From the IMG/VR virus record IMGVR_UViG_3300042328_002052, positions 1-57,886 of that record: DNA of 57,886 nt. One strand, given 5' to 3'. Source of the DNA: a virus (lineage: Duplodnaviria; Caudoviricetes). Below the pieces are notes generated by a model. That model was not told where the DNA came from. It did not search any database and was given only the letters and a program-made list of their open reading frames with translations. Positions 1-57,886 of this stretch are shown here, one piece after another. Both the position numbers and the translations under genes were made by a program. The stretch's first letter is position 1. Every line of letters starts with the position of its first letter.

Positions 1-1018
1 CAAAAATGTTGTTAATAGTGCGATTGACTTTAATCAGTTTACCATTCGAATACAGTTCAGGCAAGTTAAAAGCGCCAACATAAGAGCAAGCCGAGCGCAA
101 ACCACCAAAAATTTCCTGTATCGTATTTCGTACAGATCCGCGATAGGGTACTTCAACTGTTCTTCCTTCCGATGCTCTATAATCGGAAAGCCCGCCATTG
201 TACTTTTCATTTGCAGTCTTGCTGCTCATGCCGTAGTGCAACATTCGGAGCTCTCCATGCTCACCATGTCTAATTTCACCACCACATTCATCGTGACCAG
301 CAAATACGCCACCAGCCATAGCAAAAGCCGAACCAGCAACAAAAGATTTTGCAAAATCGCCGGGGTGCACTATTCCGCCGTCAGCAACGATCCCAATACC
401 TAATGCTTCTGCTATTTGCGCACACTCTAGCACCGCTGAGAGCTGGGGATACCCGACTCCCGCCACTCGCCGGGTCAGACACATCGACCCCGACCCGATT
501 CCCACCTTTACGAGATCTACGCCAACTAGTGACAATGCCTCTACCCCCTCTGGGGTCACGACATTCCCAGCAATTAGAATTGATTTCGGCCATTTTTCTC
601 TAACCTTTCTTGTAAAATTATGAAACTCTGTCATGTAGCCATTTGCCACATCGACACAAACAAAAGTAGGGTCAGCAATACTTGCTGAATCTACAAACAA
701 TTTGCTCTCGGAATCCAAACCAAGAGTCAAAGAAACATATTTTTCTTTATCGGGATAAGTGGATGCAAAGCTTGAATAATAATTACCACCTTTTTTCAAG
801 CAAGTTACAATTTTGTATTCTGACAATACACTTGCCATTTCATGCGTACCGACTGTAGACATATTTGCTGCCATCAGCGGAACACCTCTCCAAGTAACAC
901 CAGACTTAAAAGTTTTTTCAACTTCCAGTGAAACTTCTTTTCTGGATTTTACTTTAGAGGTAGATGGTACAATAAGTACGTCAGAATAATCAAGCTTAGG
1001 CTCGTAATTAACAATCAT
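1..1018 (-). CDS. guaC: GMP reductase (last few codons run off the window edge)
   Basis: Not in the ORF track. Manual translation from ATG 1018 gives MIVNYEPKLDYSDVLIVPSTSKVKSRKEV..WRGVPLMAANMSTVGT, catalytic loop VKVGIGSGSMCLTRRVAGVGYPQLSA and C-terminal VNRTINNIF, matching the GuaC family. Confidence 0.92.
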   Translation of the reverse strand, partial: MIVNYEPKLDYSDVLIVPSTSKVKSRKEVSLEVEKTFKSGVTWRGVPLMAANMSTVGTHEMASVLSEYKIVTCLKKGGNYYSSFASTYPDKEKYVSLTLGLDSESKLFVDSASIADPTFVCVDVANGYMTEFHNFTRKVREKWPKSILIAGNVVTPEGVEALSLVGVDLVKVGIGSGSMCLTRRVAGVGYPQLSAVLECAQIAEALGIGIVADGGIVHPGDFAKSFVAGSAFAMAGGVFAGHDECGGEIRHGEHGELRMLHYGMSSKTANEKYNGGLSDYRASEGRTVEVPYRGSVRNTIQEIFGGLRSACSYVGAFNLPELYSNGKLIKVNRTINNIF

Positions 1019-1053
1019 GTCCATAATATAACACTCCACAATCTTTATGTCAA

Positions 1054-1239
1054 TTATCTCTTTTGATGGTTTTCAATCTTTTCGATTGCATCGCGCAGAT
1101 TCAACATTTTTTGCGCGAGTTCTTTAGAACCAATCTTGTCCCGAAGATAGTCTTCATATTTCGAAAGTATAATCTTCGCTTCTCTGAAAAGAACCGCATG
1201 TAGATGATCAGTGCGTTTGGAATCATGATCGGCCATCAA
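1054..1239 (-). CDS. hypothetical protein
   Basis: 61 aa ORF in a co-directional run, with a TAAATA box just upstream. Confidence 0.6.
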   Translation of the reverse strand: MMADHDSKRTDHLHAVLFREAKIILSKYEDYLRDKIGSKELAQKMLNLRDAIEKIENHQKR

Positions 1240-1245
1240 ATATAT

Positions 1246-1821
1246 TTATTCAAGTCCAATTGTGTCATCGCGGACGAATCTTATAGTTTTTGCCATGTAG
1301 AAAGATTTCCATTTCTGTTCATTCAGATCCCATATGCCGATTCTGTCACCGGGCATTGGTGAAAAAAAGCTTGATCTGGTTTGAAGTTCTTTCGTTGGCA
1401 TGTAGCTTCTTTCCAATGTTCCGTTGATTCTTCTTACATTATTTTTAGAATCCACGAAAACAATAGTGCACACTCCACTCAATGCTTCTAGGATAAGTTG
1501 ATCCGGAGAAATGTGATCCGATTTATATGTCGAATCTTCGGTATTGACTGACACATCCATCATATAATGGACATTAGGATCAAAAACCGCAATATTTGTT
1601 TGAATTTTCTTTTGCTGGAGATAATTTTCGTATGATCCGAAATTGTTTGCTATGTATTGTTGGAACAAGACATCTTGTTTTTGTAGTGAAGAGTATGTCT
1701 CTTGTTGCAATGCTGAACCCTGATATTTTCCACGATATGTTTTCTCAAAGGAAGTCTCCTCCATTCCTTTGAGAATTTCTTCGCTAAGAGCGTCATTGTA
1801 ATCGGGTGTTTCTTCGGCCAT
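1246..1821 (-). CDS. protein with C-terminal WYL-like/SH3-fold (DUF2693-type) domain
   Basis: CTIVFVDSKNNVRRINGTL...IWDLNEQKWKSF pattern typical of phage WYL_2/DUF2693 proteins. Confidence 0.6.
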   Translation of the reverse strand: MAEETPDYNDALSEEILKGMEETSFEKTYRGKYQGSALQQETYSSLQKQDVLFQQYIANNFGSYENYLQQKKIQTNIAVFDPNVHYMMDVSVNTEDSTYKSDHISPDQLILEALSGVCTIVFVDSKNNVRRINGTLERSYMPTKELQTRSSFFSPMPGDRIGIWDLNEQKWKSFYMAKTIRFVRDDTIGLE

Positions 1822-2066
1822 CAGAATTTTACCATAAATTTGTCGTGTCTAGTTTCAACCTCTTTGTATTTCAAACTTCCTTCCCACACAAGCTCCATAA
1901 ACTTTTGTGAAAGAAATACGGGCATCTTTACATAGACATCATTAAAAGGTAATTTTTTATCTTCTAAAATTTTTAATATTAGATCTGAAAATTGATTTTT
2001 ATAATCTTTCAAATCTGCCGAAATTACATAAGTCGTTCCGTAAATATTTTGAAATTTATGGATCAT
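1821..2066 (-). CDS. hypothetical protein
   Basis: 81 aa ORF whose stop overlaps the next start. Confidence 0.6.
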   Translation of the reverse strand: MIHKFQNIYGTTYVISADLKDYKNQFSDLILKILEDKKLPFNDVYVKMPVFLSQKFMELVWEGSLKYKEVETRHDKFMVKF

Positions 2067-2073
2067 TTATATT

Positions 2074-2268
2074 TTAACGAAATGTATCTTGTTTTGGCTT
2101 GAATCCCGACAAAAGATTGCTTCTTAGATCTGGGGTCGGGGGTGTTCCCTGCTGTAGTGGTGCCATAGGAAGATCTTTGTTCACAAACAGAAGCGGAGAC
2201 GGTTTATTCTTATGCTGATTGTGGACTGCACGAATTGTATCTTCCAAAGATTTTCTTTGATTTCTCAT
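2074..2268 (-). CDS. hypothetical late protein
   Basis: Start MRNQRK at 2268, preceded by GAGGA and a TATAAATA box. Confidence 0.55.
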   Translation of the reverse strand: MRNQRKSLEDTIRAVHNQHKNKPSPLLFVNKDLPMAPLQQGTPPTPDLRSNLLSGFKPKQDTFR

Positions 2269-2290
2269 GATTAAAACTTCCTCAACATTA

Positions 2291-2304
2291 ATATTTATAA
2301 ATAT
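2291..2304. promoter_or_regulatory. palindromic bidirectional T4-type late promoter (ATATTTATAAATAT)
   Basis: Perfect palindrome with TATAAATA on both strands, between divergent genes starting at 2268 (-) and 2309 (+). Confidence 0.65.
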
Positions 2305-2308
2305 TTTC

Positions 2309-2674
2309 ATGAATTATCTTACCAACTATTATAAGAATCTTTGTGAAGATTTGCAAGCAAAAATTGATTTGCTTGAAGCTGGATTAAAGAAAGCTATGAA
2401 AACTAAAGACCCAGAACTTCTCAAAAAGGAAGAATTAAAGGCAGGAGAAAGATGGGAAAGAGCACAAGAAGTAGCTCGCACAGAAGCTGCCAAATCTTTA
2501 GAGGCTACAAGAAGATTTGGTGCAACTAGTAAAGAGGCAGTTGTACCAGCATTCAAATCAGAAATTGCAAGAGGCAAGGCAGAGAGAGTTATGAAAAATA
2601 TTATTGATATCGACCAACAACTAGATGTCGAATCACCGGAAAGAACAATGCACGTCACCCCACAACAATACTGA
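2309..2674 (+). CDS. MNYLTNYY-leader family protein 1 (putative internal head protein)
   Basis: Start MNYLTNYYKNLCEDLQAKIDLLE shared with paralogues; follows a late promoter. Confidence 0.8.
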   Translation: MNYLTNYYKNLCEDLQAKIDLLEAGLKKAMKTKDPELLKKEELKAGERWERAQEVARTEAAKSLEATRRFGATSKEAVVPAFKSEIARGKAERVMKNIIDIDQQLDVESPERTMHVTPQQY

Positions 2675-2680
2675 GAAAAA

Positions 2681-3268
2681 ATGAATTACCTAACAAACTA
2701 TTATAGAAATCTTTGCGAACAACTTCAAGAAAAAATAAACATTTTGGAAGCACGCATTCGCAGCCCCCAAGAAATGTACCAAATCGGTTCTGCCGAAATG
2801 CAAGGACAAACCGAACCAACAGCAGTAAATTCTGGTTATTCTCCATGGGCAAGAAGAGCCGAAAGAAGACAAGCTTTAATCAATAATGCCATGGCGCAAA
2901 TGGGTGATGTTGCCATGACGGGAGATGTGGAAACCGCCAGACAAGTTGGAGATGTTATGGCAGATATAGCCAAAACCGGTGAGAAGGTAGCCGGGGGACC
3001 TCAGTTTGGCCCACCCGATGAAGAATTTGTAGGAGTGGATCCTACGCGGGATGAGATGGGGTTTGAAATCAAACCAATTGACCATGGGAATAGCGAAAGA
3101 GAAGCAGCAGAAGTGGCCCGTAAAGCAAGGGAATCTGGAAAGGCCGTAGTAGTTCCTGCCGACATTGCCGCCATGAGAAAATTTATTCAAATGGGAAGAG
3201 GTCGGTATCAGGCACCATTCCCCCAACCGCCCACGACCCCACATCATAGTTCAAACGCCACTTACTAA
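2681..3268 (+). CDS. MNYLTNYY-leader family protein 2
   Basis: N-terminus MNYLTNYYRNLCEQLQEKINILE. Confidence 0.8.
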   Translation: MNYLTNYYRNLCEQLQEKINILEARIRSPQEMYQIGSAEMQGQTEPTAVNSGYSPWARRAERRQALINNAMAQMGDVAMTGDVETARQVGDVMADIAKTGEKVAGGPQFGPPDEEFVGVDPTRDEMGFEIKPIDHGNSEREAAEVARKARESGKAVVVPADIAAMRKFIQMGRGRYQAPFPQPPTTPHHSSNATY

Positions 3269-3281
3269 GAAAGAATATTTT

Positions 3282-4730
3282 ATGAATTATCTAACAAACT
3301 ACTATAAAAATCTTTGCGAACAAAGACAAGAACAAATAAAAGTTTTGGAAGAAAATCTTTTACGCAGAGGACTTCAAGGACTTGGTAATGCTATTGCAGG
3401 CGGAATTATTGGCTATGATAAAGCCAAAAATAAATTAGGTGGGGTGGTTGACGAAATCGGAAAAGGAATTGCTGGAGCAGGCCAAGCAGTGAGTGGTTGG
3501 GGTGGAAAAAAGCAAGAAGAAGCCCAAGATCGATTAGAAAGATCCAAGAAATGGGATCCAAAAGAAATCCAAAAAAGACAGCACGAAAAAGCAATAACAG
3601 ATTGGATGCAGGGTGGGGGAAGCGATAACGATCCTCAAAGAAATAATATTATTAGAGTCTTGGAAGATGCTGCCAAACATGTGGAGGGCTTTAGATCACA
3701 AGCAAGATGGAATGCTTATGAGGGTGCAAGAGCAAAACATCCAACCAAAGAACCAAAACAAAGGAAAAAACCATATACAGCGGATGAATTTGCAAAATTA
3801 GATGCCGATAACGCTAAAATAGATCAAAAAAGAAGAAAACTTATTGATGCTGAGGTTGCTGATTTTGATGGAAAACATGCAGCAAATCTTACATTGGGTT
3901 TTATTGCTGCTGAATTGTCCAGAAATTCAGCAAGAATTAATGATGACGAAGCAGAGCACAAAAAAATATTTGGAACCCGAAAAAATCCATATACAGGAGA
4001 AGAGGAAGTTCGTGCTGGCAGAGAGCAACATTCCGGTGGCCACCATGTAGGTCACATAAGAAATGATCCTTACGGTAAACAGTTGAATCCGGCAGAACAT
4101 TCTGATGTTAGTGCATATAGAAAATGGTACGAAGGTGGAGGTCACAGAATTCAAGACGCTATTCATCCTGATGAATTATTTGGTCATCACACGGCTCACG
4201 TTGATAGAGAATTTGAAATTCATATTCCACATTCTGGTCTTAGAGCGGCCAACCAACGAAATCAAAAAGCATTTGAATCTGCCGTTCAACGATCAAGAGA
4301 ATTAATGGCAATACCAGATCCATTTGAAGGACAAATTTCAGCAAGTGGAGGACTAAAAACGGCCACCTTACGTCCAGCATTTGAAAGTTATTCAGGACCT
4401 AGAAATAAATTCTTGAACGACAAGATTAATAGATTAATTGAAGCTAGAAATGTAAGATCGGAAGAAATGTCAAAGTTGGAAGATGTAATAGATCGCGGGT
4501 CACACTATGGTATGAAACAAATATACGATCTTAGCCGACATCCAAAAATTACAGATACACACAAAGCTAGACTAAGTGAATTGGACGAATTGTTGTCAAG
4601 TTTTTCAGGTGTATTGGGTCTATCAGACGTTAGTGAAGAAGACCTTCGTGGAATACATTCCGATCTCAGAGATACCGTAAAAGAAATTCATAGTATTAGA
4701 GATTCTTTAACAACTCCAAAAAACAAATAA
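3282..4730 (+). CDS. MNYLTNYY-leader family protein 3
   Basis: N-terminus MNYLTNYYKNLCEQRQEQIKVLEE; 482 aa, charged. Confidence 0.8.
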   Translation: MNYLTNYYKNLCEQRQEQIKVLEENLLRRGLQGLGNAIAGGIIGYDKAKNKLGGVVDEIGKGIAGAGQAVSGWGGKKQEEAQDRLERSKKWDPKEIQKRQHEKAITDWMQGGGSDNDPQRNNIIRVLEDAAKHVEGFRSQARWNAYEGARAKHPTKEPKQRKKPYTADEFAKLDADNAKIDQKRRKLIDAEVADFDGKHAANLTLGFIAAELSRNSARINDDEAEHKKIFGTRKNPYTGEEEVRAGREQHSGGHHVGHIRNDPYGKQLNPAEHSDVSAYRKWYEGGGHRIQDAIHPDELFGHHTAHVDREFEIHIPHSGLRAANQRNQKAFESAVQRSRELMAIPDPFEGQISASGGLKTATLRPAFESYSGPRNKFLNDKINRLIEARNVRSEEMSKLEDVIDRGSHYGMKQIYDLSRHPKITDTHKARLSELDELLSSFSGVLGLSDVSEEDLRGIHSDLRDTVKEIHSIRDSLTTPKNK

Positions 4731-4761
4731 AAACTATAAATAACCTCATCAAGGAAAAAAA

Positions 4762-5229
4762 ATGGATTACTTGACAAAATATTACAAAAATTTATCCGAA
4801 CAACTTCAAGAACAAATTAATATTCTTGAGGCAAAAATTCGTTCTCCCCAAGAAATAATAGCAGCAGCTAAAGGCAACCCCGCCTTAGAAGCTGGGGCTA
4901 GAAAAAGAGCAGGTGAACGTGCAGATCTTATAGACTTTTTAAAAGGAAATATATCGAATAAAACAGATCCTCAAGTAGATAGAGCTACAGCATTGAGAGT
5001 TTTACAAGATATTGTAAAGGATGGGCAAATAGATGATGTTGAAGATGATTTATTAAATGGGATATACGGCTCTACAGATAGACCAAGTACAACAGATGAT
5101 TTAAAACATATTGCATCAACAGCCCGCAGAGATTTTTATACGGGTTCAGATAAACCCGAAGAAATCAAACTTGATGATGCTAGAGAAAAAACTTATCAAA
5201 AAATTAATGCTGGAAGAAAAATACGTTAA
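4762..5229 (+). CDS. MNYLTNYY-leader family protein 4
   Basis: MDYLTKYYKNLSEQLQEQINILEAKIRSPQE; TATAAATA and AAGGA upstream. Confidence 0.8.
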   Translation: MDYLTKYYKNLSEQLQEQINILEAKIRSPQEIIAAAKGNPALEAGARKRAGERADLIDFLKGNISNKTDPQVDRATALRVLQDIVKDGQIDDVEDDLLNGIYGSTDRPSTTDDLKHIASTARRDFYTGSDKPEEIKLDDAREKTYQKINAGRKIR

Positions 5230-5295
5230 AACAAATAAAAAGGGAATGCAAAAAGCTTTTTATTCGTAATAAGACTTTTACTTATAAATAATTTT

Positions 5296-5742
5296 ATGAA
5301 AAAGTTTAAAAAATTCTTAACAGAATCATACTATTCAGAATTTGATTCTAAATCAAAATCTTCTAAAAAATATCCAGTTCAAGCATACGGAAACGGTGCA
5401 CCAGCACCAATGGCTCCAAAACAACCTGAAGCCGGAAATATTGGCAATACACGGCAACCAAACGATGCAGAACAAGCAAGAATCGCAGAAAGAACAAGAC
5501 GATTTCCTCATCTGGGACCCGGCTATCATTCACACGAAGAGCACCTAGCTGCTTTTAATGCAAGCCCAGACGCCGCTGCAATGCAACACTGGGATATCAC
5601 CCCTGACAACATTCATTTGGCAACTCCTTATGAAATACAAAGTGCACACGACAGTCTAAGTATAGAAATAGACAGCGATTGGGATAATCCAAATAAAAAA
5701 GATTTGGAAAAACTTGAATTCCTTGGAAAACACTTAAGATAA
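5296..5742 (+). CDS. putative internal head protein with T4-type capsid-targeting-like N-terminus
   Basis: MKKFKKFLTE resembles the T4 IPIII leader MKTYQEFIAE; TATAAATA immediately upstream. Confidence 0.65.
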   Translation: MKKFKKFLTESYYSEFDSKSKSSKKYPVQAYGNGAPAPMAPKQPEAGNIGNTRQPNDAEQARIAERTRRFPHLGPGYHSHEEHLAAFNASPDAAAMQHWDITPDNIHLATPYEIQSAHDSLSIEIDSDWDNPNKKDLEKLEFLGKHLR

Positions 5743-5766
5743 TAAAATAACTTAAAAATTAATTAA

Positions 5767-5801
5767 ATATGGGAGCCCAAAAAAGGCTCCCATATTTTTT
5801 T
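5767..5801 (+). terminator. rho-independent terminator
   Basis: ATATGGGAGCC-loop-GGCTCCCATAT followed by a T-run. Confidence 0.8.
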
Positions 5802-5833
5802 CGCTTCGGGGGTTTTTGTGCTACACTCTCTGC

Positions 5834-6205
5834 ATGCCACTCTCACTATTCGAAGAAGACAACATTACTCAGACTCCTCAAAAAACTTCAACCAAAATAA
5901 AGAGAACTCGCCGGGTCAATGATGTAAAGAAAACCTACAAGGCTATCCGGAGGCAGAGTAAGTGCATCGACTGTGGATGGAAGAGAATTCCAGCAGTATT
6001 GGAATTTCACCATCTAGAAGAGGGTGGCCGAGAACCGACACGGACTCGTAGAAGTCGCACAGTCCAGCCGCATACCCACAAAACCGTTGAAAAGATGGAA
6101 GAAGAAATGACAAAGGGCGATTTTCTGTGCCCGACCTGCCACAAGTGCCGTCATTACAACGAGGAGCTGGATATATTGGATACGGCAAACAAAAATTTGA
6201 GATAA
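5834..6205 (+). CDS. HNH-type zinc-binding endonuclease
   Basis: CIDCGW..LEFHH..CPTCH motifs; ATG 6 nt after a TACACT -10 box. Confidence 0.7.
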   Translation: MPLSLFEEDNITQTPQKTSTKIKRTRRVNDVKKTYKAIRRQSKCIDCGWKRIPAVLEFHHLEEGGREPTRTRRSRTVQPHTHKTVEKMEEEMTKGDFLCPTCHKCRHYNEELDILDTANKNLR

Positions 6206-6216
6206 TAAATAATCTC

Positions 6217-7167
6217 ATGGACTACTTATCAAATTATTACAAAAATCTTTGCGAAGAACTTCAAGAAAAAATCAATTTAATTGAAGCAGAATTATCTAAA
6301 AAAACAAAAGATGATAGCAAAGCTTTATTGGATGCTATTGCAAAAATGGATGCAGATCGTGCTGCCAGACAAGCTAAAGTAAATCCAACAACTGGAAAGA
6401 GTTATTTGGATGTTGCCAATCAAGCAACAAAAGATTCTTTGGCAAGAGCAGCTTCCAGAGAAAATTATGATGAACTTGCAAAAACTGCACCAAATCTTGC
6501 TGCGAGAGCAAGATTTAATAGCCAATCAATTGCTAGAAGTGGAACACCGGGAGCAGCAAGCGGGGTAGCGGGCCAAGGTGGATCTACACGTTATTCAGAT
6601 ATAAATGCTATGTCCACATTGTCTGCAGAAGATCAGGCAAGAGTCGCCCCAACTCTGAGCACCAAAAGACTAGAAGACATGCGAGCCGCACAATATTCAA
6701 ATAGCCAAGATGCAGTTAGACAAGGAAGAGGAGGTGCTGCTTTGGGAGCTTCAAAGGTAAGTGCTCTCAATACAATCAATTCCACTATTGATTCTAGAAA
6801 AAACAATGCAATGGGTGGTAAGGCTGCAGCTGGTAGTTTTGCCAGAAGTTGGCAAGAAGATCCAACAAGTCTTAGAACACAAAAAAGCATGGCTGTAAGA
6901 ACAGGTAGAGAAAAATTGGCAATGATTGATGCGTTGTATCAAGAAGGTATGAAGCAATTCAAAGAAAAAGGAAAATTGAGCCAAGGTCACATTGATGCGG
7001 TCAATCAATTTTCAAAATTTGGTTCCAAACCAAAGATGCCTCTTCCAGCTCCGGAAGAAAAAGAGACAATGATTCCAATGTCTCTAAAAGGTCTAAGAGA
7101 TGAAATTTCTTTCAATAAGAAACAGTACGGGCTAATACCCCCGACAAGAAAAGACCTAAGATCCTAA
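6217..7167 (+). CDS. MNYLTNYY-leader family protein 5
   Basis: Start MDYLSNYYKNLCEELQEKINLIEAE at 6217, after TAAATA. Confidence 0.8.
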   Translation: MDYLSNYYKNLCEELQEKINLIEAELSKKTKDDSKALLDAIAKMDADRAARQAKVNPTTGKSYLDVANQATKDSLARAASRENYDELAKTAPNLAARARFNSQSIARSGTPGAASGVAGQGGSTRYSDINAMSTLSAEDQARVAPTLSTKRLEDMRAAQYSNSQDAVRQGRGGAALGASKVSALNTINSTIDSRKNNAMGGKAAAGSFARSWQEDPTSLRTQKSMAVRTGREKLAMIDALYQEGMKQFKEKGKLSQGHIDAVNQFSKFGSKPKMPLPAPEEKETMIPMSLKGLRDEISFNKKQYGLIPPTRKDLRS

Positions 7168-7175
7168 AAGAATAA

Positions 7176-7204
7176 GGGACCCGTAAAAGGGTCCCAAATT
7201 TTTT
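7176..7204 (+). terminator. rho-independent terminator
   Basis: GGGACCC-GTAAAA-GGGTCCC followed by a T-run. Confidence 0.7.
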
Positions 7205-7275
7205 GCTGAACCGATTTTAAAAGCCTCTTCTTAGTTCCACAATGAACAGGGAGAGGCTTTAATCCATTCAATGGG

Positions 7276-7377
7276 TCAGAGAGCCAACCAGAGAACCAAA
7301 GCTGCTACGACGACTCCTGCAACGATCCATTGAACCTTAGTAACCTTACTCAAAGCATTTTTAATTTTTGTTAGCAT
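7276..7377 (-). CDS. 33 aa single-pass membrane peptide
   Basis: Manual translation MLTKIKNALSKVTKVQWIVAGVVVAALVLWLAL; AAGGA and TAAATA upstream. Confidence 0.55.
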   Translation of the reverse strand: MLTKIKNALSKVTKVQWIVAGVVVAALVLWLAL

Positions 7378-7565
7378 AAAAATTTCCTTTAAGGTATTTA
7401 GGCTTTCTGGGGCCCGGAAATTTTTAAGGCATATCATGTATTTTGAAAAATTTATAGAAAATTTGAGAATCTTGGAGGGGGTGTGGGCTAGCGCGCCCGA
7501 TAACCGGAATCCTAAAGGGGACCCAAATCACTGTTTGGACACGACCACCCCCCCCTCCGAATAAA

Positions 7566-7595
7566 CTCAGAGGCCCCCTTGCGGGGGCCTCTGAG
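7566..7595. terminator. strong hairpin at the left edge of the GC-rich island
   Basis: CTCAGAGGCCCCC-TTGC-GGGGGCCTCTGAG, downstream of the leftward gene 7621-7899. Confidence 0.65.
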
Positions 7596-7620
7596 GGGCT
7601 GGGAGGTTAGGCGGTGGGCT

Positions 7621-7899
7621 TCACATCTCGCCCCATCCCGCGCTCGCTAGCCAGTCGTTGTCCGCGTCCCAGTCCTCGCGGCTCATCCGGCTAGCCGCGT
7701 CGATGAACGCATCGTTGTCCGCCTCGCGGCTCGCCTCCTCAAGGGAGGGCTCCGCGTGTTCCCCTCCCCTGCGCGCCTCGCGCTCGCGCTCGCGCTCCTC
7801 CTCGCACATCGGGCACAGCGAGTCCGTGTAGGCGTACTCGGGGCGGTGGCAGTCGCAGGGGAAGTGTTCGTGTTCGTGGTTGTGGGTGGTGTTGCACAT
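7621..7899 (-). CDS. acidic Cys/His-containing early protein
   Basis: Leaderless ATG 6 nt after TAGAAT; CDC and CPMC motifs; ends DWLASAGWGEM. Confidence 0.7.
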   Translation of the reverse strand: MCNTTHNHEHEHFPCDCHRPEYAYTDSLCPMCEEEREREREARRGGEHAEPSLEEASREADNDAFIDAASRMSREDWDADNDWLASAGWGEM

Positions 7900-7905
7900 G
7901 GCGGC

Positions 7906-8019
7906 ATTCTACCATACTCCCGCCTCCCCGTCAGCAATTGGGCACGGAAGTCTGGTGCGAAACTTCCTGAAATTTTTCCGTGCCCAATTGCTGACGGGGA
8001 GGCATCGGCGTGGTACAAT
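7906..8019. promoter_or_regulatory. back-to-back early promoters built from a 26 bp inverted repeat
   Basis: GCCTCCCCGTCAGCAATTGGGCACGG (7922-7947) is inverted at 7978-8003; each copy supplies a CTGACG -35, with TAGAAT or TACAAT -10. Confidence 0.8.
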
Positions 8020-8025
8020 ACGCCC

Positions 8026-8400
8026 ATGACCACCACCGACTACACCAAGCACATCACGCTCATCCGCCTCGCACACCCCACCAACCTCTCTGTGGTTGAG
8101 TTCGCCTACACCCCGCGCTACATGAGGTGGACGATGCTGAAGTACAACCCCGGCGAGGGGCAGACCGCATCGGATGCTTGGCTGCGTTACTGCGGCGACC
8201 CGATGTTCAAGCCCTCGCGGTTCGACAGCGTCAGCCACGGGGCTTCCGACCTGTACCACAACGACATCCTGAAGATCGTCGGCCACCTCGTCCTGAACGG
8301 GTGGAGCATCACGGAGAATCGCCCGTACACCGGGCCGAGCGGGTACTACGAGTGCAACGCTGCGAACGCAGCGGAGGCCGAAGACCTCGTCCTGTTCTGA
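8026..8400 (+). CDS. hypothetical early protein
   Basis: Leaderless start MTTTDY, 6 nt after TACAAT; GC3-rich codons. Confidence 0.75.
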   Translation: MTTTDYTKHITLIRLAHPTNLSVVEFAYTPRYMRWTMLKYNPGEGQTASDAWLRYCGDPMFKPSRFDSVSHGASDLYHNDILKIVGHLVLNGWSITENRPYTGPSGYYECNAANAAEAEDLVLF

Positions 8401-8470
8401 ACCCCACGGGGGGAGGGAAAATCTTTCCCTCCCCCTTGACACCTCGCACCACCTACGGTACAATGCACGC

Positions 8471-8671
8471 ATGAGCACCACCTTCTACACCATCGTCCGC
8501 GCAACCATGTTCCTCAACGCCATCGTTGCCGCCTTCCTCGCGGGTGGTCTTGCAATGGCAGGTGATCTACTGCACTCCGTTTTCACGCTCGGAGCCTGCG
8601 CCGCCTCGGTTCTAATCCTGCATCTGGCAGGTGCAGCGGAGCGCGAGGAGTGCCCGGAGACCTCCCGCTAA
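8471..8671 (+). CDS. small two-helix membrane protein
   Basis: TTGACA-17-TACAAT-6-ATG; two hydrophobic segments. Confidence 0.7.
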   Translation: MSTTFYTIVRATMFLNAIVAAFLAGGLAMAGDLLHSVFTLGACAASVLILHLAGAAEREECPETSR

Positions 8672-8724
8672 AATAATCAGGAGTAATTCCTGACATCCCG
8701 CACCACCTACGGTACAATACAGCC

Positions 8725-9012
8725 ATGAAGCGCACCACCATCGCTGACCTCGTCCTCTCCGTCCGCCACCTGAACTCCGCTATGGGGTTCTCCGATGATG
8801 CGGGAGCCGCCATCGGAGTGAACTCCGTCCCCGGTTCCTACTACCTGCAGGGAGCCTACGGAGGCTGGCAACTGCAGCGCGTTCACCCCTCGGGCGGTTG
8901 CGAGTCTGTGACCTCGGGCTACCGCTCCAAGCGCGAACTGAACGAACTGGTGAACGCGATCCGCTACGGCGTACTGGAGGGGACGGTACGCATGACCGGG
9001 CTAACGATCTAA
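8725..9012 (+). CDS. hypothetical early protein
   Basis: CTGACA-17-TACAAT-6-ATG; YYLQGAYGGWQL motif. Confidence 0.75.
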   Translation: MKRTTIADLVLSVRHLNSAMGFSDDAGAAIGVNSVPGSYYLQGAYGGWQLQRVHPSGGCESVTSGYRSKRELNELVNAIRYGVLEGTVRMTGLTI

Positions 9013-9090
9013 CGAGGTGGTGCTCGTACCAGCCGAAGAGGATTCGTCCCTGCCCCGATTCGTTCGGGGCTAGGCTGTTTCTAGGGGGCA

Positions 9091-9144
9091 CTACTATCCG
9101 GGGGCCGATGGCCCCCGGACCTCCTCGCTTCGCTCGGATAGTAG
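9091..9144. repeat. CTACTATC/GATAGTAG inverted-repeat element 1
   Basis: Arms at 9091-9098 and 9137-9144 with an internal GC hairpin. Confidence 0.85.
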
Positions 9145-9237
9145 TCCCAGCGGACGGCCCGAGGTCCGATAGAATTATTTCTAATATTCTCGCCGCCATT
9201 TACTGATTCGCACGCCCCAGTCTGGTATAATGCGGGC

Positions 9238-9801
9238 ATGAACAGCACCACCGCCCACCGTTACCTCACCGTCCGCACCCGAGCCACCGAATCCTTCATC
9301 ACGCTCCTCGCGCAGGCTACGCTCTTCGACCTCCACGCTGCCGAGCGTTGGTACGATGAGGCGCAGGCGTTCGCTAACTCGCTGCGTCCGTCCACCGGAT
9401 GGAACATGGAAGTGGCGGCTAGCGTTGTCTCCGCGTTCTCGCCCCGCGTCACTTGGGCGCACAATAAGGCGAAGGCGGCGCAGTACGCGCAGGGGATCGC
9501 CCCGAAGGGTCTGCGCTCCCATGTGGTCGCGGCGGATCGCTGCGTGGCGGAAGGCTTCAACGGACTGCGCGGAGCAAAGACCAACGCATTCGCCCGTGCC
9601 ATCGCCGGGGATCCGAACGCGGTCGTGGTGGATGTGTGGATGTGCCGCGCTGCGGGACTGGGCAAGGACGCGCCGAACGCGACCGAATACCGTGCCATCG
9701 CGGACGCTATCCGCAGCATCGCGGCTACGCGGACGGTGAACATGGCACCCGCCACGCTGCAGGCTCTTCTGTGGATCATCGTTCGGGGCAAGGCGGACTA
9801 A
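9238..9801 (+). CDS. phage protein with probable HhH DNA-glycosylase-like fold
   Basis: WY...SAFSPRVTW..N...KTNAF...VVVDVWM...LQALLW pattern recognised from phage proteins; own leaderless promoter. Confidence 0.55.
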   Translation: MNSTTAHRYLTVRTRATESFITLLAQATLFDLHAAERWYDEAQAFANSLRPSTGWNMEVAASVVSAFSPRVTWAHNKAKAAQYAQGIAPKGLRSHVVAADRCVAEGFNGLRGAKTNAFARAIAGDPNAVVVDVWMCRAAGLGKDAPNATEYRAIADAIRSIAATRTVNMAPATLQALLWIIVRGKAD

Positions 9802-9859
9802 TGGGCGGATGGACGGGAAGGGGGCTGGCCCGAGAAGTTTGGGCCAGCTTTCCCTCGGG

Positions 9860-9926
9860 CTACTATCCGGAAGCCCACGGGCTTCCGGATTTTTTATGGA
9901 CTGGATGCCCCCTCGCCGGATAGTAG
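9860..9926. repeat. CTACTATC/GATAGTAG element 2
   Basis: Arms at 9860-9867 and 9919-9926; internal hairpin TCCGGAAGCCC/GGGCTTCCGGA plus T-run. Confidence 0.85.
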
Positions 9927-10010
9927 TCGGCCCCCCGGACGCCTCAAATATTTTAAAATAATCTCGTACCCAATTAGTGACTTCCCACGCCAGTCTGGTA
10001 TAATGCACGC

Positions 10011-10286
10011 ATGAGCACCCCCTCCTCCATCGTCCTTGACACCCCCGCACAGATCAACGCGCTCCGCGCCCACACCCTCCGCATCGGTCTGGAGTCCGAG
10101 ATCAAGCACAAGATGCGCCTGACCGGAAAGGCTCCTTCCTGCTACACGATCATCAAGCGGGAACTGGGCTTCAAGGGCAACAAGGTTCGCGTCTACGCCC
10201 AGTATGTGCTGTGGATGGGCGAGAAGGGTCTTCTGGACATCAGCCCTTCGGATCGGGCGACCCTGATGGCGTGGGCGGTGAAGTAA
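10011..10286 (+). CDS. hypothetical early protein
   Basis: GTGACT..TATAAT-6-ATG. Confidence 0.75.
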   Translation: MSTPSSIVLDTPAQINALRAHTLRIGLESEIKHKMRLTGKAPSCYTIIKRELGFKGNKVRVYAQYVLWMGEKGLLDISPSDRATLMAWAVK

Positions 10287-10368
10287 CCCCCGGATCGGGG
10301 GGAGAGAATTGAAAAATATTCTCTCCCCCTTTACTGACAGACGCACCCGAACCCGGTATAATACACCC

Positions 10369-10593
10369 ATGAGCACCACCAAGACCGCCAAGATGATCCC
10401 GAGCGGAGTTTCCGACCGCTACGCCTACGCCTACGGCTACCTCTCCGGCTGCATGAGGAATGTGGAGTACGCCGCGCAGCAGATCCGCCTCCGTGATGAC
10501 CCCGAGTGGGTCGCCTTGTGGGTGCAGGAAATCCGGCGCGAGATCGCCTCCTACAAGGCAATGGACGACGCCCTCCACAACGAACACGACTAA
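10369..10593 (+). CDS. hypothetical early protein
   Basis: CTGACA-17-TATAAT-6-ATG; YAYAYGYLSG motif. Confidence 0.75.
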   Translation: MSTTKTAKMIPSGVSDRYAYAYGYLSGCMRNVEYAAQQIRLRDDPEWVALWVQEIRREIASYKAMDDALHNEHD

Positions 10594-10669
10594 AAGGGTG
10601 GTGCTAGGGGGATGGAGGTAATGGGCTCCTCCATCCCCCACCCGACCCCCAACAAGAAAGAAAAAGAAA

Positions 10670-10960
10670 ATGGACGCCAAAGAATCACTCGCCAAACTCA
10701 TTCGCACCGCGCTCTCCAACGGGGAGACTGTGCGAGTCTCGTTCCTCAAGGTGGACGGTACGCTTGCCGTTGACCGTCAGATCACCCGCAACCTGATCGT
10801 CATTCCGAAGGACAAGCACCCGAAGTTTGTCCGTGGTGAGAACCCCGACTACATCACCGGGTTCGACATCAAGAAGGGCGACTGGATTCGCTTTCACAAG
10901 GACAATGTGCGCGGCTGCATGGAATTCAGCCGAGCCGCAGAAAACATGACTTTCGCGTGA
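10670..10960 (+). CDS. WYL-like/SH3-fold (DUF2693-type) protein
   Basis: VSFLKVDGT..R..TRN...GFDIKKGDWIRF pattern. Confidence 0.6.
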   Translation: MDAKESLAKLIRTALSNGETVRVSFLKVDGTLAVDRQITRNLIVIPKDKHPKFVRGENPDYITGFDIKKGDWIRFHKDNVRGCMEFSRAAENMTFA

Positions 10961-11002
10961 GGAATTCCTGACACTCGCACCCCGATCCGGTACAATACAC
11001 CC

Positions 11003-11359
11003 ATGAACAGCACCATCCCCCAACGCACTTCCGCCATCGTCACCCTCGTTGAGAACATCGGCATCTGCGCCACGACCATCGAACAGGTCAAGACCGACCC
11101 GGTTGAGATGAACTGCGCTCTCGCCTTCTGCGAGGTCGCCGTGAGCGTCCCCCCGGCTTGGTTCACCCCCGTTGAGCGTATGCTCATCGTGACCGTGATT
11201 CAGGCTCTCTACGGAGATCCGCGCAAGTTCATCGCAGAGTTGGACGAGGGAACCGTGTCCTTCTACCGCAAGGCTTCCGCCACGGTGGGGGGCGGTGAGG
11301 AACTTCCCACCGTTGTCACCCGGCTCTACCAACTCCATGTTCAGGAGTTCGGGGTCTAG
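11003..11359 (+). CDS. hypothetical early protein
   Basis: CTGACA-17-TACAAT-6-ATG. Confidence 0.75.
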   Translation: MNSTIPQRTSAIVTLVENIGICATTIEQVKTDPVEMNCALAFCEVAVSVPPAWFTPVERMLIVTVIQALYGDPRKFIAELDEGTVSFYRKASATVGGGEELPTVVTRLYQLHVQEFGV

Positions 11360-11367
11360 AACCACAA

Positions 11368-11437
11368 CTACTATCTGCGGCCCTCAGAGGGCCGCAGATT
11401 TTCTTGGAGACCACCGAGTTATGGGACCGGATAGTAG
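11368..11437. repeat. CTACTATC/GATAGTAG element 3
   Basis: Arms at 11368-11375 and 11430-11437; hairpin ATCTGCGGCCCT/AGGGCCGCAGAT. Confidence 0.85.
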
Positions 11438-11514
11438 CTCGGACACCATCCAAAAAACCAAAATAAATCGCTCCTGATTACTGACTTCCCGAAACCGTTG
11501 GATACAATACGCGC

Positions 11515-11754
11515 ATGAGCAACGCCTACGACCCCAACTTCACCGACGACACCAACGATGCCGACCTCATGCCCTACGATGACACCTTCAGCGAGGAGGA
11601 CTATGTCGCTGAACTGATGGCAGAGGGCTACAGCCGTGAAGAAGCCAAGCGCATGGCAGGCGAGTACGAGTACGACGATGACGAGACTTGCTACGGTCAC
11701 GATGACCTTGACCGTGATGTTCCCGACTTCGTTGACCCGGAGGACTTCGAATGA
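11515..11754 (+). CDS. highly acidic small early protein
   Basis: Leaderless promoter; Asp/Glu-rich 79 aa. Confidence 0.75.
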   Translation: MSNAYDPNFTDDTNDADLMPYDDTFSEEDYVAELMAEGYSREEAKRMAGEYEYDDDETCYGHDDLDRDVPDFVDPEDFE

Positions 11755-12071
11755 TCTACGCCAAGATCATTCGCCGGGACAAGCCCACCAAGAACTTCGG
11801 GTGGATGCGTAGGAGAGCCAAGCATACTCTTCAGAGCATTCACTTCGGAAGCCTGATGGTCTGTGTCGGACGAGCCGAATATCCGATGTCCTCCCTCAAG
11901 ATCATGGTGGACATTTCGGGTGATGGTTCCCTCATGGAGTTCCACCTCGCCTTCGGAGATGACTGGAAGAGCGAGGACATTCAGAGGTTCTTGGGCTACA
12001 TGAAAACATCAAAAAATGTGGTGAACGCATTTCTGACTTCCTCACCCGAACCGGATACAATACCCGCATGA
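11751..12071 (+). CDS. hypothetical protein
   Basis: ATGA overlap with the upstream gene; its 3' end contains the next promoter. Confidence 0.65.
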   Translation: MIYAKIIRRDKPTKNFGWMRRRAKHTLQSIHFGSLMVCVGRAEYPMSSLKIMVDISGDGSLMEFHLAFGDDWKSEDIQRFLGYMKTSKNVVNAFLTSSPEPDTIPA

Positions 12072-12304
12072 GCAAGCACCGCCCCGAAACCCCCACGACC
12101 TGCAACATCAGCGATCTCATCAACGAGATTGCCAAGTTCGTCAATGCCAACCCCCTGTGGGCAGAGGATGATTCCGCGATGAGCCGTCTTGCGATGGCTT
12201 ACAGCATCCTCGCCTCCATGAGCAGCCCGCAGATGGTGACTGACGAGGAGTACGAGTTCATCATCGACATTCACACCACCATCAAAGAGAGGATTCAGGG
12301 ATGA
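12068..12304 (+). CDS. hypothetical early protein
   Basis: CTGACT-17-TACAAT-6-ATG. Confidence 0.7.
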   Translation: MSKHRPETPTTCNISDLINEIAKFVNANPLWAEDDSAMSRLAMAYSILASMSSPQMVTDEEYEFIIDIHTTIKERIQG

Positions 12305-12660
12305 GCGACAACAACTTTGAAGGGTTCTTTGAGAACCCGAACCACCCGCAGATCGCCAAGCATGAGCCGTCCCCGCAGCAGATGGTTGAGGCTTTGGCGG
12401 TTATGTGCAGCCAAGTCCACGACTGGTACACCAAGCCCATCATGCGAATGATGGCGCACGGTGTCTCGCAGAAGATCGGCAACAGCCTTCAGGATTCGGT
12501 TCTTCGTGGCGAGCGTCCTGACTTTCACCCCGGTTGGGCAGCGTTCCTGATGCTGATTCAGGAGCGGCTGATGACCTCCTACGACAAGTACGCTGACGAA
12601 ACGGAGCGCGAGATGTACCCGTTCGACAGCAGTTCCGAGATGGATCACCCGGCTGACTAA
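12301..12660 (+). CDS. hypothetical protein
   Basis: ATGA overlap; GAGGA upstream. Confidence 0.7.
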   Translation: MSDNNFEGFFENPNHPQIAKHEPSPQQMVEALAVMCSQVHDWYTKPIMRMMAHGVSQKIGNSLQDSVLRGERPDFHPGWAAFLMLIQERLMTSYDKYADETEREMYPFDSSSEMDHPAD

Positions 12661-12723
12661 AAATCAGAAATCATTTCTGACAAGCCGAGTCCCCCCGGTT
12701 ATAATAGGGAGAAGGAGACAGCC

Positions 12724-13233
12724 ATGCCAAACTGGTGCAGCAACAAGATCACGATTCGCGCAGGTGCGGAGACTCGCAAGAAGATCAAGAATCTTCTGTT
12801 GGGAACGGAATACTACCGCCCCTTCAATGTGGTGGAGAAGACTCCCCTGACGAGCAACGAGACTCTGTTCTCGTTTCACAATGTGATCCCGCAGCCCGAC
12901 TGCATCCTTGACCCGGAAGATCCCCGGCGCAAGAGCGACATTCCCCAGAGTGATCCGAAGGGAGCCATGCCGGAGTGGTACTCATGGCGAGTCAACAACT
13001 GGGGAACCAAGTGGTCTGTGTCCGAAGTCCACATGAGCGAGACTGACACCTCCCTCACCTACTGGTTTGAGACTGCATGGGCTCCCCCGGAACCCGTCAT
13101 TCGCAGGTTGTCGGAGATGTTCCCGAACGCCTACATCATCCTCTCGTTTGACGAGCCGGGATGCTTGGGCAAGGGAGCGACCCACTACAAGGACGGTGAA
13201 GTTGTGAAGGAAACCGGAGTGGGTGTTTCCTGA
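12724..13233 (+). CDS. DUF1281/YubB-type ferredoxin-like fold protein
   Basis: MPNWCSN...WYSWRVNNWGTKW...FETAWAPP signature; CTGACA/TATAAT promoter and AAGGAG. Confidence 0.8.
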   Translation: MPNWCSNKITIRAGAETRKKIKNLLLGTEYYRPFNVVEKTPLTSNETLFSFHNVIPQPDCILDPEDPRRKSDIPQSDPKGAMPEWYSWRVNNWGTKWSVSEVHMSETDTSLTYWFETAWAPPEPVIRRLSEMFPNAYIILSFDEPGCLGKGATHYKDGEVVKETGVGVS

Positions 13234-13264
13234 CAAACCCGCGCCCATCGGGTATAATGGGCAA

Positions 13265-13416
13265 AGCCAATGAGCCTAACCGTAATTCCAGTTGGCGTCC
13301 ATAGGACAATGCTTCCCGCAAGGGAGAAACTGGTAGGCGCGGCGAATAGCAGTCAAGTCCCGACTGCCGTATGCAAAGGGTATGCGGGTGGGAACCCGGC
13401 TTCAACAGGGTTCCCA
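13265..13416 (+). ncRNA. unknown structured RNA, copy A (tRNA-Lys leader)
   Basis: Promoter CTGACA(13230)-17-TATAAT(13253); no convincing ORF; several stems; five sequence blocks shared with the tmRNA intervening segment. Confidence 0.65.
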
Positions 13417-13421
13417 AATTC

Positions 13422-13493
13422 GCCTTCGTAGCGCAATGGTAGCGCAGTAGACTTTTAATCTATTGGTTGTGGGTTCAAGTCCCGCCGGAGGCA
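13422..13493 (+). tRNA. tRNA-Lys(UUU)
   Basis: Cloverleaf; anticodon arm GTAGA-CTTTTAA-TCTAT; T-loop TTCAAGT. Confidence 0.93.
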
Positions 13494-13495
13494 TT

Positions 13496-13765
13496 ATGAC
13501 AAACGAAGAGACCATCGAACTTCTCACTGGCGCTTGCCAAGCCTACGACAGACTCTCCATCGTGATGGACCAGATGATGGAGTACTGGTTGGAGGGGCAT
13601 GCGAATCCTCCGAAGGAACTGATCAATGCCTACTACGACGCGAAGGATGACGTAGGCGAACACATCAACACGGGCAGGATCCATGAGATGATCGTCCCAC
13701 GGAATGGCGAATTCTATGAAAAAATAGAATCGCAGTTTGGACTTGACAGGCGACCAAACCTGTGA
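13496..13765 (+). CDS. hypothetical protein
   Basis: MTNEETIELL begins 2 nt after tRNA-Lys. Confidence 0.65.
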   Translation: MTNEETIELLTGACQAYDRLSIVMDQMMEYWLEGHANPPKELINAYYDAKDDVGEHINTGRIHEMIVPRNGEFYEKIESQFGLDRRPNL

Positions 13766-13780
13766 TAGAATCCGATTCAC

Positions 13781-13853
13781 GGCATCGTAGACCAACGGCA
13801 GAGTCAGTTGACTCAAAATCAACAAAGTGTGGGTTCGAATCCCACCGATGCTA
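13781..13853 (+). tRNA. tRNA-Leu(CAA), short variable loop
   Basis: GTTGA-CTCAAAA-TCAAC; TTCGAAT; promoter TTGACA..TAGAAT upstream. Confidence 0.85.
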
Positions 13854-13860
13854 TTAGAGA

Positions 13861-13934
13861 GTTCCCGTAGCCCAGCAGGATAGAGCAGCCGCCTTCTAAG
13901 CGGCAGGTCGTTGGTTCGAATCCAACCGGGAACG
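13861..13934 (+). tRNA. tRNA-Arg(UCU)
   Basis: GCCGC-CTTCTAA-GCGGC; TTCGAAT. Confidence 0.93.
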
Positions 13935-14072
13935 CTTGACAAGAAAGGAATAGGTGCTACAATGTGAACCAAGATGATTATATTATAAAAGAGTTTGGTG
14001 GTTTCCGAAGAAACCACACAGAGGCATTCTGTGAATGCACGGTTGGGAACTAGCCGTAAGATTAGCCAATAC

Positions 14073-14148
14073 GGAAGGGTGGCTGAATCGTAGTTAGAGC
14101 GCATGCCTTATAAGCGTGAATATGTGGGTGCAACTCCCGCCCCTTCCA
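14073..14148 (+). tRNA. tRNA-Ile(UAU), atypical D and T loops
   Basis: Acceptor GGAAGGG/CCCTTCC; CATGC-CTTATAA-GCGTG; T-loop TGCAACT. Confidence 0.8.
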
Positions 14149-14194
14149 CTCATTGTACATAGGAGCCTTCCCGCTACTGGGCTCCTAGTTCCCT

Positions 14195-14231
14195 AGAGCC
14201 CTCGCGCAAGCGAGGGCTCTGTTCTTTCTTT
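14195..14231 (+). terminator. rho-independent terminator
   Basis: AGAGCCCTCGC-GCAA-GCGAGGGCTCT followed by a T-rich tail. Confidence 0.8.
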
Positions 14232-14234
14232 GAG

Positions 14235-14302
14235 CTACTATCAAAAATTGCCGCTTAAAGCAATTTTTGAGGATTGGGGGATATTATTATTCCGGATAGT
14301 AG
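14235..14302. repeat. CTACTATC/GATAGTAG element 4
   Basis: Arms at 14235-14242 and 14295-14302; hairpin TCAAAAATTGC/GCAATTTTTGA. Confidence 0.85.
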
Positions 14303-14395
14303 CCCGGACAGGACGGCTTATCGGCCCTCAAAAATATTTCAAAATATTCGCCACCAATTTTTGACTTCCCAAAAGTTTCTGTTACAATGTTCTCC

Positions 14396-15736
14396 ATGAA
14401 CAGCATCGACACTCGCAAGCAGAACTTTCTCAACGCACTCACCCGCGTAGCAGGTAAGCCCTTCAGCATTGGTGATGCAGTCTACAGTCGCCGTGACTGC
14501 CTGACTGCTCTCTCCTCCTCCCTCTCACGGGGCGAGGATTGCTACAAGGTTCTCCCTGCTTGGCTCACCCAAGACCCGACTCGCCGTGCTGATCGGGGAC
14601 ACTACAAGATCCCGGAGATGGTCTCCGTGGAAATCACCCTGACCGACACCGAAGAAAAGATTGAAAACTCTCACGAAGATTTCGTGACTTCCGGTTCCGC
14701 TTCTGATACAATCACCGACATGAACAGCAACACCTACAACCTCACCATGCCGTCCCCGTCCGACCTGAACCTCGTCCCCGTCAAGAACGACACTTTCGTT
14801 CCGTGGGGTCACTACGAGGACATCAGCACGATCCTCGCCTCCAAGCAGTTCGCTCCCGTCTACATCACGGGCATGAGCGGCAACGGCAAGACCACCATGA
14901 TCGAACAGGTCTGCGCCAACAGCGGACGGGAACTCGTCCGCGTCAACATCACCGCCGAAACGGACGAGGACGATCTGCTTGGCGGGTTCCGCCTCATCAA
15001 CGGCGAAACGAAGTTCGTGTTCGGCGGCGTGATTCAGGCGATGCAGCGGGGCGCGATCCTGCTGCTTGACGAGATCGACCTCGGGACGGAGCGCATGATG
15101 TGCCTTCAGCCCGTGCTTGAGGGCAAGGGCGTGTTCCTCAAGAAGATCGGTCTGTATGTCAAGCCCGCTCCCGGCTTCAATGTGGTGGCGACTGCCAACA
15201 CGAAGGGCAAGGGCGAGTCTGATCGGTTCGTGGGTACGCGCTGCCTGAACGAAGCCTACCTTGACCGCTTCTCCTACTGGTTTGAGCAGGACTACGCGGA
15301 CAAGACCGTGGAGGCTCGTATCATCATCCGCAAGATGAAGGCGTTTGGGCGGGAGGACAAGGATTTCGCGCAGTACCTCGTCAAGTGGGCGGAAACGATC
15401 CGCATGGGCTTCAAGGCGGGTGGCTACGATGACATTCTCACGACCCGCCGCTTGGAGGAGATTTGCAAGGCGTTCGCCATCTTCAACAACAAGGAGAAGG
15501 CGATCAAGTTGACGCTCACCCGGTTCGATTCGGCAACGCAGGAGGCGTTCTACAACCTCTACACCAAGATCGACCCGACCATGCTCCCGACCCCGGAGGG
15601 GATGAAGGAGGAGCCGAATCCCTCCGTCGAAGCCGCCAAGCGAGAGATCGACGCGATCCTCAACGACATCGGCACGACCATCCCGGTGAACAACAGCAAC
15701 ACCGTGACCCCGACCACCTACGCAGTTCACGCCTAA
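14396..15736 (+). CDS. MoxR/CobS-like AAA+ ATPase
   Basis: Walker A GMSGNGKTT, Walker B LLLDEID, ATANTKG, NEAYLDRF; TTGACT..TACAAT promoter. Confidence 0.9.
   Translation: MNSIDTRKQNFLNALTRVAGKPFSIGDAVYSRRDCLTALSSSLSRGEDCYKVLPAWLTQDPTRRADRGHYKIPEMVSVEITLTDTEEKIENSHEDFVTSGSASDTITDMNSNTYNLTMPSPSDLNLVPVKNDTFVPWGHYEDISTILASKQFAPVYITGMSGNGKTTMIEQVCANSGRELVRVNITAETDEDDLLGGFRLINGETKFVFGGVIQAMQRGAILLLDEIDLGTERMMCLQPVLEGKGVFLKKIGLYVKPAPGFNVVATANTKGKGESDRFVGTRCLNEAYLDRFSYWFEQDYADKTVEARIIIRKMKAFGREDKDFAQYLVKWAETIRMGFKAGGYDDILTTRRLEEICKAFAIFNNKEKAIKLTLTRFDSATQEAFYNLYTKIDPTMLPTPEGMKEEPNPSVEAAKREIDAILNDIGTTIPVNNSNTVTPTTYAVHA
14684..14712 (+). promoter_or_regulatory. internal promoter in the AAA+ gene firing at in-frame ATG 14720
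   Basis: GTGACT-17-TACAAT-7-ATG with an A-rich upstream tract, same geometry as other island promoters. Confidence 0.65.
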
Positions 15737-15760
15737 CCAAGAAAGAGAAATAAAAAGAAA

Positions 15761-15982
15761 ATGCCATACCTCAACAAGCGCAATCGTTTCGTCCAAGCCG
15801 CCAAGCATTTCGCGGAAGTCCACAACCGCCCCACCGACTGCTTCACGAAGGCTGACCTTCTTGATGTTGCCAAGTCGATCAACATGAAGGGCATTCCGAC
15901 TTGGGTGCTGAAGGACTACGGCAGCGCAGTCAGCAGAGGGGTCTATGACCTGACCTCGCTCATCAAGCCCGTCACCGTCTGA
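15761..15982 (+). CDS. small basic protein resembling the N-terminal domain of the AAA+ ATPase
   Basis: RNRFVQA..IPTWV..SRGVYDL versus RKQNFLNA..LPAWL..DRGHYKI. Confidence 0.7.
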   Translation: MPYLNKRNRFVQAAKHFAEVHNRPTDCFTKADLLDVAKSINMKGIPTWVLKDYGSAVSRGVYDLTSLIKPVTV

Positions 15983-16033
15983 TGCTGTTCATGCCCCGCC
16001 CCCCATTCGGGGGGCGGGGCAGCTGATGGCGGA

Positions 16034-16106
16034 CTACTATCCGAGGCCCCCTTAAGGGCCGAGGACTCGGAGAACTTTATTATTATTTCAGGACGGCGGA
16101 TAGTAG
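16034..16106. repeat. CTACTATC/GATAGTAG element 5
   Basis: Arms at 16034-16041 and 16099-16106, after a GC hairpin at about 15993-16020. Confidence 0.85.
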
Positions 16107-16204
16107 TCTGGACGGCCCCGCACGCTTACCGGACCCCCACAAAAAATCGAAAGTTTCTCTCTCCCAATTACTGACTTCCACGCAGACTGTGGTACAATAC
16201 TGCC

Positions 16205-18358
16205 ATGACCAACTCTCTCTCCATCTTTGCCAACGCCCTTGCCTCCGAGAACCTGTCCTTCTCGTTCGATCAGAACGCGGAGACTGCCTCGTTCGATACC
16301 AAGACGCGCCACCTGACGATGCCCATTTGGGATGTGTCGGAAACGGTGCAGACCATGCTGATCGCCCATGAGATCAGCCACGCCCTGTGGACTCCCTACG
16401 AGCGCAGCGAGGAGTTGCTTGCTGCTGCGGAGCAGGAGGGCTTCAACAAGATGCTCCTTCAGCGGATCGCCAACATGGTGGAGGATGTCCGCATTGAGAA
16501 GATGATGAAGGCGAAGTACCCCGGTACGCGCCGCGACTTCTACTTGGGCTACAAGGAGATCGTGGATCGGGATATGTTCTCTTTCTCCAAGATGGACATT
16601 TCCAAGAGCGGGATCATCAACCGCCTGAACCTCCACTTCAAGTGGGGCGTTCCCGGCTTCCTCGCCGTCAACCTCTCCCCGGAGGAGCAGAAGATCGCGG
16701 ACATGGTGGATGCCGTCAAGACTTTTGAGGAAACCATCGAAGTCGCCAAGTTCCTCTACCGTCACCCGGAGATGCAGGAGGCTATGAAGAAGGTGGAGAT
16801 GCCCGGTGATCCCAACGGGCAGCAGGAGGGCGATCCTGCGGACGGCATCCTCATGGACACCGACATCAAGGGCGGTGGCAAGGAGAAGGACGGGGACACC
16901 TACACCTCCTCCGTCATCACCCTCACCGGGCTGAAGGACTACCGCAAGGCGATCATCAGCACCGATATGCTGCGTGATTCGTTCACCTCCGCGAACCCCT
17001 ACTACCTTGAGGCTTCCCTGACCAAGTACCGGGAGTATGTGCGCCAGTCCGATGCGTTCGTGCGCCAGTTGGTCGCGCAGTTTGAGCGCAAGAAGGCTGC
17101 GGACGAGATCCGCCGGGAGCGTCCCAAGCAGACCGGGATGCTGAACCTTGACCGTCTGCACCAGTACCGCACCCATGACGATATCTTCCTGTCGAAGATC
17201 GTCAAGAAGGACGGCAAGAACCACGGCATCGTGTTCCTGCTTGACTTCAGCGGGTCGATGCAGAGCAGCATCGAAAATTGTTTCCTTCAGGTTCTCCAGT
17301 TGGTGTGGTTCTGCGAGAAGGCGAAGATCCCGTTCGATGTGTTCGGCTTCACCGATGTTCACGGCTACGCCATGTACGGGGATGCGTTCTACAAGTCCTA
17401 CCACGACTTCCACAACAACCCCGCCAACGAGGGCAAGCAGTTCATTCACCCCTTGCAGCCGGAAGTCGCTCGTTCCTGCCCGACCGGGATTCTGTACGAG
17501 AACGCCCGTCTGATCCACCTCGCGTCATCGAAGGACGATGCGAAGAAGCGGGAGCAGTTGCTCTCCATGCTCTACGGGTCGCTCGTTTCTGCCGACCTCC
17601 CCGGCTCCAACCTCCTCACGCTGCACGGCACTCCGACCGTGGAAGCCCTCGCCATTGCCACCGAATACATGAAGGATTGGGTCACGGAGAACAACATTCA
17701 GATCCCGACCCTCATGGTGGTCACGGACGGTGCGCCCAACGGAGTCACCGTCAAGGACGCAGAGACTTCCAACCTCTACCGCTACTGCTCCAACAGCACG
17801 ATCACGGTGGTCAACGAGATGCTTGGCACGGTGGAGCGCGTCCATACGATGGACACCCCCGGACTCTGCATCGGCAACATGGTCATCAGCACCATGCTCA
17901 ACAGCCTCCGCGCCAAGTTGAACGCCCGGTGCATCGGGATGTATGTGGGCGGTCATCGGATGAACGATCAGACCTTCATGGGCTTCTGCATGAGCCACAA
18001 GGAGCGCGAGGACTTCTACGGCGATCACCGCAACCACCGTGTCGAAGTGTCCGACCTCCCCCGGTACGCTGCTGCGGAGGAGGCGTACAAGGACGGCTGC
18101 GTGATGGTTCACCCGGACATCTTCCCCGGCTACGACTCCTACTTCCTCACCAAGACCCCGAAGATCGTCAAGGACGAGGATGCCATTGCGGACGGTGGAA
18201 CCTTCACCAAGATCAAGAACACCTTCATCAAGACGATGGCGAAGCGCAGCGGGAATCGCGTGTTCCTCACCCGGTATGTGGATATCGTGGCGGGTCAGCC
18301 CGTGAAGAAGATGATCGACTCCATGTACGGGGTCGCCCTCTCCTTCCCGAAGAAGTAA
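16205..18358 (+). CDS. CobT-like protein: HEXXH metallopeptidase-like domain plus vWA domain
   Basis: AHEISH, NMVEDVRIE, MIDAS LLDFSGSM, HGTP, VVTDG; typical partner of MoxR-type ATPases. Confidence 0.88.
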   Translation: MTNSLSIFANALASENLSFSFDQNAETASFDTKTRHLTMPIWDVSETVQTMLIAHEISHALWTPYERSEELLAAAEQEGFNKMLLQRIANMVEDVRIEKMMKAKYPGTRRDFYLGYKEIVDRDMFSFSKMDISKSGIINRLNLHFKWGVPGFLAVNLSPEEQKIADMVDAVKTFEETIEVAKFLYRHPEMQEAMKKVEMPGDPNGQQEGDPADGILMDTDIKGGGKEKDGDTYTSSVITLTGLKDYRKAIISTDMLRDSFTSANPYYLEASLTKYREYVRQSDAFVRQLVAQFERKKAADEIRRERPKQTGMLNLDRLHQYRTHDDIFLSKIVKKDGKNHGIVFLLDFSGSMQSSIENCFLQVLQLVWFCEKAKIPFDVFGFTDVHGYAMYGDAFYKSYHDFHNNPANEGKQFIHPLQPEVARSCPTGILYENARLIHLASSKDDAKKREQLLSMLYGSLVSADLPGSNLLTLHGTPTVEALAIATEYMKDWVTENNIQIPTLMVVTDGAPNGVTVKDAETSNLYRYCSNSTITVVNEMLGTVERVHTMDTPGLCIGNMVISTMLNSLRAKLNARCIGMYVGGHRMNDQTFMGFCMSHKEREDFYGDHRNHRVEVSDLPRYAAAEEAYKDGCVMVHPDIFPGYDSYFLTKTPKIVKDEDAIADGGTFTKIKNTFIKTMAKRSGNRVFLTRYVDIVAGQPVKKMIDSMYGVALSFPKK

Positions 18359-18423
18359 AAGATTCTTTGCATAGTTCCCCCGGACTGGAAGGAGAGAGCC
18401 AGTCCGGGGGCTATGTCTTTGAG

Positions 18424-18489
18424 CTACTATCAGAGAATTTGGTGTTTTTCCAAATTCTCTGATTTTATTTGAGGGGCGGCGGATAGTAG
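18424..18489. repeat. CTACTATC/GATAGTAG element 6
   Basis: Arms at 18424-18431 and 18482-18489; hairpin ATCAGAGAATTTGG/CCAAATTCTCTGAT. Confidence 0.85.
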
Positions 18490-18620
18490 TTCGGACGGGA
18501 CGCGGGCCAGACCCCCTCAAAAATTTTTCAAAATCTTTCAAAGTATTTGCTGACTTCCCCAGAATTACTTCTGGGACTTGTGGTCGCATTGCTGGACAAC
18601 CCCCATATCTAGGCTATACT

Positions 18621-18944
18621 ATGGGACTGTTCATGCGACCGATAACCCCCTCGTCCATGTTGGGTGTCTACCATAATCTTCGCAGGGATTATAGGACGGG
18701 GGGTTATCGGGCGTTACTTGTGGGTCTTTTGATTATGGGGCTCTGCCTTATCGGGCTATACTACGGTCTCATAAACTTTACAAAAATTTGTAATAATATT
18801 GGCGGACAGGATCCAGCTGGACAGGACCCAGAAACTTTAAATAAAATTGAGAGCTACTATCCGGGGGAGCTGGAGGGGGGTCTTCTGGGAATGTTGCGGA
18901 TGGCACGCAGACCCCCTCAGAGCTCTGGACGGGATGTAGAATGA
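18621..18944 (+). CDS. possible membrane protein (doubtful)
   Basis: 107 aa with one hydrophobic segment; atypical codon usage; contains an orphan CTACTATC. Confidence 0.35.
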   Translation: MGLFMRPITPSSMLGVYHNLRRDYRTGGYRALLVGLLIMGLCLIGLYYGLINFTKICNNIGGQDPAGQDPETLNKIESYYPGELEGGLLGMLRMARRPPQSSGRDVE

Positions 18945-19314
18945 CGGACAGGAAGAAAAATTATAAATTGTCGGACAGGATACGCAAAGCCTATGAGAAT
19001 GTCGTTCGAAAGTACGGACGAGCTCTGGAAAGGCTAGCTAGAGGGGATGAGAGACCCCCTAGGCACAAATAATTGTCAAAATTCTCAAAAATTTGTCAAA
19101 ATTTATAAGTATTTGCTTGACAGCCTAGGATCGTTTATAGGCTCTTTGTCGTTTAGAGGCCCGGGGAGGGCTAAAAGACGTTCGGACGGCTCCTAGGGGG
19201 TGGGAAATACGATTAAATGGGGTTATATGAGGGGTCTCTAACTCAATCTTTCTCAAATATTCTTAAAAATTTTCTACCCCACTCGCTCCCACTCTCCCCC
19301 ACATTTACCCCCCA

Positions 19315-19467
19315 TCACTTCACTACCTGATTAGCACTCTCCTCTTGTCTTTCATCCTCTGTATCAGTTACTTCTTCTGAGTCTACTTCGGGTTCTGCCT
19401 TCTTGAATCCCATAGGCTTGTCAATGTAAACATCATAACTTTCTAAAAATTCTTTGAAATTTTTCAT
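19315..19467 (-). CDS. 50 aa acidic peptide with capsid-targeting-like N-terminus
   Basis: Manual translation MKNFKEFLESYDVYIDKPMGF...; ATGA overlap with the methyltransferase stop. Confidence 0.65.
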   Translation of the reverse strand: MKNFKEFLESYDVYIDKPMGFKKAEPEVDSEEVTDTEDERQEESANQVVK

Positions 19468-20009
19468 TCTTTTGTTCCGTGTATGATTCCATGCTGTAGT
19501 TTGGCATTTGGGAAAATTTTCTGAACTTCAGGGAGATGGGCTGCTGTTGCCATATTGTTCTGCCATGAGTCTGCCTTGGTTCTCTTGCCGACTCCTGTCT
19601 TATCCCCTTCGTAAATGGAAATGAATACTTTTCCACCGGGCTTCAGGGCTTGATGGGCTGTGCGGAGGGCTTCCTGTCTGTATTCCGGCTCCTTGATGAC
19701 ATTCAGCACATTAAAGAGCGATGCGGAGTCTGCCTTGCCCTTGCCTACTCGTTCCATTACTTCCTGATTGTGTTCGGGGGTTCGGTTGTAAGGATCAAAG
19801 ACATGGGCTTCGACTCCCAAATTTCCTAAAAAATCTTTGGCATTGTCAAACTTTCCACCACCAATATCAATATGGGTAGTTCCCTTCTGCCACCCCATTC
19901 TCTTGTGAATGGTTGAGTATGCTTCCGGGAGTTTGTTCTTGTTGATGCTGGTTGCCGCAGATGTAAACTCTTGGGCATCCTCATTCAAAAATTTGAGAAA
20001 ACTTTTCAT
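19464..20009 (-). CDS. class I SAM-dependent methyltransferase with capsid-targeting-like leader
   Basis: IDIGGGKF motif I, FDPY, FNVLNVI, ALKPGG; starts MKSFLKFLNE after TAAATA. Confidence 0.85.
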   Translation of the reverse strand: MKSFLKFLNEDAQEFTSAATSINKNKLPEAYSTIHKRMGWQKGTTHIDIGGGKFDNAKDFLGNLGVEAHVFDPYNRTPEHNQEVMERVGKGKADSASLFNVLNVIKEPEYRQEALRTAHQALKPGGKVFISIYEGDKTGVGKRTKADSWQNNMATAAHLPEVQKIFPNAKLQHGIIHGTKE

Positions 20010-20064
20010 CAATCTATTTAGGGTTGTTGCTTGCAAGAGTGCTGGGTAAGGCTATATTGTGGGT

Positions 20065-20295
20065 ATGAACAACAACGACGATATCAACGAACTCAAGGCT
20101 GAGATTGTCCGCCTCAATGACAAGATCAATGTCATGAGAAGGATTCTGTGGGAGTGGAACGCATCATCCGGGCCTGTGTGGGAGTATTACAAACTCAAGC
20201 AGATGGGCGAGCGTGATCTTGACTACTGCTTCGATCAGGACTACGAAGTAGACATGCCCCTCTTTGACGATGGCAGCAACCCCTTTGGAGAATGA
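20065..20295 (+). CDS. hypothetical protein
   Basis: TTGCAA..TATATT-6-ATG leaderless start. Confidence 0.65.
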   Translation: MNNNDDINELKAEIVRLNDKINVMRRILWEWNASSGPVWEYYKLKQMGERDLDYCFDQDYEVDMPLFDDGSNPFGE

Positions 20296-20296
20296 T

Positions 20297-20530
20297 ATGG
20301 ACGATAATGATCTCATTACTCTGTCATTTACCGAAGAACAAATTTTTAATCTTTATGATATTATTAATTCTGTCTTGGATGAAGATATAGAATTTATCGA
20401 CAATCCTTCAGAACCATTCAAAAGTTTGCTTTCTAGAGAAACCCTGATAGAATCAGCAAACGAGACAATGCAATTATTTGATATCGTGAACAATAAAATT
20501 GAAGAACTTTACAAAGAAGAAAATAGCTGA
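20297..20530 (+). CDS. hypothetical acidic protein
   Basis: GGAG upstream; tightly packed operon. Confidence 0.6.
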   Translation: MDDNDLITLSFTEEQIFNLYDIINSVLDEDIEFIDNPSEPFKSLLSRETLIESANETMQLFDIVNNKIEELYKEENS

Positions 20531-20531
20531 C

Positions 20532-20720
20532 ATGGCTACCAAGAACAAGACCAAGATCGAAAAAACTCCCCTCACCCTCCATGACCGTATGGATAAGATT
20601 CAGGAGATGGTTGAGATGTTGAATAGCGACATCTTTGAGGGTAACATCACCACCAACGAGATCACCGATCAGTTGGAGCAGATCAGCGTCAAGATTGAGA
20701 ACTTCAAGGACTTACTCTGA
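20532..20720 (+). CDS. hypothetical protein
   Basis: Operon packing. Confidence 0.6.
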   Translation: MATKNKTKIEKTPLTLHDRMDKIQEMVEMLNSDIFEGNITTNEITDQLEQISVKIENFKDLL

Positions 20721-20971
20721 TGCCCGAGTACGAGCCCCTAGACTACCGCCTACGCTGCCATAGCAAGCGCACCGATCTCCCCCCTGATGTTCTGCGGGAT
20801 ATCTGTGAGGCTTATGTGAGGCTTCTCAACTTGGAGGAAGAACGTAATGAGGCTAGAAGGGATCTCTGTGATCTGTATGTGAAGGGCCAGCCAAGTGCAA
20901 GCAGCATGACAGCCCAAGATTACGCCGCTGAACTTGGCTGGGACTGCTTCAAGGAGGAAAGCAATGTTTGA
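20720..20971 (+). CDS. hypothetical protein
   Basis: TGATG overlap; LGWDCFKE C-terminus. Confidence 0.65.
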   Translation: MPEYEPLDYRLRCHSKRTDLPPDVLRDICEAYVRLLNLEEERNEARRDLCDLYVKGQPSASSMTAQDYAAELGWDCFKEESNV

Positions 20972-21245
20972 TAGACACGGAATGTCTCAGGAGCGTTGGA
21001 ATTACCTCATGCAGCCTTTTGATGGCAACGAAGATGTCATGTTGACCGGAGAGGAAGTTGCGAATGGATGGCATTGGTGCGATGAATGGGACGGGCTTCT
21101 TATTCACAAGGACGACCGTGAGTTTGAGCATTGCAAGTGTTCCTTTATGGAGAAGTTTAGAACACCCGAGAGACTTCAGAGAATGAAGCAGGAACAGGCA
21201 ATGGACAGACTCTCAGACCTTGATGAAGAACTTGGATTGCACTAA
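20964..21245 (+). CDS. hypothetical protein
   Basis: AGGAGG upstream; GWHWCDEWDG motif. Confidence 0.65.
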   Translation: MFDRHGMSQERWNYLMQPFDGNEDVMLTGEEVANGWHWCDEWDGLLIHKDDREFEHCKCSFMEKFRTPERLQRMKQEQAMDRLSDLDEELGLH

Positions 21246-21257
21246 TAAATATTCTAA

Positions 21258-22016
21258 ATGCACTATACAACAGTCTTTTTGTCAGACTTTCACCTTGCCT
21301 CCAAAAAAGCAAAGTACAAGCCTCTCACAGACTTCCTGAAGTCCAATACCTTTGATAACATCTACTTGGTAGGTGACATCATAGACATTTGGAGATTCAA
21401 GGACGCATTCTCCATGAAACATGAGAAGCAAATTGGACAGGTTGAAGTCGTAGAAAGACTGTTGAAACTTTCTCGTAAGGGAACCAAAATTCATTACATC
21501 TATGGAAACCATGACGAGTTCATGGCAAAGTTTATAGGACATGAAATATTTGGAAATATTTCTCTCTACGAAAGAATGGATTATACCACGAAGAACGGAA
21601 AGAAGTTTCTTGTTCTTCATGGACACCAGTTTGATTTGCTAACCAAGTATCCAATCAGTTCTTCTCTGTACAAACTAGGAGACATAGGATACGAAATTAT
21701 GCTTGATCTAAATGAAATTTTTAATTGGTGCCGTAGAGCATTGGGAATGCGATACTGGTCTTTGTCCAAGTATGTAAAGATTAAAGTCAAGAGGGCAGCA
21801 CAGTTCATCGAAAGTTTTGAAGATGTTATATGCAGATATGCAAAAGATAAAAAGTATGATGGTGTGATCTGCGGTCATCTTCACAATCCAAAAATTGCGG
21901 AAGTGCATGGGACAATATACGCAAACTGTGGATGCTGGACTGAAAAAGATAACTGCACTTTTCTCTACGAAGATGATTCGGGAGAATTGAGGATCGGAAC
22001 TTATGCAACAGACTGA
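21258..22016 (+). CDS. calcineurin-like metallophosphoesterase (LpxH/UDP-2,3-diacylglucosamine hydrolase-like)
   Basis: SDFHL, VGDIID, GNHD, HGH, CGHLH, NCGCW motifs. Confidence 0.88.
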   Translation: MHYTTVFLSDFHLASKKAKYKPLTDFLKSNTFDNIYLVGDIIDIWRFKDAFSMKHEKQIGQVEVVERLLKLSRKGTKIHYIYGNHDEFMAKFIGHEIFGNISLYERMDYTTKNGKKFLVLHGHQFDLLTKYPISSSLYKLGDIGYEIMLDLNEIFNWCRRALGMRYWSLSKYVKIKVKRAAQFIESFEDVICRYAKDKKYDGVICGHLHNPKIAEVHGTIYANCGCWTEKDNCTFLYEDDSGELRIGTYATD

Positions 22017-22191
22017 ATGGAAAGATCCCAATTACAGACCGACAAAGTTTTTTGATCCGTTTGTGGTGTTTCTTTGTGTTTGTTTCTTGCTCCCGATCAT
22101 ATGCTATGGTATATTTGTAGGGTACTGCAAACAACTTTTTACAAAAAAGAAAAATCCAGTAAAAACCTGCACAAACTCTGGCGAACAGTAA
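22003..22191 (+). CDS. small membrane protein
   Basis: 62 aa with one hydrophobic segment. Confidence 0.5.
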   Translation: MQQTEWKDPNYRPTKFFDPFVVFLCVCFLLPIICYGIFVGYCKQLFTKKKNPVKTCTNSGEQ

Positions 22192-22200
22192 TAATTAAAA

Positions 22201-22800
22201 ATGATTATGCTCAAAGCAGACTATCCCCAGTTCAAGCCAAAGCGCGAGATGAATGGTATTCTCATTTATGAGTTTGCCAAGCTCAAATATTATCTTGGTA
22301 AGAGTGATGATGATGGATTTGGTGGAGCCAGCTGCATCTTCCTTGAGAATAATGCTGCAATCAATGTCAAAGATCAATTTGGTCTGAAAGTGTTTTGGAG
22401 CGAGAAAGAAGCGAAGAACGCATGGATTCGTCAGAAGAAAGCAGCAAAGATCGGACTGGCTCCTCCTGTTGGTAAGAGAATTGTTCTTGTCGATAAGTTT
22501 GGACAGGCTGAGAGATGGGGATATCAGACTTGCTGTGCTGACATGGTTCAGTCAATAAAGAACCTTGAAAAGGTTTGCAAGGCAATGAAGATTTTGCTTT
22601 CCAAGATTTCGGTTCCTACTGACGATCTTCCTACGCAGTATGCCACGAATCTTCCCTGTGTGATGGGCGGCGATCTTCACTGCGATAATATTGGAGTTTG
22701 GTGCGGACGGTATGTGTGCGTAGACTTCGGACACCATACGATCATTCACAAGAATGGACGCGCTCTGCGCGGCAGACCTTGGACAGCATTCGGTGAGTGA
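22201..22800 (+). CDS. protein-kinase-like fold protein
   Basis: GFGGAS loop, GLKVF, catalytic GDLHCDNIG, VDFG. Confidence 0.7.
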   Translation: MIMLKADYPQFKPKREMNGILIYEFAKLKYYLGKSDDDGFGGASCIFLENNAAINVKDQFGLKVFWSEKEAKNAWIRQKKAAKIGLAPPVGKRIVLVDKFGQAERWGYQTCCADMVQSIKNLEKVCKAMKILLSKISVPTDDLPTQYATNLPCVMGGDLHCDNIGVWCGRYVCVDFGHHTIIHKNGRALRGRPWTAFGE

Positions 22801-22910
22801 AGGAAAAATAACATTTTATTGGTTTGCTTTGTTTACTTTTATGCCCATAATAGCAATGGGTATCGCTGAGATCTTAATTTATATTAACAACAAAAGAAAG
22901 GAATATTGAA

Positions 22911-23093
22911 ATGACTAAGAAGATTGCATCGAAGAAGGTTGAAACCAAGACACTTAACATTCTCCCTGTCAAGGGATTCCTCGGACTGCTTGCTGATGCT
23001 GCCATGGTGACCACGCTTATTACGGCTACCATTTCTCTGTTGCTTTTGTGTCTAACTATGGCACAGAAAATTACCATTACGGTTGGTAAGTAA
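22911..23093 (+). CDS. small membrane protein
   Basis: AAGGA upstream; hydrophobic C-terminal half. Confidence 0.6.
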   Translation: MTKKIASKKVETKTLNILPVKGFLGLLADAAMVTTLITATISLLLLCLTMAQKITITVGK

Positions 23094-23114
23094 TTCATAT
23101 ATAAATAAACCGTA

Positions 23115-23188
23115 CAGGCATTAACTCAGCTTGGTAGAGTGCTTGCTTTGGGAGCAAGATGTCGTTGGTTCAAATCCAGCATGCCTGA
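23115..23188 (+). tRNA. tRNA-Pro(UGG)
   Basis: CTTGC-TTTGGGA-GCAAG; TTCAAAT; acceptor CAGGCAT/ATGCCTG. Confidence 0.93.
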
Positions 23189-23226
23189 TTGCTTGACTTT
23201 ACACTAGGATGGAGTACAATAAACAT

Positions 23227-23391
23227 ATGAAAACTCTTTTGAACAAGTTAATGATGCCTTTCGCAATTCTGATTCTCATCAATATGGTTGGCCTTTTGTT
23301 CCACAAGAACTACGAAGGTGCAGTAATGGGAAGCGTAATTGGAATGCTTGTTGGATTTCTGATTCTTGAGATCCGCGCAAAGTTTGAATAA
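23227..23391 (+). CDS. small two-helix membrane protein
   Basis: TTGACT-17-TACAAT-6-ATG. Confidence 0.65.
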   Translation: MKTLLNKLMMPFAILILINMVGLLFHKNYEGAVMGSVIGMLVGFLILEIRAKFE

Positions 23392-23410
23392 CGGATAGTA
23401 GTTTTCCCCC

Positions 23411-23484
23411 GGCCCTTTCGTCTAGTCGGTCTAGGACACGGCCCTTTCAAGGCCATAACATGGGTTCGAATCCCGTAAGGGTCA
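23411..23484 (+). tRNA. tRNA-Glu(UUC)
   Basis: GGCC-CTTTCAA-GGCC anticodon arm; TTCGAAT. Confidence 0.92.
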
Positions 23485-23486
23485 TT

Positions 23487-23714
23487 ATGACGCTTCCACA
23501 CGAAGAATACAACAGTCTTGTAAATGCAAAACAATTCTTATTTGATCTTTTGGACCCAAAACTTACACCCGGTGTTCCAAAAGCAATCAGAGAACGAGCA
23601 AGAGCAGTCCTAAAACACTATCCCTTTGATATGACTCTAAAAGAATTTTATAAAGAAAGCATGCATCATCCTGATCGTGGAATTTATGGCTGGGGAAAAG
23701 GAAAAGACGAATGA
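23487..23714 (+). CDS. conserved-type phage protein (MTLPxE...LKHYP)
   Basis: MTLPHE..FLFDLLDP..TPGVPKAIRERARAVLKHYP; begins 2 nt after tRNA-Glu. Confidence 0.7.
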   Translation: MTLPHEEYNSLVNAKQFLFDLLDPKLTPGVPKAIRERARAVLKHYPFDMTLKEFYKESMHHPDRGIYGWGKGKDE

Positions 23715-24166
23715 ATCCAAAAGAAATCATTGAAGTAAACGATGAGATTGATGTGTTGGTTGCCAAGTATCCCGTTGTATTCAAGAACATGGATAAGTCG
23801 GCATACTATTCTCTTCCAGCGGGTTGGGTTTCCAGAGTTGACAAACTCTGTGCAGATCTGACTGTTCTTATTGAAGAACACCTAAAAAACAATACTTACA
23901 ATCCTGATGAGTATCCGTTTACTGTTTTTCAAATTAAAGAAAAGTTTGGTGGACTTCGATTCTACTTTACTTCCTTTTGCGAAGATCATGAGTTCCACAA
24001 AGAACTGTGCAAGTTGGTAGATAAAGCAGAAGATGATACATATTCCATTTGTGAAGTAACTGGAAATCCCGGAAAACTTTGCAAACTTGGAAGCCAGTAT
24101 CATACCTTCTGTGAAGAAATCAGAATTGCCAATGGATTTAAGGTAGTTGGAAATGGAAACTCGTAA
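23711..24166 (+). CDS. phage protein with QIKEKFGGLRFY motif
   Basis: GW...QIKEKFGGLRFY...ICEVTG pattern common in phages. Confidence 0.75.
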   Translation: MNPKEIIEVNDEIDVLVAKYPVVFKNMDKSAYYSLPAGWVSRVDKLCADLTVLIEEHLKNNTYNPDEYPFTVFQIKEKFGGLRFYFTSFCEDHEFHKELCKLVDKAEDDTYSICEVTGNPGKLCKLGSQYHTFCEEIRIANGFKVVGNGNS

Positions 24167-24722
24167 CATTATTGACCATTATCACTATTGGAATGACGAT
24201 GCTATTAGAGCAGACCTTGATGATAAGCGTTTTAATTATTCAGTTGTTTGTTGCAACATTGGCAATGATTTTAATATTGCAACCGTCATTAGAAACGCTA
24301 ATGCGTTTCTTGCGAAAGAAGTTTTAATTTATGGGCATAAAAAATACGACAGGCGGGGGACTGTTGGAACTCATCACTACACCAATTTTCGTCATGTACG
24401 CGATATTGATTCTCTTTCCGTTTTTTTGGATATGCACTCTTCTGGATATGGTGATAAATCCGGAGGAAAAAAAGTCAGAGTAATTGGTATCGATAATGTT
24501 CCTGAAGCTAAAGACGTAAATGCATATGAATTCGATCCTAACATTCATTACATCATGATCTTTGGCCAAGAACAAATTGGGGTTCCAAAAGATGTTCTAA
24601 GTATGTGTGATGATCTTCTTTACATTCCTCAGTATGGTTCTGTGAGAAGCATCAATGTTGGAACGGCATCAGGTATTATAATGAATAATTACTGTGCCAA
24701 AATTTACTCCTCGGTGGTGTAA
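24153..24722 (+). CDS. SpoU/TrmH-family RNA 2'-O-methyltransferase
   Basis: NIATVIRNANAF, FGQEQIG, IPQYGSVRSINVGTASGI SPOUT motifs. Confidence 0.9.
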   Translation: METRNIIDHYHYWNDDAIRADLDDKRFNYSVVCCNIGNDFNIATVIRNANAFLAKEVLIYGHKKYDRRGTVGTHHYTNFRHVRDIDSLSVFLDMHSSGYGDKSGGKKVRVIGIDNVPEAKDVNAYEFDPNIHYIMIFGQEQIGVPKDVLSMCDDLLYIPQYGSVRSINVGTASGIIMNNYCAKIYSSVV

Positions 24723-24778
24723 AGGTAGCACAAGAGGCTTTGAACCTCTTTGTCTTGGTTCGAATCCAAGCTGAGGAA
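24708..24778 (+). tRNA. tRNA-Gln(UUG)
   Basis: AGAGG-CTTTGAA-CCTCT; TTCGAAT; overlaps the last 15 nt of the SpoU gene. Confidence 0.9.
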
Positions 24779-24791
24779 CTAGGAGATTATT

Positions 24792-25043
24792 ATGAAACCA
24801 GTTGGCAAATGGATATTGGCTAAGTCTTTGATCGGTGGTCAAAAGACCACTGATGCAGGAATCATCTACAATGAAAAGTCTACTTCAAAAATTATTCCCG
24901 CAAAGGTAACTGCTGTCGGTGATAAGCTGACAGAAGACATTCAGGTTGGAGATATCGTTTGGTGGGATGTATCCAAGATTAAAGATGGATATGGAGATTG
25001 TCACGTAGTCCATCAAGATTGGGTTTCATTCGTAGAGAGATAA
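24792..25043 (+). CDS. GroES-like co-chaperonin
   Basis: MKPVGKWIL..KTTDAGII..AKVTAVG..IQVGDIV pattern; AGGAG upstream. Confidence 0.75.
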   Translation: MKPVGKWILAKSLIGGQKTTDAGIIYNEKSTSKIIPAKVTAVGDKLTEDIQVGDIVWWDVSKIKDGYGDCHVVHQDWVSFVER

Positions 25044-25049
25044 AAGAAA

Positions 25050-25073
25050 CAACCCCGAACTTCTCGGGGTTGT
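25050..25073. terminator. hairpin between convergent genes
   Basis: ACAACCCCGA-ACTTC-TCGGGGTTGT. Confidence 0.65.
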
Positions 25074-25102
25074 CGGACCTGAGATGCTATCTCAAGTGGG
25101 GT

Positions 25103-25846
25103 TTATCTTTCTTTACGACCAGATTTTCCGAGATCATAGTCTGTTGGGGGAAGTCTCTTTCCTCCCATATTTAAACCACGCTCTGCAGCAGTATTAATTC
25201 TGCTGAATGCATCTGGTCTTGCTCCTCTTTGTGAGAAGAATCCGGGGCCTTCTGCAGCACGTGCTGCTTGAGCAGCTGCGATTTGAGCTTGAGTTTCTGG
25301 GTGCTGACGAATGCTATCTTGCATAGCGGCAATCTTAGATTTCATTGCTCGTCCAGCCATAGTGCCACTCCAACGTGAATCAGAATCGCTTAAGTCTGAT
25401 TCTGCTTGAGCAAATTCATCTTGCATTTTTTCAAGACTTGCTTGTAGTTCTGCCAAGCTATCTGGTTGTGTTGCAATTTTTTCATCTGCTGGCTTCGAAT
25501 CATCGGAATCATTGAATTGCCCGACTACACCGCCCTCGTTTAATTTGCGGAGAGTCAAAGCAAGGCGAGCTCTCTTTCCTGTCTTACCACCCTTTTCAGC
25601 AGCCTTTTTAAGTTTGGAAACAGGAATGGTCTTGCCTTCCTTGGTCTTCATAGTCTTGCGAAGAGCGCCCTCTTTCTTAATGGCCTTTTGAATCCACTTC
25701 TTCTTCTCAAGAAGAACAGATTCATTTAGCTCATAGTCTTCTCCTTCGACAAGAGCTTCAATAAGGGCTTCAGCGACATCTAATTCTTCTGTAAGAGCTT
25801 CGATGCGTTTTACTAGTTCGTTTAAGTGATTGATATATGGATCCAT
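25103..25846 (-). CDS. putative virion protein with KKWIQKAIKKxGALR basic module
   Basis: Coiled-coil N-terminus, LxE sites, module KWIQKAIKKEGALRK..RARLALTL. Confidence 0.75.
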   Translation of the reverse strand: MDPYINHLNELVKRIEALTEELDVAEALIEALVEGEDYELNESVLLEKKKWIQKAIKKEGALRKTMKTKEGKTIPVSKLKKAAEKGGKTGKRARLALTLRKLNEGGVVGQFNDSDDSKPADEKIATQPDSLAELQASLEKMQDEFAQAESDLSDSDSRWSGTMAGRAMKSKIAAMQDSIRQHPETQAQIAAAQAARAAEGPGFFSQRGARPDAFSRINTAAERGLNMGGKRLPPTDYDLGKSGRKER

Positions 25847-26274
25847 TATTTGTCCTTACCTAATTTTGGAAAACCACCAAAAGTCAATGATTCAGAAAGT
25901 TGGATCTTTGTTCCACTATCTTTCAGACCTTTAGTTGTATCTGCTTTTTTACCACCAATTACATTGGCGACATTCTCTACGATTGGAGAATTCTTGTTGA
26001 TTGAATTGCTCAAGCATCTGATACCGGGACTGTTGGATGTATAATTTCCCCCAACACGGTCAAGTGCCTCTTCAATCTTCTTGCCCTTCTTCTTTGCGAT
26101 AGCTTTCTTGATGGCCTTGTCTCTTGAACCAAAGTATTCCTCGGTTCCAGATTCAACCTCGCCATCACCATCGTAATCCTTTGCAGCCTTTTTGGATTTC
26201 TTTAGTTCTTTTTCCAAAAGATCTATGCGTTGCAATAGATTTTCTAGGATTTCTTGATAATTTTTGTCGTCCAT
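25846..26274 (-). CDS. putative virion protein with DYDGDGEVES..EY.GSRDKAI module
   Basis: EF-hand-like DxDGDG motif; TAAATA upstream. Confidence 0.75.
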   Translation of the reverse strand: MDDKNYQEILENLLQRIDLLEKELKKSKKAAKDYDGDGEVESGTEEYFGSRDKAIKKAIAKKKGKKIEEALDRVGGNYTSNSPGIRCLSNSINKNSPIVENVANVIGGKKADTTKGLKDSGTKIQLSESLTFGGFPKLGKDK

Positions 26275-26278
26275 AGTA

Positions 26279-27136
26279 TTATTTAGAGTTTTTTAAGCTC
26301 AATCTTTCGTCCTGTTTTTGTTTGACATAATCGTTAATTTTATCAAAGTAACCCAAATTTCTGAGTTCCTTGAACACTAAATTTTCTACTGAAAACTCTC
26401 CAGACTTCTTAAGTCCAGCGGATCTCATATTCTTGAACTTCTTCTTCATTTTTTCAAAAGATTCATCATTTGCATTTGAACTTATTAAATTTTCAATCTT
26501 TTGAATATAATCGCTTACTTTGACTTTAATCTCCGGGTCATCAAGGTTTACTTCTTCGTGTCTGGGTTCATTCAGCCACTCGTCTCTGGTAAGACTATAA
26601 GAACCTTGATTTGCCGGTGTTGTCTCTGAAATGTCTTGAGCGTAGATTTCTACATCATGATCAAAAATTTTAATATCGTGTGATTGCGCCCACAACTGCT
26701 TTTTATCTTTCAAAAATTCATCAAGAATGTCAGGGCAATCTGCAATCTTATCTTTATCGACAAGAATGTGGAGATCTATGTCTGAAAATGGTGTGTAGTT
26801 ATAGTTTGCGTTTCCGCCAACTACAATAACATCTTCTATTGAATCTGTGGGAATTTTTGCAAATTTGGCCCAAACATCCGCAATCTGTAATAGTTTATTC
26901 TTTACGTCTTCGCGGAGTTTATTATTTTCCCAAAGCTTTGGATTTAATTCGTTGTGGTATTGCAGTGTAAGAGCTGTAGATTCATTGAAATGTTCTTTAA
27001 AGGTTTTTCTTTCCTTCTTTGAAATTTCAACAGCAGCAAGTTGCTTTACCGCATCTTGCTTGGTCTCATGTGTGCCCAAAACTTTTTTGCCAGATGAATC
27101 TCTGACTTCCCATTTATCACCGCGCTTTACGATCAT
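26279..27136 (-). CDS. Pol-beta-superfamily nucleotidyltransferase
   Basis: GGNANYNY..SDIDLH and DVEIY motifs; internal KTFKEHFNE; TAAATA upstream. Confidence 0.8.
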   Translation of the reverse strand: MIVKRGDKWEVRDSSGKKVLGTHETKQDAVKQLAAVEISKKERKTFKEHFNESTALTLQYHNELNPKLWENNKLREDVKNKLLQIADVWAKFAKIPTDSIEDVIVVGGNANYNYTPFSDIDLHILVDKDKIADCPDILDEFLKDKKQLWAQSHDIKIFDHDVEIYAQDISETTPANQGSYSLTRDEWLNEPRHEEVNLDDPEIKVKVSDYIQKIENLISSNANDESFEKMKKKFKNMRSAGLKKSGEFSVENLVFKELRNLGYFDKINDYVKQKQDERLSLKNSK

Positions 27137-27154
27137 GAAGATATTTATGGCAAT

Positions 27155-27480
27155 AAAAAACCCGGTTTTTCAGATGCGGGAAAACCGGGAAACCCCACTG
27201 CTTTAAGCAGCCATCCGCATTGGTGCGGCTTTTATATTTGCAACTGTTTATTTACGACACTTGTTACCCGTGTCGGGTATCTCCTTCTTCAATACTTTAC
27301 GACAGTCGAAGCCAGTTCAGCCCCTTAATGACCTGAAGCCTAGGACTTCAGGTCGTGCCCCGCTGCTACGAGGACTTGTCTCGCCGTCTCCAGAGGTTGC
27401 AGGGACTCTGGGTTAGGCTAATGGAGCCGAGGGAAATCGAATCCCTGTGTTGCCGTATTTCTATCCAAGATCAACAATAC
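27155..27480 (-). ncRNA. ssrA: circularly permuted (two-piece) tmRNA: acceptor piece about 27480-27422, intervening 27421-27325, coding piece 27324-about 27155
   Basis: The 3' half ACAGGGATTCGATTTCCCTCGGCTCCA lies upstream of the 5' half GGGGCTGAACTGGCTTCGAC. Acceptor stem has G3.U. P2 is TGTCGTA/TACGGCA and pk1 is ACCCG/CGGGT plus CGACAC/GTGTCG. Tag ANIKAAPMRMAA* at 27241-27203. Confidence 0.92.
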
Positions 27481-27493
27481 CAATATTATTTAG

Positions 27494-27575
27494 TGCGAGC
27501 AGGAGGATTCGAACCTTCGTAGGCGATGCCATCTGATTTACAGTCAGACCTCTTTGACCACTTGAGTATACTCGC
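27494..27575 (-). tRNA. tRNA-Tyr(GUA)
   Basis: TCTGA-CTGTAAA-TCAGA; long variable arm; TTCGAAT. Confidence 0.92.
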
Positions 27576-27579
27576 TAAA

Positions 27580-27720
27580 AACGGGCATTGAATCCTTTTT
27601 CCAAGGCCGATCAAGCCTTGGGAAGTATAGTGCTAGCCCTTCGCGTTCTTCTGAGGTATTCGCGCCCCACCTCTGATTGCTGCGGGGTATCAGTTATCCC
27701 TAAGCAGCTTTATAGATTAC
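27580..27720 (-). ncRNA. unknown structured RNA with two putative pseudoknots
   Basis: TTGACT/TATAGT promoter; GCTGC/GCAGC with CTGAT/ATCAG; GAGGT/ACCTC with CGCG/CGCG; CCAAGGC/GCCTTGG hairpin. Confidence 0.5.
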
Positions 27721-27748
27721 AGCCATACTATATATCACAATACCATGG

Positions 27749-27764
27749 AGTCAATTAATTGACT
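27749..27764. promoter_or_regulatory. palindrome AGTCAATTAATTGACT giving back-to-back -35 boxes
   Basis: Perfect 16 bp palindrome; would drive the RNA cluster leftward and the leaderless ORF 27793 rightward. Confidence 0.7.
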
Positions 27765-27792
27765 TGCTCTTTTTACAGGATATATTGTTGTC

Positions 27793-28146
27793 ATGGCTAA
27801 GAAGAAAAGAATAAAAACCGTACCATTCATCTTAAATGACTTTGATCTGGTATCATATCTTTTAGATGAAGATGATGAAAAGTTTAATAAGTCTTTAGAA
27901 GAGATGCCTTTTACTTTGCTTCTGCAAAATTATGCAGACTATTGTGAGGCCATTGGGTCTGTTGTCAAGGAAAGAAAATCAAATAACAAAGATCCACGAA
28001 TCAGCAAACTTTATGATCGTAAGTATTTGTTGGCCGATAGACTTAAATTGAAGATGTTTGATACTCAAGAAGAATCAAGTAGAGCAAATTATCATTACGA
28101 TAAAATTGCTGATGAGCACTGGGAATTAAAAAATAAATCAAAATGA
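27793..28146 (+). CDS. hypothetical protein
   Basis: TTGACT..TATATT-6-ATG. Confidence 0.7.
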   Translation: MAKKKRIKTVPFILNDFDLVSYLLDEDDEKFNKSLEEMPFTLLLQNYADYCEAIGSVVKERKSNNKDPRISKLYDRKYLLADRLKLKMFDTQEESSRANYHYDKIADEHWELKNKSK

Positions 28147-28349
28147 CAAACAAGGATCTTGAAGCTAAAATTTATGAGTTTGGTCAAATTTTGTACCGCC
28201 TTGGTCGCATGGAGACCGACGACAAAGCCAGCACAAAAGAATATAATAAACTTTGTAAAGAGCGAGAGGATTTGACAAAAGAATTTGACGAACACTTCAA
28301 ATCCCCAAACATGAATCGAAAACTGGCAAATGCTATGGGTTTAGTCTAG
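28143..28349 (+). CDS. hypothetical protein
   Basis: ATGA overlap. Confidence 0.65.
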   Translation: MTNKDLEAKIYEFGQILYRLGRMETDDKASTKEYNKLCKEREDLTKEFDEHFKSPNMNRKLANAMGLV

Positions 28350-28538
28350 AGAATCACCAAAAGTGGCTTTTATGACAGCATCAATATTTTGAATTTTAGA
28401 TCTGCTCAAATAATCCATAAGCTGCTTGCGGATTTCTTCTTTCCAAGAAGCCAGACCATCCTTTGAAGCATTTTGTGATGCACCAAAAGTTGTTTCAACA
28501 TTGTACACATTTCCTTCATTTATCTTATTTGACTTCAT
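28341..28538 (-). CDS. hypothetical protein
   Basis: 65 aa ORF with an INE site near the N-terminus. Confidence 0.5.
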   Translation of the reverse strand: MKSNKINEGNVYNVETTFGASQNASKDGLASWKEEIRKQLMDYLSRSKIQNIDAVIKATFGDSLD

Positions 28539-28565
28539 TGTTTAGCCTGCTATAATAGTTATATC

Positions 28566-28637
28566 GCGGCTGTAGTATAATGGCCATTACTCTAGCCTTC
28601 CAAGCTTGATATGAGAGTTCGATTCTCTCCAGCCGCA
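28566..28637 (+). tRNA. tRNA-Gly(UCC)
   Basis: Acceptor GCGGCTG/CAGCCGC; anticodon loop CTTCCAA; TTCGATT. Confidence 0.9.
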
Positions 28638-28640
28638 TTT

Positions 28641-28943
28641 ATGCCAAAACCACGTAAAACTTCTACTCAACCAAAGCGCAAGCCAAAAAAGCCCGAACCT
28701 GTAGTGGAAAAGGTTTATCCGGAGTATATTGAAAATTTTAAAAAGGAATTAAAGGAAAAAACTCCTTTTACTTTAAAAGTTGATCAATATTCCAAGGATG
28801 CCGCATACCATATTGGTGTTTTGGCAAAGCAAGGTAGAACACATAGGTGTATTTGGATGGTGGGATTTGCTACTGGCCCAGAATATACTAATCAATTTTG
28901 GACATCTCAGGCATACAAAGAATGGACTCAAAATCATACCTAA
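28641..28943 (+). CDS. hypothetical basic protein
   Basis: MPKPRK begins 3 nt after tRNA-Gly. Confidence 0.7.
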   Translation: MPKPRKTSTQPKRKPKKPEPVVEKVYPEYIENFKKELKEKTPFTLKVDQYSKDAAYHIGVLAKQGRTHRCIWMVGFATGPEYTNQFWTSQAYKEWTQNHT

Positions 28944-28952
28944 ATATTAGGT

Positions 28953-29420
28953 ATGATAATTGATTATAATTATAAAATTGATGCAAAAGGAGTAACCTTC
29001 GATGGTGCTACCTTTTATGTCTATACACCCGAAAAAACAAATAAGGGTTTCATTTATAGTATTAATACTTTTGGTAATTACCAAGATAGTGGTGGGTCTG
29101 ATGGTGTAGCGTATATATCGGAACTTGTATTTACTTCACCGGAAGGAAATGATGTTTCTATAAAAAATATATCCCCTACCACAATATTTTTAACTATAAA
29201 TGATTTTTTTGCTCAATTTTCTTTTCCTCAAACTTTTAATTCTAGTAGTTTTTATAGACAATTTCAATCTACTAGAATGGCGATAAATGCGCAACATGAT
29301 GTTTGTACTGTACCAATACAACTTAAAAAAGCTATAATTTCTACTGATGATACTACAACCTCAACCCCTACTATACCAGTAACTTGGTTATTTCCAGTTC
29401 AAATTTTTCCACTATATTAA
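28953..29420 (+). CDS. hypothetical beta-rich late protein
   Basis: TAAATA upstream; Thr/Ser/aromatic rich. Confidence 0.65.
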   Translation: MIIDYNYKIDAKGVTFDGATFYVYTPEKTNKGFIYSINTFGNYQDSGGSDGVAYISELVFTSPEGNDVSIKNISPTTIFLTINDFFAQFSFPQTFNSSSFYRQFQSTRMAINAQHDVCTVPIQLKKAIISTDDTTTSTPTIPVTWLFPVQIFPLY

Positions 29421-29421
29421 A

Positions 29422-29721
29422 ATGAGATCATATAAAAAAATAAAAAAATATAATGGAGGTTCTTTGTCAAAAAATAACAAAGGGCTATTGTTGATTCATA
29501 TTAGTAACATTAGTTCATCAACCGCATTATCTTTACCGTGCAACATACAAAATCCTGATGGATCTACATCCAATATTATTCCTGTTTTGTATCCGGTTAT
29601 AGATTCAAGCACCAATCTTCCTTTTTCTACACCAGCGGGAAATGGTTGGGCAATAATTCCATTCAATGTTCTTTCAATATCCGGTCTTACTAGCCAAGCA
29701 AACATTTATGAACTTTTTTAA
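29422..29721 (+). CDS. small paralogue (MRSYKK...YELF)
   Basis: Similar to the next gene. Confidence 0.7.
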   Translation: MRSYKKIKKYNGGSLSKNNKGLLLIHISNISSSTALSLPCNIQNPDGSTSNIIPVLYPVIDSSTNLPFSTPAGNGWAIIPFNVLSISGLTSQANIYELF

Positions 29722-29735
29722 GGATAAATAATAGT

Positions 29736-29993
29736 ATGAGAACTTTTAGAAAAATGAGAAAACTGGGATCATCTGGAACGGGTGCTACTGGTGGAAAAAA
29801 TAATGAAGCTGTTTTGGTACAAAATCCAACAGGGAGTACACAAACTGTAACATTGCAGTGTTTGGCACCAGATGGAAGTTTAGTTTCTGTTGGTCCATTA
29901 AATCTTCCAACAAATTCGATTACACTTTATCCATTTTTTACTTATGGGTTTACTGGCAGCACTGCTGCTCTAAATGTGTACGAACTATTTTAA
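29736..29993 (+). CDS. small paralogue (MRTFRK...YELF)
   Basis: Shares KNN, PDGS, PF and YELF with the previous gene. Confidence 0.7.
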   Translation: MRTFRKMRKLGSSGTGATGGKNNEAVLVQNPTGSTQTVTLQCLAPDGSLVSVGPLNLPTNSITLYPFFTYGFTGSTAALNVYELF

Positions 29994-29996
29994 AGT

Positions 29997-30203
29997 ATGC
30001 AAAGTGAAATTCGTTGTTTGATTACAAACGAAATTTTAAAACCAAAGCAGTGGTATTGGTATTCATGGGAAATGGATGCCGCAGTATCAGAAAAAGGTAT
30101 GGTAGAAATAGAAATTCGTCGTCATGATCCTGACGACGAATTTGCTAAGTTGTTGTGGGAAGAATGGCGTTGGAGTTCCCAAATAGGTCACATAGACCTT
30201 TAA
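29997..30203 (+). CDS. Trp-rich hypothetical protein
   Basis: 68 aa ORF in the operon. Confidence 0.6.
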   Translation: MQSEIRCLITNEILKPKQWYWYSWEMDAAVSEKGMVEIEIRRHDPDDEFAKLLWEEWRWSSQIGHIDL

Positions 30204-30814
30204 CGCTTTCCGCGCATCATTCTGTCAACAATACCTTCAATGCCTTCTTGTTCATCTTCTTGACGAGCGTAGTATTCGGCTTCCTGATCTTCTCTGTGTG
30301 CTGTTTCCTTGTCCTCTTCTGTTTCGTAACCAGCTTCTGCTCTGGCTTGTCTTGCAAGCTTTGTTGGTGGACGCATCAAGTTTGGATCAATTGGATTGTC
30401 TTCGTCTTCAATGTTATTATCTTTGGCATCTGCTGCAACGTCTTGAGCATCAACCTTACCATCACCAGTCATGTCTACTTGTGTTGGCATAGAATCCTTG
30501 GCCTTCTTAGCAGCCAAAATTTCTGCATAAATTTGAGCCGAGGTCTTCTTGACATCTCCAGCAAACTTTGGATCGATGTGGGGACCCTTTGGTGGTCTAC
30601 CCGGACCATCGGTGCTAGTCATGAGCTCTTGGTGGGTTTTTTCCAAATCAGCTGGGTTTACGCCAACTGGCTTGCCCTTTCCCAAACCAGATTGCAATGA
30701 TTCTTCAAGCATTGCTCTACCCTTAAAGTGAGCCTCTACAGATGCGGCCTTGAGGCTGTGAATCCACTGATAATAACCTTTATTATTCTTCATAAAATTA
30801 TTTAGACTTGACAT
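30200..30814 (-). CDS. putative virion protein with DxxGDGxVD motif
   Basis: DMTGDGKVDAQD EF-hand/dockerin-like loop; LEE site. Confidence 0.7.
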   Translation of the reverse strand: MSSLNNFMKNNKGYYQWIHSLKAASVEAHFKGRAMLEESLQSGLGKGKPVGVNPADLEKTHQELMTSTDGPGRPPKGPHIDPKFAGDVKKTSAQIYAEILAAKKAKDSMPTQVDMTGDGKVDAQDVAADAKDNNIEDEDNPIDPNLMRPPTKLARQARAEAGYETEEDKETAHREDQEAEYYARQEDEQEGIEGIVDRMMRGKR

Positions 30815-30843
30815 TGCTTCACTTTAAGGTATAATTAAATAAT

Positions 30844-30990
30844 ATGGAAGGTATACACGGTGCAGGTAAAGGTGACGCATATCGCCAAGTGAATTATGCA
30901 ACTTATTGTAAAAATTGGGATAAAATTTTTGGAAAGAAAGAAGCCCCCAAAAAGAAAAAAGGGCTTGACAATAACAAAAAAAAGAAGTAA
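30844..30990 (+). CDS. 48 aa phage peptide (GKGDxxR...NWDKIF)
   Basis: Manual translation MEGIHGAGKGDAYRQVNYATYCKNWDKIFGKK..; TTGACA..TATAAT promoter. Confidence 0.7.
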   Translation: MEGIHGAGKGDAYRQVNYATYCKNWDKIFGKKEAPKKKKGLDNNKKKK

Positions 30991-30998
30991 TATATAAC

Positions 30999-31172
30999 AT
31001 GCCTAATTCGAAACAACGTATTACAGCTCGTCGTCACAAGAAGCGAAAGGACCGTCTTGCACGGAACCGCGCTAATAGCCTCATGGAGGCAAAAGTTGGT
31101 ACACTTCGTGCGCTTGACGCGATTGGCCAACTCCCTAAGTCTGTCAAGCAAAAGAGATTGCCTAATGGCTAA
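30999..31172 (+). CDS. 57 aa highly basic peptide
   Basis: Manual translation MPNSKQRITARRHKKRKDRLARNRANSL..; TTGACA upstream. Confidence 0.65.
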   Translation: MPNSKQRITARRHKKRKDRLARNRANSLMEAKVGTLRALDAIGQLPKSVKQKRLPNG

Positions 31173-31464
31173 AACTGTCACTAATATGTCCTTATCCGAT
31201 GTTAGGAGCAAGTATGATAACATCGATTGCTTTTTTACCTACTATGATGGTGAAAAGTCTACGTTTGATTTCTATGGAACTAACGCTTCTGGGAATGAAG
31301 TTCGAATTTCCTTGGGTGGTTGTCCAGCGTGGATTCGTCATCTGTCATTTGGCCCAAACGACTCCTTAAATATCAGTGATGCTATTGAGCGTCATGTTCG
31401 TTACCTTTCCGTAACAGATAATCACGGTAAGGTAGTTTATGAACAATTCTTTGACACTAACTAA
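31165..31464 (+). CDS. hypothetical protein
   Basis: Start MAKTVT overlaps the previous stop. Confidence 0.7.
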   Translation: MAKTVTNMSLSDVRSKYDNIDCFFTYYDGEKSTFDFYGTNASGNEVRISLGGCPAWIRHLSFGPNDSLNISDAIERHVRYLSVTDNHGKVVYEQFFDTN

Positions 31465-31469
31465 AATAC

Positions 31470-31886
31470 ATGAATAACTCAGACTATAACGATTTTAAAA
31501 ATTGGCAAAACGATGGGGATGATGAAAACAATCCCCATAATCCACATGGATTTTTTTACTATGGGCCTGTCAATGACAAGTTCAAGAAGATGTGGAATCA
31601 AATCAATAACAATGAAGACTACATGGATTACATGAAGGATTATCTCAATATTGACGATATCATGAAGGAGGTCATGAATCCCATGAACAAAATGCCAAAA
31701 CCAAATAAACGAAATGAAAAGCCCAAGACAACTACCGTAAACTTTACACAAGATGAGTATATGAAGCTCATCGAAATTCGTGGTTATCTTGCTATTACCG
31801 AGCAGCATGCTCACGTAAAGGCATTGGATAAGGTCTTAAGCCAAATTACCATGCTTCCCCCAAATGATCCAAGGAGAGCAAAATGA
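31470..31886 (+). CDS. hypothetical protein
   Basis: 138 aa ORF in the operon. Confidence 0.7.
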   Translation: MNNSDYNDFKNWQNDGDDENNPHNPHGFFYYGPVNDKFKKMWNQINNNEDYMDYMKDYLNIDDIMKEVMNPMNKMPKPNKRNEKPKTTTVNFTQDEYMKLIEIRGYLAITEQHAHVKALDKVLSQITMLPPNDPRRAK

Positions 31887-32104
31887 GCAAGTATACTCCC
31901 GGTGAAGGTTATGATAAGGGATTTCAGTGTCGTATGAATGGAGGCCAGAAGCCTATTCAGGCAATGTCAGCAACAGACCCATACTGGCAAGAGTATTCAA
32001 CTGGCTGGAATGATGCTGATACAAAAATTATTAATGAGGCAAGAGATAGAAACTCTTGCACCAAGCCAAAGTGCTGTAAAAAGAAAAACTTTATTCAGGA
32101 CTGA
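31883..32104 (+). CDS. small protein with GYxxG...W..GW pattern (RMF-like, tentative)
   Basis: EGYDKGF..DPYWQEYSTGW; AAGGAG upstream. Confidence 0.55.
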   Translation: MSKYTPGEGYDKGFQCRMNGGQKPIQAMSATDPYWQEYSTGWNDADTKIINEARDRNSCTKPKCCKKKNFIQD

Positions 32105-32107
32105 TAA

Positions 32108-33835
32108 TTAAGTAGATATAGTTTTAGAGGAAGGTAGCTCCAAAGGATACCTTCCTCTTTCCATATGTGGTGCTAATATCTTAGCAGCATATTCTCTCAA
32201 TGCATCTTTATTGATTCCAGTTTTTCCTACATAAGTATCTGGAATTTGATCGAATAAATGATCTATGGCATCTATTGATACAGACATTGCCTCTTTAGGC
32301 GCATCGCCACCCGGTATGGATCTTATTTCATCATAACCAATGTCACTGCCAACAGAAGGTGAAGATTTTGTTCTTACTCTCAAATCTAAGCTTTTTACAC
32401 CTTGGCGACCGTGTGGTTCATTTTCGGTTGGTTTTCCAGCTGTGGGATTTATTCTGAATAATCTACTTTTAACAATTTGTCTTAATTGTTCGACCGTGTG
32501 CGCTACAAATCCTTTTGCCGAAAGTGGTTTTTTTGTGTCTGTAAATGTTTTGTGTCCTATGATTTGTGGAGTTTGGATCTTAGACTCCATTTCACTTCTC
32601 ATTTGACTCTCAATCTCAGGGCTTTGTATTAAGCCTCTTACTGCTTTTTTAAAAGTAGATCCCTCTGCTGGAAGAGCTACAATTTCTCCTCCGAGCTCAA
32701 GACCTTTTCTTTTTCTAGATAGCTCTGCGACAGGTTTTCTATCTGTTCCGTAATCTACTTTTACTAGCCTGTCTTCAAAACTTTTTGATTTGGCTGTGGG
32801 ATCATATTTAAAACCATCTGGGGCAGCTTCTGGTCCTTCTGAATCATTCTTAGATGCTCTCTTTTGAGCATTTCTTAAACCCAAATCAATCCACTGTTCT
32901 CCATGCCCCTCTTCACCAGAAGTTGAAGCAGCATGGAATCCGTTGACCCAATCAACCATTCTACCGACATATTCTGTTTGGTTTGGGTTTAATTCAGAAA
33001 GATCATAATTTTCTTGCGTTCCAATGTTAGAAATTAGACGTTCAAGTACATGTCCTGCATGATATCCCTGTTTTGTTGTTTTTACATTTTCAAATAATAT
33101 ACTTAATTTACTTAAATCAACATCTTCCATAAAATCTTTGCCCGGATAATTGATCCAGTACAGATCATGGTCTCCACTTATTGGATTTATACTTTTGATA
33201 CCGATCTTTGCTTTTTTATTTCTTCTTTGGAATCTTTGAAGATAATTTTTGGTTTCGCTATCGGGAACATCCTTCCACTGCTTTGCGCTCTTGAAAGAAA
33301 TATATTCCTCTGGGCATACTTCAAACACTTCACAATTATCGAAATACTTTGGCTTCTTCTTTCTCTTTAAACCCATTCCGAGTATGGGATCATATCCTGC
33401 TACACCACCTTGGGAAACTTCTGGAGATGCTGGAACTGATAAACCACCGGGGCCCGGACCAGCTCCTCCACCTGTGGTCATATCTTCTAAAAGCTGAATG
33501 TAGCTAACTTCTTCATTTACATTTGCAGTGATGAACCCCTCCATGAAAAAATTGTATTCTTCAGATGGAAGATTAAACTGCTCACCGAACATATTCAAGG
33601 TTGCCATATAGTTGGACAACTTTGCTTTTGTTGTTCCATATGGAAGTTCTTCAAATATCTTCTTTAATTTTATTACCAAATATTCAAATGAATCTATGCT
33701 GCTTTCTGGTTTTATTATATTTCCATTGGCATCTATCGTGCCAGCACTATATGCTTCAAGTGAGGTGTAGGGAGCACTGATGCCCTGTGCTAACTTGTAG
33801 AAGTAGAATGATGGTACGTAGGAACTAGCTTTCAT
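32108..33835 (-). CDS. hypothetical late (probable virion) protein
   Basis: 575 aa; TAAATA upstream; LLE cleavage-like site followed by a Gly-rich segment. Confidence 0.75.
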   Translation of the reverse strand: MKASSYVPSFYFYKLAQGISAPYTSLEAYSAGTIDANGNIIKPESSIDSFEYLVIKLKKIFEELPYGTTKAKLSNYMATLNMFGEQFNLPSEEYNFFMEGFITANVNEEVSYIQLLEDMTTGGGAGPGPGGLSVPASPEVSQGGVAGYDPILGMGLKRKKKPKYFDNCEVFEVCPEEYISFKSAKQWKDVPDSETKNYLQRFQRRNKKAKIGIKSINPISGDHDLYWINYPGKDFMEDVDLSKLSILFENVKTTKQGYHAGHVLERLISNIGTQENYDLSELNPNQTEYVGRMVDWVNGFHAASTSGEEGHGEQWIDLGLRNAQKRASKNDSEGPEAAPDGFKYDPTAKSKSFEDRLVKVDYGTDRKPVAELSRKRKGLELGGEIVALPAEGSTFKKAVRGLIQSPEIESQMRSEMESKIQTPQIIGHKTFTDTKKPLSAKGFVAHTVEQLRQIVKSRLFRINPTAGKPTENEPHGRQGVKSLDLRVRTKSSPSVGSDIGYDEIRSIPGGDAPKEAMSVSIDAIDHLFDQIPDTYVGKTGINKDALREYAAKILAPHMERGRYPLELPSSKTIST

Positions 33836-33845
33836 ACATTAATAT

Positions 33846-36800
33846 TTATGTAATATAGGTTGGAGTACCACCATTTGTTGCTCCGCGCAACATTGTAAGA
33901 GGATTGTATGTAATACCGTTTATTGGTAGGTTTAGTACACCAAGTCTTTGGGCTTCTGGAACTGGCGGATTGGTGACCACTGGCAATTCGTATGTATTAG
34001 TGGTCCACCAAACACCAAATTTATTATTTCCATTCTTAATAAAGTTGGTAACTCCAGCAACATTGTATGTTGTAGGTTGTCCTGTTACCGATCCTTGGAT
34101 TGTCACAGAACTTGTTGCTGGGTGAGCAAAAGTTACTCTCCACAGATAGGTTCCGTTTACCAGTTGTGCACCAGACATCAAATATTCTCTTTCATCGAAG
34201 TTTACTGGTGCAAGATACATGGTTTCAGATACAACTCCTCCAGCAATAGTATTGCATTCGTGAACAACATCGTTCACCTTTCTAGCAAGATCCATTGCAA
34301 GTGCACCACATACTCCAAAACTTGTTACTCCGGCAGTAACTCTTGGGAATCTTTGATTTTCCGCTGGTGCAATTGGACCACCTGTATTATAAGCGCAAGT
34401 GTAACTTATAGGATTCCAGTAAGAATACTTCCAAGTTTTATTAATATACTGGTGTCTCATGTTTTCGTAGAACATGGGACCATTTTCACCTTGCAAGAAA
34501 GTAATTCCCTGTGCTACAGTATTTGTAAAGTATGTACCAGCTGTCAATCCAGTTGGAACAAAGTAATAATTTGCCAAGTTCAAATTTGAAGATGGTGTAA
34601 TGCTTTCGCCACTATATTCCTCATCGGATTTCCAATTTTGGATAGCTATCCAAGTGTTAATTGGTTTTTGAATTCCATTCCAACGAGAATTTGCAACTGG
34701 AGGAAGAACATTAGCTCTTTGTGCATTTGCTCTGTACACATTAACAAGAGCAAGATGGCGACCCCAAGAAACATCTGCTAGTAATGCAACGAAACCCATT
34801 GGATACCAGTGAGTCCAGTATTGGTTATATATTGATCCTGCTGGTAATGTGTTTCCCGGCACAGGATAACCACAGTTATCAAAATCATCTCTTGACCAGA
34901 AAGTAAAACCAGATGCACCGCCTCTACTCAAATTTCTACGAACAGTAATCCCACCCATTGTGAGCCCGACAACTATATCTTTTCCTAGTGTTGGAATATG
35001 GTTTGCGGGACCATATGTTACACCAGAATTCCAGTTTAGATTTGTTATATTGAATACTGGATTCAAATACCAAGAAGGTAAGTGTGGAGCTCTATCATAT
35101 CCACATAGTGTTGTAGCACATGCAGTAGAACCAGAGGCACCCGATACATCAAACCTGAACGCAGCACTATTTCCAAGACGCTCGGCACAATAAAGGAATT
35201 CAACTAGTTGTCCAGCTGAAGCTCCTGTATTTCCTAGATAATTTCCGGGTAACCAAGATTTTAAGAATTTTGATTCACCTTTAGCGACAATTGCATTATA
35301 CATGGTGAAGTTAGCAACATGTCTTTTTGCAAATGTATTTCCAGAATTAGCTTGACCAAAAGAATTACCAGAATAATCCAAGTTTCGGTCAATAGATCTT
35401 GGAGAATTGCTTATTTCGTGGAAAGCTGCACCCACTCCACCATATGCGTGAATATCACCAAAGTTTCCTACTTCTCTTGTGTATGTCTTTGGTGAATTTA
35501 AACCACTTACATCGTGTGTATCAAAACCATAATAATATACAACTTGTGCATCTGATGCTGCCCTTGGTATTGGATACTTTAAATAATCTGGTGTGCTTTG
35601 ATTCATGTCTCTATTCATGAATCCAGTATAAGACCAATCTAAACTTGGTGGATTTTTAAAATTAGCAACGCCAACATTTGTTTTATAATATCCATAGTTT
35701 GAAACGGGATAATTATCTGCAGTTAAACCAAAAGCTTGTTTGAAATCATTTGCAGCATCTGTCCAATGGGCGGCTACCCAATCTTTCATAATTGCTGCAT
35801 ATTCTGAAAGCTGCCATTGGAAAGCAGAACCACTTATTACAATATTTCCTGTTATACCCGCACACTGTCCCCTAAATGTCATTCCATCAACATTTTTCCA
35901 ACCAGATCCTGTAGTGTAACCCATAGAAAGCATGAAAGCTCGCATGGAAGTGATGCCTTCGGCAATCAAGCAATCTGGTGCAGCACAAATTCCAGTAAAT
36001 GAAGCCCACCAAGTATTTCCTGTTGGGCTATTATTTGGATACAACCAAACATTTTGTGCGCCCGAGTCGTTATCTATAGACCTAAAATCAAAGAAATTAT
36101 AATATTCATCATCACATTCCCAACCACCCATTGTGAATCCACAAGCACCCATCAAAGCATATACTGTATTCAATTCTTTGCGAACAAAATTCATTTTTCT
36201 TTTCAACCACGGAGTTGGGGTTAATATTCCACCTCTTACTCCGTTAGAGAATACTACAGTATCCGCATTTGCAATTCCTGTGGCTCCAAAACCCGCAATT
36301 CCATCTATAGCTCTCCAATGTCTACTGGGTGCCAAAATTCTTTTCTCTGGTGGAACCCAAGAAAATATTTCCATTATGTTTATTACGTCTTGGTATAATA
36401 TAAATCCAGTAGAACCAAAACTCATTCCAATGTAACCTGTTGGGGTGTTCCATGGAGCTTGGTTCCAGTTTATGTCGAAAGAGCCAACAGGATCACCGAC
36501 ACCGGACCAGTTATTATCTGTTGCACTCATTGATGGAGGAAAATTGCCTAAAGCTAACTGTGCTTTGTCTGGTCCTTTTTTACCAGAAGGCAAAAATACC
36601 GAGTACCACATATAGGTAAGTCCGTTTTGACTTCCCCACTGTTCTGTTTGGTTCCACCAACCATAAGGTGATTGCCACATATCTACAAATGGTTCTATAT
36701 TTGCTGCACTTATAGCTGATCTTCTATCAGTTCCACCATCAGTATCGCTAGAATCCGCCAAACCTTCAAATTCTTGATCAGAATAACCCAAGGAAGCTGC

Positions 36801-37013
36801 AAGAGCCACTGCTTGTGCATAATCCATGGCGTGACCAAATTGGTTCACGAACATATTCAAATCAGGATTAAATGAATAAACTAAACCATTGTAGCTAAAG
36901 CTTGATGGTGCGCTTGAATTCTTAGATTCTTTAATAATTCTATAATCAATTCTGTTAAGTTCATTTCCATAAGAAGCCAAGAACATGTGTAGTGGATTAT
37001 AGTGGTTTAGCAT
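33846..37013 (-). CDS. large Gly/Thr/aromatic-rich structural protein, paralogue A
   Basis: 1055 aa; first ~100 aa nearly identical to paralogue B; shared C-terminal blocks. Confidence 0.8.
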   Translation of the reverse strand: MLNHYNPLHMFLASYGNELNRIDYRIIKESKNSSAPSSFSYNGLVYSFNPDLNMFVNQFGHAMDYAQAVALAASLGYSDQEFEGLADSSDTDGGTDRRSAISAANIEPFVDMWQSPYGWWNQTEQWGSQNGLTYMWYSVFLPSGKKGPDKAQLALGNFPPSMSATDNNWSGVGDPVGSFDINWNQAPWNTPTGYIGMSFGSTGFILYQDVINIMEIFSWVPPEKRILAPSRHWRAIDGIAGFGATGIANADTVVFSNGVRGGILTPTPWLKRKMNFVRKELNTVYALMGACGFTMGGWECDDEYYNFFDFRSIDNDSGAQNVWLYPNNSPTGNTWWASFTGICAAPDCLIAEGITSMRAFMLSMGYTTGSGWKNVDGMTFRGQCAGITGNIVISGSAFQWQLSEYAAIMKDWVAAHWTDAANDFKQAFGLTADNYPVSNYGYYKTNVGVANFKNPPSLDWSYTGFMNRDMNQSTPDYLKYPIPRAASDAQVVYYYGFDTHDVSGLNSPKTYTREVGNFGDIHAYGGVGAAFHEISNSPRSIDRNLDYSGNSFGQANSGNTFAKRHVANFTMYNAIVAKGESKFLKSWLPGNYLGNTGASAGQLVEFLYCAERLGNSAAFRFDVSGASGSTACATTLCGYDRAPHLPSWYLNPVFNITNLNWNSGVTYGPANHIPTLGKDIVVGLTMGGITVRRNLSRGGASGFTFWSRDDFDNCGYPVPGNTLPAGSIYNQYWTHWYPMGFVALLADVSWGRHLALVNVYRANAQRANVLPPVANSRWNGIQKPINTWIAIQNWKSDEEYSGESITPSSNLNLANYYFVPTGLTAGTYFTNTVAQGITFLQGENGPMFYENMRHQYINKTWKYSYWNPISYTCAYNTGGPIAPAENQRFPRVTAGVTSFGVCGALAMDLARKVNDVVHECNTIAGGVVSETMYLAPVNFDEREYLMSGAQLVNGTYLWRVTFAHPATSSVTIQGSVTGQPTTYNVAGVTNFIKNGNNKFGVWWTTNTYELPVVTNPPVPEAQRLGVLNLPINGITYNPLTMLRGATNGGTPTYIT

Positions 37014-37032
37014 GATTTTCTTTGTATATTAT

Positions 37033-40000
37033 TTATGGGAATGCTGATACACCATTCCAAGTTGTTGTTCCCGCAGGCAATCCCGGATTTATGGGCTGTG
37101 GGGGATTCAAAACTACTGGAATTTCATAGGTACTGGATGACCACCACACTCCTCTATGGTGGTTAGCATTATCTATAAAATTAGTAACTCCAGCTATATT
37201 ATATTGAGTAATCTGATTTGTAACACTTCCTCTGACGTTTATAACTTCGGATGCAGGGTGCAAGAATGTGATGCGCCACATGTAGCTTCCATCCACTAGC
37301 TGTGCACCAGAAATGTGATATTCTTTTTCAGAATTGTTTACTGGAGCCAAGTACATGGTTTCGTTTACCATTCCTTTGCACGTGGTATTACATTCATGCA
37401 ACAATGTATTTACTCGCATACCACCTCTATAAACCAGATCACCACAAACACCACCTAAAGTGAATCCACATACTCCAGTGGGTGCAGCAACTACTTTGTC
37501 ATTTCCAAGAATTCCTCTAACTTCATCTGGATTCAAAACAGGCCATGCCAACACTTTGGTGTTTCTATTCCATTGAGGAACAGGTTCTGTCCTTCCCGGA
37601 TTTACAACACAACTGTATTCCCCACCACCCCAAGTAGTAAATGCATTTGCTTTGTGTAAGAAAGCATGTCTAAAATTTTCTGCCCAGTAATCGTTTATAT
37701 CACCATAGAAGAAAGTTGCTCCTCTTAGTTTATAACCGGAGCCATCCCAATTTTGCCAAGAAACATCGTAGGTAATTCCCTTTGGTTTGAAGTAACCGTA
37801 GTAATAAACACCATTATCTTTCATGTATGCTGTATTGTCATTTGCTAAGTTGAACGTACCCATTATGGCCATATTTGGATCCAAAATCCAATAGTGTGAT
37901 GGGTTTTGTTGAGCAGCTGGATTTCCTGCATTTCTTTCGACAAATGTCTTCAGCATTTCGGTTCTTGCCATGCTTCTCATAGAACATAGATCTGCAACAA
38001 ATGCAAACCAACCCATAGGATACCAGTGAGTATCATAATCTCTGTAAATAGTACCCGGTAAGAAAGTTATTCCGGGATATGGGAATCCACAGCTATCCCA
38101 TAAGAACAAGGCTCCACTGTAACTTGGATTTGTTGTAAGTGCTTCTACTGTATATGCACCTTGTGTTACACCATAAACAGCTGACCACAAATTTGTTGGC
38201 AGCATATTTACTGGGCCATTTCTATCGGTACATTGTGTTATTCCAAAAATATCATGAAAGAACCACGGCATTGATTTTGGAGCTTGACCATTGCAAGTAG
38301 TACAAGTTGCACCCATTCCAGCTGAAACTCCAGAATAATTTCTTGCATATGTTTCCATACACCAGTTATTTGGAATTCCAAAAGATGAATTGTTAAATGT
38401 AAATCCTAGGCCACCGTTAACGCTTACTCCTCTATAATTTCCCGGAACGTGTAGTCTCATCGGTCCAGTATTTTGTCCAGCACTTGAATATGCTGAACCA
38501 ACCATAAATTCATAGTTTGATTTAATACCTAAACTGCTGCCAGCGTAGCCATATGTATTTCCATAATAAATTCTTCCAAAATCAAATAAATTGGTTGTCG
38601 CTGAACCGAAATTGAAACTTCCATTAATTATTCTTGCTCCAATATTTGTAGGAACACCGATATAATTATTTGGGAATGGCCCATACAAATTCATTGAACC
38701 TTGATTTCCATTTTTGGAAAATTCTGGTCCAGAACTTGCTGTTGATATATCTATTCCTGCAAATGCTTTTGTTGCCTTTGGCTCGCTTAAAGATGTGGTT
38801 GGATAAATTTGTGTTTCTACATCCGGAGAAACTAGAGTCAAATTATTTGGAAGTGGGTTATTTCCCAAAAATGTTCCATAAGTTTCTTTGTATGAATAAT
38901 TATTAATAATAGCTGTAGTATTTCCAGTACCAACCATTATTTCTTTGAATGGTTGCACCATAGCATCTTCTACGAAATAACCAACAAATTCTTGTATAAC
39001 GGCATCCCATACACTGCCTTGCCAAATATTACTGGATCCGCCGGGATTTATTGAATCTTTGCTATTATTTTGTGATATATTGAGCAAGTCTACGCAAAAA
39101 GCTTGTGAAGTATTTGTAGTAGAACCACGAAGGATTAACAAATCTCTAAAATTTGTAACACCAGTATTCAAAAATAGGCTTCTAGGTGCGGCAGAGGCTC
39201 CAGTAAAACCTATCCACCAAGTATTTCCAGTAGAAATTCCTGAAGTTCTGAATAGATTTTTTTCAATACCAGACGCAGTAGATGTTCTATTTAATGTATA
39301 CAACGATGAAGCATAGAAAGCTTCGTCATCATTCAACATTCCAGACATCGTAAAGCCTCTATTTTTGAGAGCAGTGAGAATATTTCTCATCTCTCTTTCG
39401 GCATATTGAGTTTTTCTGGCTTTATAGGGAGAAACCCACACATTTCCAAGACCATTCACTACATTTTCGCTGACTGTTGTTGTTGTTGTTGGAATATAAT
39501 TGGTCGCTATTTCATTTTCTTCAATCTGTCCACCCCAAGCAATAATCTGGGAAGCATACGTATTACCAGCACCTATATTTGGTCCTGTTACACCAACAAC
39601 TCTTAACAACATTCCCATAGTTGTGGCCGGAGGCTGAACTATGAATTGGGCTTGATATCTAGTCCAAGCCGTTCCCAGTGAAATAGAACCCCAAGAACCA
39701 CCAGAAGATATAATATTTTGATTTGGTAAAAATTCTACAAATAAACCTGCTGTCAATCCTCTTAACCAAATACTTGAACTATATGTTGCAGAAGGATTAG
39801 ATAAATTTATATTTTGACCAAAATTATAAGAAGTTGTTCCCGGTATATTATTGTAAACAATTCTAGTTGCTGTTAAAGATCCATCTGGTGCAGTATCACC
39901 CAACGATAGTGCTGTTGCGCCATTTGAAGTATTCCAAGGGGTTATATGTAAATTTTGACTTTGGAGAATTAAATTTGTTCTTCGAACATATTCTATTCCA

Positions 40001-40776
40001 GTTATGCCACCGCCGTCTGTAAAGGCAGACCAGAGTTTTCCGGGCATGAACATTCTATGTTCTGGTGGTATCCAACTATATGCATCAATTATATTATCTA
40101 TTTCTAGTGTAAATCCGTGATTAGTTGCACCAAAAGTAAAATCATTTGGAACAGTTGGGCGTTGAACATATTCATACTTATTCCAAAAATATTGATAATC
40201 ATTATTATTTGGGCCTCCGATTCCGGTCCAACCTCCACTGAAACCGTATGGGCTATTAAAAGTCAAATTATCAGCCCAAACACCAGCCAAAGTAAGTCCA
40301 TAATTTCTATTAAAGTACCATATTGCCGGATAACAATATGTCAACCCTTTAGTATCGTTATATGACGAAGGCCATGTAATTCCGTAAGCAGGACCACCTT
40401 TTCCATATATTGGGAATCCATAGAATGAATACCAGCTATAATTGTAAACAAATGGGTTACTTAATGTATTAATGCTAGATCTTCTTCTGTCGGTTCCACC
40501 ATCAGTATCCGTAGAATCTGCTAAACCTTCAAATTCTTGTTCTGAGTAACCTAAAGATGCTGCAAGTGCAACTGCCTGCGCATAATCCATCGCATGGCCA
40601 AATTGGTTCACAAACATGTTCAGATCGGGGTTAAAGGAATAAACTAGACCATTGTAGCTGAAGCTTGATGGAGAGCTTGAGCTCTTGGACTCCTTAATCA
40701 TTCTGAAATCAACACGATTCAATTCATTTCCATAAGAAGCCAAGAACATGTGTAGTGGATTATAACGGTTTAGCAT
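37033..40776 (-). CDS. large structural protein, paralogue B, with an inserted carbohydrate-binding-like domain
   Basis: 1247 aa; insert RTNLILQS..TAPDGSLTA..AWGGQIEE..ATNYIPTT is typical of phage fibre/spike modules. Confidence 0.8.
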   Translation of the reverse strand: MLNRYNPLHMFLASYGNELNRVDFRMIKESKSSSSPSSFSYNGLVYSFNPDLNMFVNQFGHAMDYAQAVALAASLGYSEQEFEGLADSTDTDGGTDRRRSSINTLSNPFVYNYSWYSFYGFPIYGKGGPAYGITWPSSYNDTKGLTYCYPAIWYFNRNYGLTLAGVWADNLTFNSPYGFSGGWTGIGGPNNNDYQYFWNKYEYVQRPTVPNDFTFGATNHGFTLEIDNIIDAYSWIPPEHRMFMPGKLWSAFTDGGGITGIEYVRRTNLILQSQNLHITPWNTSNGATALSLGDTAPDGSLTATRIVYNNIPGTTSYNFGQNINLSNPSATYSSSIWLRGLTAGLFVEFLPNQNIISSGGSWGSISLGTAWTRYQAQFIVQPPATTMGMLLRVVGVTGPNIGAGNTYASQIIAWGGQIEENEIATNYIPTTTTTVSENVVNGLGNVWVSPYKARKTQYAEREMRNILTALKNRGFTMSGMLNDDEAFYASSLYTLNRTSTASGIEKNLFRTSGISTGNTWWIGFTGASAAPRSLFLNTGVTNFRDLLILRGSTTNTSQAFCVDLLNISQNNSKDSINPGGSSNIWQGSVWDAVIQEFVGYFVEDAMVQPFKEIMVGTGNTTAIINNYSYKETYGTFLGNNPLPNNLTLVSPDVETQIYPTTSLSEPKATKAFAGIDISTASSGPEFSKNGNQGSMNLYGPFPNNYIGVPTNIGARIINGSFNFGSATTNLFDFGRIYYGNTYGYAGSSLGIKSNYEFMVGSAYSSAGQNTGPMRLHVPGNYRGVSVNGGLGFTFNNSSFGIPNNWCMETYARNYSGVSAGMGATCTTCNGQAPKSMPWFFHDIFGITQCTDRNGPVNMLPTNLWSAVYGVTQGAYTVEALTTNPSYSGALFLWDSCGFPYPGITFLPGTIYRDYDTHWYPMGWFAFVADLCSMRSMARTEMLKTFVERNAGNPAAQQNPSHYWILDPNMAIMGTFNLANDNTAYMKDNGVYYYGYFKPKGITYDVSWQNWDGSGYKLRGATFFYGDINDYWAENFRHAFLHKANAFTTWGGGEYSCVVNPGRTEPVPQWNRNTKVLAWPVLNPDEVRGILGNDKVVAAPTGVCGFTLGGVCGDLVYRGGMRVNTLLHECNTTCKGMVNETMYLAPVNNSEKEYHISGAQLVDGSYMWRITFLHPASEVINVRGSVTNQITQYNIAGVTNFIDNANHHRGVWWSSSTYEIPVVLNPPQPINPGLPAGTTTWNGVSAFP

Positions 40777-40795
40777 GATTTTCCTTGTATACTAT

Positions 40796-41194
40796 TTAGT
40801 TTTCGGTCTGGGAAAGCTTTCTGTCAACCCTAGGATCCGTGTTTAATTGCAAATAATTTACTTCTGGAACATTTTTTACAGAAAAATTTAAAAATGATGT
40901 AAAAGATTTTAAATAGGAATGCAATCTTGGTTCCAATTTAAAAAACAGTATTCTGGCACAATTTTCATCACCGAATACGTTTTTTAAAATTATAAGATGG
41001 TTTATTATAAGTCTTTCCCGTATAGACTTAAGAGTTTTATGTTTATGAATTTTTTGAAGTAATCTTTTAATATATTTGATGCGTTTTAAATCATCAACAA
41101 ATTCATTTTTACCAGAGCACTCTGGATTAAAATAACATCTCTGACAGAATTCTAAAAAATCAGATTCTGTCAGAGGTGTGTATTTTTCTTTCAT
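40796..41194 (-). CDS. conserved T4-like phage protein
   Basis: YFNPEC..EFVDDLKRIKYIKRL..ERLIINHLIILKNVFG. Confidence 0.8.
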   Translation of the reverse strand: MKEKYTPLTESDFLEFCQRCYFNPECSGKNEFVDDLKRIKYIKRLLQKIHKHKTLKSIRERLIINHLIILKNVFGDENCARILFFKLEPRLHSYLKSFTSFLNFSVKNVPEVNYLQLNTDPRVDRKLSQTEN

Positions 41195-41198
41195 TTGT

Positions 41199-41753
41199 TC
41201 AGTGCATGCAACCACAGTCAGAGCCTACCGAATCACCGTTATATGAAGAAGTTTCAGTAGGCAAGATAACCATATTGACTTTTCTTAAGCCATTTGGGAG
41301 TCGCACTACATTTACAGATAATTTTAAAGAATGGCCTAGTTTTTCCTTGATGCCGTCACCCTGAGCGAATCCCTTTTGATTGACATCATCATAAGGATTT
41401 TGTCCATACACTCCCAGTTGTGGGCTACCATATTGAACTAGTTCATAACTATTTTCACCGTCTTGAAGCTTACCATTGCACATGAAATCCAAACCAAAGT
41501 GGTTTAGCTTTTGCTTTACGACGCTTGTGATTCCATCCGGATCTATATAATCTCTGCTGGAAAATCCGCTTAATAATGCATTGATGGCATCGATTGAAAA
41601 GGGAAGCTTAACATTAAAGGTTCCCTTGTCTGTTAGAGCTGATGGGCCTTTTGGTGCTTGCGGATCACCGATATAAAGACCTCCACCAAAGGTGTGTTCT
41701 GGTGCATTTTCGACAATTGTATTGATTTTTCCTAGTAGTTGTTTGAATTTCAT
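41199..41753 (-). CDS. hypothetical late protein
   Basis: MKFKQLL..IVE leader; TAAATA upstream. Confidence 0.7.
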   Translation of the reverse strand: MKFKQLLGKINTIVENAPEHTFGGGLYIGDPQAPKGPSALTDKGTFNVKLPFSIDAINALLSGFSSRDYIDPDGITSVVKQKLNHFGLDFMCNGKLQDGENSYELVQYGSPQLGVYGQNPYDDVNQKGFAQGDGIKEKLGHSLKLSVNVVRLPNGLRKVNMVILPTETSSYNGDSVGSDCGCMH

Positions 41754-41772
41754 GGCTTCTCTCTTATTTAGG

Positions 41773-42900
41773 TTAATTTTTTGTGTTTCTGTATTCCATT
41801 AAACCGAACAAATCAGAATTATAAGACTTGCCATGTAAATTTTTCAATGCTCTTTCAGCAATGTCTTCGGACAACTTCTTCCACTTTCCACCCTTGCTCT
41901 TGTAGCACTTTGCAGCCCAAGCATTGGCGTAGGCAGATGGGTAGACATCAAACTTTTTCTTTGCTTGGGCAACGCAAGAACTCCATTGTTTTGGGTTCTT
42001 TGGTTTGTTTTCTTCCTTCAACATTGCGCTTACTGGCTTTGCACTCCAAGTCTTGCAAGCCCAGTAACGAGCCTTCCATCTTGGTCCCGGAGTATCGCAA
42101 TTGTGTCTGGCTCTGAAGTTTCTGCGACGATCGGGATCATCGCGCTTGATTTCCATGTTTGGATCACCAAAGTTTACTTTTACGACATTTCCTTTGTCGT
42201 TCTTTACATAAACTTTGTACTTCTTTACATCCCCACGCATAATTTTGTTTAACTTTACTTTTTTCTTTTCTTCTTCGTAAAGCTCTAAATTCTCACCAAA
42301 TTCATTTAGCTCATAGCCTTCTGATGTGTCTACGAAACCCATAACGGTCTCGGGATCAAAAGACTCATAAACTTCACAGCCCTTTTCATCGGTCAATGTT
42401 AACTTTATCTTGCTTTCATTAACCTCAATTAGGTCAACATTAAAAATTTGACCAGACTCATTTATGATAATATCAAATGGAAGTAACTCTTTAGCTTCTA
42501 TTGTCGCAAAAGATAGTGGAATGAGTTCTGTGTTTTCTATTAAGAAATAGTCAAAAGACTCTTTTAACTTTGTTACACCAGTCTCAACAAATACTGGCTT
42601 TTTGCCTTTTCCCTTTACCGATCCCTTTTTGCCTCTTCCAGCTTTCTTCTGGGCCGATCTCTTTCTTCTTACAAATGAGCCTACTTTTTCTTTGCCGAGT
42701 TTATCTGCTTTTTGTCTGCTCAAGCACGCTGAATAAGGTTCGCCTTCCTTTGCATCACCACACTTACCTATTCTTTCACCTTTTGTGTTGTAGCGATCCC
42801 ATCCCGGTCCACCACCAGCTGATTCTTTGTTGAACCACTTTCCAAGGCCAGAGTTTGCATAAACCTTTTCTGTGATGAACTTTATCTGTTTAGAAATCAT
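41773..42900 (-). CDS. multi-module basic protein of T4-like phages
   Basis: Modules GLGKWF..WDR..GKCG, KKYKVYV..KVNFGD..FRARHNC and KFDVYPSAYAN, separated by LxE sites. Confidence 0.8.
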   Translation of the reverse strand: MISKQIKFITEKVYANSGLGKWFNKESAGGGPGWDRYNTKGERIGKCGDAKEGEPYSACLSRQKADKLGKEKVGSFVRRKRSAQKKAGRGKKGSVKGKGKKPVFVETGVTKLKESFDYFLIENTELIPLSFATIEAKELLPFDIIINESGQIFNVDLIEVNESKIKLTLTDEKGCEVYESFDPETVMGFVDTSEGYELNEFGENLELYEEEKKKVKLNKIMRGDVKKYKVYVKNDKGNVVKVNFGDPNMEIKRDDPDRRRNFRARHNCDTPGPRWKARYWACKTWSAKPVSAMLKEENKPKNPKQWSSCVAQAKKKFDVYPSAYANAWAAKCYKSKGGKWKKLSEDIAERALKNLHGKSYNSDLFGLMEYRNTKN

Positions 42901-45272
42901 TTCCAGCTTCCCTTATTTTGCTTTTCACCATTTTTGTGTCCATTGTCGGATCTATTTGATGACCGATCTCTGACACGTAGATTATTTATGCCCTTTGAAC
43001 CACCATGTCTTAAAGGCTTTTTGTGATCTATATCTTTCCCGTCGCCCTTTTTAACCTTGCCCTTTTTAATCATCAATTCTCTGGCAGCGGTTCTCGCGGC
43101 TCTTTCTTTTCTTTGCTTTGGTTTGCCGTGGTAATTCTTATATTCTTTTTTGTAATCTCTCTCGTATTCTTCCTCAACCATATCCAAGAAGTTGTGCATT
43201 AGTTCTGGGTTTTCCAAAACTCTTACCATCACTCTTTCATATAGTCTCTTCAATATGGAATCGTAATTGCATTCTTCTGTTTCTTCAAGAAGAACGCTGA
43301 TATCGCCATCGAAAAGGGAAGCTTCATCCTCTGTCAATACCCCGGCCTTTGTCATCGAAGTCAGAACAAAATTGTTTGTCAAAGCCTCAATCAGAATATC
43401 GTTGACGAGTACTTCTGCTTCTCCCAGCATCTGGGTGGTAATTTTTTCATTATTTTCTACTGGGATTTTTACTGTTTTCTTGCCGATTCTAACATAGTTG
43501 TATTGAACGGCATTTAGATCTTTGGGAGAGAATCCCGGTAAAAGGCTAGCGTTAAGACTAAAATCATTGTTTGACATCAAATTACCGATGATTAGTTCCA
43601 TCGGATTTATGGACTTGATATCGACTAAAACATCCTTTAAAGAACCCTTGGTTTCTTTTGCTTCGACAATGGCTGTATACTTTTTCATCTTTTCTGCGGA
43701 TGCTGTGTTATAACTTCCTATATTAGAAGTTGTCATTACATCTTTAGATGGTTTCATTTCTAGATCTGCACTTTGTGCAAGAACATCGAAATATTCATCA
43801 GTCATTGGAAATACACCATTGACTGTTACAAGATGATTAGGTGCCATTTCCGGTGGAACAATGTTGTCTCCTCTGAGCATTGTCTTCAACAATGTTGAAG
43901 CTATCGCAATTTTGAGGGGTGACTTTTCGGAAGATTTAGCACCTTTCAGAAGAGATTTTCCGGCTTCAAGCCATCCCTCCCGATATTTGCTCAACGACGC
44001 AGCTGGATTCAATTCTCCATTTTCATCCAGTACTGGACCAAGATCATTTCCTTGCGAATCCTTTAATTTCATGGATTGCAATTGTTTTGCCATGTTTTCA
44101 TCTTTTAAGATTGCTGGTAGCATTTCATCAGGAATCAAAACTGTAGAAAACTTTGATGTAAGTTCTGTGCCTTGTTGTGCCAGAGCCGACAGTTTAGGAT
44201 CATTTTGTACTATTGCACCATTATTTACGGCCTGCATCAATGCATTGCCCAATAGTCCTTTGAATGATTTATTTGATTGATCAAACTGGCTTGTTGAAAA
44301 TGCAACTTCACCGCCTGCAGATACTCTAAATCTATAATCACCGCATTGCATGTCGGTGGAGCCTTCTGCATTTACACTCTTTGTTCCAGATTCTACATTT
44401 GAAACCAAGTTTTGAATGCATTCGTCTCCAATTTGAGACAAAATTTTCTTGGCTGTAAAGAATGCCTGTCTTGTAAATTCTGTTGCTGCGGGTGCTATAG
44501 CAGAATATGTTTGCATTTCTTGTTCGCCAGCACCAGCTTTGATCTTGGCCAAGAATACCAAGGCATTCAACACCTGTTGGTTATATGGAAGATTTGATAT
44601 GGGGCTAATGTTAAACTTGACGCTTAGAGCTTCATAGCTCATATTATCGAAATCAACATTAGATGGTGGTTGTCGTGTCATCTTGAAATACTCTTGACGC
44701 ATTTCAAGGGGCATCTGTGCTAGCTGTGCACCATCCATCTGTGACATGGCCTTGAAAATGTCTTCCTTAGACATTCTCTTGCCCTTTTTCTTCTTTTCTT
44801 CGCTTTCGTCCTCTGCTTTTTCCTTTTTCTTCCCGCCCTCTTTCTTTTCTTCGCCTTCTTTTTTTCCTTCTTTTTTGCTTGGCTCTTTTGTTTTTACATC
44901 GCCAAATAAAAGCTGAGAAGCACGGGTTTGTTCAAACTTTGGGTCTTTTGTGGCTTGTTGGGCTTCTTCAACGCTCATCTCCTCTTTGCTGATTCTGTCG
45001 TGTCTGTTTTTGTCAAAAGAATCTTTAAAGATTAATTGAACGCGACCCGAGGATGTTCTAACCAAAATTACTTCTTTGATAAGTTCTTGCTTGGACTTCT
45101 TTTCTCTTGGAACTTGTCTTGCTCTTTCTGCACGCTTGCGTGCAGCATCCTTTGCCTTGTTGTCGGAGGCAGTGGATTTTAGTCTGTCCTTGCGCATAGT
45201 TTCACCCGTTTTGGGTGTTTGAGTAGATGCGCGGGCTTCGTCCAATTTTAATATAAGATCAGTGAAGTTCAT
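42897..45272 (-). CDS. large protein with C-terminal HNH-like domain
   Basis: RDYKKEY..GDGKDIDHKKPLRHGG..NLRV..NRS. Confidence 0.75.
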   Translation of the reverse strand: MNFTDLILKLDEARASTQTPKTGETMRKDRLKSTASDNKAKDAARKRAERARQVPREKKSKQELIKEVILVRTSSGRVQLIFKDSFDKNRHDRISKEEMSVEEAQQATKDPKFEQTRASQLLFGDVKTKEPSKKEGKKEGEEKKEGGKKKEKAEDESEEKKKKGKRMSKEDIFKAMSQMDGAQLAQMPLEMRQEYFKMTRQPPSNVDFDNMSYEALSVKFNISPISNLPYNQQVLNALVFLAKIKAGAGEQEMQTYSAIAPAATEFTRQAFFTAKKILSQIGDECIQNLVSNVESGTKSVNAEGSTDMQCGDYRFRVSAGGEVAFSTSQFDQSNKSFKGLLGNALMQAVNNGAIVQNDPKLSALAQQGTELTSKFSTVLIPDEMLPAILKDENMAKQLQSMKLKDSQGNDLGPVLDENGELNPAASLSKYREGWLEAGKSLLKGAKSSEKSPLKIAIASTLLKTMLRGDNIVPPEMAPNHLVTVNGVFPMTDEYFDVLAQSADLEMKPSKDVMTTSNIGSYNTASAEKMKKYTAIVEAKETKGSLKDVLVDIKSINPMELIIGNLMSNNDFSLNASLLPGFSPKDLNAVQYNYVRIGKKTVKIPVENNEKITTQMLGEAEVLVNDILIEALTNNFVLTSMTKAGVLTEDEASLFDGDISVLLEETEECNYDSILKRLYERVMVRVLENPELMHNFLDMVEEEYERDYKKEYKNYHGKPKQRKERAARTAARELMIKKGKVKKGDGKDIDHKKPLRHGGSKGINNLRVRDRSSNRSDNGHKNGEKQNKGSWK

Positions 45273-45282
45273 CTCAAATTAT

Positions 45283-45882
45283 TTAGCCTTCAGAAGATTC
45301 CTTATATTTTTCCAATGGGTTAAAAAGTTTTAAATTTTTGTAGCTTTTTGCCTTGCCCGTTGCAACTTTTCTTAAGTTTGCGTAATCAAGATTGTTTGTT
45401 TTGGCAAACTCGCTTATATTTGGAACTTGTAAAATTTCATTGGTATTCGTATCAATGAATATAGCTGAGTTCGTAATTGCTATCTTTTTCTTCTTTGGCT
45501 TCTTTTCTTTTACATTTGCACCATTTGTCTCTTTTACAGCCCGGATTTCAACGGCAGTCCAACCTTTGTAAGTCTTTCTTTTTCCGTTTAAAAGTTCGCA
45601 AATCTTTACAGCAGTTAGGCCATGTTGCTTTCCAAACTCTGTCATATTTTCAAAGAATACTTTTTCTCCTGTGTCTGCTCTTTTTAGCCAGTAACCGTTC
45701 TTTTCTTCTATGGGACTCTTCCAGAGCCAATAACGACCCTCTTGAATAAAGAACCCTCCATGTTGCTGAACGAAAGCTGCTCTAAATTTTGCTGCTTTGG
45801 AGTTGTCGTTCATTTGTGTCCAGAGTTTTGAACCTCTGGTATTCACCATATCCTCCAAAGTTTTAATCTCTTGGTAGTGCAT
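45283..45882 (-). CDS. protein with NUMOD1-like DNA-binding repeats
   Basis: Two repeats: F.NMTEFGKQHGL..GKRKTYKGW and NISEFAKTNNL..GKAKSYK. Confidence 0.6.
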   Translation of the reverse strand: MHYQEIKTLEDMVNTRGSKLWTQMNDNSKAAKFRAAFVQQHGGFFIQEGRYWLWKSPIEEKNGYWLKRADTGEKVFFENMTEFGKQHGLTAVKICELLNGKRKTYKGWTAVEIRAVKETNGANVKEKKPKKKKIAITNSAIFIDTNTNEILQVPNISEFAKTNNLDYANLRKVATGKAKSYKNLKLFNPLEKYKESSEG

Positions 45883-46537
45883 TTGCTTCCTTATATTTTT
45901 TAATCAGATTGAAAAGATGCTTAACGTAGTGTAAAGGCTTTCCTTGGAAGACTTGCATTATTCCATCTTCGCAAGCAATAATAATTGCAAAATTATCCAC
46001 AACAATGCCTGTTCTTTCTTGGAACATGAGTGCATATGCTGTAGCCTGAGCAAAATAGTTATCGATATCTTCTTTGCGTTTTTCCTTGGTGCTTGCTTTG
46101 AAATCTATTATCGAAAGCTTACCATCATATTCTGCGATACAATCTGTTCTTCCAGCAAGACCTAAAGTCTTGGACCAGAGGGGGGTTTCGATTGCAATTA
46201 TGTTATCAATTTTGTCTATTTCTGGCTTTATCAATGAAAACAAAGATTTTTGCATAGAATGCACTTCATCTAAATTTATGTTTTCATTGTTTATGTAATT
46301 TTCTAGGAGAGAATGAAATTTTGTTCCTCTGGAAGTAACTCTTTTACTTTCCTCTGGATTCTTTGCTCTCCATTGCGAGAAAAATTTTTGTTTTTCAAAA
46401 CCAACAACACTCGTTACACTAGGAAAAACACCGTCTGGAGTTTCATAAAATCTCTTTCCATCGGTGTTTACTTCTTTTAAAGAAGCTTCTATTTTTATTG
46501 GTTTATGATTAAATTTTTTAAAATCGGATAAAGACAT
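45863..46537 (-). CDS. PD-(D/E)XK exonuclease (Cas4/RecB-like)
   Basis: RFYETPDG.FPSVTSV, RGTKFH, AGRTDC, IIDFKAS, QATAYA. Confidence 0.88.
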   Translation of the reverse strand: MSLSDFKKFNHKPIKIEASLKEVNTDGKRFYETPDGVFPSVTSVVGFEKQKFFSQWRAKNPEESKRVTSRGTKFHSLLENYINNENINLDEVHSMQKSLFSLIKPEIDKIDNIIAIETPLWSKTLGLAGRTDCIAEYDGKLSIIDFKASTKEKRKEDIDNYFAQATAYALMFQERTGIVVDNFAIIIACEDGIMQVFQGKPLHYVKHLFNLIKKYKEANALPRD

Positions 46538-46581
46538 AATAATTCACTGTATAATGACACATATATTTAACTTTTCCAGAA

Positions 46582-47463
46582 TTATTGTGAAATTCTAAGA
46601 AGTCTTGCCATTCTTGCCATTCCCATCACATCCCCAATGAGATTTACATCTCCTTTAATAAGAGCACCCTGTTCTCCAACTTCTTTTAGATTTTCTTCTT
46701 CGTCTCCACCTCCACCTAGACCAAATCCAATTGGTGGGATTGGCGGAACTTTTGGAGGTAATTTTCGTGGAACTGGAACTCTTGGCGGAACTCTCCGTGG
46801 AGCTCTTTGTTGGGCAGGAGCTGGTCTCGGTGCTGGAGCTGGTCTCGGTGCTGGAGCAGGAGCAGGAGCAGGAGCTGGTGCTGGTCTCGGTGCTGGAGCA
46901 GGAGCAGGAGCTGGAGCTGGTGCTGGTCTCGGTGCTGGAGCTGGAGCAGGAGCTGGTGCTGGTCTCGGTGCTGGAGCAGGAGCAGGAGCAGGAGCTGGTG
47001 CTGGTCTCGGTGCTGGAGCAGGAGCAGGAGCTGGAGCTGGTGCTGGTCTCGGTGCTGGAGCTGGTTTCGGTGTTGGAGCAGGAGCTGGTTTCGGTGTTGC
47101 TGGAGCTGGTGCTGGAGCTGGTTGCACTGGAGCCGTTGGAGCCTGTGCAGGTGCCTGTCCCGGTGGGGGTGTTGTTGGCTTTGGTTGCCCCGGTCTCCAA
47201 AATGGTCTGTTTGGATCAAACTGTGGTGGCGGTTGAACTGGTCTTGCACCGGGAAGAGCTGGCTTTGGTGGTTGATATGGAGAGGGGGTAGGAGCAGGAA
47301 CACTAGGTCTAACAGGTGGTCTTACCGATGGCTTTACTCCCTTTGCTGCGCCCTTTGCAACATTCTTTACTACAGTTTTTACCAATGTTCCAACAAACTC
47401 ATTCAAATTTTGTTGATAACGAGCCTCTAAAATTTGATGAATTATTGGATTTAACTTTTTCAT
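46582..47463 (-). CDS. Pro/Ala-repeat protein
   Basis: Central (PA)nPR repeats; ILE and LNE sites in the N-terminus. Confidence 0.75.
   Translation of the reverse strand: MKKLNPIIHQILEARYQQNLNEFVGTLVKTVVKNVAKGAAKGVKPSVRPPVRPSVPAPTPSPYQPPKPALPGARPVQPPPQFDPNRPFWRPGQPKPTTPPPGQAPAQAPTAPVQPAPAPAPATPKPAPAPTPKPAPAPRPAPAPAPAPAPAPRPAPAPAPAPAPAPRPAPAPAPAPAPRPAPAPAPAPAPAPRPAPAPAPAPAPAPRPAPAPRPAPAQQRAPRRVPPRVPVPRKLPPKVPPIPPIGFGLGGGGDEEENLKEVGEQGALIKGDVNLIGDVMGMARMARLLRISQ
46812..47125. repeat. coding tandem repeat (GGAGCA/GGAGCT/GGTGCT units, PAPAPAPR)
   Basis: Hexamer-based repeat visible in the sequence. Confidence 0.9.
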
Positions 47464-49241
47464 TACATCGATTTTCTTTTGCTTGCTGCTCTGGCAATTC
47501 TTTCTTCCATCTCAGCTTTCTTTTGCTTTTCTTCTTCTGCTTCTTCTGCTGCGTTTTGGGCCATCTTATTTGGATCGCCTCCAGCAACACCTGTTGGCTT
47601 TGTATTTAGTTGCTGTGAAGAAGTTCCCTTTCCGGTCATCTTTCCGTAGATGTCATAAATTCCTTTACCCGCAACATCAGAAACCGTGGTTCCCTTTTCA
47701 TCTACTTCTATATTAGAAATGGCTTCACCAGCTTTATAACCACCATAAGCAGCCAATCCAGCTAATGCACCTGTTCCAGCAGCAGCGCCAGCAGCCTTTA
47801 GACCAATAAGACCACCACCTTTAAGAGCAGTTCCTGCTGCAGCACCAGCTACACCGCCAGCAGCACCACCTATAGCTTCTCCTGTAATATCTTTTGCTAC
47901 CCCATCTTCAACACCAGCAGCACCCAGTGCGGCGTCTGATAAACTTCTTCCGATAAAATAACCACCAAGCCCCGCTCCAAAAGATCCAACACCTTTTCCT
48001 AGACCTTTTGCAACATTTGTAACTTGGGAACCAGTTGAAACTGATTTGGGGGTCGCTGTTGGTTTTGCTGTTTGGGCTGGTTGTGCAGTTCCTGCTGTTG
48101 GTTTCTGTGGGGCAACTGCTTTTTCCTTTGCATCTGCAACGGCCTTTGCAGCCTCTGCTCTTGCTCTCAAAAGATCTCTTCCAACGGCTGCACGATCTGC
48201 GACTGTTCCTTTGCCTTTTGCTACTGGTTTTCCACCAATTGTGGTTTCAGGCGGAAGTGGTTTTTCTGAAATCGTCCCAGTCATTGGAGTTCCAGCAGCA
48301 CGTGAATTAAGTGCTTTTGTAACAGGAGTTTTGCCTGCTTGTGTTTTTGTTGCTTCCGGAGCTTTTGGTGTTGGTTTAGCGGCTTCTCCGGGTTTGGGAG
48401 TTTTGCCTGCTTGTGTTTTTGTTGCTTCCGGAGCTTTTGGTGTTGGTTTAGCGGCTTCTCCGGGTTTAAGAGATTTGCCGCGTTGTCTAGCATATCTATC
48501 GTAAATCGCTTTTCCTGCCAATCCAGCACCAGCAAGACCCAAAACTACAAGTTTTGGGTCAACACCAGAATCACCTTCAGCCTTGCCTGTCGGAACGGTT
48601 GGCTGTGAAGCAGGTTGTGGTCTTTGTCTTCCAGTATCAACCGGACCTTTTGGTTCAGGAAGATCAATTTTTTCATTTTTTGGTTGAGTCATTGATTGTT
48701 TGGGAACACTACCACTGGGAACTTCTGTTCCCGAGGCTTCGCCAGATGAAATGGCTCCAGCCCCCCCTTTGGTCCCGGCTCCATCTGTTGGTTGTGTAGC
48801 CTGCGGTTTTTGTTGACCGCCGCCTTTCTTTGCTGCTTCTCTTGCGGCCTTTCTTCTTTCTAACTCACCTTTCATTTCCATGTATGCTGGTGTTTGCTCG
48901 GTTTGTTCAACACCTTTTCCAAATAAACCACCACCACGGGCGATACCTCTCATTCTATTTTCAATTTCAATATCACCAGCTTCACTATCGGCAACGGCTG
49001 GACCACCAGAACTTGGTGTCCATGCACCACTTTTTTTATCAACATTTCCACCAGTAAAATCAACATCTTCATCGCCTTGGGCGGTTGGTGAACCTCCTAC
49101 AAGACCACTTCTTTTTCCGCGACCATATTTGGGTGCAGTAGTTGGTTCTTCACTCAACAATTGTAGTTTTTTTTCTAGTTGTGCTACTTGTTCTTGAAGT
49201 TGTAGAGCCTTGTAATAATAAAGTTTAGTTATTTGGTCCAT
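47463..49241 (-). CDS. Gly/Ala-rich protein with leader related to the MNYLTNYY family and hydrophobic segments
   Basis: MDQITKLYYYKALQLQEQVAQLE; glycine-zipper-like helices; 72 bp-period duplication at 48325-48467. Confidence 0.75.
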   Translation of the reverse strand: MDQITKLYYYKALQLQEQVAQLEKKLQLLSEEPTTAPKYGRGKRSGLVGGSPTAQGDEDVDFTGGNVDKKSGAWTPSSGGPAVADSEAGDIEIENRMRGIARGGGLFGKGVEQTEQTPAYMEMKGELERRKAAREAAKKGGGQQKPQATQPTDGAGTKGGAGAISSGEASGTEVPSGSVPKQSMTQPKNEKIDLPEPKGPVDTGRQRPQPASQPTVPTGKAEGDSGVDPKLVVLGLAGAGLAGKAIYDRYARQRGKSLKPGEAAKPTPKAPEATKTQAGKTPKPGEAAKPTPKAPEATKTQAGKTPVTKALNSRAAGTPMTGTISEKPLPPETTIGGKPVAKGKGTVADRAAVGRDLLRARAEAAKAVADAKEKAVAPQKPTAGTAQPAQTAKPTATPKSVSTGSQVTNVAKGLGKGVGSFGAGLGGYFIGRSLSDAALGAAGVEDGVAKDITGEAIGGAAGGVAGAAAGTALKGGGLIGLKAAGAAAGTGALAGLAAYGGYKAGEAISNIEVDEKGTTVSDVAGKGIYDIYGKMTGKGTSSQQLNTKPTGVAGGDPNKMAQNAAEEAEEEKQKKAEMEERIARAASKRKSM

Positions 49242-49243
49242 GA

Positions 49244-50575
49244 TTAGATCCTATATGATTTTGGTGCGGTTTGAGATGCTGATTGTGTCTTCGTGCCAGT
49301 TTGTGTTTGGCTTGCCATTTTTGATTCAGCTTCTTTTCTTCTTACTTCATCAGCCTTCTTTGCTAAATCTGCAACAACAGCACGATTTTCCGCTTCCTTT
49401 GCTGCTTTTTGTTCTGGTGTTCTAAATTTAATTTCTGCTTCACGTTCAACCATTCCAGCAATCTTCTCATCAGACATGTCTTTTGAACCTTCTAGTTCTC
49501 TTTGAGCTCTTAGTCTGTTGACTTCAATTGTCCCTCTGCCAGAGGAAGATTGTTTCGACACATCAATTTGGCCCATTCTAGCGAGTTTTTCTTCAGCTTC
49601 TTGTCTTCGTTCTAAGTTTCTTCTCTTCCAGTATTCAGTACGTCCCTTGACAAATTTTTCTCTATCTACATTGGGTGGTGTTGCTTGTGGCTTGTTTTGC
49701 TTATCACCAAAGATTCCGCTTTGACCGCCCCTATTCGGATCGTTCATTGCAGCTATTTGATCCGGGGTTTGTTGAGTTATGTCTTTACCAACAAATTCTC
49801 CAGATTGAGGTTGTTGTTCAGGCTCCTCTACTGGAGTTGGTGCAGGAGTTTCTTCTGCTGCAGCTGCTTGTGTTTCATCTGCGGTTTTTGTTTCTGCATC
49901 GGTAACCATAGCACCAGATGCAGTTTGTTGTGGAGTAGGAGCACCAGTTTCTCTGCGCTCTGCTTCGTCAGCAGCCAATTGCTCTAAGCCTTCTTCGCGC
50001 TTTAATTGTCCAGCAAGTTCACGCATTCTCATTTGCTCTCTTGTGAGAGGTGTACCGGGCTTAACATCCTGTTTGTCAACCTCTCTCATCAATTCATCGG
50101 AAGTTGGCATTGCAACACCAGCTGCACGTTCCATCTCGGATTGTCCTGCGGTCCTTGAAGTGGCTGAACGCATTCTGTTTTTTCTAGCTCTTTCTTGAGA
50201 TTCTGCTGCGGTCATTGCAGGAGCTGGAGCCATAAAGTCTTTAGCTTTTGCTGTTAGCCCGGAAATAAAATCATCCCAGTAACCTTCATTCAAACTTCTG
50301 AATGGATTTGTATCAACATTCTTTGTAAAGGCTTTACATTCTGGCTTAAATCTTTTTTCATTATTTTGAATAAGATCTAATGCTTGACGGATACCGTTTA
50401 CGGTGTTAGAATTTGATCCGTGTATTTGTTGTTTAAATGGCTTATTTTCTTCCAAGATAGTTTTAGCACTGTCAACCAATCTAGATGGTTTCTTGACCTG
50501 CTCATTAATTGGCTTCTTGGAGGTCATAAAGTCTTTAACTTCCCAATAAAATTGTCTATCTGATTTTTTATCCAT
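49244..50575 (-). CDS. hypothetical charged late protein
   Basis: 443 aa; TAAATA upstream; INE, LEE and LNE sites. Confidence 0.75.
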   Translation of the reverse strand: MDKKSDRQFYWEVKDFMTSKKPINEQVKKPSRLVDSAKTILEENKPFKQQIHGSNSNTVNGIRQALDLIQNNEKRFKPECKAFTKNVDTNPFRSLNEGYWDDFISGLTAKAKDFMAPAPAMTAAESQERARKNRMRSATSRTAGQSEMERAAGVAMPTSDELMREVDKQDVKPGTPLTREQMRMRELAGQLKREEGLEQLAADEAERRETGAPTPQQTASGAMVTDAETKTADETQAAAAEETPAPTPVEEPEQQPQSGEFVGKDITQQTPDQIAAMNDPNRGGQSGIFGDKQNKPQATPPNVDREKFVKGRTEYWKRRNLERRQEAEEKLARMGQIDVSKQSSSGRGTIEVNRLRAQRELEGSKDMSDEKIAGMVEREAEIKFRTPEQKAAKEAENRAVVADLAKKADEVRRKEAESKMASQTQTGTKTQSASQTAPKSYRI

Positions 50576-50615
50576 GGCTGTAAAATATTTAGAATTTCAT
50601 AAATACTTAAAAGGT

Positions 50616-51101
50616 ATGAAAAAACAGGTACTCCTGTTAAACCAAGATAATACTCCCCTGAATATTATCACTATCTCTAAAGCTTTTAAGCTTGTAGCCA
50701 AAGATAAAGTTTGGCTAGATGAATCACAAGAATGCTACGAGGTAGTTTCTGTATCAAAAATTGTCAAAATTCCAAAAGTTTTGATACTAAAATATTACGT
50801 AAAATTGCCATTTAAAAAGGTGGCTGCAAATCGTAAAAATATCATGCAACGTGACAAATATTGTTGTCAGTATTGCGGCATCGATCTTTGTGATCGTACT
50901 GCTACAGTTGACCATATTGTTCCTAAATCCAAAGGTGGCGGTTCTACTTGGGACAATCTTGTAACTGCGTGCAAAGATTGCAACTTGTTTAAAGGAAACA
51001 GAACTCCAAAAGAAGCAAAAATGGTTCTCAAATCAAAACCAAAAGAACCATCCTATGGATTTTTGTTTGAGCAAATGCTAATTAGTTTTAGGAAGACTTA
51101 A
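50616..51101 (+). CDS. HNH endonuclease (McrA-like)
   Basis: VLLLN..RD.Y.CQYCG..TVDHIVPKSKGG..WDNLVTACKDCN. Confidence 0.9.
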   Translation: MKKQVLLLNQDNTPLNIITISKAFKLVAKDKVWLDESQECYEVVSVSKIVKIPKVLILKYYVKLPFKKVAANRKNIMQRDKYCCQYCGIDLCDRTATVDHIVPKSKGGGSTWDNLVTACKDCNLFKGNRTPKEAKMVLKSKPKEPSYGFLFEQMLISFRKT

Positions 51102-51102
51102 T

Positions 51103-51402
51103 ATGCCAAATTATTCATTCAAGTGCGAGGCATGCGATCATTCATTTGAGTTATTTTTGAAAATGAGTGAATCTGACAATCCTATCAAAGAAAAGTGTCC
51201 AAACTGCAAAAAGAAAAAGATTATTAAAGACTGGAGTCAGCAAAGCAATTCAATTGCAATGGATACGACATTGACTCCAACAAAAGTTAATGGTGGGGCA
51301 TGGAAAGAAGTTATGGATAAACTTAAGGCAAACGTGCCAAAGAGATACCATGACAAATTAGACTATTCTTCAAAATTAAACGGTGGAAGATTTGTACGTT
51401 AA
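51103..51402 (+). CDS. FmdB-family zinc-ribbon protein
   Basis: MPNYSFKCEACDHSFE..CPNC. Confidence 0.85.
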   Translation: MPNYSFKCEACDHSFELFLKMSESDNPIKEKCPNCKKKKIIKDWSQQSNSIAMDTTLTPTKVNGGAWKEVMDKLKANVPKRYHDKLDYSSKLNGGRFVR

Positions 51403-51938
51403 TTTTTGTTATTGACCAAATATTTTAAAATGTAATAACTGTCTACAATGTCAGTTATTGGATTTGACAAAGTTTTTTGCCCAAAACTTAATAATAAATT
51501 GGTATTGGTTTCTTTGCTGAAGGTCTCGTACATTAGGGCTTTATCAGCGTTACCTTTGCCTGTGGCGTGTTTCTTTGACTTGGACGGCTCTACGACCGTC
51601 AGAGGAACCCCGGCCTTGTAGAGCTTGTGTTTAAAGATTCCCATATTCTCGGCCAAATGGAATACTCTTCCCTGAGAACCATACGAATAGCCTTCTATGG
51701 CTACCTCGGAGGCTCCAATACACAAATTTATAGCCCAGTCTGAAATACTGTCAAATCTATCAACATCGGCCACATATTCCTGAAAACTTTCACCAGTGAT
51801 GTTTGGTAAAATTTTATCTGCGTATTTTTTAGTATTTGTTAGGTAGTAAAAAAAACAGTTATCAAATGTAAATGGCTTTCTCTCGTCATATAGACAGAGA
51901 CACGGGCATGTTATCGAATAATCTACACCTATTAACAT
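51399..51938 (-). CDS. RuvC-like RNase H-fold nuclease
   Basis: IGVDYS, VAIEGYS, KKHATGKGNADK, DIVDS. Confidence 0.8.
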   Translation of the reverse strand: MLIGVDYSITCPCLCLYDERKPFTFDNCFFYYLTNTKKYADKILPNITGESFQEYVADVDRFDSISDWAINLCIGASEVAIEGYSYGSQGRVFHLAENMGIFKHKLYKAGVPLTVVEPSKSKKHATGKGNADKALMYETFSKETNTNLLLSFGQKTLSNPITDIVDSYYILKYLVNNKN

Positions 51939-51953
51939 GTGGAACATAGATAT

Positions 51954-52751
51954 TTATTCTTCGTACCAAGGCCAATCACAGAACCTTTCTTTCATAATAT
52001 TATCTATCCACTCGTAATAGTAACAAACTTTTATGGCTCCATTATCTATTACATTCCCAGAAGATGGATCTACACCGAAGAATGATATTATTCCTGCCAA
52101 TTTTCCAGAGTCTTCAAAAATTCCGCCACCCGAATCACCATAATAAACTGAGCCATTAAGTGCAAGCATTCTCATAACTTGGCCCCCGTCTTCAATAAGA
52201 GAGCCGTAATAGCGCATTAGACCCTTCTCGCTGACCTTTTTGTAGCCAAGGCTCCACCCAACAGTAATAACTTCTTCTCCCGGAATTAGATCCCACGGTA
52301 TTTTTGAAAGTTCTGCTGGAGGTTCATAACAGTCTTCCTCTAAGATGCAAAGAACAATATCGTTCATTGGAAACCCCGGAACATATGGACTTGCTTTGTG
52401 TACTTTACCAATTCTTAAAAATTGTCCTCCATGAGTCCAAAAATATTTTGGAGGATCGTCGGACAATGCAAAACAATGCTGTGCACTAAGTATTGCATTT
52501 CTATGAATAAGAACCGCAGATCCTATTACATCACCTGATTGTGTAACTATAGCACCTACACAGGAGTAGCGGTCATCCTCAGCTAGCCCGATGGAATCGT
52601 ACTTCGAAGAATCCAATAAGAATGCGGGGACTTCCGCTACTCCTTGTGTTTTTTCCTGTTCTGATTCAACTTGTTTTGGAGGAGACGATAGCGAATTGCA
52701 AGCAACGCTTGTCGCCATCACAACTGCGAGGATTAATGGCCTCAGCAACAT
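51954..52751 (-). CDS. trypsin-like serine protease with signal/lipoprotein-like N-terminus
   Basis: LSAQHC, NDIVL and GDSGG triad; start MLLRPLILAVVMATSVAC after TAAATA. Confidence 0.85.
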   Translation of the reverse strand: MLLRPLILAVVMATSVACNSLSSPPKQVESEQEKTQGVAEVPAFLLDSSKYDSIGLAEDDRYSCVGAIVTQSGDVIGSAVLIHRNAILSAQHCFALSDDPPKYFWTHGGQFLRIGKVHKASPYVPGFPMNDIVLCILEEDCYEPPAELSKIPWDLIPGEEVITVGWSLGYKKVSEKGLMRYYGSLIEDGGQVMRMLALNGSVYYGDSGGGIFEDSGKLAGIISFFGVDPSSGNVIDNGAIKVCYYYEWIDNIMKERFCDWPWYEE

Positions 52752-52811
52752 GGCAAAAATATTTAGAATAAAAAACCCCCTTGCGGGGGTAAAATCTTTT
52801 GATTTTTTATG

Positions 52812-52885
52812 CTCCTCGGGCTGGAATCGAACCAGCGACATAGAAGTTAACAGCTTCTCGCATCTACCTACTGAGCTACCGAGGA
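52812..52885 (-). tRNA. tRNA-Asn(GUU)
   Basis: Acceptor TCCTCGG/CCGAGGA; AGAAG-CTGTTAA-CTTCT; TTCGATT. Confidence 0.9.
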
Positions 52886-52893
52886 GTGAAGAA

Positions 52894-54783
52894 TCAGACT
52901 ATCTGGCAACCACCAGCACTGCAGGCAAATTCCTTTGCCGACTCAGTATTGTCTTCTGCCTCATATTTAGAGAGCTCCTTAAAGTTAACTTTAACCTTCG
53001 GGTGCGCTGCATATGTTGCAGAATCAATTTGCTCAAATGGAGCCTGAGCGTATGTGTGATTGTCACCACCGGGAAGGAACGAGATGCCTGTTGCGACATC
53101 AAAGTTCTCCCAGAGCCAGTTACCGACTTCAAGGAACTCAGAATCCTTGTAGTTGACGGTGATCGATGGCTTGTGATGGCAGTAATGTTCCTGATAAGTC
53201 TTCCACAGATCCAAGTGATCCAATGCACGGAGATCTTCCGTGGTAATTGTGCCTCTTGGGGCCTTCATAGCAAAGGTAAAGACCGCTGTGTTATTAGGAT
53301 TAATCACATCATCTTCGCAAGGAACGCCTTGATCCTTCATAAGATTGTAAATTGGATCCTTCTTGTCAATACGAATTCTACGATAATAGTGTTCAGCATA
53401 ACGTGGGTGGAGACCTGATGCCGAATCAACCAAGCACGAAGTCGTTCCCTCTGGCTTGATGCATGTGATGGACTTGCTTGGATTGATGCCAAGCTTCTCT
53501 GCCCACTTCATGTTAGTTGCCGTCGCATGGTCACGGAGAGTTTCAAGTAGACGCACCAACTTTGGCTTGCCTTCAAGGCCACTGGTTAACTTGTTGTCGT
53601 AGATTCCGGTCATACTGACACCGAGTAGACGCTCCTCTTCGCAATTCTTCTTCCATTCGGGACGAAGGTATGGGAAGTCAGTGAAGGTAGATTGAACCGT
53701 ACCGATGATGGTGGCAATCTCAATCTTCTTCTTCAAAGAAGCAGCAGTGTCGTCAGGACGAACAACGACAGTTGAGAGATTGCAGAACTCAAATGGCTTC
53801 AGGATGATCTCAGAGCATGGATTTGTGCCATACTCACAGTTCTCGTCTCTACCCCACTTGGCTGCTTGCTCCTGCAATGCCTTGCGGTTAATCATACCAC
53901 GCTCACCGCTGTGGCTGTTGTAGAGCGAAGTCCACTCTTCAAGGAACTGGCCCATCGGAGGACGACCACGATAAACAGCAGAGTTGTTTGCGTAGGAACG
54001 GAATCCAGCCTGCTCCCACCATGCACCGCTCTTGCAGAGAGCCATCTCACGATCCGAAAGATCGCTGAGAGAGATCATAGCAGAGCGACGAACGCCACCG
54101 ACGATGACTGCATTTGCAATTGCGCAGCAGATGTCGTGGCATTCCAGAGCAGTGAGTCTGCGTCCTTGTGCGTTGTAGAACACCTTGACGATGAACTTGA
54201 ACAGATTGTCAAGAGGAGCAGGACCACTTGCACGACCACCAAAGGTCTTCAGTCTTGCACCCGCTGGACGAATCTTCGACAGATCCCACTTAACGTGACG
54301 ACCTGCATAAAGGTGATCCATGATAAACTTAACTGCATTGCCCCAACCTTCCTTTGAGTCTTCAACAACATAAGTGATGTTAAAGACCTTTTCAATCTTG
54401 TTTGCAACTTGTGGGAGCTTGTCAGTGTATTGGTGTTCAACAGAATAACCAACACCAGTACCGTTCATGAGAACAACAAAAAGTTCCGCAAACGAATCAA
54501 GACTATCGATTGGCAAGTACGAGCAGTTGTACAAGCAAGTATTATCGTGATCCAATGCAGGACCAGCAGTCATCAAACTGCGCATGGAAGGAAGAACCTC
54601 AAGATTGAGGATTGCTTCCTTCACATCTGGACGCTCTGCAAGTTGCGGAACCTTAGCGGTAAAGTATTTCCACCAACGGTCAACACATTCCTCCCATGAT
54701 TCCCGGCGATTGTAATCGGGCATCCAACGAGAGTAGCGAGAAATAAAAATAAACGATTGAAAAGGTGATAAAGTTTCTGCCAT
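52894..54783 (-). CDS. nrdJ: class II (adenosylcobalamin-dependent) ribonucleotide reductase
   Basis: YNC, GGVRRSA, GTNPCSEI, KPEGT, C-terminal ACSAGGC. Confidence 0.92.
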   Translation of the reverse strand: MAETLSPFQSFIFISRYSRWMPDYNRRESWEECVDRWWKYFTAKVPQLAERPDVKEAILNLEVLPSMRSLMTAGPALDHDNTCLYNCSYLPIDSLDSFAELFVVLMNGTGVGYSVEHQYTDKLPQVANKIEKVFNITYVVEDSKEGWGNAVKFIMDHLYAGRHVKWDLSKIRPAGARLKTFGGRASGPAPLDNLFKFIVKVFYNAQGRRLTALECHDICCAIANAVIVGGVRRSAMISLSDLSDREMALCKSGAWWEQAGFRSYANNSAVYRGRPPMGQFLEEWTSLYNSHSGERGMINRKALQEQAAKWGRDENCEYGTNPCSEIILKPFEFCNLSTVVVRPDDTAASLKKKIEIATIIGTVQSTFTDFPYLRPEWKKNCEEERLLGVSMTGIYDNKLTSGLEGKPKLVRLLETLRDHATATNMKWAEKLGINPSKSITCIKPEGTTSCLVDSASGLHPRYAEHYYRRIRIDKKDPIYNLMKDQGVPCEDDVINPNNTAVFTFAMKAPRGTITTEDLRALDHLDLWKTYQEHYCHHKPSITVNYKDSEFLEVGNWLWENFDVATGISFLPGGDNHTYAQAPFEQIDSATYAAHPKVKVNFKELSKYEAEDNTESAKEFACSAGGCQIV

Positions 54784-54809
54784 ATTTGAGACTCCTTTGG
54801 TGGGTGTCT

Positions 54810-55520
54810 TTATTTAGTTGTTAGAGTTTGCCATGAAACTGGGAAAAGTGGAGCAATAATTTGTCCAATTGCCTCGGCAAATTTTTGAATTTCCCATTGT
54901 GCATGACTGTCAATTCTCAGGTTATAAACGCGGGCAAATGCGTAGAGAGAACCAGTCCACACAAATTCCGTATAAGTTCCTTGTGGCAATATTGAACGTG
55001 CCTGTTCAGGAGCGACACCATCTGCCAAAAGTTTATTGTAAAGATCAAGACATTCATTCAGGACTGTTTGGTATTCCTGCCTGAGTCTAATGCAGAGATC
55101 CATATCTTCAATTGCACCACTGCTTCCTTGCTTTGCTCCATCGGTAGGAGCACCGCGCCACATTGGAACATAAACTTCGGGTTCAAATGTAACATATCTG
55201 CGACTGACCTCGTTCATTACTAGACCAATCTGATGCTTACCAAGTTGTGCACGAACAAAGATCGGGCACTTGATGCGTAGGCTGATCTGCGGATGGCAGA
55301 ACGGAGTAAAGTGGTTATGCTTTGCAAGATACTTAATAAGTTTTGTATCTTTCTCCAGCAACTTTTGTTCTTGATAACCAGTCCAGTTTTTTTCTGAATC
55401 CCAATGGCTTTCCTTGTTAAAGGAAACTCTTGCAGCATTAACAACGCTGAGATCAGACCCCATGTAATCGATCAAGTCAACATGGCCATGATCTAAAACA
55501 AAATACTTAGTCTGCGCCAT
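54810..55520 (-). CDS. thyX: flavin-dependent thymidylate synthase
   Basis: VVNAARVSF, HFTPF, NEVSRRYV, EQARSILPQ, HAQWEI. Confidence 0.93.
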   Translation of the reverse strand: MAQTKYFVLDHGHVDLIDYMGSDLSVVNAARVSFNKESHWDSEKNWTGYQEQKLLEKDTKLIKYLAKHNHFTPFCHPQISLRIKCPIFVRAQLGKHQIGLVMNEVSRRYVTFEPEVYVPMWRGAPTDGAKQGSSGAIEDMDLCIRLRQEYQTVLNECLDLYNKLLADGVAPEQARSILPQGTYTEFVWTGSLYAFARVYNLRIDSHAQWEIQKFAEAIGQIIAPLFPVSWQTLTTK

Positions 55521-55743
55521 TTTTATGTTCGGTATCTCTGTCATCTGCTTCCTCGTCATTATCAACCAACTCAATGGTAACACCAGAAATTTTTGTAAAA
55601 TCGGCAGCGTACTCTCTAGCGCGATGCCATAGTTCAGGATTCATTTCCTTTACATATTCGCCAAATCTCTGTACAAATGTTAGATACGCTTCACTTGCTT
55701 TTAAAATGTCTTCTTCAGACATGTCTTCATTATCTTTATTCAT
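55507..55743 (-). CDS. hypothetical acidic protein
   Basis: 78 aa ORF between primase and thyX. Confidence 0.65.
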   Translation of the reverse strand: MNKDNEDMSEEDILKASEAYLTFVQRFGEYVKEMNPELWHRAREYAADFTKISGVTIELVDNDEEADDRDTEHKNGAD

Positions 55744-56730
55744 TTAAACCTTCTTCCAGTAAGTATACTTTATTTTTGCTTTGAGTCCAGAATAAACATT
55801 ATTGATGATAAGCTTTAACACCATACTTTGGCCGTAAACCTTTACCATGTCATTAATGTCTTTCTTGGATATTTCATCAGGCCAGATTACTACATTTCTT
55901 CCGGCATCAATATATCTTCCCAACAAACTAACGATTTCAGAATTTCTTGGTTCATTATCAAAAATAAAAACTACTTTTGATTTTTGAATTTTGGCAGGAA
56001 GGTCCTCAAGCCATCCAGCCCCCTGCATTGCTATCCCGTTTGGAATAAACATAGAATCAATAGGTCCTTCTGTCACATATACCGTACTATGAGGATCCAC
56101 TTTATCTAAGTTATACCAAAGTCTTTCTTGACCTTCTTCCTTTAGGGTTATGTATCTGAGTGATGGATTTCCATCGTCAAAAGACCGCCCCTGAACACCG
56201 ATGAGTCTGCCTTCTTCATTGTAAAAAGGTATGACGAGTCTGGCCTCTGACCGACCTTCACGGTCAAAGGACGACATGACCTTGCTGAAATCAGGGCAGT
56301 AATAAAAATTACTATATTTTTCTTTCGGTATTTCTCTAGATTCAACATACTTTACTGCCTTGTGCTCATTATTTAGGAGGTCAAGCCGTGTGCCCAATTC
56401 CGTGAATACAGGATGTCTTTTTTCAGGCTTTTGTTCTTTAATTGTTTCTGGTGTTTTATCTTTATAGACCTCAAACGCATATTCCTTGCAGAGTGATGGG
56501 CTAATAGACTCAAGAACACCGTATAAATTACAGGTAAAACCGCAATTGTGACACTTGTATACATAATTTCCTTTATGCTCAAAGAAATATCCCCTTGTCT
56601 TGGACTTATTTTTCTTTGAGTCGCCACACTTAAAACATCTGCATGTAGCTAGTGAATCTTTTTTCCACTTAAACTTCTCAAGGGAACCAGAAACAAGATT
56701 CACATATTTCTTGTCAATATATATGCTCAC
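55744..56730 (-). CDS. DNA primase (T4 gp61-like)
   Basis: CFKCGDS..CHNCG zinc finger; TOPRIM EGPIDS, DNEPRN, KDINDM. Confidence 0.93.
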   Translation of the reverse strand: MSIYIDKKYVNLVSGSLEKFKWKKDSLATCRCFKCGDSKKNKSKTRGYFFEHKGNYVYKCHNCGFTCNLYGVLESISPSLCKEYAFEVYKDKTPETIKEQKPEKRHPVFTELGTRLDLLNNEHKAVKYVESREIPKEKYSNFYYCPDFSKVMSSFDREGRSEARLVIPFYNEEGRLIGVQGRSFDDGNPSLRYITLKEEGQERLWYNLDKVDPHSTVYVTEGPIDSMFIPNGIAMQGAGWLEDLPAKIQKSKVVFIFDNEPRNSEIVSLLGRYIDAGRNVVIWPDEISKKDINDMVKVYGQSMVLKLIINNVYSGLKAKIKYTYWKKV

Positions 56731-57886
56731 GTAGATTCCTCAAACGTCCAGTTTACGGCCTTGTTCTTTTTCTTTCCAAACTTTGGATTGAATGCCTGAC
56801 CATCAAAACCAGATCCGTAGGCTTCCTCTTCGGTGTTATTTGAATTGACAAGATTGTTGTTTGTATTGTCAACATCATAAAATTTCATCTTAGATTTGTT
56901 GACACCAATCAAAAACTTTCTATTCTTTGTAAGATCGTTACCACGGTTCTTTAGCTGCTTGACCATAAGCTGACCTGCTTCAGCCAGCTCATCATTCTCA
57001 ATGAGCGCAAAGAAGAAGTCTGCGGTCTGAGGCAAGCCAAAGCTTTCCGAAGTATCTGTCATCTCCATGTCGCTACTCTTCGCACCTTCACGGTTAACCT
57101 GAGTGGCTGTCCATAGAGGAACATTGAACTGCTTGGCAAGACCACGGAGCTCTTCTGCGATTCCCTTAACGTAGGTATAGCTATTCATACCATTGCCTAG
57201 CTTGAATCGGGCACATGAGCAGATATTCAAATAATCTACAAAGATCACATCTGGCGCAAACTTCTTCTTGATCTTCAATTCTTCCATAAGATTACGGAAG
57301 TGAGTTACGTTGGCTGCTGCCGTAGGATATTCCTTGATGATAAGCTTTCCACGACAAGTCTTTTTGAGGCTATCAACCTTGCTTTCATACTGTGTCAGAG
57401 GCATTTGCTCAAGGATATGCATATCCGTGTCAAGTAGGTTTGCATCGATTCTCTTTGCAATTTCCTCTTCTGCCATCTCAAGAGTGATATAAAGAACGTT
57501 CAAATTTTGAGAAAGACAAGATGCTGCATGGTGACACAAGAATGCGCTCTTGCCTACACCTGAAGCAGCCATCACTACGTTCAATGTCTTCTTTCGCGTT
57601 CCACCTCTGGTGATCTTGTTAAACATCTCAAGATCAAATCCAATCTTTTCCTCTACACGATGGTAATACTCATAGCGCTCATCGACATCTTCAAGGAAAT
57701 CGTGTCCGACTCTGGTATCGAAAGATACAGACAAAGCCTTTGACATGATCTCTGGAATAGCATTTTGGGTCTTTTCTTTATCCTTGCCCTCAATGATTCC
57801 AATGGATTCCATGATACCATTGTATATGGCTTTTTCTTTGCAGAACTTTTCAGTCTGCTCTACCATCCACTGTGTATCTGACTTCT
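56727..57886 (-). CDS. replicative DNA helicase (T4 gp41-like), N-terminus outside the window
   Basis: ASGVGKS, ITLEMAEE, VDYLNI, TATQVNR, SESFGLP. Confidence 0.93.
   Translation of the reverse strand, partial: KSDTQWMVEQTEKFCKEKAIYNGIMESIGIIEGKDKEKTQNAIPEIMSKALSVSFDTRVGHDFLEDVDERYEYYHRVEEKIGFDLEMFNKITRGGTRKKTLNVVMAASGVGKSAFLCHHAASCLSQNLNVLYITLEMAEEEIAKRIDANLLDTDMHILEQMPLTQYESKVDSLKKTCRGKLIIKEYPTAAANVTHFRNLMEELKIKKKFAPDVIFVDYLNICSCARFKLGNGMNSYTYVKGIAEELRGLAKQFNVPLWTATQVNREGAKSSDMEMTDTSESFGLPQTADFFFALIENDELAEAGQLMVKQLKNRGNDLTKNRKFLIGVNKSKMKFYDVDNTNNNLVNSNNTEEEAYGSGFDGQAFNPKFGKKKNKAVNWTFEEST

Follow-up and report, generated by a model that had tools for sequence, protein, structure and literature searches.

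A conserved pseudoknotted RNA in the intervening segment of a permuted phage tmRNA, with a probable relative in a tRNA-Lys leader

Introduction

What kind of RNA lies directly 5' of a tRNA-like 5' end at two places in one phage genome fragment, and what could it do there? The window, i.e., the whole stretch of DNA analysed here, comes from an uncultured virus; this 57.9-kb fragment, with an estimated completeness of 36%, has ten tRNA genes plus one permuted tmRNA. A sequence-only reading of it had described an unrecognised motif of five blocks, once in front of tRNA-Lys (copy A) and once in front of the tmRNA coding piece (copy B), and had proposed a new ribozyme or a processing module for tRNA and tmRNA. 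The blocks follow one another in the same order in both copies: in copy A, AGCCTAAC at 13273, CGGCGA at 13340, CAAGTCC at 13354, GCGGG at 13384 and GGCTTCA at 13398; in copy B, on the minus strand, from 27419 to 27334. The distances reported with them are also right: copy A ends 6 nt before tRNA-Lys, and copy B ends 5 nt before G1 of the tmRNA (27324).

The permuted tmRNA locus

The tmRNA gene matches RF04321 with 63 bits (gathering threshold 47) at 27203-27481, minus strand. Its acceptor piece lies upstream of its coding piece, and GGGGCTG of the latter pairs with CGGCTCC of the former, including a G3-U pair; CCA is not encoded in the acceptor piece. In the near-identical relative L131, the tag called by ARAGORN is ANIKAAPMRMAA. 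A promoter-like site is found upstream of tRNA-Tyr and the tmRNA (27754-27727, minus strand), which may share one transcript. The locus reads as follows:

27493..27575, minus strand: tRNA-Tyr, directly upstream of the tmRNA
27422..27481, minus strand: tmRNA acceptor piece (RF04321), T-arm plus 3' acceptor strand CGGCTCC, discriminator A at 27422
27325..27421, minus strand: copy B, the 97-nt intervening segment of the permuted tmRNA, between A27422 and G27324
27203..27324, minus strand: tmRNA coding piece, from G1 at 27324 and GGGGCTG through the tag reading frame

As the intervening segment, copy B has a tRNA-like end on either side, a 3' end at a distance of 2 nt and a 5' end at 5 nt; the sequence-only reading had described just the 5' end. 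According to the available part of the tmRNA database paper, such a segment is removed by tRNA-type processing (PMC11915505).

After the tmRNA comes a gene (26279-27136, minus strand) that is assigned to PHROG families of unknown function, with a weak NTP_transf_2 match (E 0.0003). Its relatives occur in 15 of 78 loci, directly after the tmRNA in about nine of those 15; this association is too thin for the gene to be tied to the motif. The 100-110 nt that precede the acceptor piece in relatives, tRNA-like by eye, were set aside: they fall at least partly within the beta_tmRNA model and the ARAGORN tmRNA calls.

A conserved 66-nt core and its fold

Copy B has an MFE of -38.8 kcal/mol (z -3.15), and none of 200 shuffles is equally stable. 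Its first 66 nt are an independently folding RNA with three helices, P1, H1 and H2, and a kissing helix; a further hairpin, H3, follows:

27356..27421, minus strand: conserved 66-nt core of copy B, with P1, H1, H2 and the kissing helix
27418-27416 with 27385-27383, minus strand: P1, GCC with GGC
27411-27406 with 27395-27390, minus strand: H1
27402-27399 with 27366-27363, minus strand: kissing helix of 4 bp between the H1 and H2 loops, CTGC with GCAG
27373-27369 with 27362-27358, minus strand: H2, CCTCG with CGGGG
27330..27354, minus strand: optional hairpin H3, GACCTGAAG-T-C CTAG G CTTCAGGTC, which holds GGCTTCA

The H1 loop reads TCCCTGCAA; RNAalifold lengthens H2 to G27375-C27357 with a bulged U. 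The conserved blocks TAAC, AGAC, GA..CAAGT and CA are unpaired.

The fold was evaluated on 28 unique phage core variants. Standard pairs fill 96.6% of the cells vs 90.4% in shuffles, and 0 of 500 shuffles reach 96.6%; when the partner columns are slid by 1-3 positions, only 36-59% of the cells pair. Both sides change in seven of the 18 core pairs, and RNAalifold recovers P1, H1 and H2 unaided. Five covarying pairs belong to H1. The closing pair of H2 is found as G-C, G-U, U-A and A-U, and the outer pair of the longer RNAalifold version changes from G-C to A-U in L244, where P1 also goes from GCC/GGC to GGC/GCC (judged by eye, as the MAFFT alignment is wrong there). A kissing pair between CTGY of the H1 loop and RCAG of the H2 loop changes from C-G to U-A in L121 and L132 and stays C-G in their nearest relatives, L127 and L131.

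Several unpaired stretches are near-invariant: TAA, RRAY after H1 (AGAC in the window), GGCGA, CAAGT and the terminal CA. The positions next to them, including stem and NN positions, vary freely. That unpaired GGCGA, AAGT and TAA stay fixed while their neighbours vary argues for selection beyond a spacer role. Covarying stems and fixed unpaired blocks across the 28 cores thus bear out the earlier suggestion of a structured RNA with conserved blocks and variable stems. The motif is also as unfamiliar as it had seemed: in a cmscan of 13200-13500 and 27150-27600 against all 4227 families of Rfam 15, no family matches it at E up to 10, nor does any match it in the loci of four relatives at E up to 0.5. 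The core of copy B is a previously uncatalogued structured RNA of about 66 nt.

The third hairpin and the 3' boundary

In the sequence-only reading, GGCT(T) of the last block was paired with AGCC at the 5' end or, through a bulged-U helix reminiscent of RNase P P4, with AAG(T)CC. H3 decides against both. It is missing from nine of the 44 motif-bearing loci, and 6 of its 10 pairs change on both sides. In L134, H3 reads GGAG-T-GC/GCCTCC, and in L250 it lacks the bulged U, with AGCC and CAAGTCC unaltered in each case; in L244, a hairpin of unrelated sequence takes its place. H3 is thus optional and covaries with itself as a local hairpin, leaving the AGCC/GGCU and P4-like long-range pairings unsupported, and the fifth block, GGCTTCA, is outside the conserved core. 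What likeness there is to P4 consists in the AAG-U-CC/GGCTT bulged-U helix within H3 of most B copies; P4, by contrast, is the long-range CR-I/CR-V helix of the P1-P4 core, and no RNase P family matches either copy at E up to 10. The tail between the structured element and G1 is 4-8 nt long in the B family. A 3' boundary that varies in this way, with H3 present or absent, agrees better with an end made by RNase P than with one fixed by the motif.

The spacer as a slot for exchangeable cargo

Copies of the B type were sought in several ways. A strict motif pattern gives 26 stretches in viral contigs, 20 of them true copies, each in the spacer of this tmRNA. A 22-mer conserved in the tmRNA coding piece served to collect 69 loci of the tmRNA lineage. 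A metagenome scan with the conserved 3' half of the motif yields 45 matches, of which 43 visibly follow ...CCATT and two are truncated by a contig end. The covariance model R2 has 48 matches in 73 loci (683 kb), all in the tmRNA spacer, one per locus, and it reports no motif outside the spacer in these loci. The strict pattern has 0 matches among 185,579 bacterial and archaeal species, each represented by a single genome, and a cultured-phage collection contains nothing similar to the motif beyond tRNAs. The copy B motif occupies the excised tmRNA spacer in one lineage of uncultured aquatic phages. Its start lies 2 nt past the discriminator in all B copies seen, and every motif copy found abuts a tRNA-type processing site; in this respect the proposed tRNA linkage holds, but it extends to one tmRNA lineage and one tRNA-Lys cassette rather than to tRNAs generally.

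Looser searches gave candidates that were rejected. A loose three-block pattern matches at least 120 stretches of viral contigs; among the 121 matches listed, only L026 has the flanking blocks, and the others listed are G+C-rich coding DNA. A second pattern match in G001, and likewise one in G002, is located in coding DNA.

The spacers of the 69 related tmRNA loci differ widely in content. The core is accompanied by H3 in 35 and stands without it in nine; the spacer is only 5-6 nt long in 14, a 31-nt remnant of the motif in three, and truncated by the locus end in two. In the remaining six, the same place is taken by an unrelated insert, 165-173 nt long, that has a closing stem and covarying hairpins of its own and no match in Rfam. 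A spacer that is variously short, a remnant, the motif or an unrelated insert behaves as a slot for exchangeable cargo, and the tmRNA works without the motif; the 14 loci with a 5-6-nt spacer and the three with a remnant imply that the motif is not needed for maturation, contrary to the module for tRNA and tmRNA maturation first envisaged. The motif was found nowhere else in five contigs of short-spacer phages (20-42% complete).

These data bear on a role in cis, in which the fold would separate or present the 3' trailer and the 5' leader for RNase Z/BN and RNase P, or would serve as an exonuclease shield. Such a maturation aid is a possible, if doubtful, explanation. All motif copies are flush with a processing site, the 5' edge is set 2 nt after the discriminator throughout the B copies seen, and the structured element always ends 4-8 nt before G1; the fixed start could reflect coupling in cis to 3'-end formation. 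However, the short-spacer (14/69) and remnant (3/69) sister genes do without the motif, the other nine tRNAs of the window have no copy of it, and a mere spacer needs no invariant unpaired nucleotides.

Copy A and the tRNA-Lys cassette

On the plus strand, a 157-nt structured leader (MFE -58.9 kcal/mol, z -2.6) stands between a promoter and tRNA-Lys:

13230..13258, plus strand: sigma-70-like promoter, CTGACA-17 nt-TATAAT, 11/12 consensus matches
13265..13421, plus strand: copy A, 157-nt structured leader between the promoter and tRNA-Lys
13273..13280, plus strand: block AGCCTAAC
13288..13333, plus strand: enlarged H1, stem CCAGTT/AACTGG, enclosing two sub-hairpins
13297-13307, plus strand: sub-hairpin a, GTCC-ATA-GGAC
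13314-13325, plus strand: second sub-hairpin, TCCC-GCAA-GGGA
13340..13388, plus strand: core stretch, CGGCGA ... GCGGG
13349-13353 with 13363-13367, plus strand: GCAGT/ACTGC around CAAGTCCCG
13368-13371 with 13381-13384, plus strand: CGTA/TATG, then GCGGG
13390..13415, plus strand: 3' hairpin GGGAACCC / GGGTTCCC with loop GGCTTCAACA
13422..13493, plus strand: tRNA-Lys(UUU), 73.4 bits

Judging from the promoter sequence, the transcript would start near 13264-13265. CCA is not encoded in tRNA-Lys(UUU), and its 3' end, GGAGG, falls just before the ATG of an ORF at 13496-13765. A promoter-like site at 13743-13771 ends about 10 nt before tRNA-Leu at 13781; with a promoter this close to a tRNA, copy A appears as an insertion between the promoter and tRNA-Lys.

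The searches that succeeded for copy A, with the tRNA-Lys 5' half and an A-specific pattern, led to L291 and L337. There are only three carrier contigs with two variants: the window, L291 (which is the L133 contig) and L337, truncated at its end. The cassette is kept from the -35 hexamer to the tRNA in L291 and L337, whose promoter reads TTGACA, 17 nt, TACAAT, and the upstream gene differs. A pattern with a first gap of 41-71 nt gave five stretches, none of them A-like. Synteny of the upstream protein, P0001, was followed over 80 loci, and the nine scanned all lack a tRNA there; L160 and L163, two of the six 55-56% identical P0001 relatives, have no leader after the gene.

The two variants differ at eight places within the 157-nt leader, one of them a 2-nt indel that rules out an ORF at 13270-13431. 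Block AGCCTAAC is AGCCTGAC in L291. Sub-hairpin a changes there from GTCC/GGAC to GCCCC/GGGGC, which is compensatory and involves the 2-nt indel, and U13383 becomes C, which turns a G-U pair into G-C (CGTA/TAYG register). The 3' hairpin is identical in L291 and thus receives no covariation support; the other pairings of the core stretch are predictions from a single sequence. Two pairing schemes can be drawn for copy A, a chain of local hairpins and a B-like arrangement with CCCG/CGGG as H2 and with GCAGT/ACTGC instead of the kissing helix. TCCC-GCAA of the second sub-hairpin aligns with TCCCTGCAA, and GCC of AGCCTAAC could pair with GGC of CGGCGA (13341-13343) by analogy to P1 of copy B.

Probable kinship of the two copies

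The three-block pattern CGGCGA..CAAGTCC..GCGGG occurs twice in the window vs 0.00 expected, and 0 of 100 shuffles reach two. The blocks taken singly are not significant: AGCCTAAC occurs twice vs 1.25 expected (38/100 shuffles reach two), and CAAGTCC 12 times vs 7.09 expected. A gap-tolerant local alignment of copies A and B scores 51.75, a value reached by none of 1000 dinucleotide shuffles of A (mean 26.5, sd 4.5, max 46) and by none of 1428 other 157-nt segments of the window (max 44.75). Against all 47 unique spacer variants, A scores 27.5-57.75, with 23 of the scores above 46, i.e., it resembles the family and not merely the copy in its own genome. Chains of exact words give a mixed picture: with words of at least 6 nt, the A-B score of 34 exceeds the background maximum of 29; with words of at least 7 nt it is 23, and 33 of 22546 overlapping windows score 24-25.

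Profiles built on the B family do not see copy A. It is reported neither by the covariance models R1 and R2, run with filters off at E up to 10, nor by an nhmmer profile of B (E up to 1000), and R2 does not match copy A of L291 and L337 either. The presence of the motif twice in the window is hence confirmed by alignment, which beats all of its controls, and not by the B covariance and HMM profiles, so that the kinship is probable rather than proven. Copy A, whose membership rests on one kind of alignment, is probably a diverged, expanded relative of the tmRNA-spacer motif.

It is highly improbable that the element is an inert insertion, i.e., a stable hairpin-rich spacer kept by descent, with copy A a chance look-alike. 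The motif is dispensable and confined to one lineage, absent from the 185,579 species' genomes and from the cultured-phage collection, and B profiles are blind to A, all of which would suit such an insertion; set against this are the compensatory changes that maintain four helices, the invariance of the unpaired blocks, the rank of A as the top-scoring window against B in 57.9 kb (0/1428 others), beside a tRNA, and its scores against the full set of unique spacers.

Comparison with known RNA elements

In permuted tmRNAs (RF04321, RF01849-RF01851), a segment likewise lies between the acceptor and coding pieces. The Rfam models treat it as an unmodelled loop of about 27-30 positions, whereas copy B holds a conserved 66-nt pseudoknotted fold. 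The available part of the tmRNA database paper reports a tRNA-Ala and a repetitive element, each in a single spacer, and does not mention a conserved RNA motif (PMC11915505); relative to that part of the paper, copy B is new in holding a conserved, pseudoknotted RNA. A literature search, in which sequences within papers are not searchable and which covered papers without their supplements, found no description of a conserved RNA motif in tmRNA spacers, nor any of the present motif.

Small ribozymes are the next candidates. HDV-type Rfam families do not match either copy at E up to 10, and there is no match to twister, twister-sister, pistol, hatchet, hammerhead or hairpin ribozymes in the copies at E up to 10 or in four relatives at E up to 0.5. 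GGCGA of the motif resembles what we take to be the sequence of HDV J4/2, and GCCTAAC what is presumably a twister sequence. Threading the motif by hand onto the HDV-like fold fails on strand order, and the helices supported by covariation do not make the nested double pseudoknot of the HDV-like/theta fold. The theta ribozymes, which are HDV-like, are described in the accessible part of their report as lying next to phage tRNAs, directly after the tRNA 3' end (PMC10879173). They and copy B are both small pseudoknotted phage RNAs that start directly after a tRNA-like 3' end, but the topologies differ: in copy B, P1 encloses H1, and the loops of H1 and H2 kiss. Moreover, theta ribozymes sit after tRNAs, whereas copy A has only a promoter upstream.

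A new self-cleaving ribozyme that would free the 3' end of the tmRNA acceptor or trim the tRNA-Lys leader is quite unlikely. It would account for a small fold with a pseudoknot, whose junction and internal-loop nucleotides are invariant, at an RNA cut site in phages and for the start 2 nt after a CCA-less tRNA-like 3' end, and it has the theta ribozymes behind phage tRNAs as a precedent (PMC10879173, as far as accessible). Yet no Rfam ribozyme family is matched at E up to 10, the helices are unlike the HDV nested double pseudoknot, copy A has a promoter in place of an upstream tRNA, and relatives with a short spacer manage with host enzymes. RNA libraries X3 and X6 contain contigs that span the spacer together with both junctions uncut; this counts weakly against self-cleavage, since the contigs may represent contaminating DNA as well as unprocessed precursor.

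Riboswitches were compared in the same way: no aptamer family matches either copy at E up to 10 or the loci of four relatives at E up to 0.5. A tRNA-like 5' end follows A and B, with no terminator-like site after either on its own strand, which is not what a riboswitch expression platform looks like. A parallel is offered by Melnitz, an aquatic, T4-like phage of Methylophilales, in which a glutamine riboswitch lies beside the permuted tmRNA, according to the accessible part of its description (PMC9004378). This riboswitch (RF01739, 52.8 bits) is placed about 50 nt downstream of the tmRNA, outside the spacer, and the spacer itself is unrelated, AT-rich and about 140 nt long, possibly with a small ORF. 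Melnitz thus likewise carries a structured accessory RNA in its tmRNA transcription unit, of a different family and in a different place; RF01739 does not match copy A or B of the window.

That the motif is a sensor, riboswitch-like or binding a protein or a tRNA, and gates the processing of tmRNA and tRNA-Lys is very unlikely. Copy A lies at a riboswitch-type site, between a promoter and the first gene, and alternative pairings can be drawn in it, e.g., CCCGC (13316-13320) with GCGGG (13384-13388), which would compete with the local hairpins; the Melnitz riboswitch points in the same direction (PMC9004378, in part). Against this, there is no expression platform, no T-run comes after the 3' hairpin of either copy, known aptamer families give no match, and the Melnitz riboswitch is not in the spacer. 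tRNA-Lys is a target of host defence nucleases; both tmRNA and tRNA-Lys would matter when defence cuts tRNA-Lys and ribosomes stall.

Small RNAs can also be cut from tRNA transcripts; the 3'ETS-leuZ spacer RNA of E. coli is one example, and the T4 tRNA cluster provides others, the stable RNAs known as 'species 1 and 2'. Such non-tRNA RNAs owe their ends to tRNA-processing enzymes, as would be the case for the motif; we know of no sequence or fold that they share with it.

Discussion

In the maturation of tRNA and tmRNA, RNase P forms the 5' ends, and a 3' enzyme cuts after the discriminator of ends that lack CCA. Applied to the two copies, this textbook processing suggests how the motif might be made. 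RNase P of the host would cut at the first nucleotide, G1, of either the tmRNA coding piece or tRNA-Lys, and a 3'-end enzyme (e.g., RNase Z/BN) would cut after the discriminator of the CCA-less acceptor piece; the 5' end of copy A would be the transcription start, and its 3' end the RNase P site of tRNA-Lys. The motif would thereby be freed as a separate small RNA, about 70-160 nt long. The strictly conserved unpaired nucleotides of this RNA might then bind a partner, whether protein, RNA or small molecule, to the benefit of the phage; this last step is a guess.

Exchangeable cargo, a dispensable motif and conserved unpaired nucleotides together favour this account, and we tentatively adopt it, at well short of even confidence: the motif would be a passenger small RNA, released by tRNA-processing enzymes and acting through a bound partner. 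Several observations weigh against it. The motif turns up in tRNA-type slots and not once as a gene of its own, and it is absent elsewhere from the contigs of short-spacer phages, which are 20-42% complete. In four RNA runs, out of 22 listed, no processed ends are seen, only pieces that bridge the junctions and may be precursor or DNA. The start fixed 2 nt past the discriminator would also suit coupling in cis to 3'-end formation.

A bolder possibility is a new class of RNA with the 66-nt core as its catalytic or ligand-sensing heart. Phages would place this self-cleaving ribozyme or processing-gating sensor at tRNA-type processing sites and so time the activation of tmRNA and tRNA-Lys(UUU). 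We consider this unlikely; if true, such a core might serve, e.g., to counter host nucleases by which tRNA-Lys is cut and ribosomes are stalled.

So far, the spacers of permuted tmRNAs have been regarded as throw-away loops. In one lineage of phages, such a spacer is a slot that houses conserved structured RNAs, at least two of them unrelated, and Melnitz adds yet another spacer, unrelated and about 140 nt long, that may hold a small ORF. One of these cargoes, the motif described here, combines a well-supported pseudoknotted fold with invariant unpaired nucleotides and lacks a catalogued relative, and its second home is probably the leader of tRNA-Lys. Its 66-nt core is a compact candidate for a new ribozyme, aptamer or protein-binding RNA, and the related loci form a natural set of deletion and replacement variants of the motif. 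Should the motif prove merely a passenger, it would still document tRNA-processing slots as a phage device for the production of small RNAs.

Remnants and replacements of the motif in the tmRNA spacer

In three loci of related viral contigs (L270, L275 and L285), the spacer between the acceptor and coding pieces of the permuted tmRNA retains a 31-nt remnant of the motif, the same in all three, comprising the 5' strands of P1 and H1 together with the loop, directly after which is joined the tail that precedes G1, the first nucleotide of the coding piece. This remnant is a natural deletion. A different RNA occupies the spacer in 6 of the 69 loci of this tmRNA lineage: it is structured, 165-173 nt long and unrelated to the motif. 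A closing stem, GGTTAG/CTAACC, encloses this insert, one hairpin of which covaries across loci (TTCGATAAGAA vs TCCTGTATAGGA), as does a further hairpin (CTTCGG..CCGAAG vs CTTCAG..CTGAAG). An Rfam scan of L256, which carries this type of insert, returned no match at E up to 0.5. Methylophilales phage Melnitz (L343) has an AT-rich permuted tmRNA spacer of ~140 nt which, read by eye, seems to carry a small ORF as well as a ribosome-binding site; the glutamine riboswitch published for this phage is found 3' of the tmRNA.

Alternative spacers
L247, L248, L256, L273, L279, L287 (L256: within ~2177-2395, minus strand): second structured spacer RNA
L343 1567-1707 (MZ577097 about 46079-46219): Melnitz permuted tmRNA spacer

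Sequences flanking the tmRNA gene

Many relatives have a conserved stretch of ~100-110 nt 5' of the acceptor piece. It is closed by a 7-bp stem (GCGTAGT/ACTACGC) and contains a T-arm-like hairpin, GAGG-TGCAAGT-CCTC, within which CAAGTCC also occurs; at least part of the stretch is covered by the beta_tmRNA model and ARAGORN tmRNA calls. It is absent from the window. On the other side of the tmRNA, the window has a gene of phrog_36119, a family of unknown function, with a weak match to NTP_transf_2 (E 0.0003); relatives of this gene are found in 15 of 78 loci, directly after the tmRNA in about nine of them.

Flanking features
L252 ~7573-7685; also L026, L131, L240: ~100-110-nt conserved stretch upstream of the acceptor piece
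Window 26279-27136, minus strand: gene directly 3' of the tmRNA, weak nucleotidyltransferase match

Organization of the tRNA genes

CCA is encoded neither in the tmRNA nor in tRNA-Lys of the window. At window 13484-13498, a GGAGG just 5' of the ATG of an ORF is provided by the tRNA-Lys 3' acceptor strand (CCGGAGGCA); the tRNA and the ORF therefore overlap functionally, in one transcript. The segment ahead of tRNA-Tyr contains several hairpins, e.g., CCAAGGC-TTGATCG-GCCTTGG, and may be a further structured leader of a tRNA.

Features of the tRNA genes in the window
ATG at 13496: 89-aa ORF directly behind tRNA-Lys
27576-27726, minus strand: segment of ~145 nt from a promoter-like site (27754-27727) to tRNA-Tyr
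13743-13771: sigma-70-like promoter before tRNA-Leu
13936-13963: sigma-70-like promoter between the tRNA-Arg and tRNA-Ile genes
14361-14388: sigma-70-like promoter where the AAA_5 ATPase gene begins

These three sigma-70-like promoters are near-consensus (10-11 of 12 matches) with a TG extension, and the tRNA cluster seems to be a set of small separate units.
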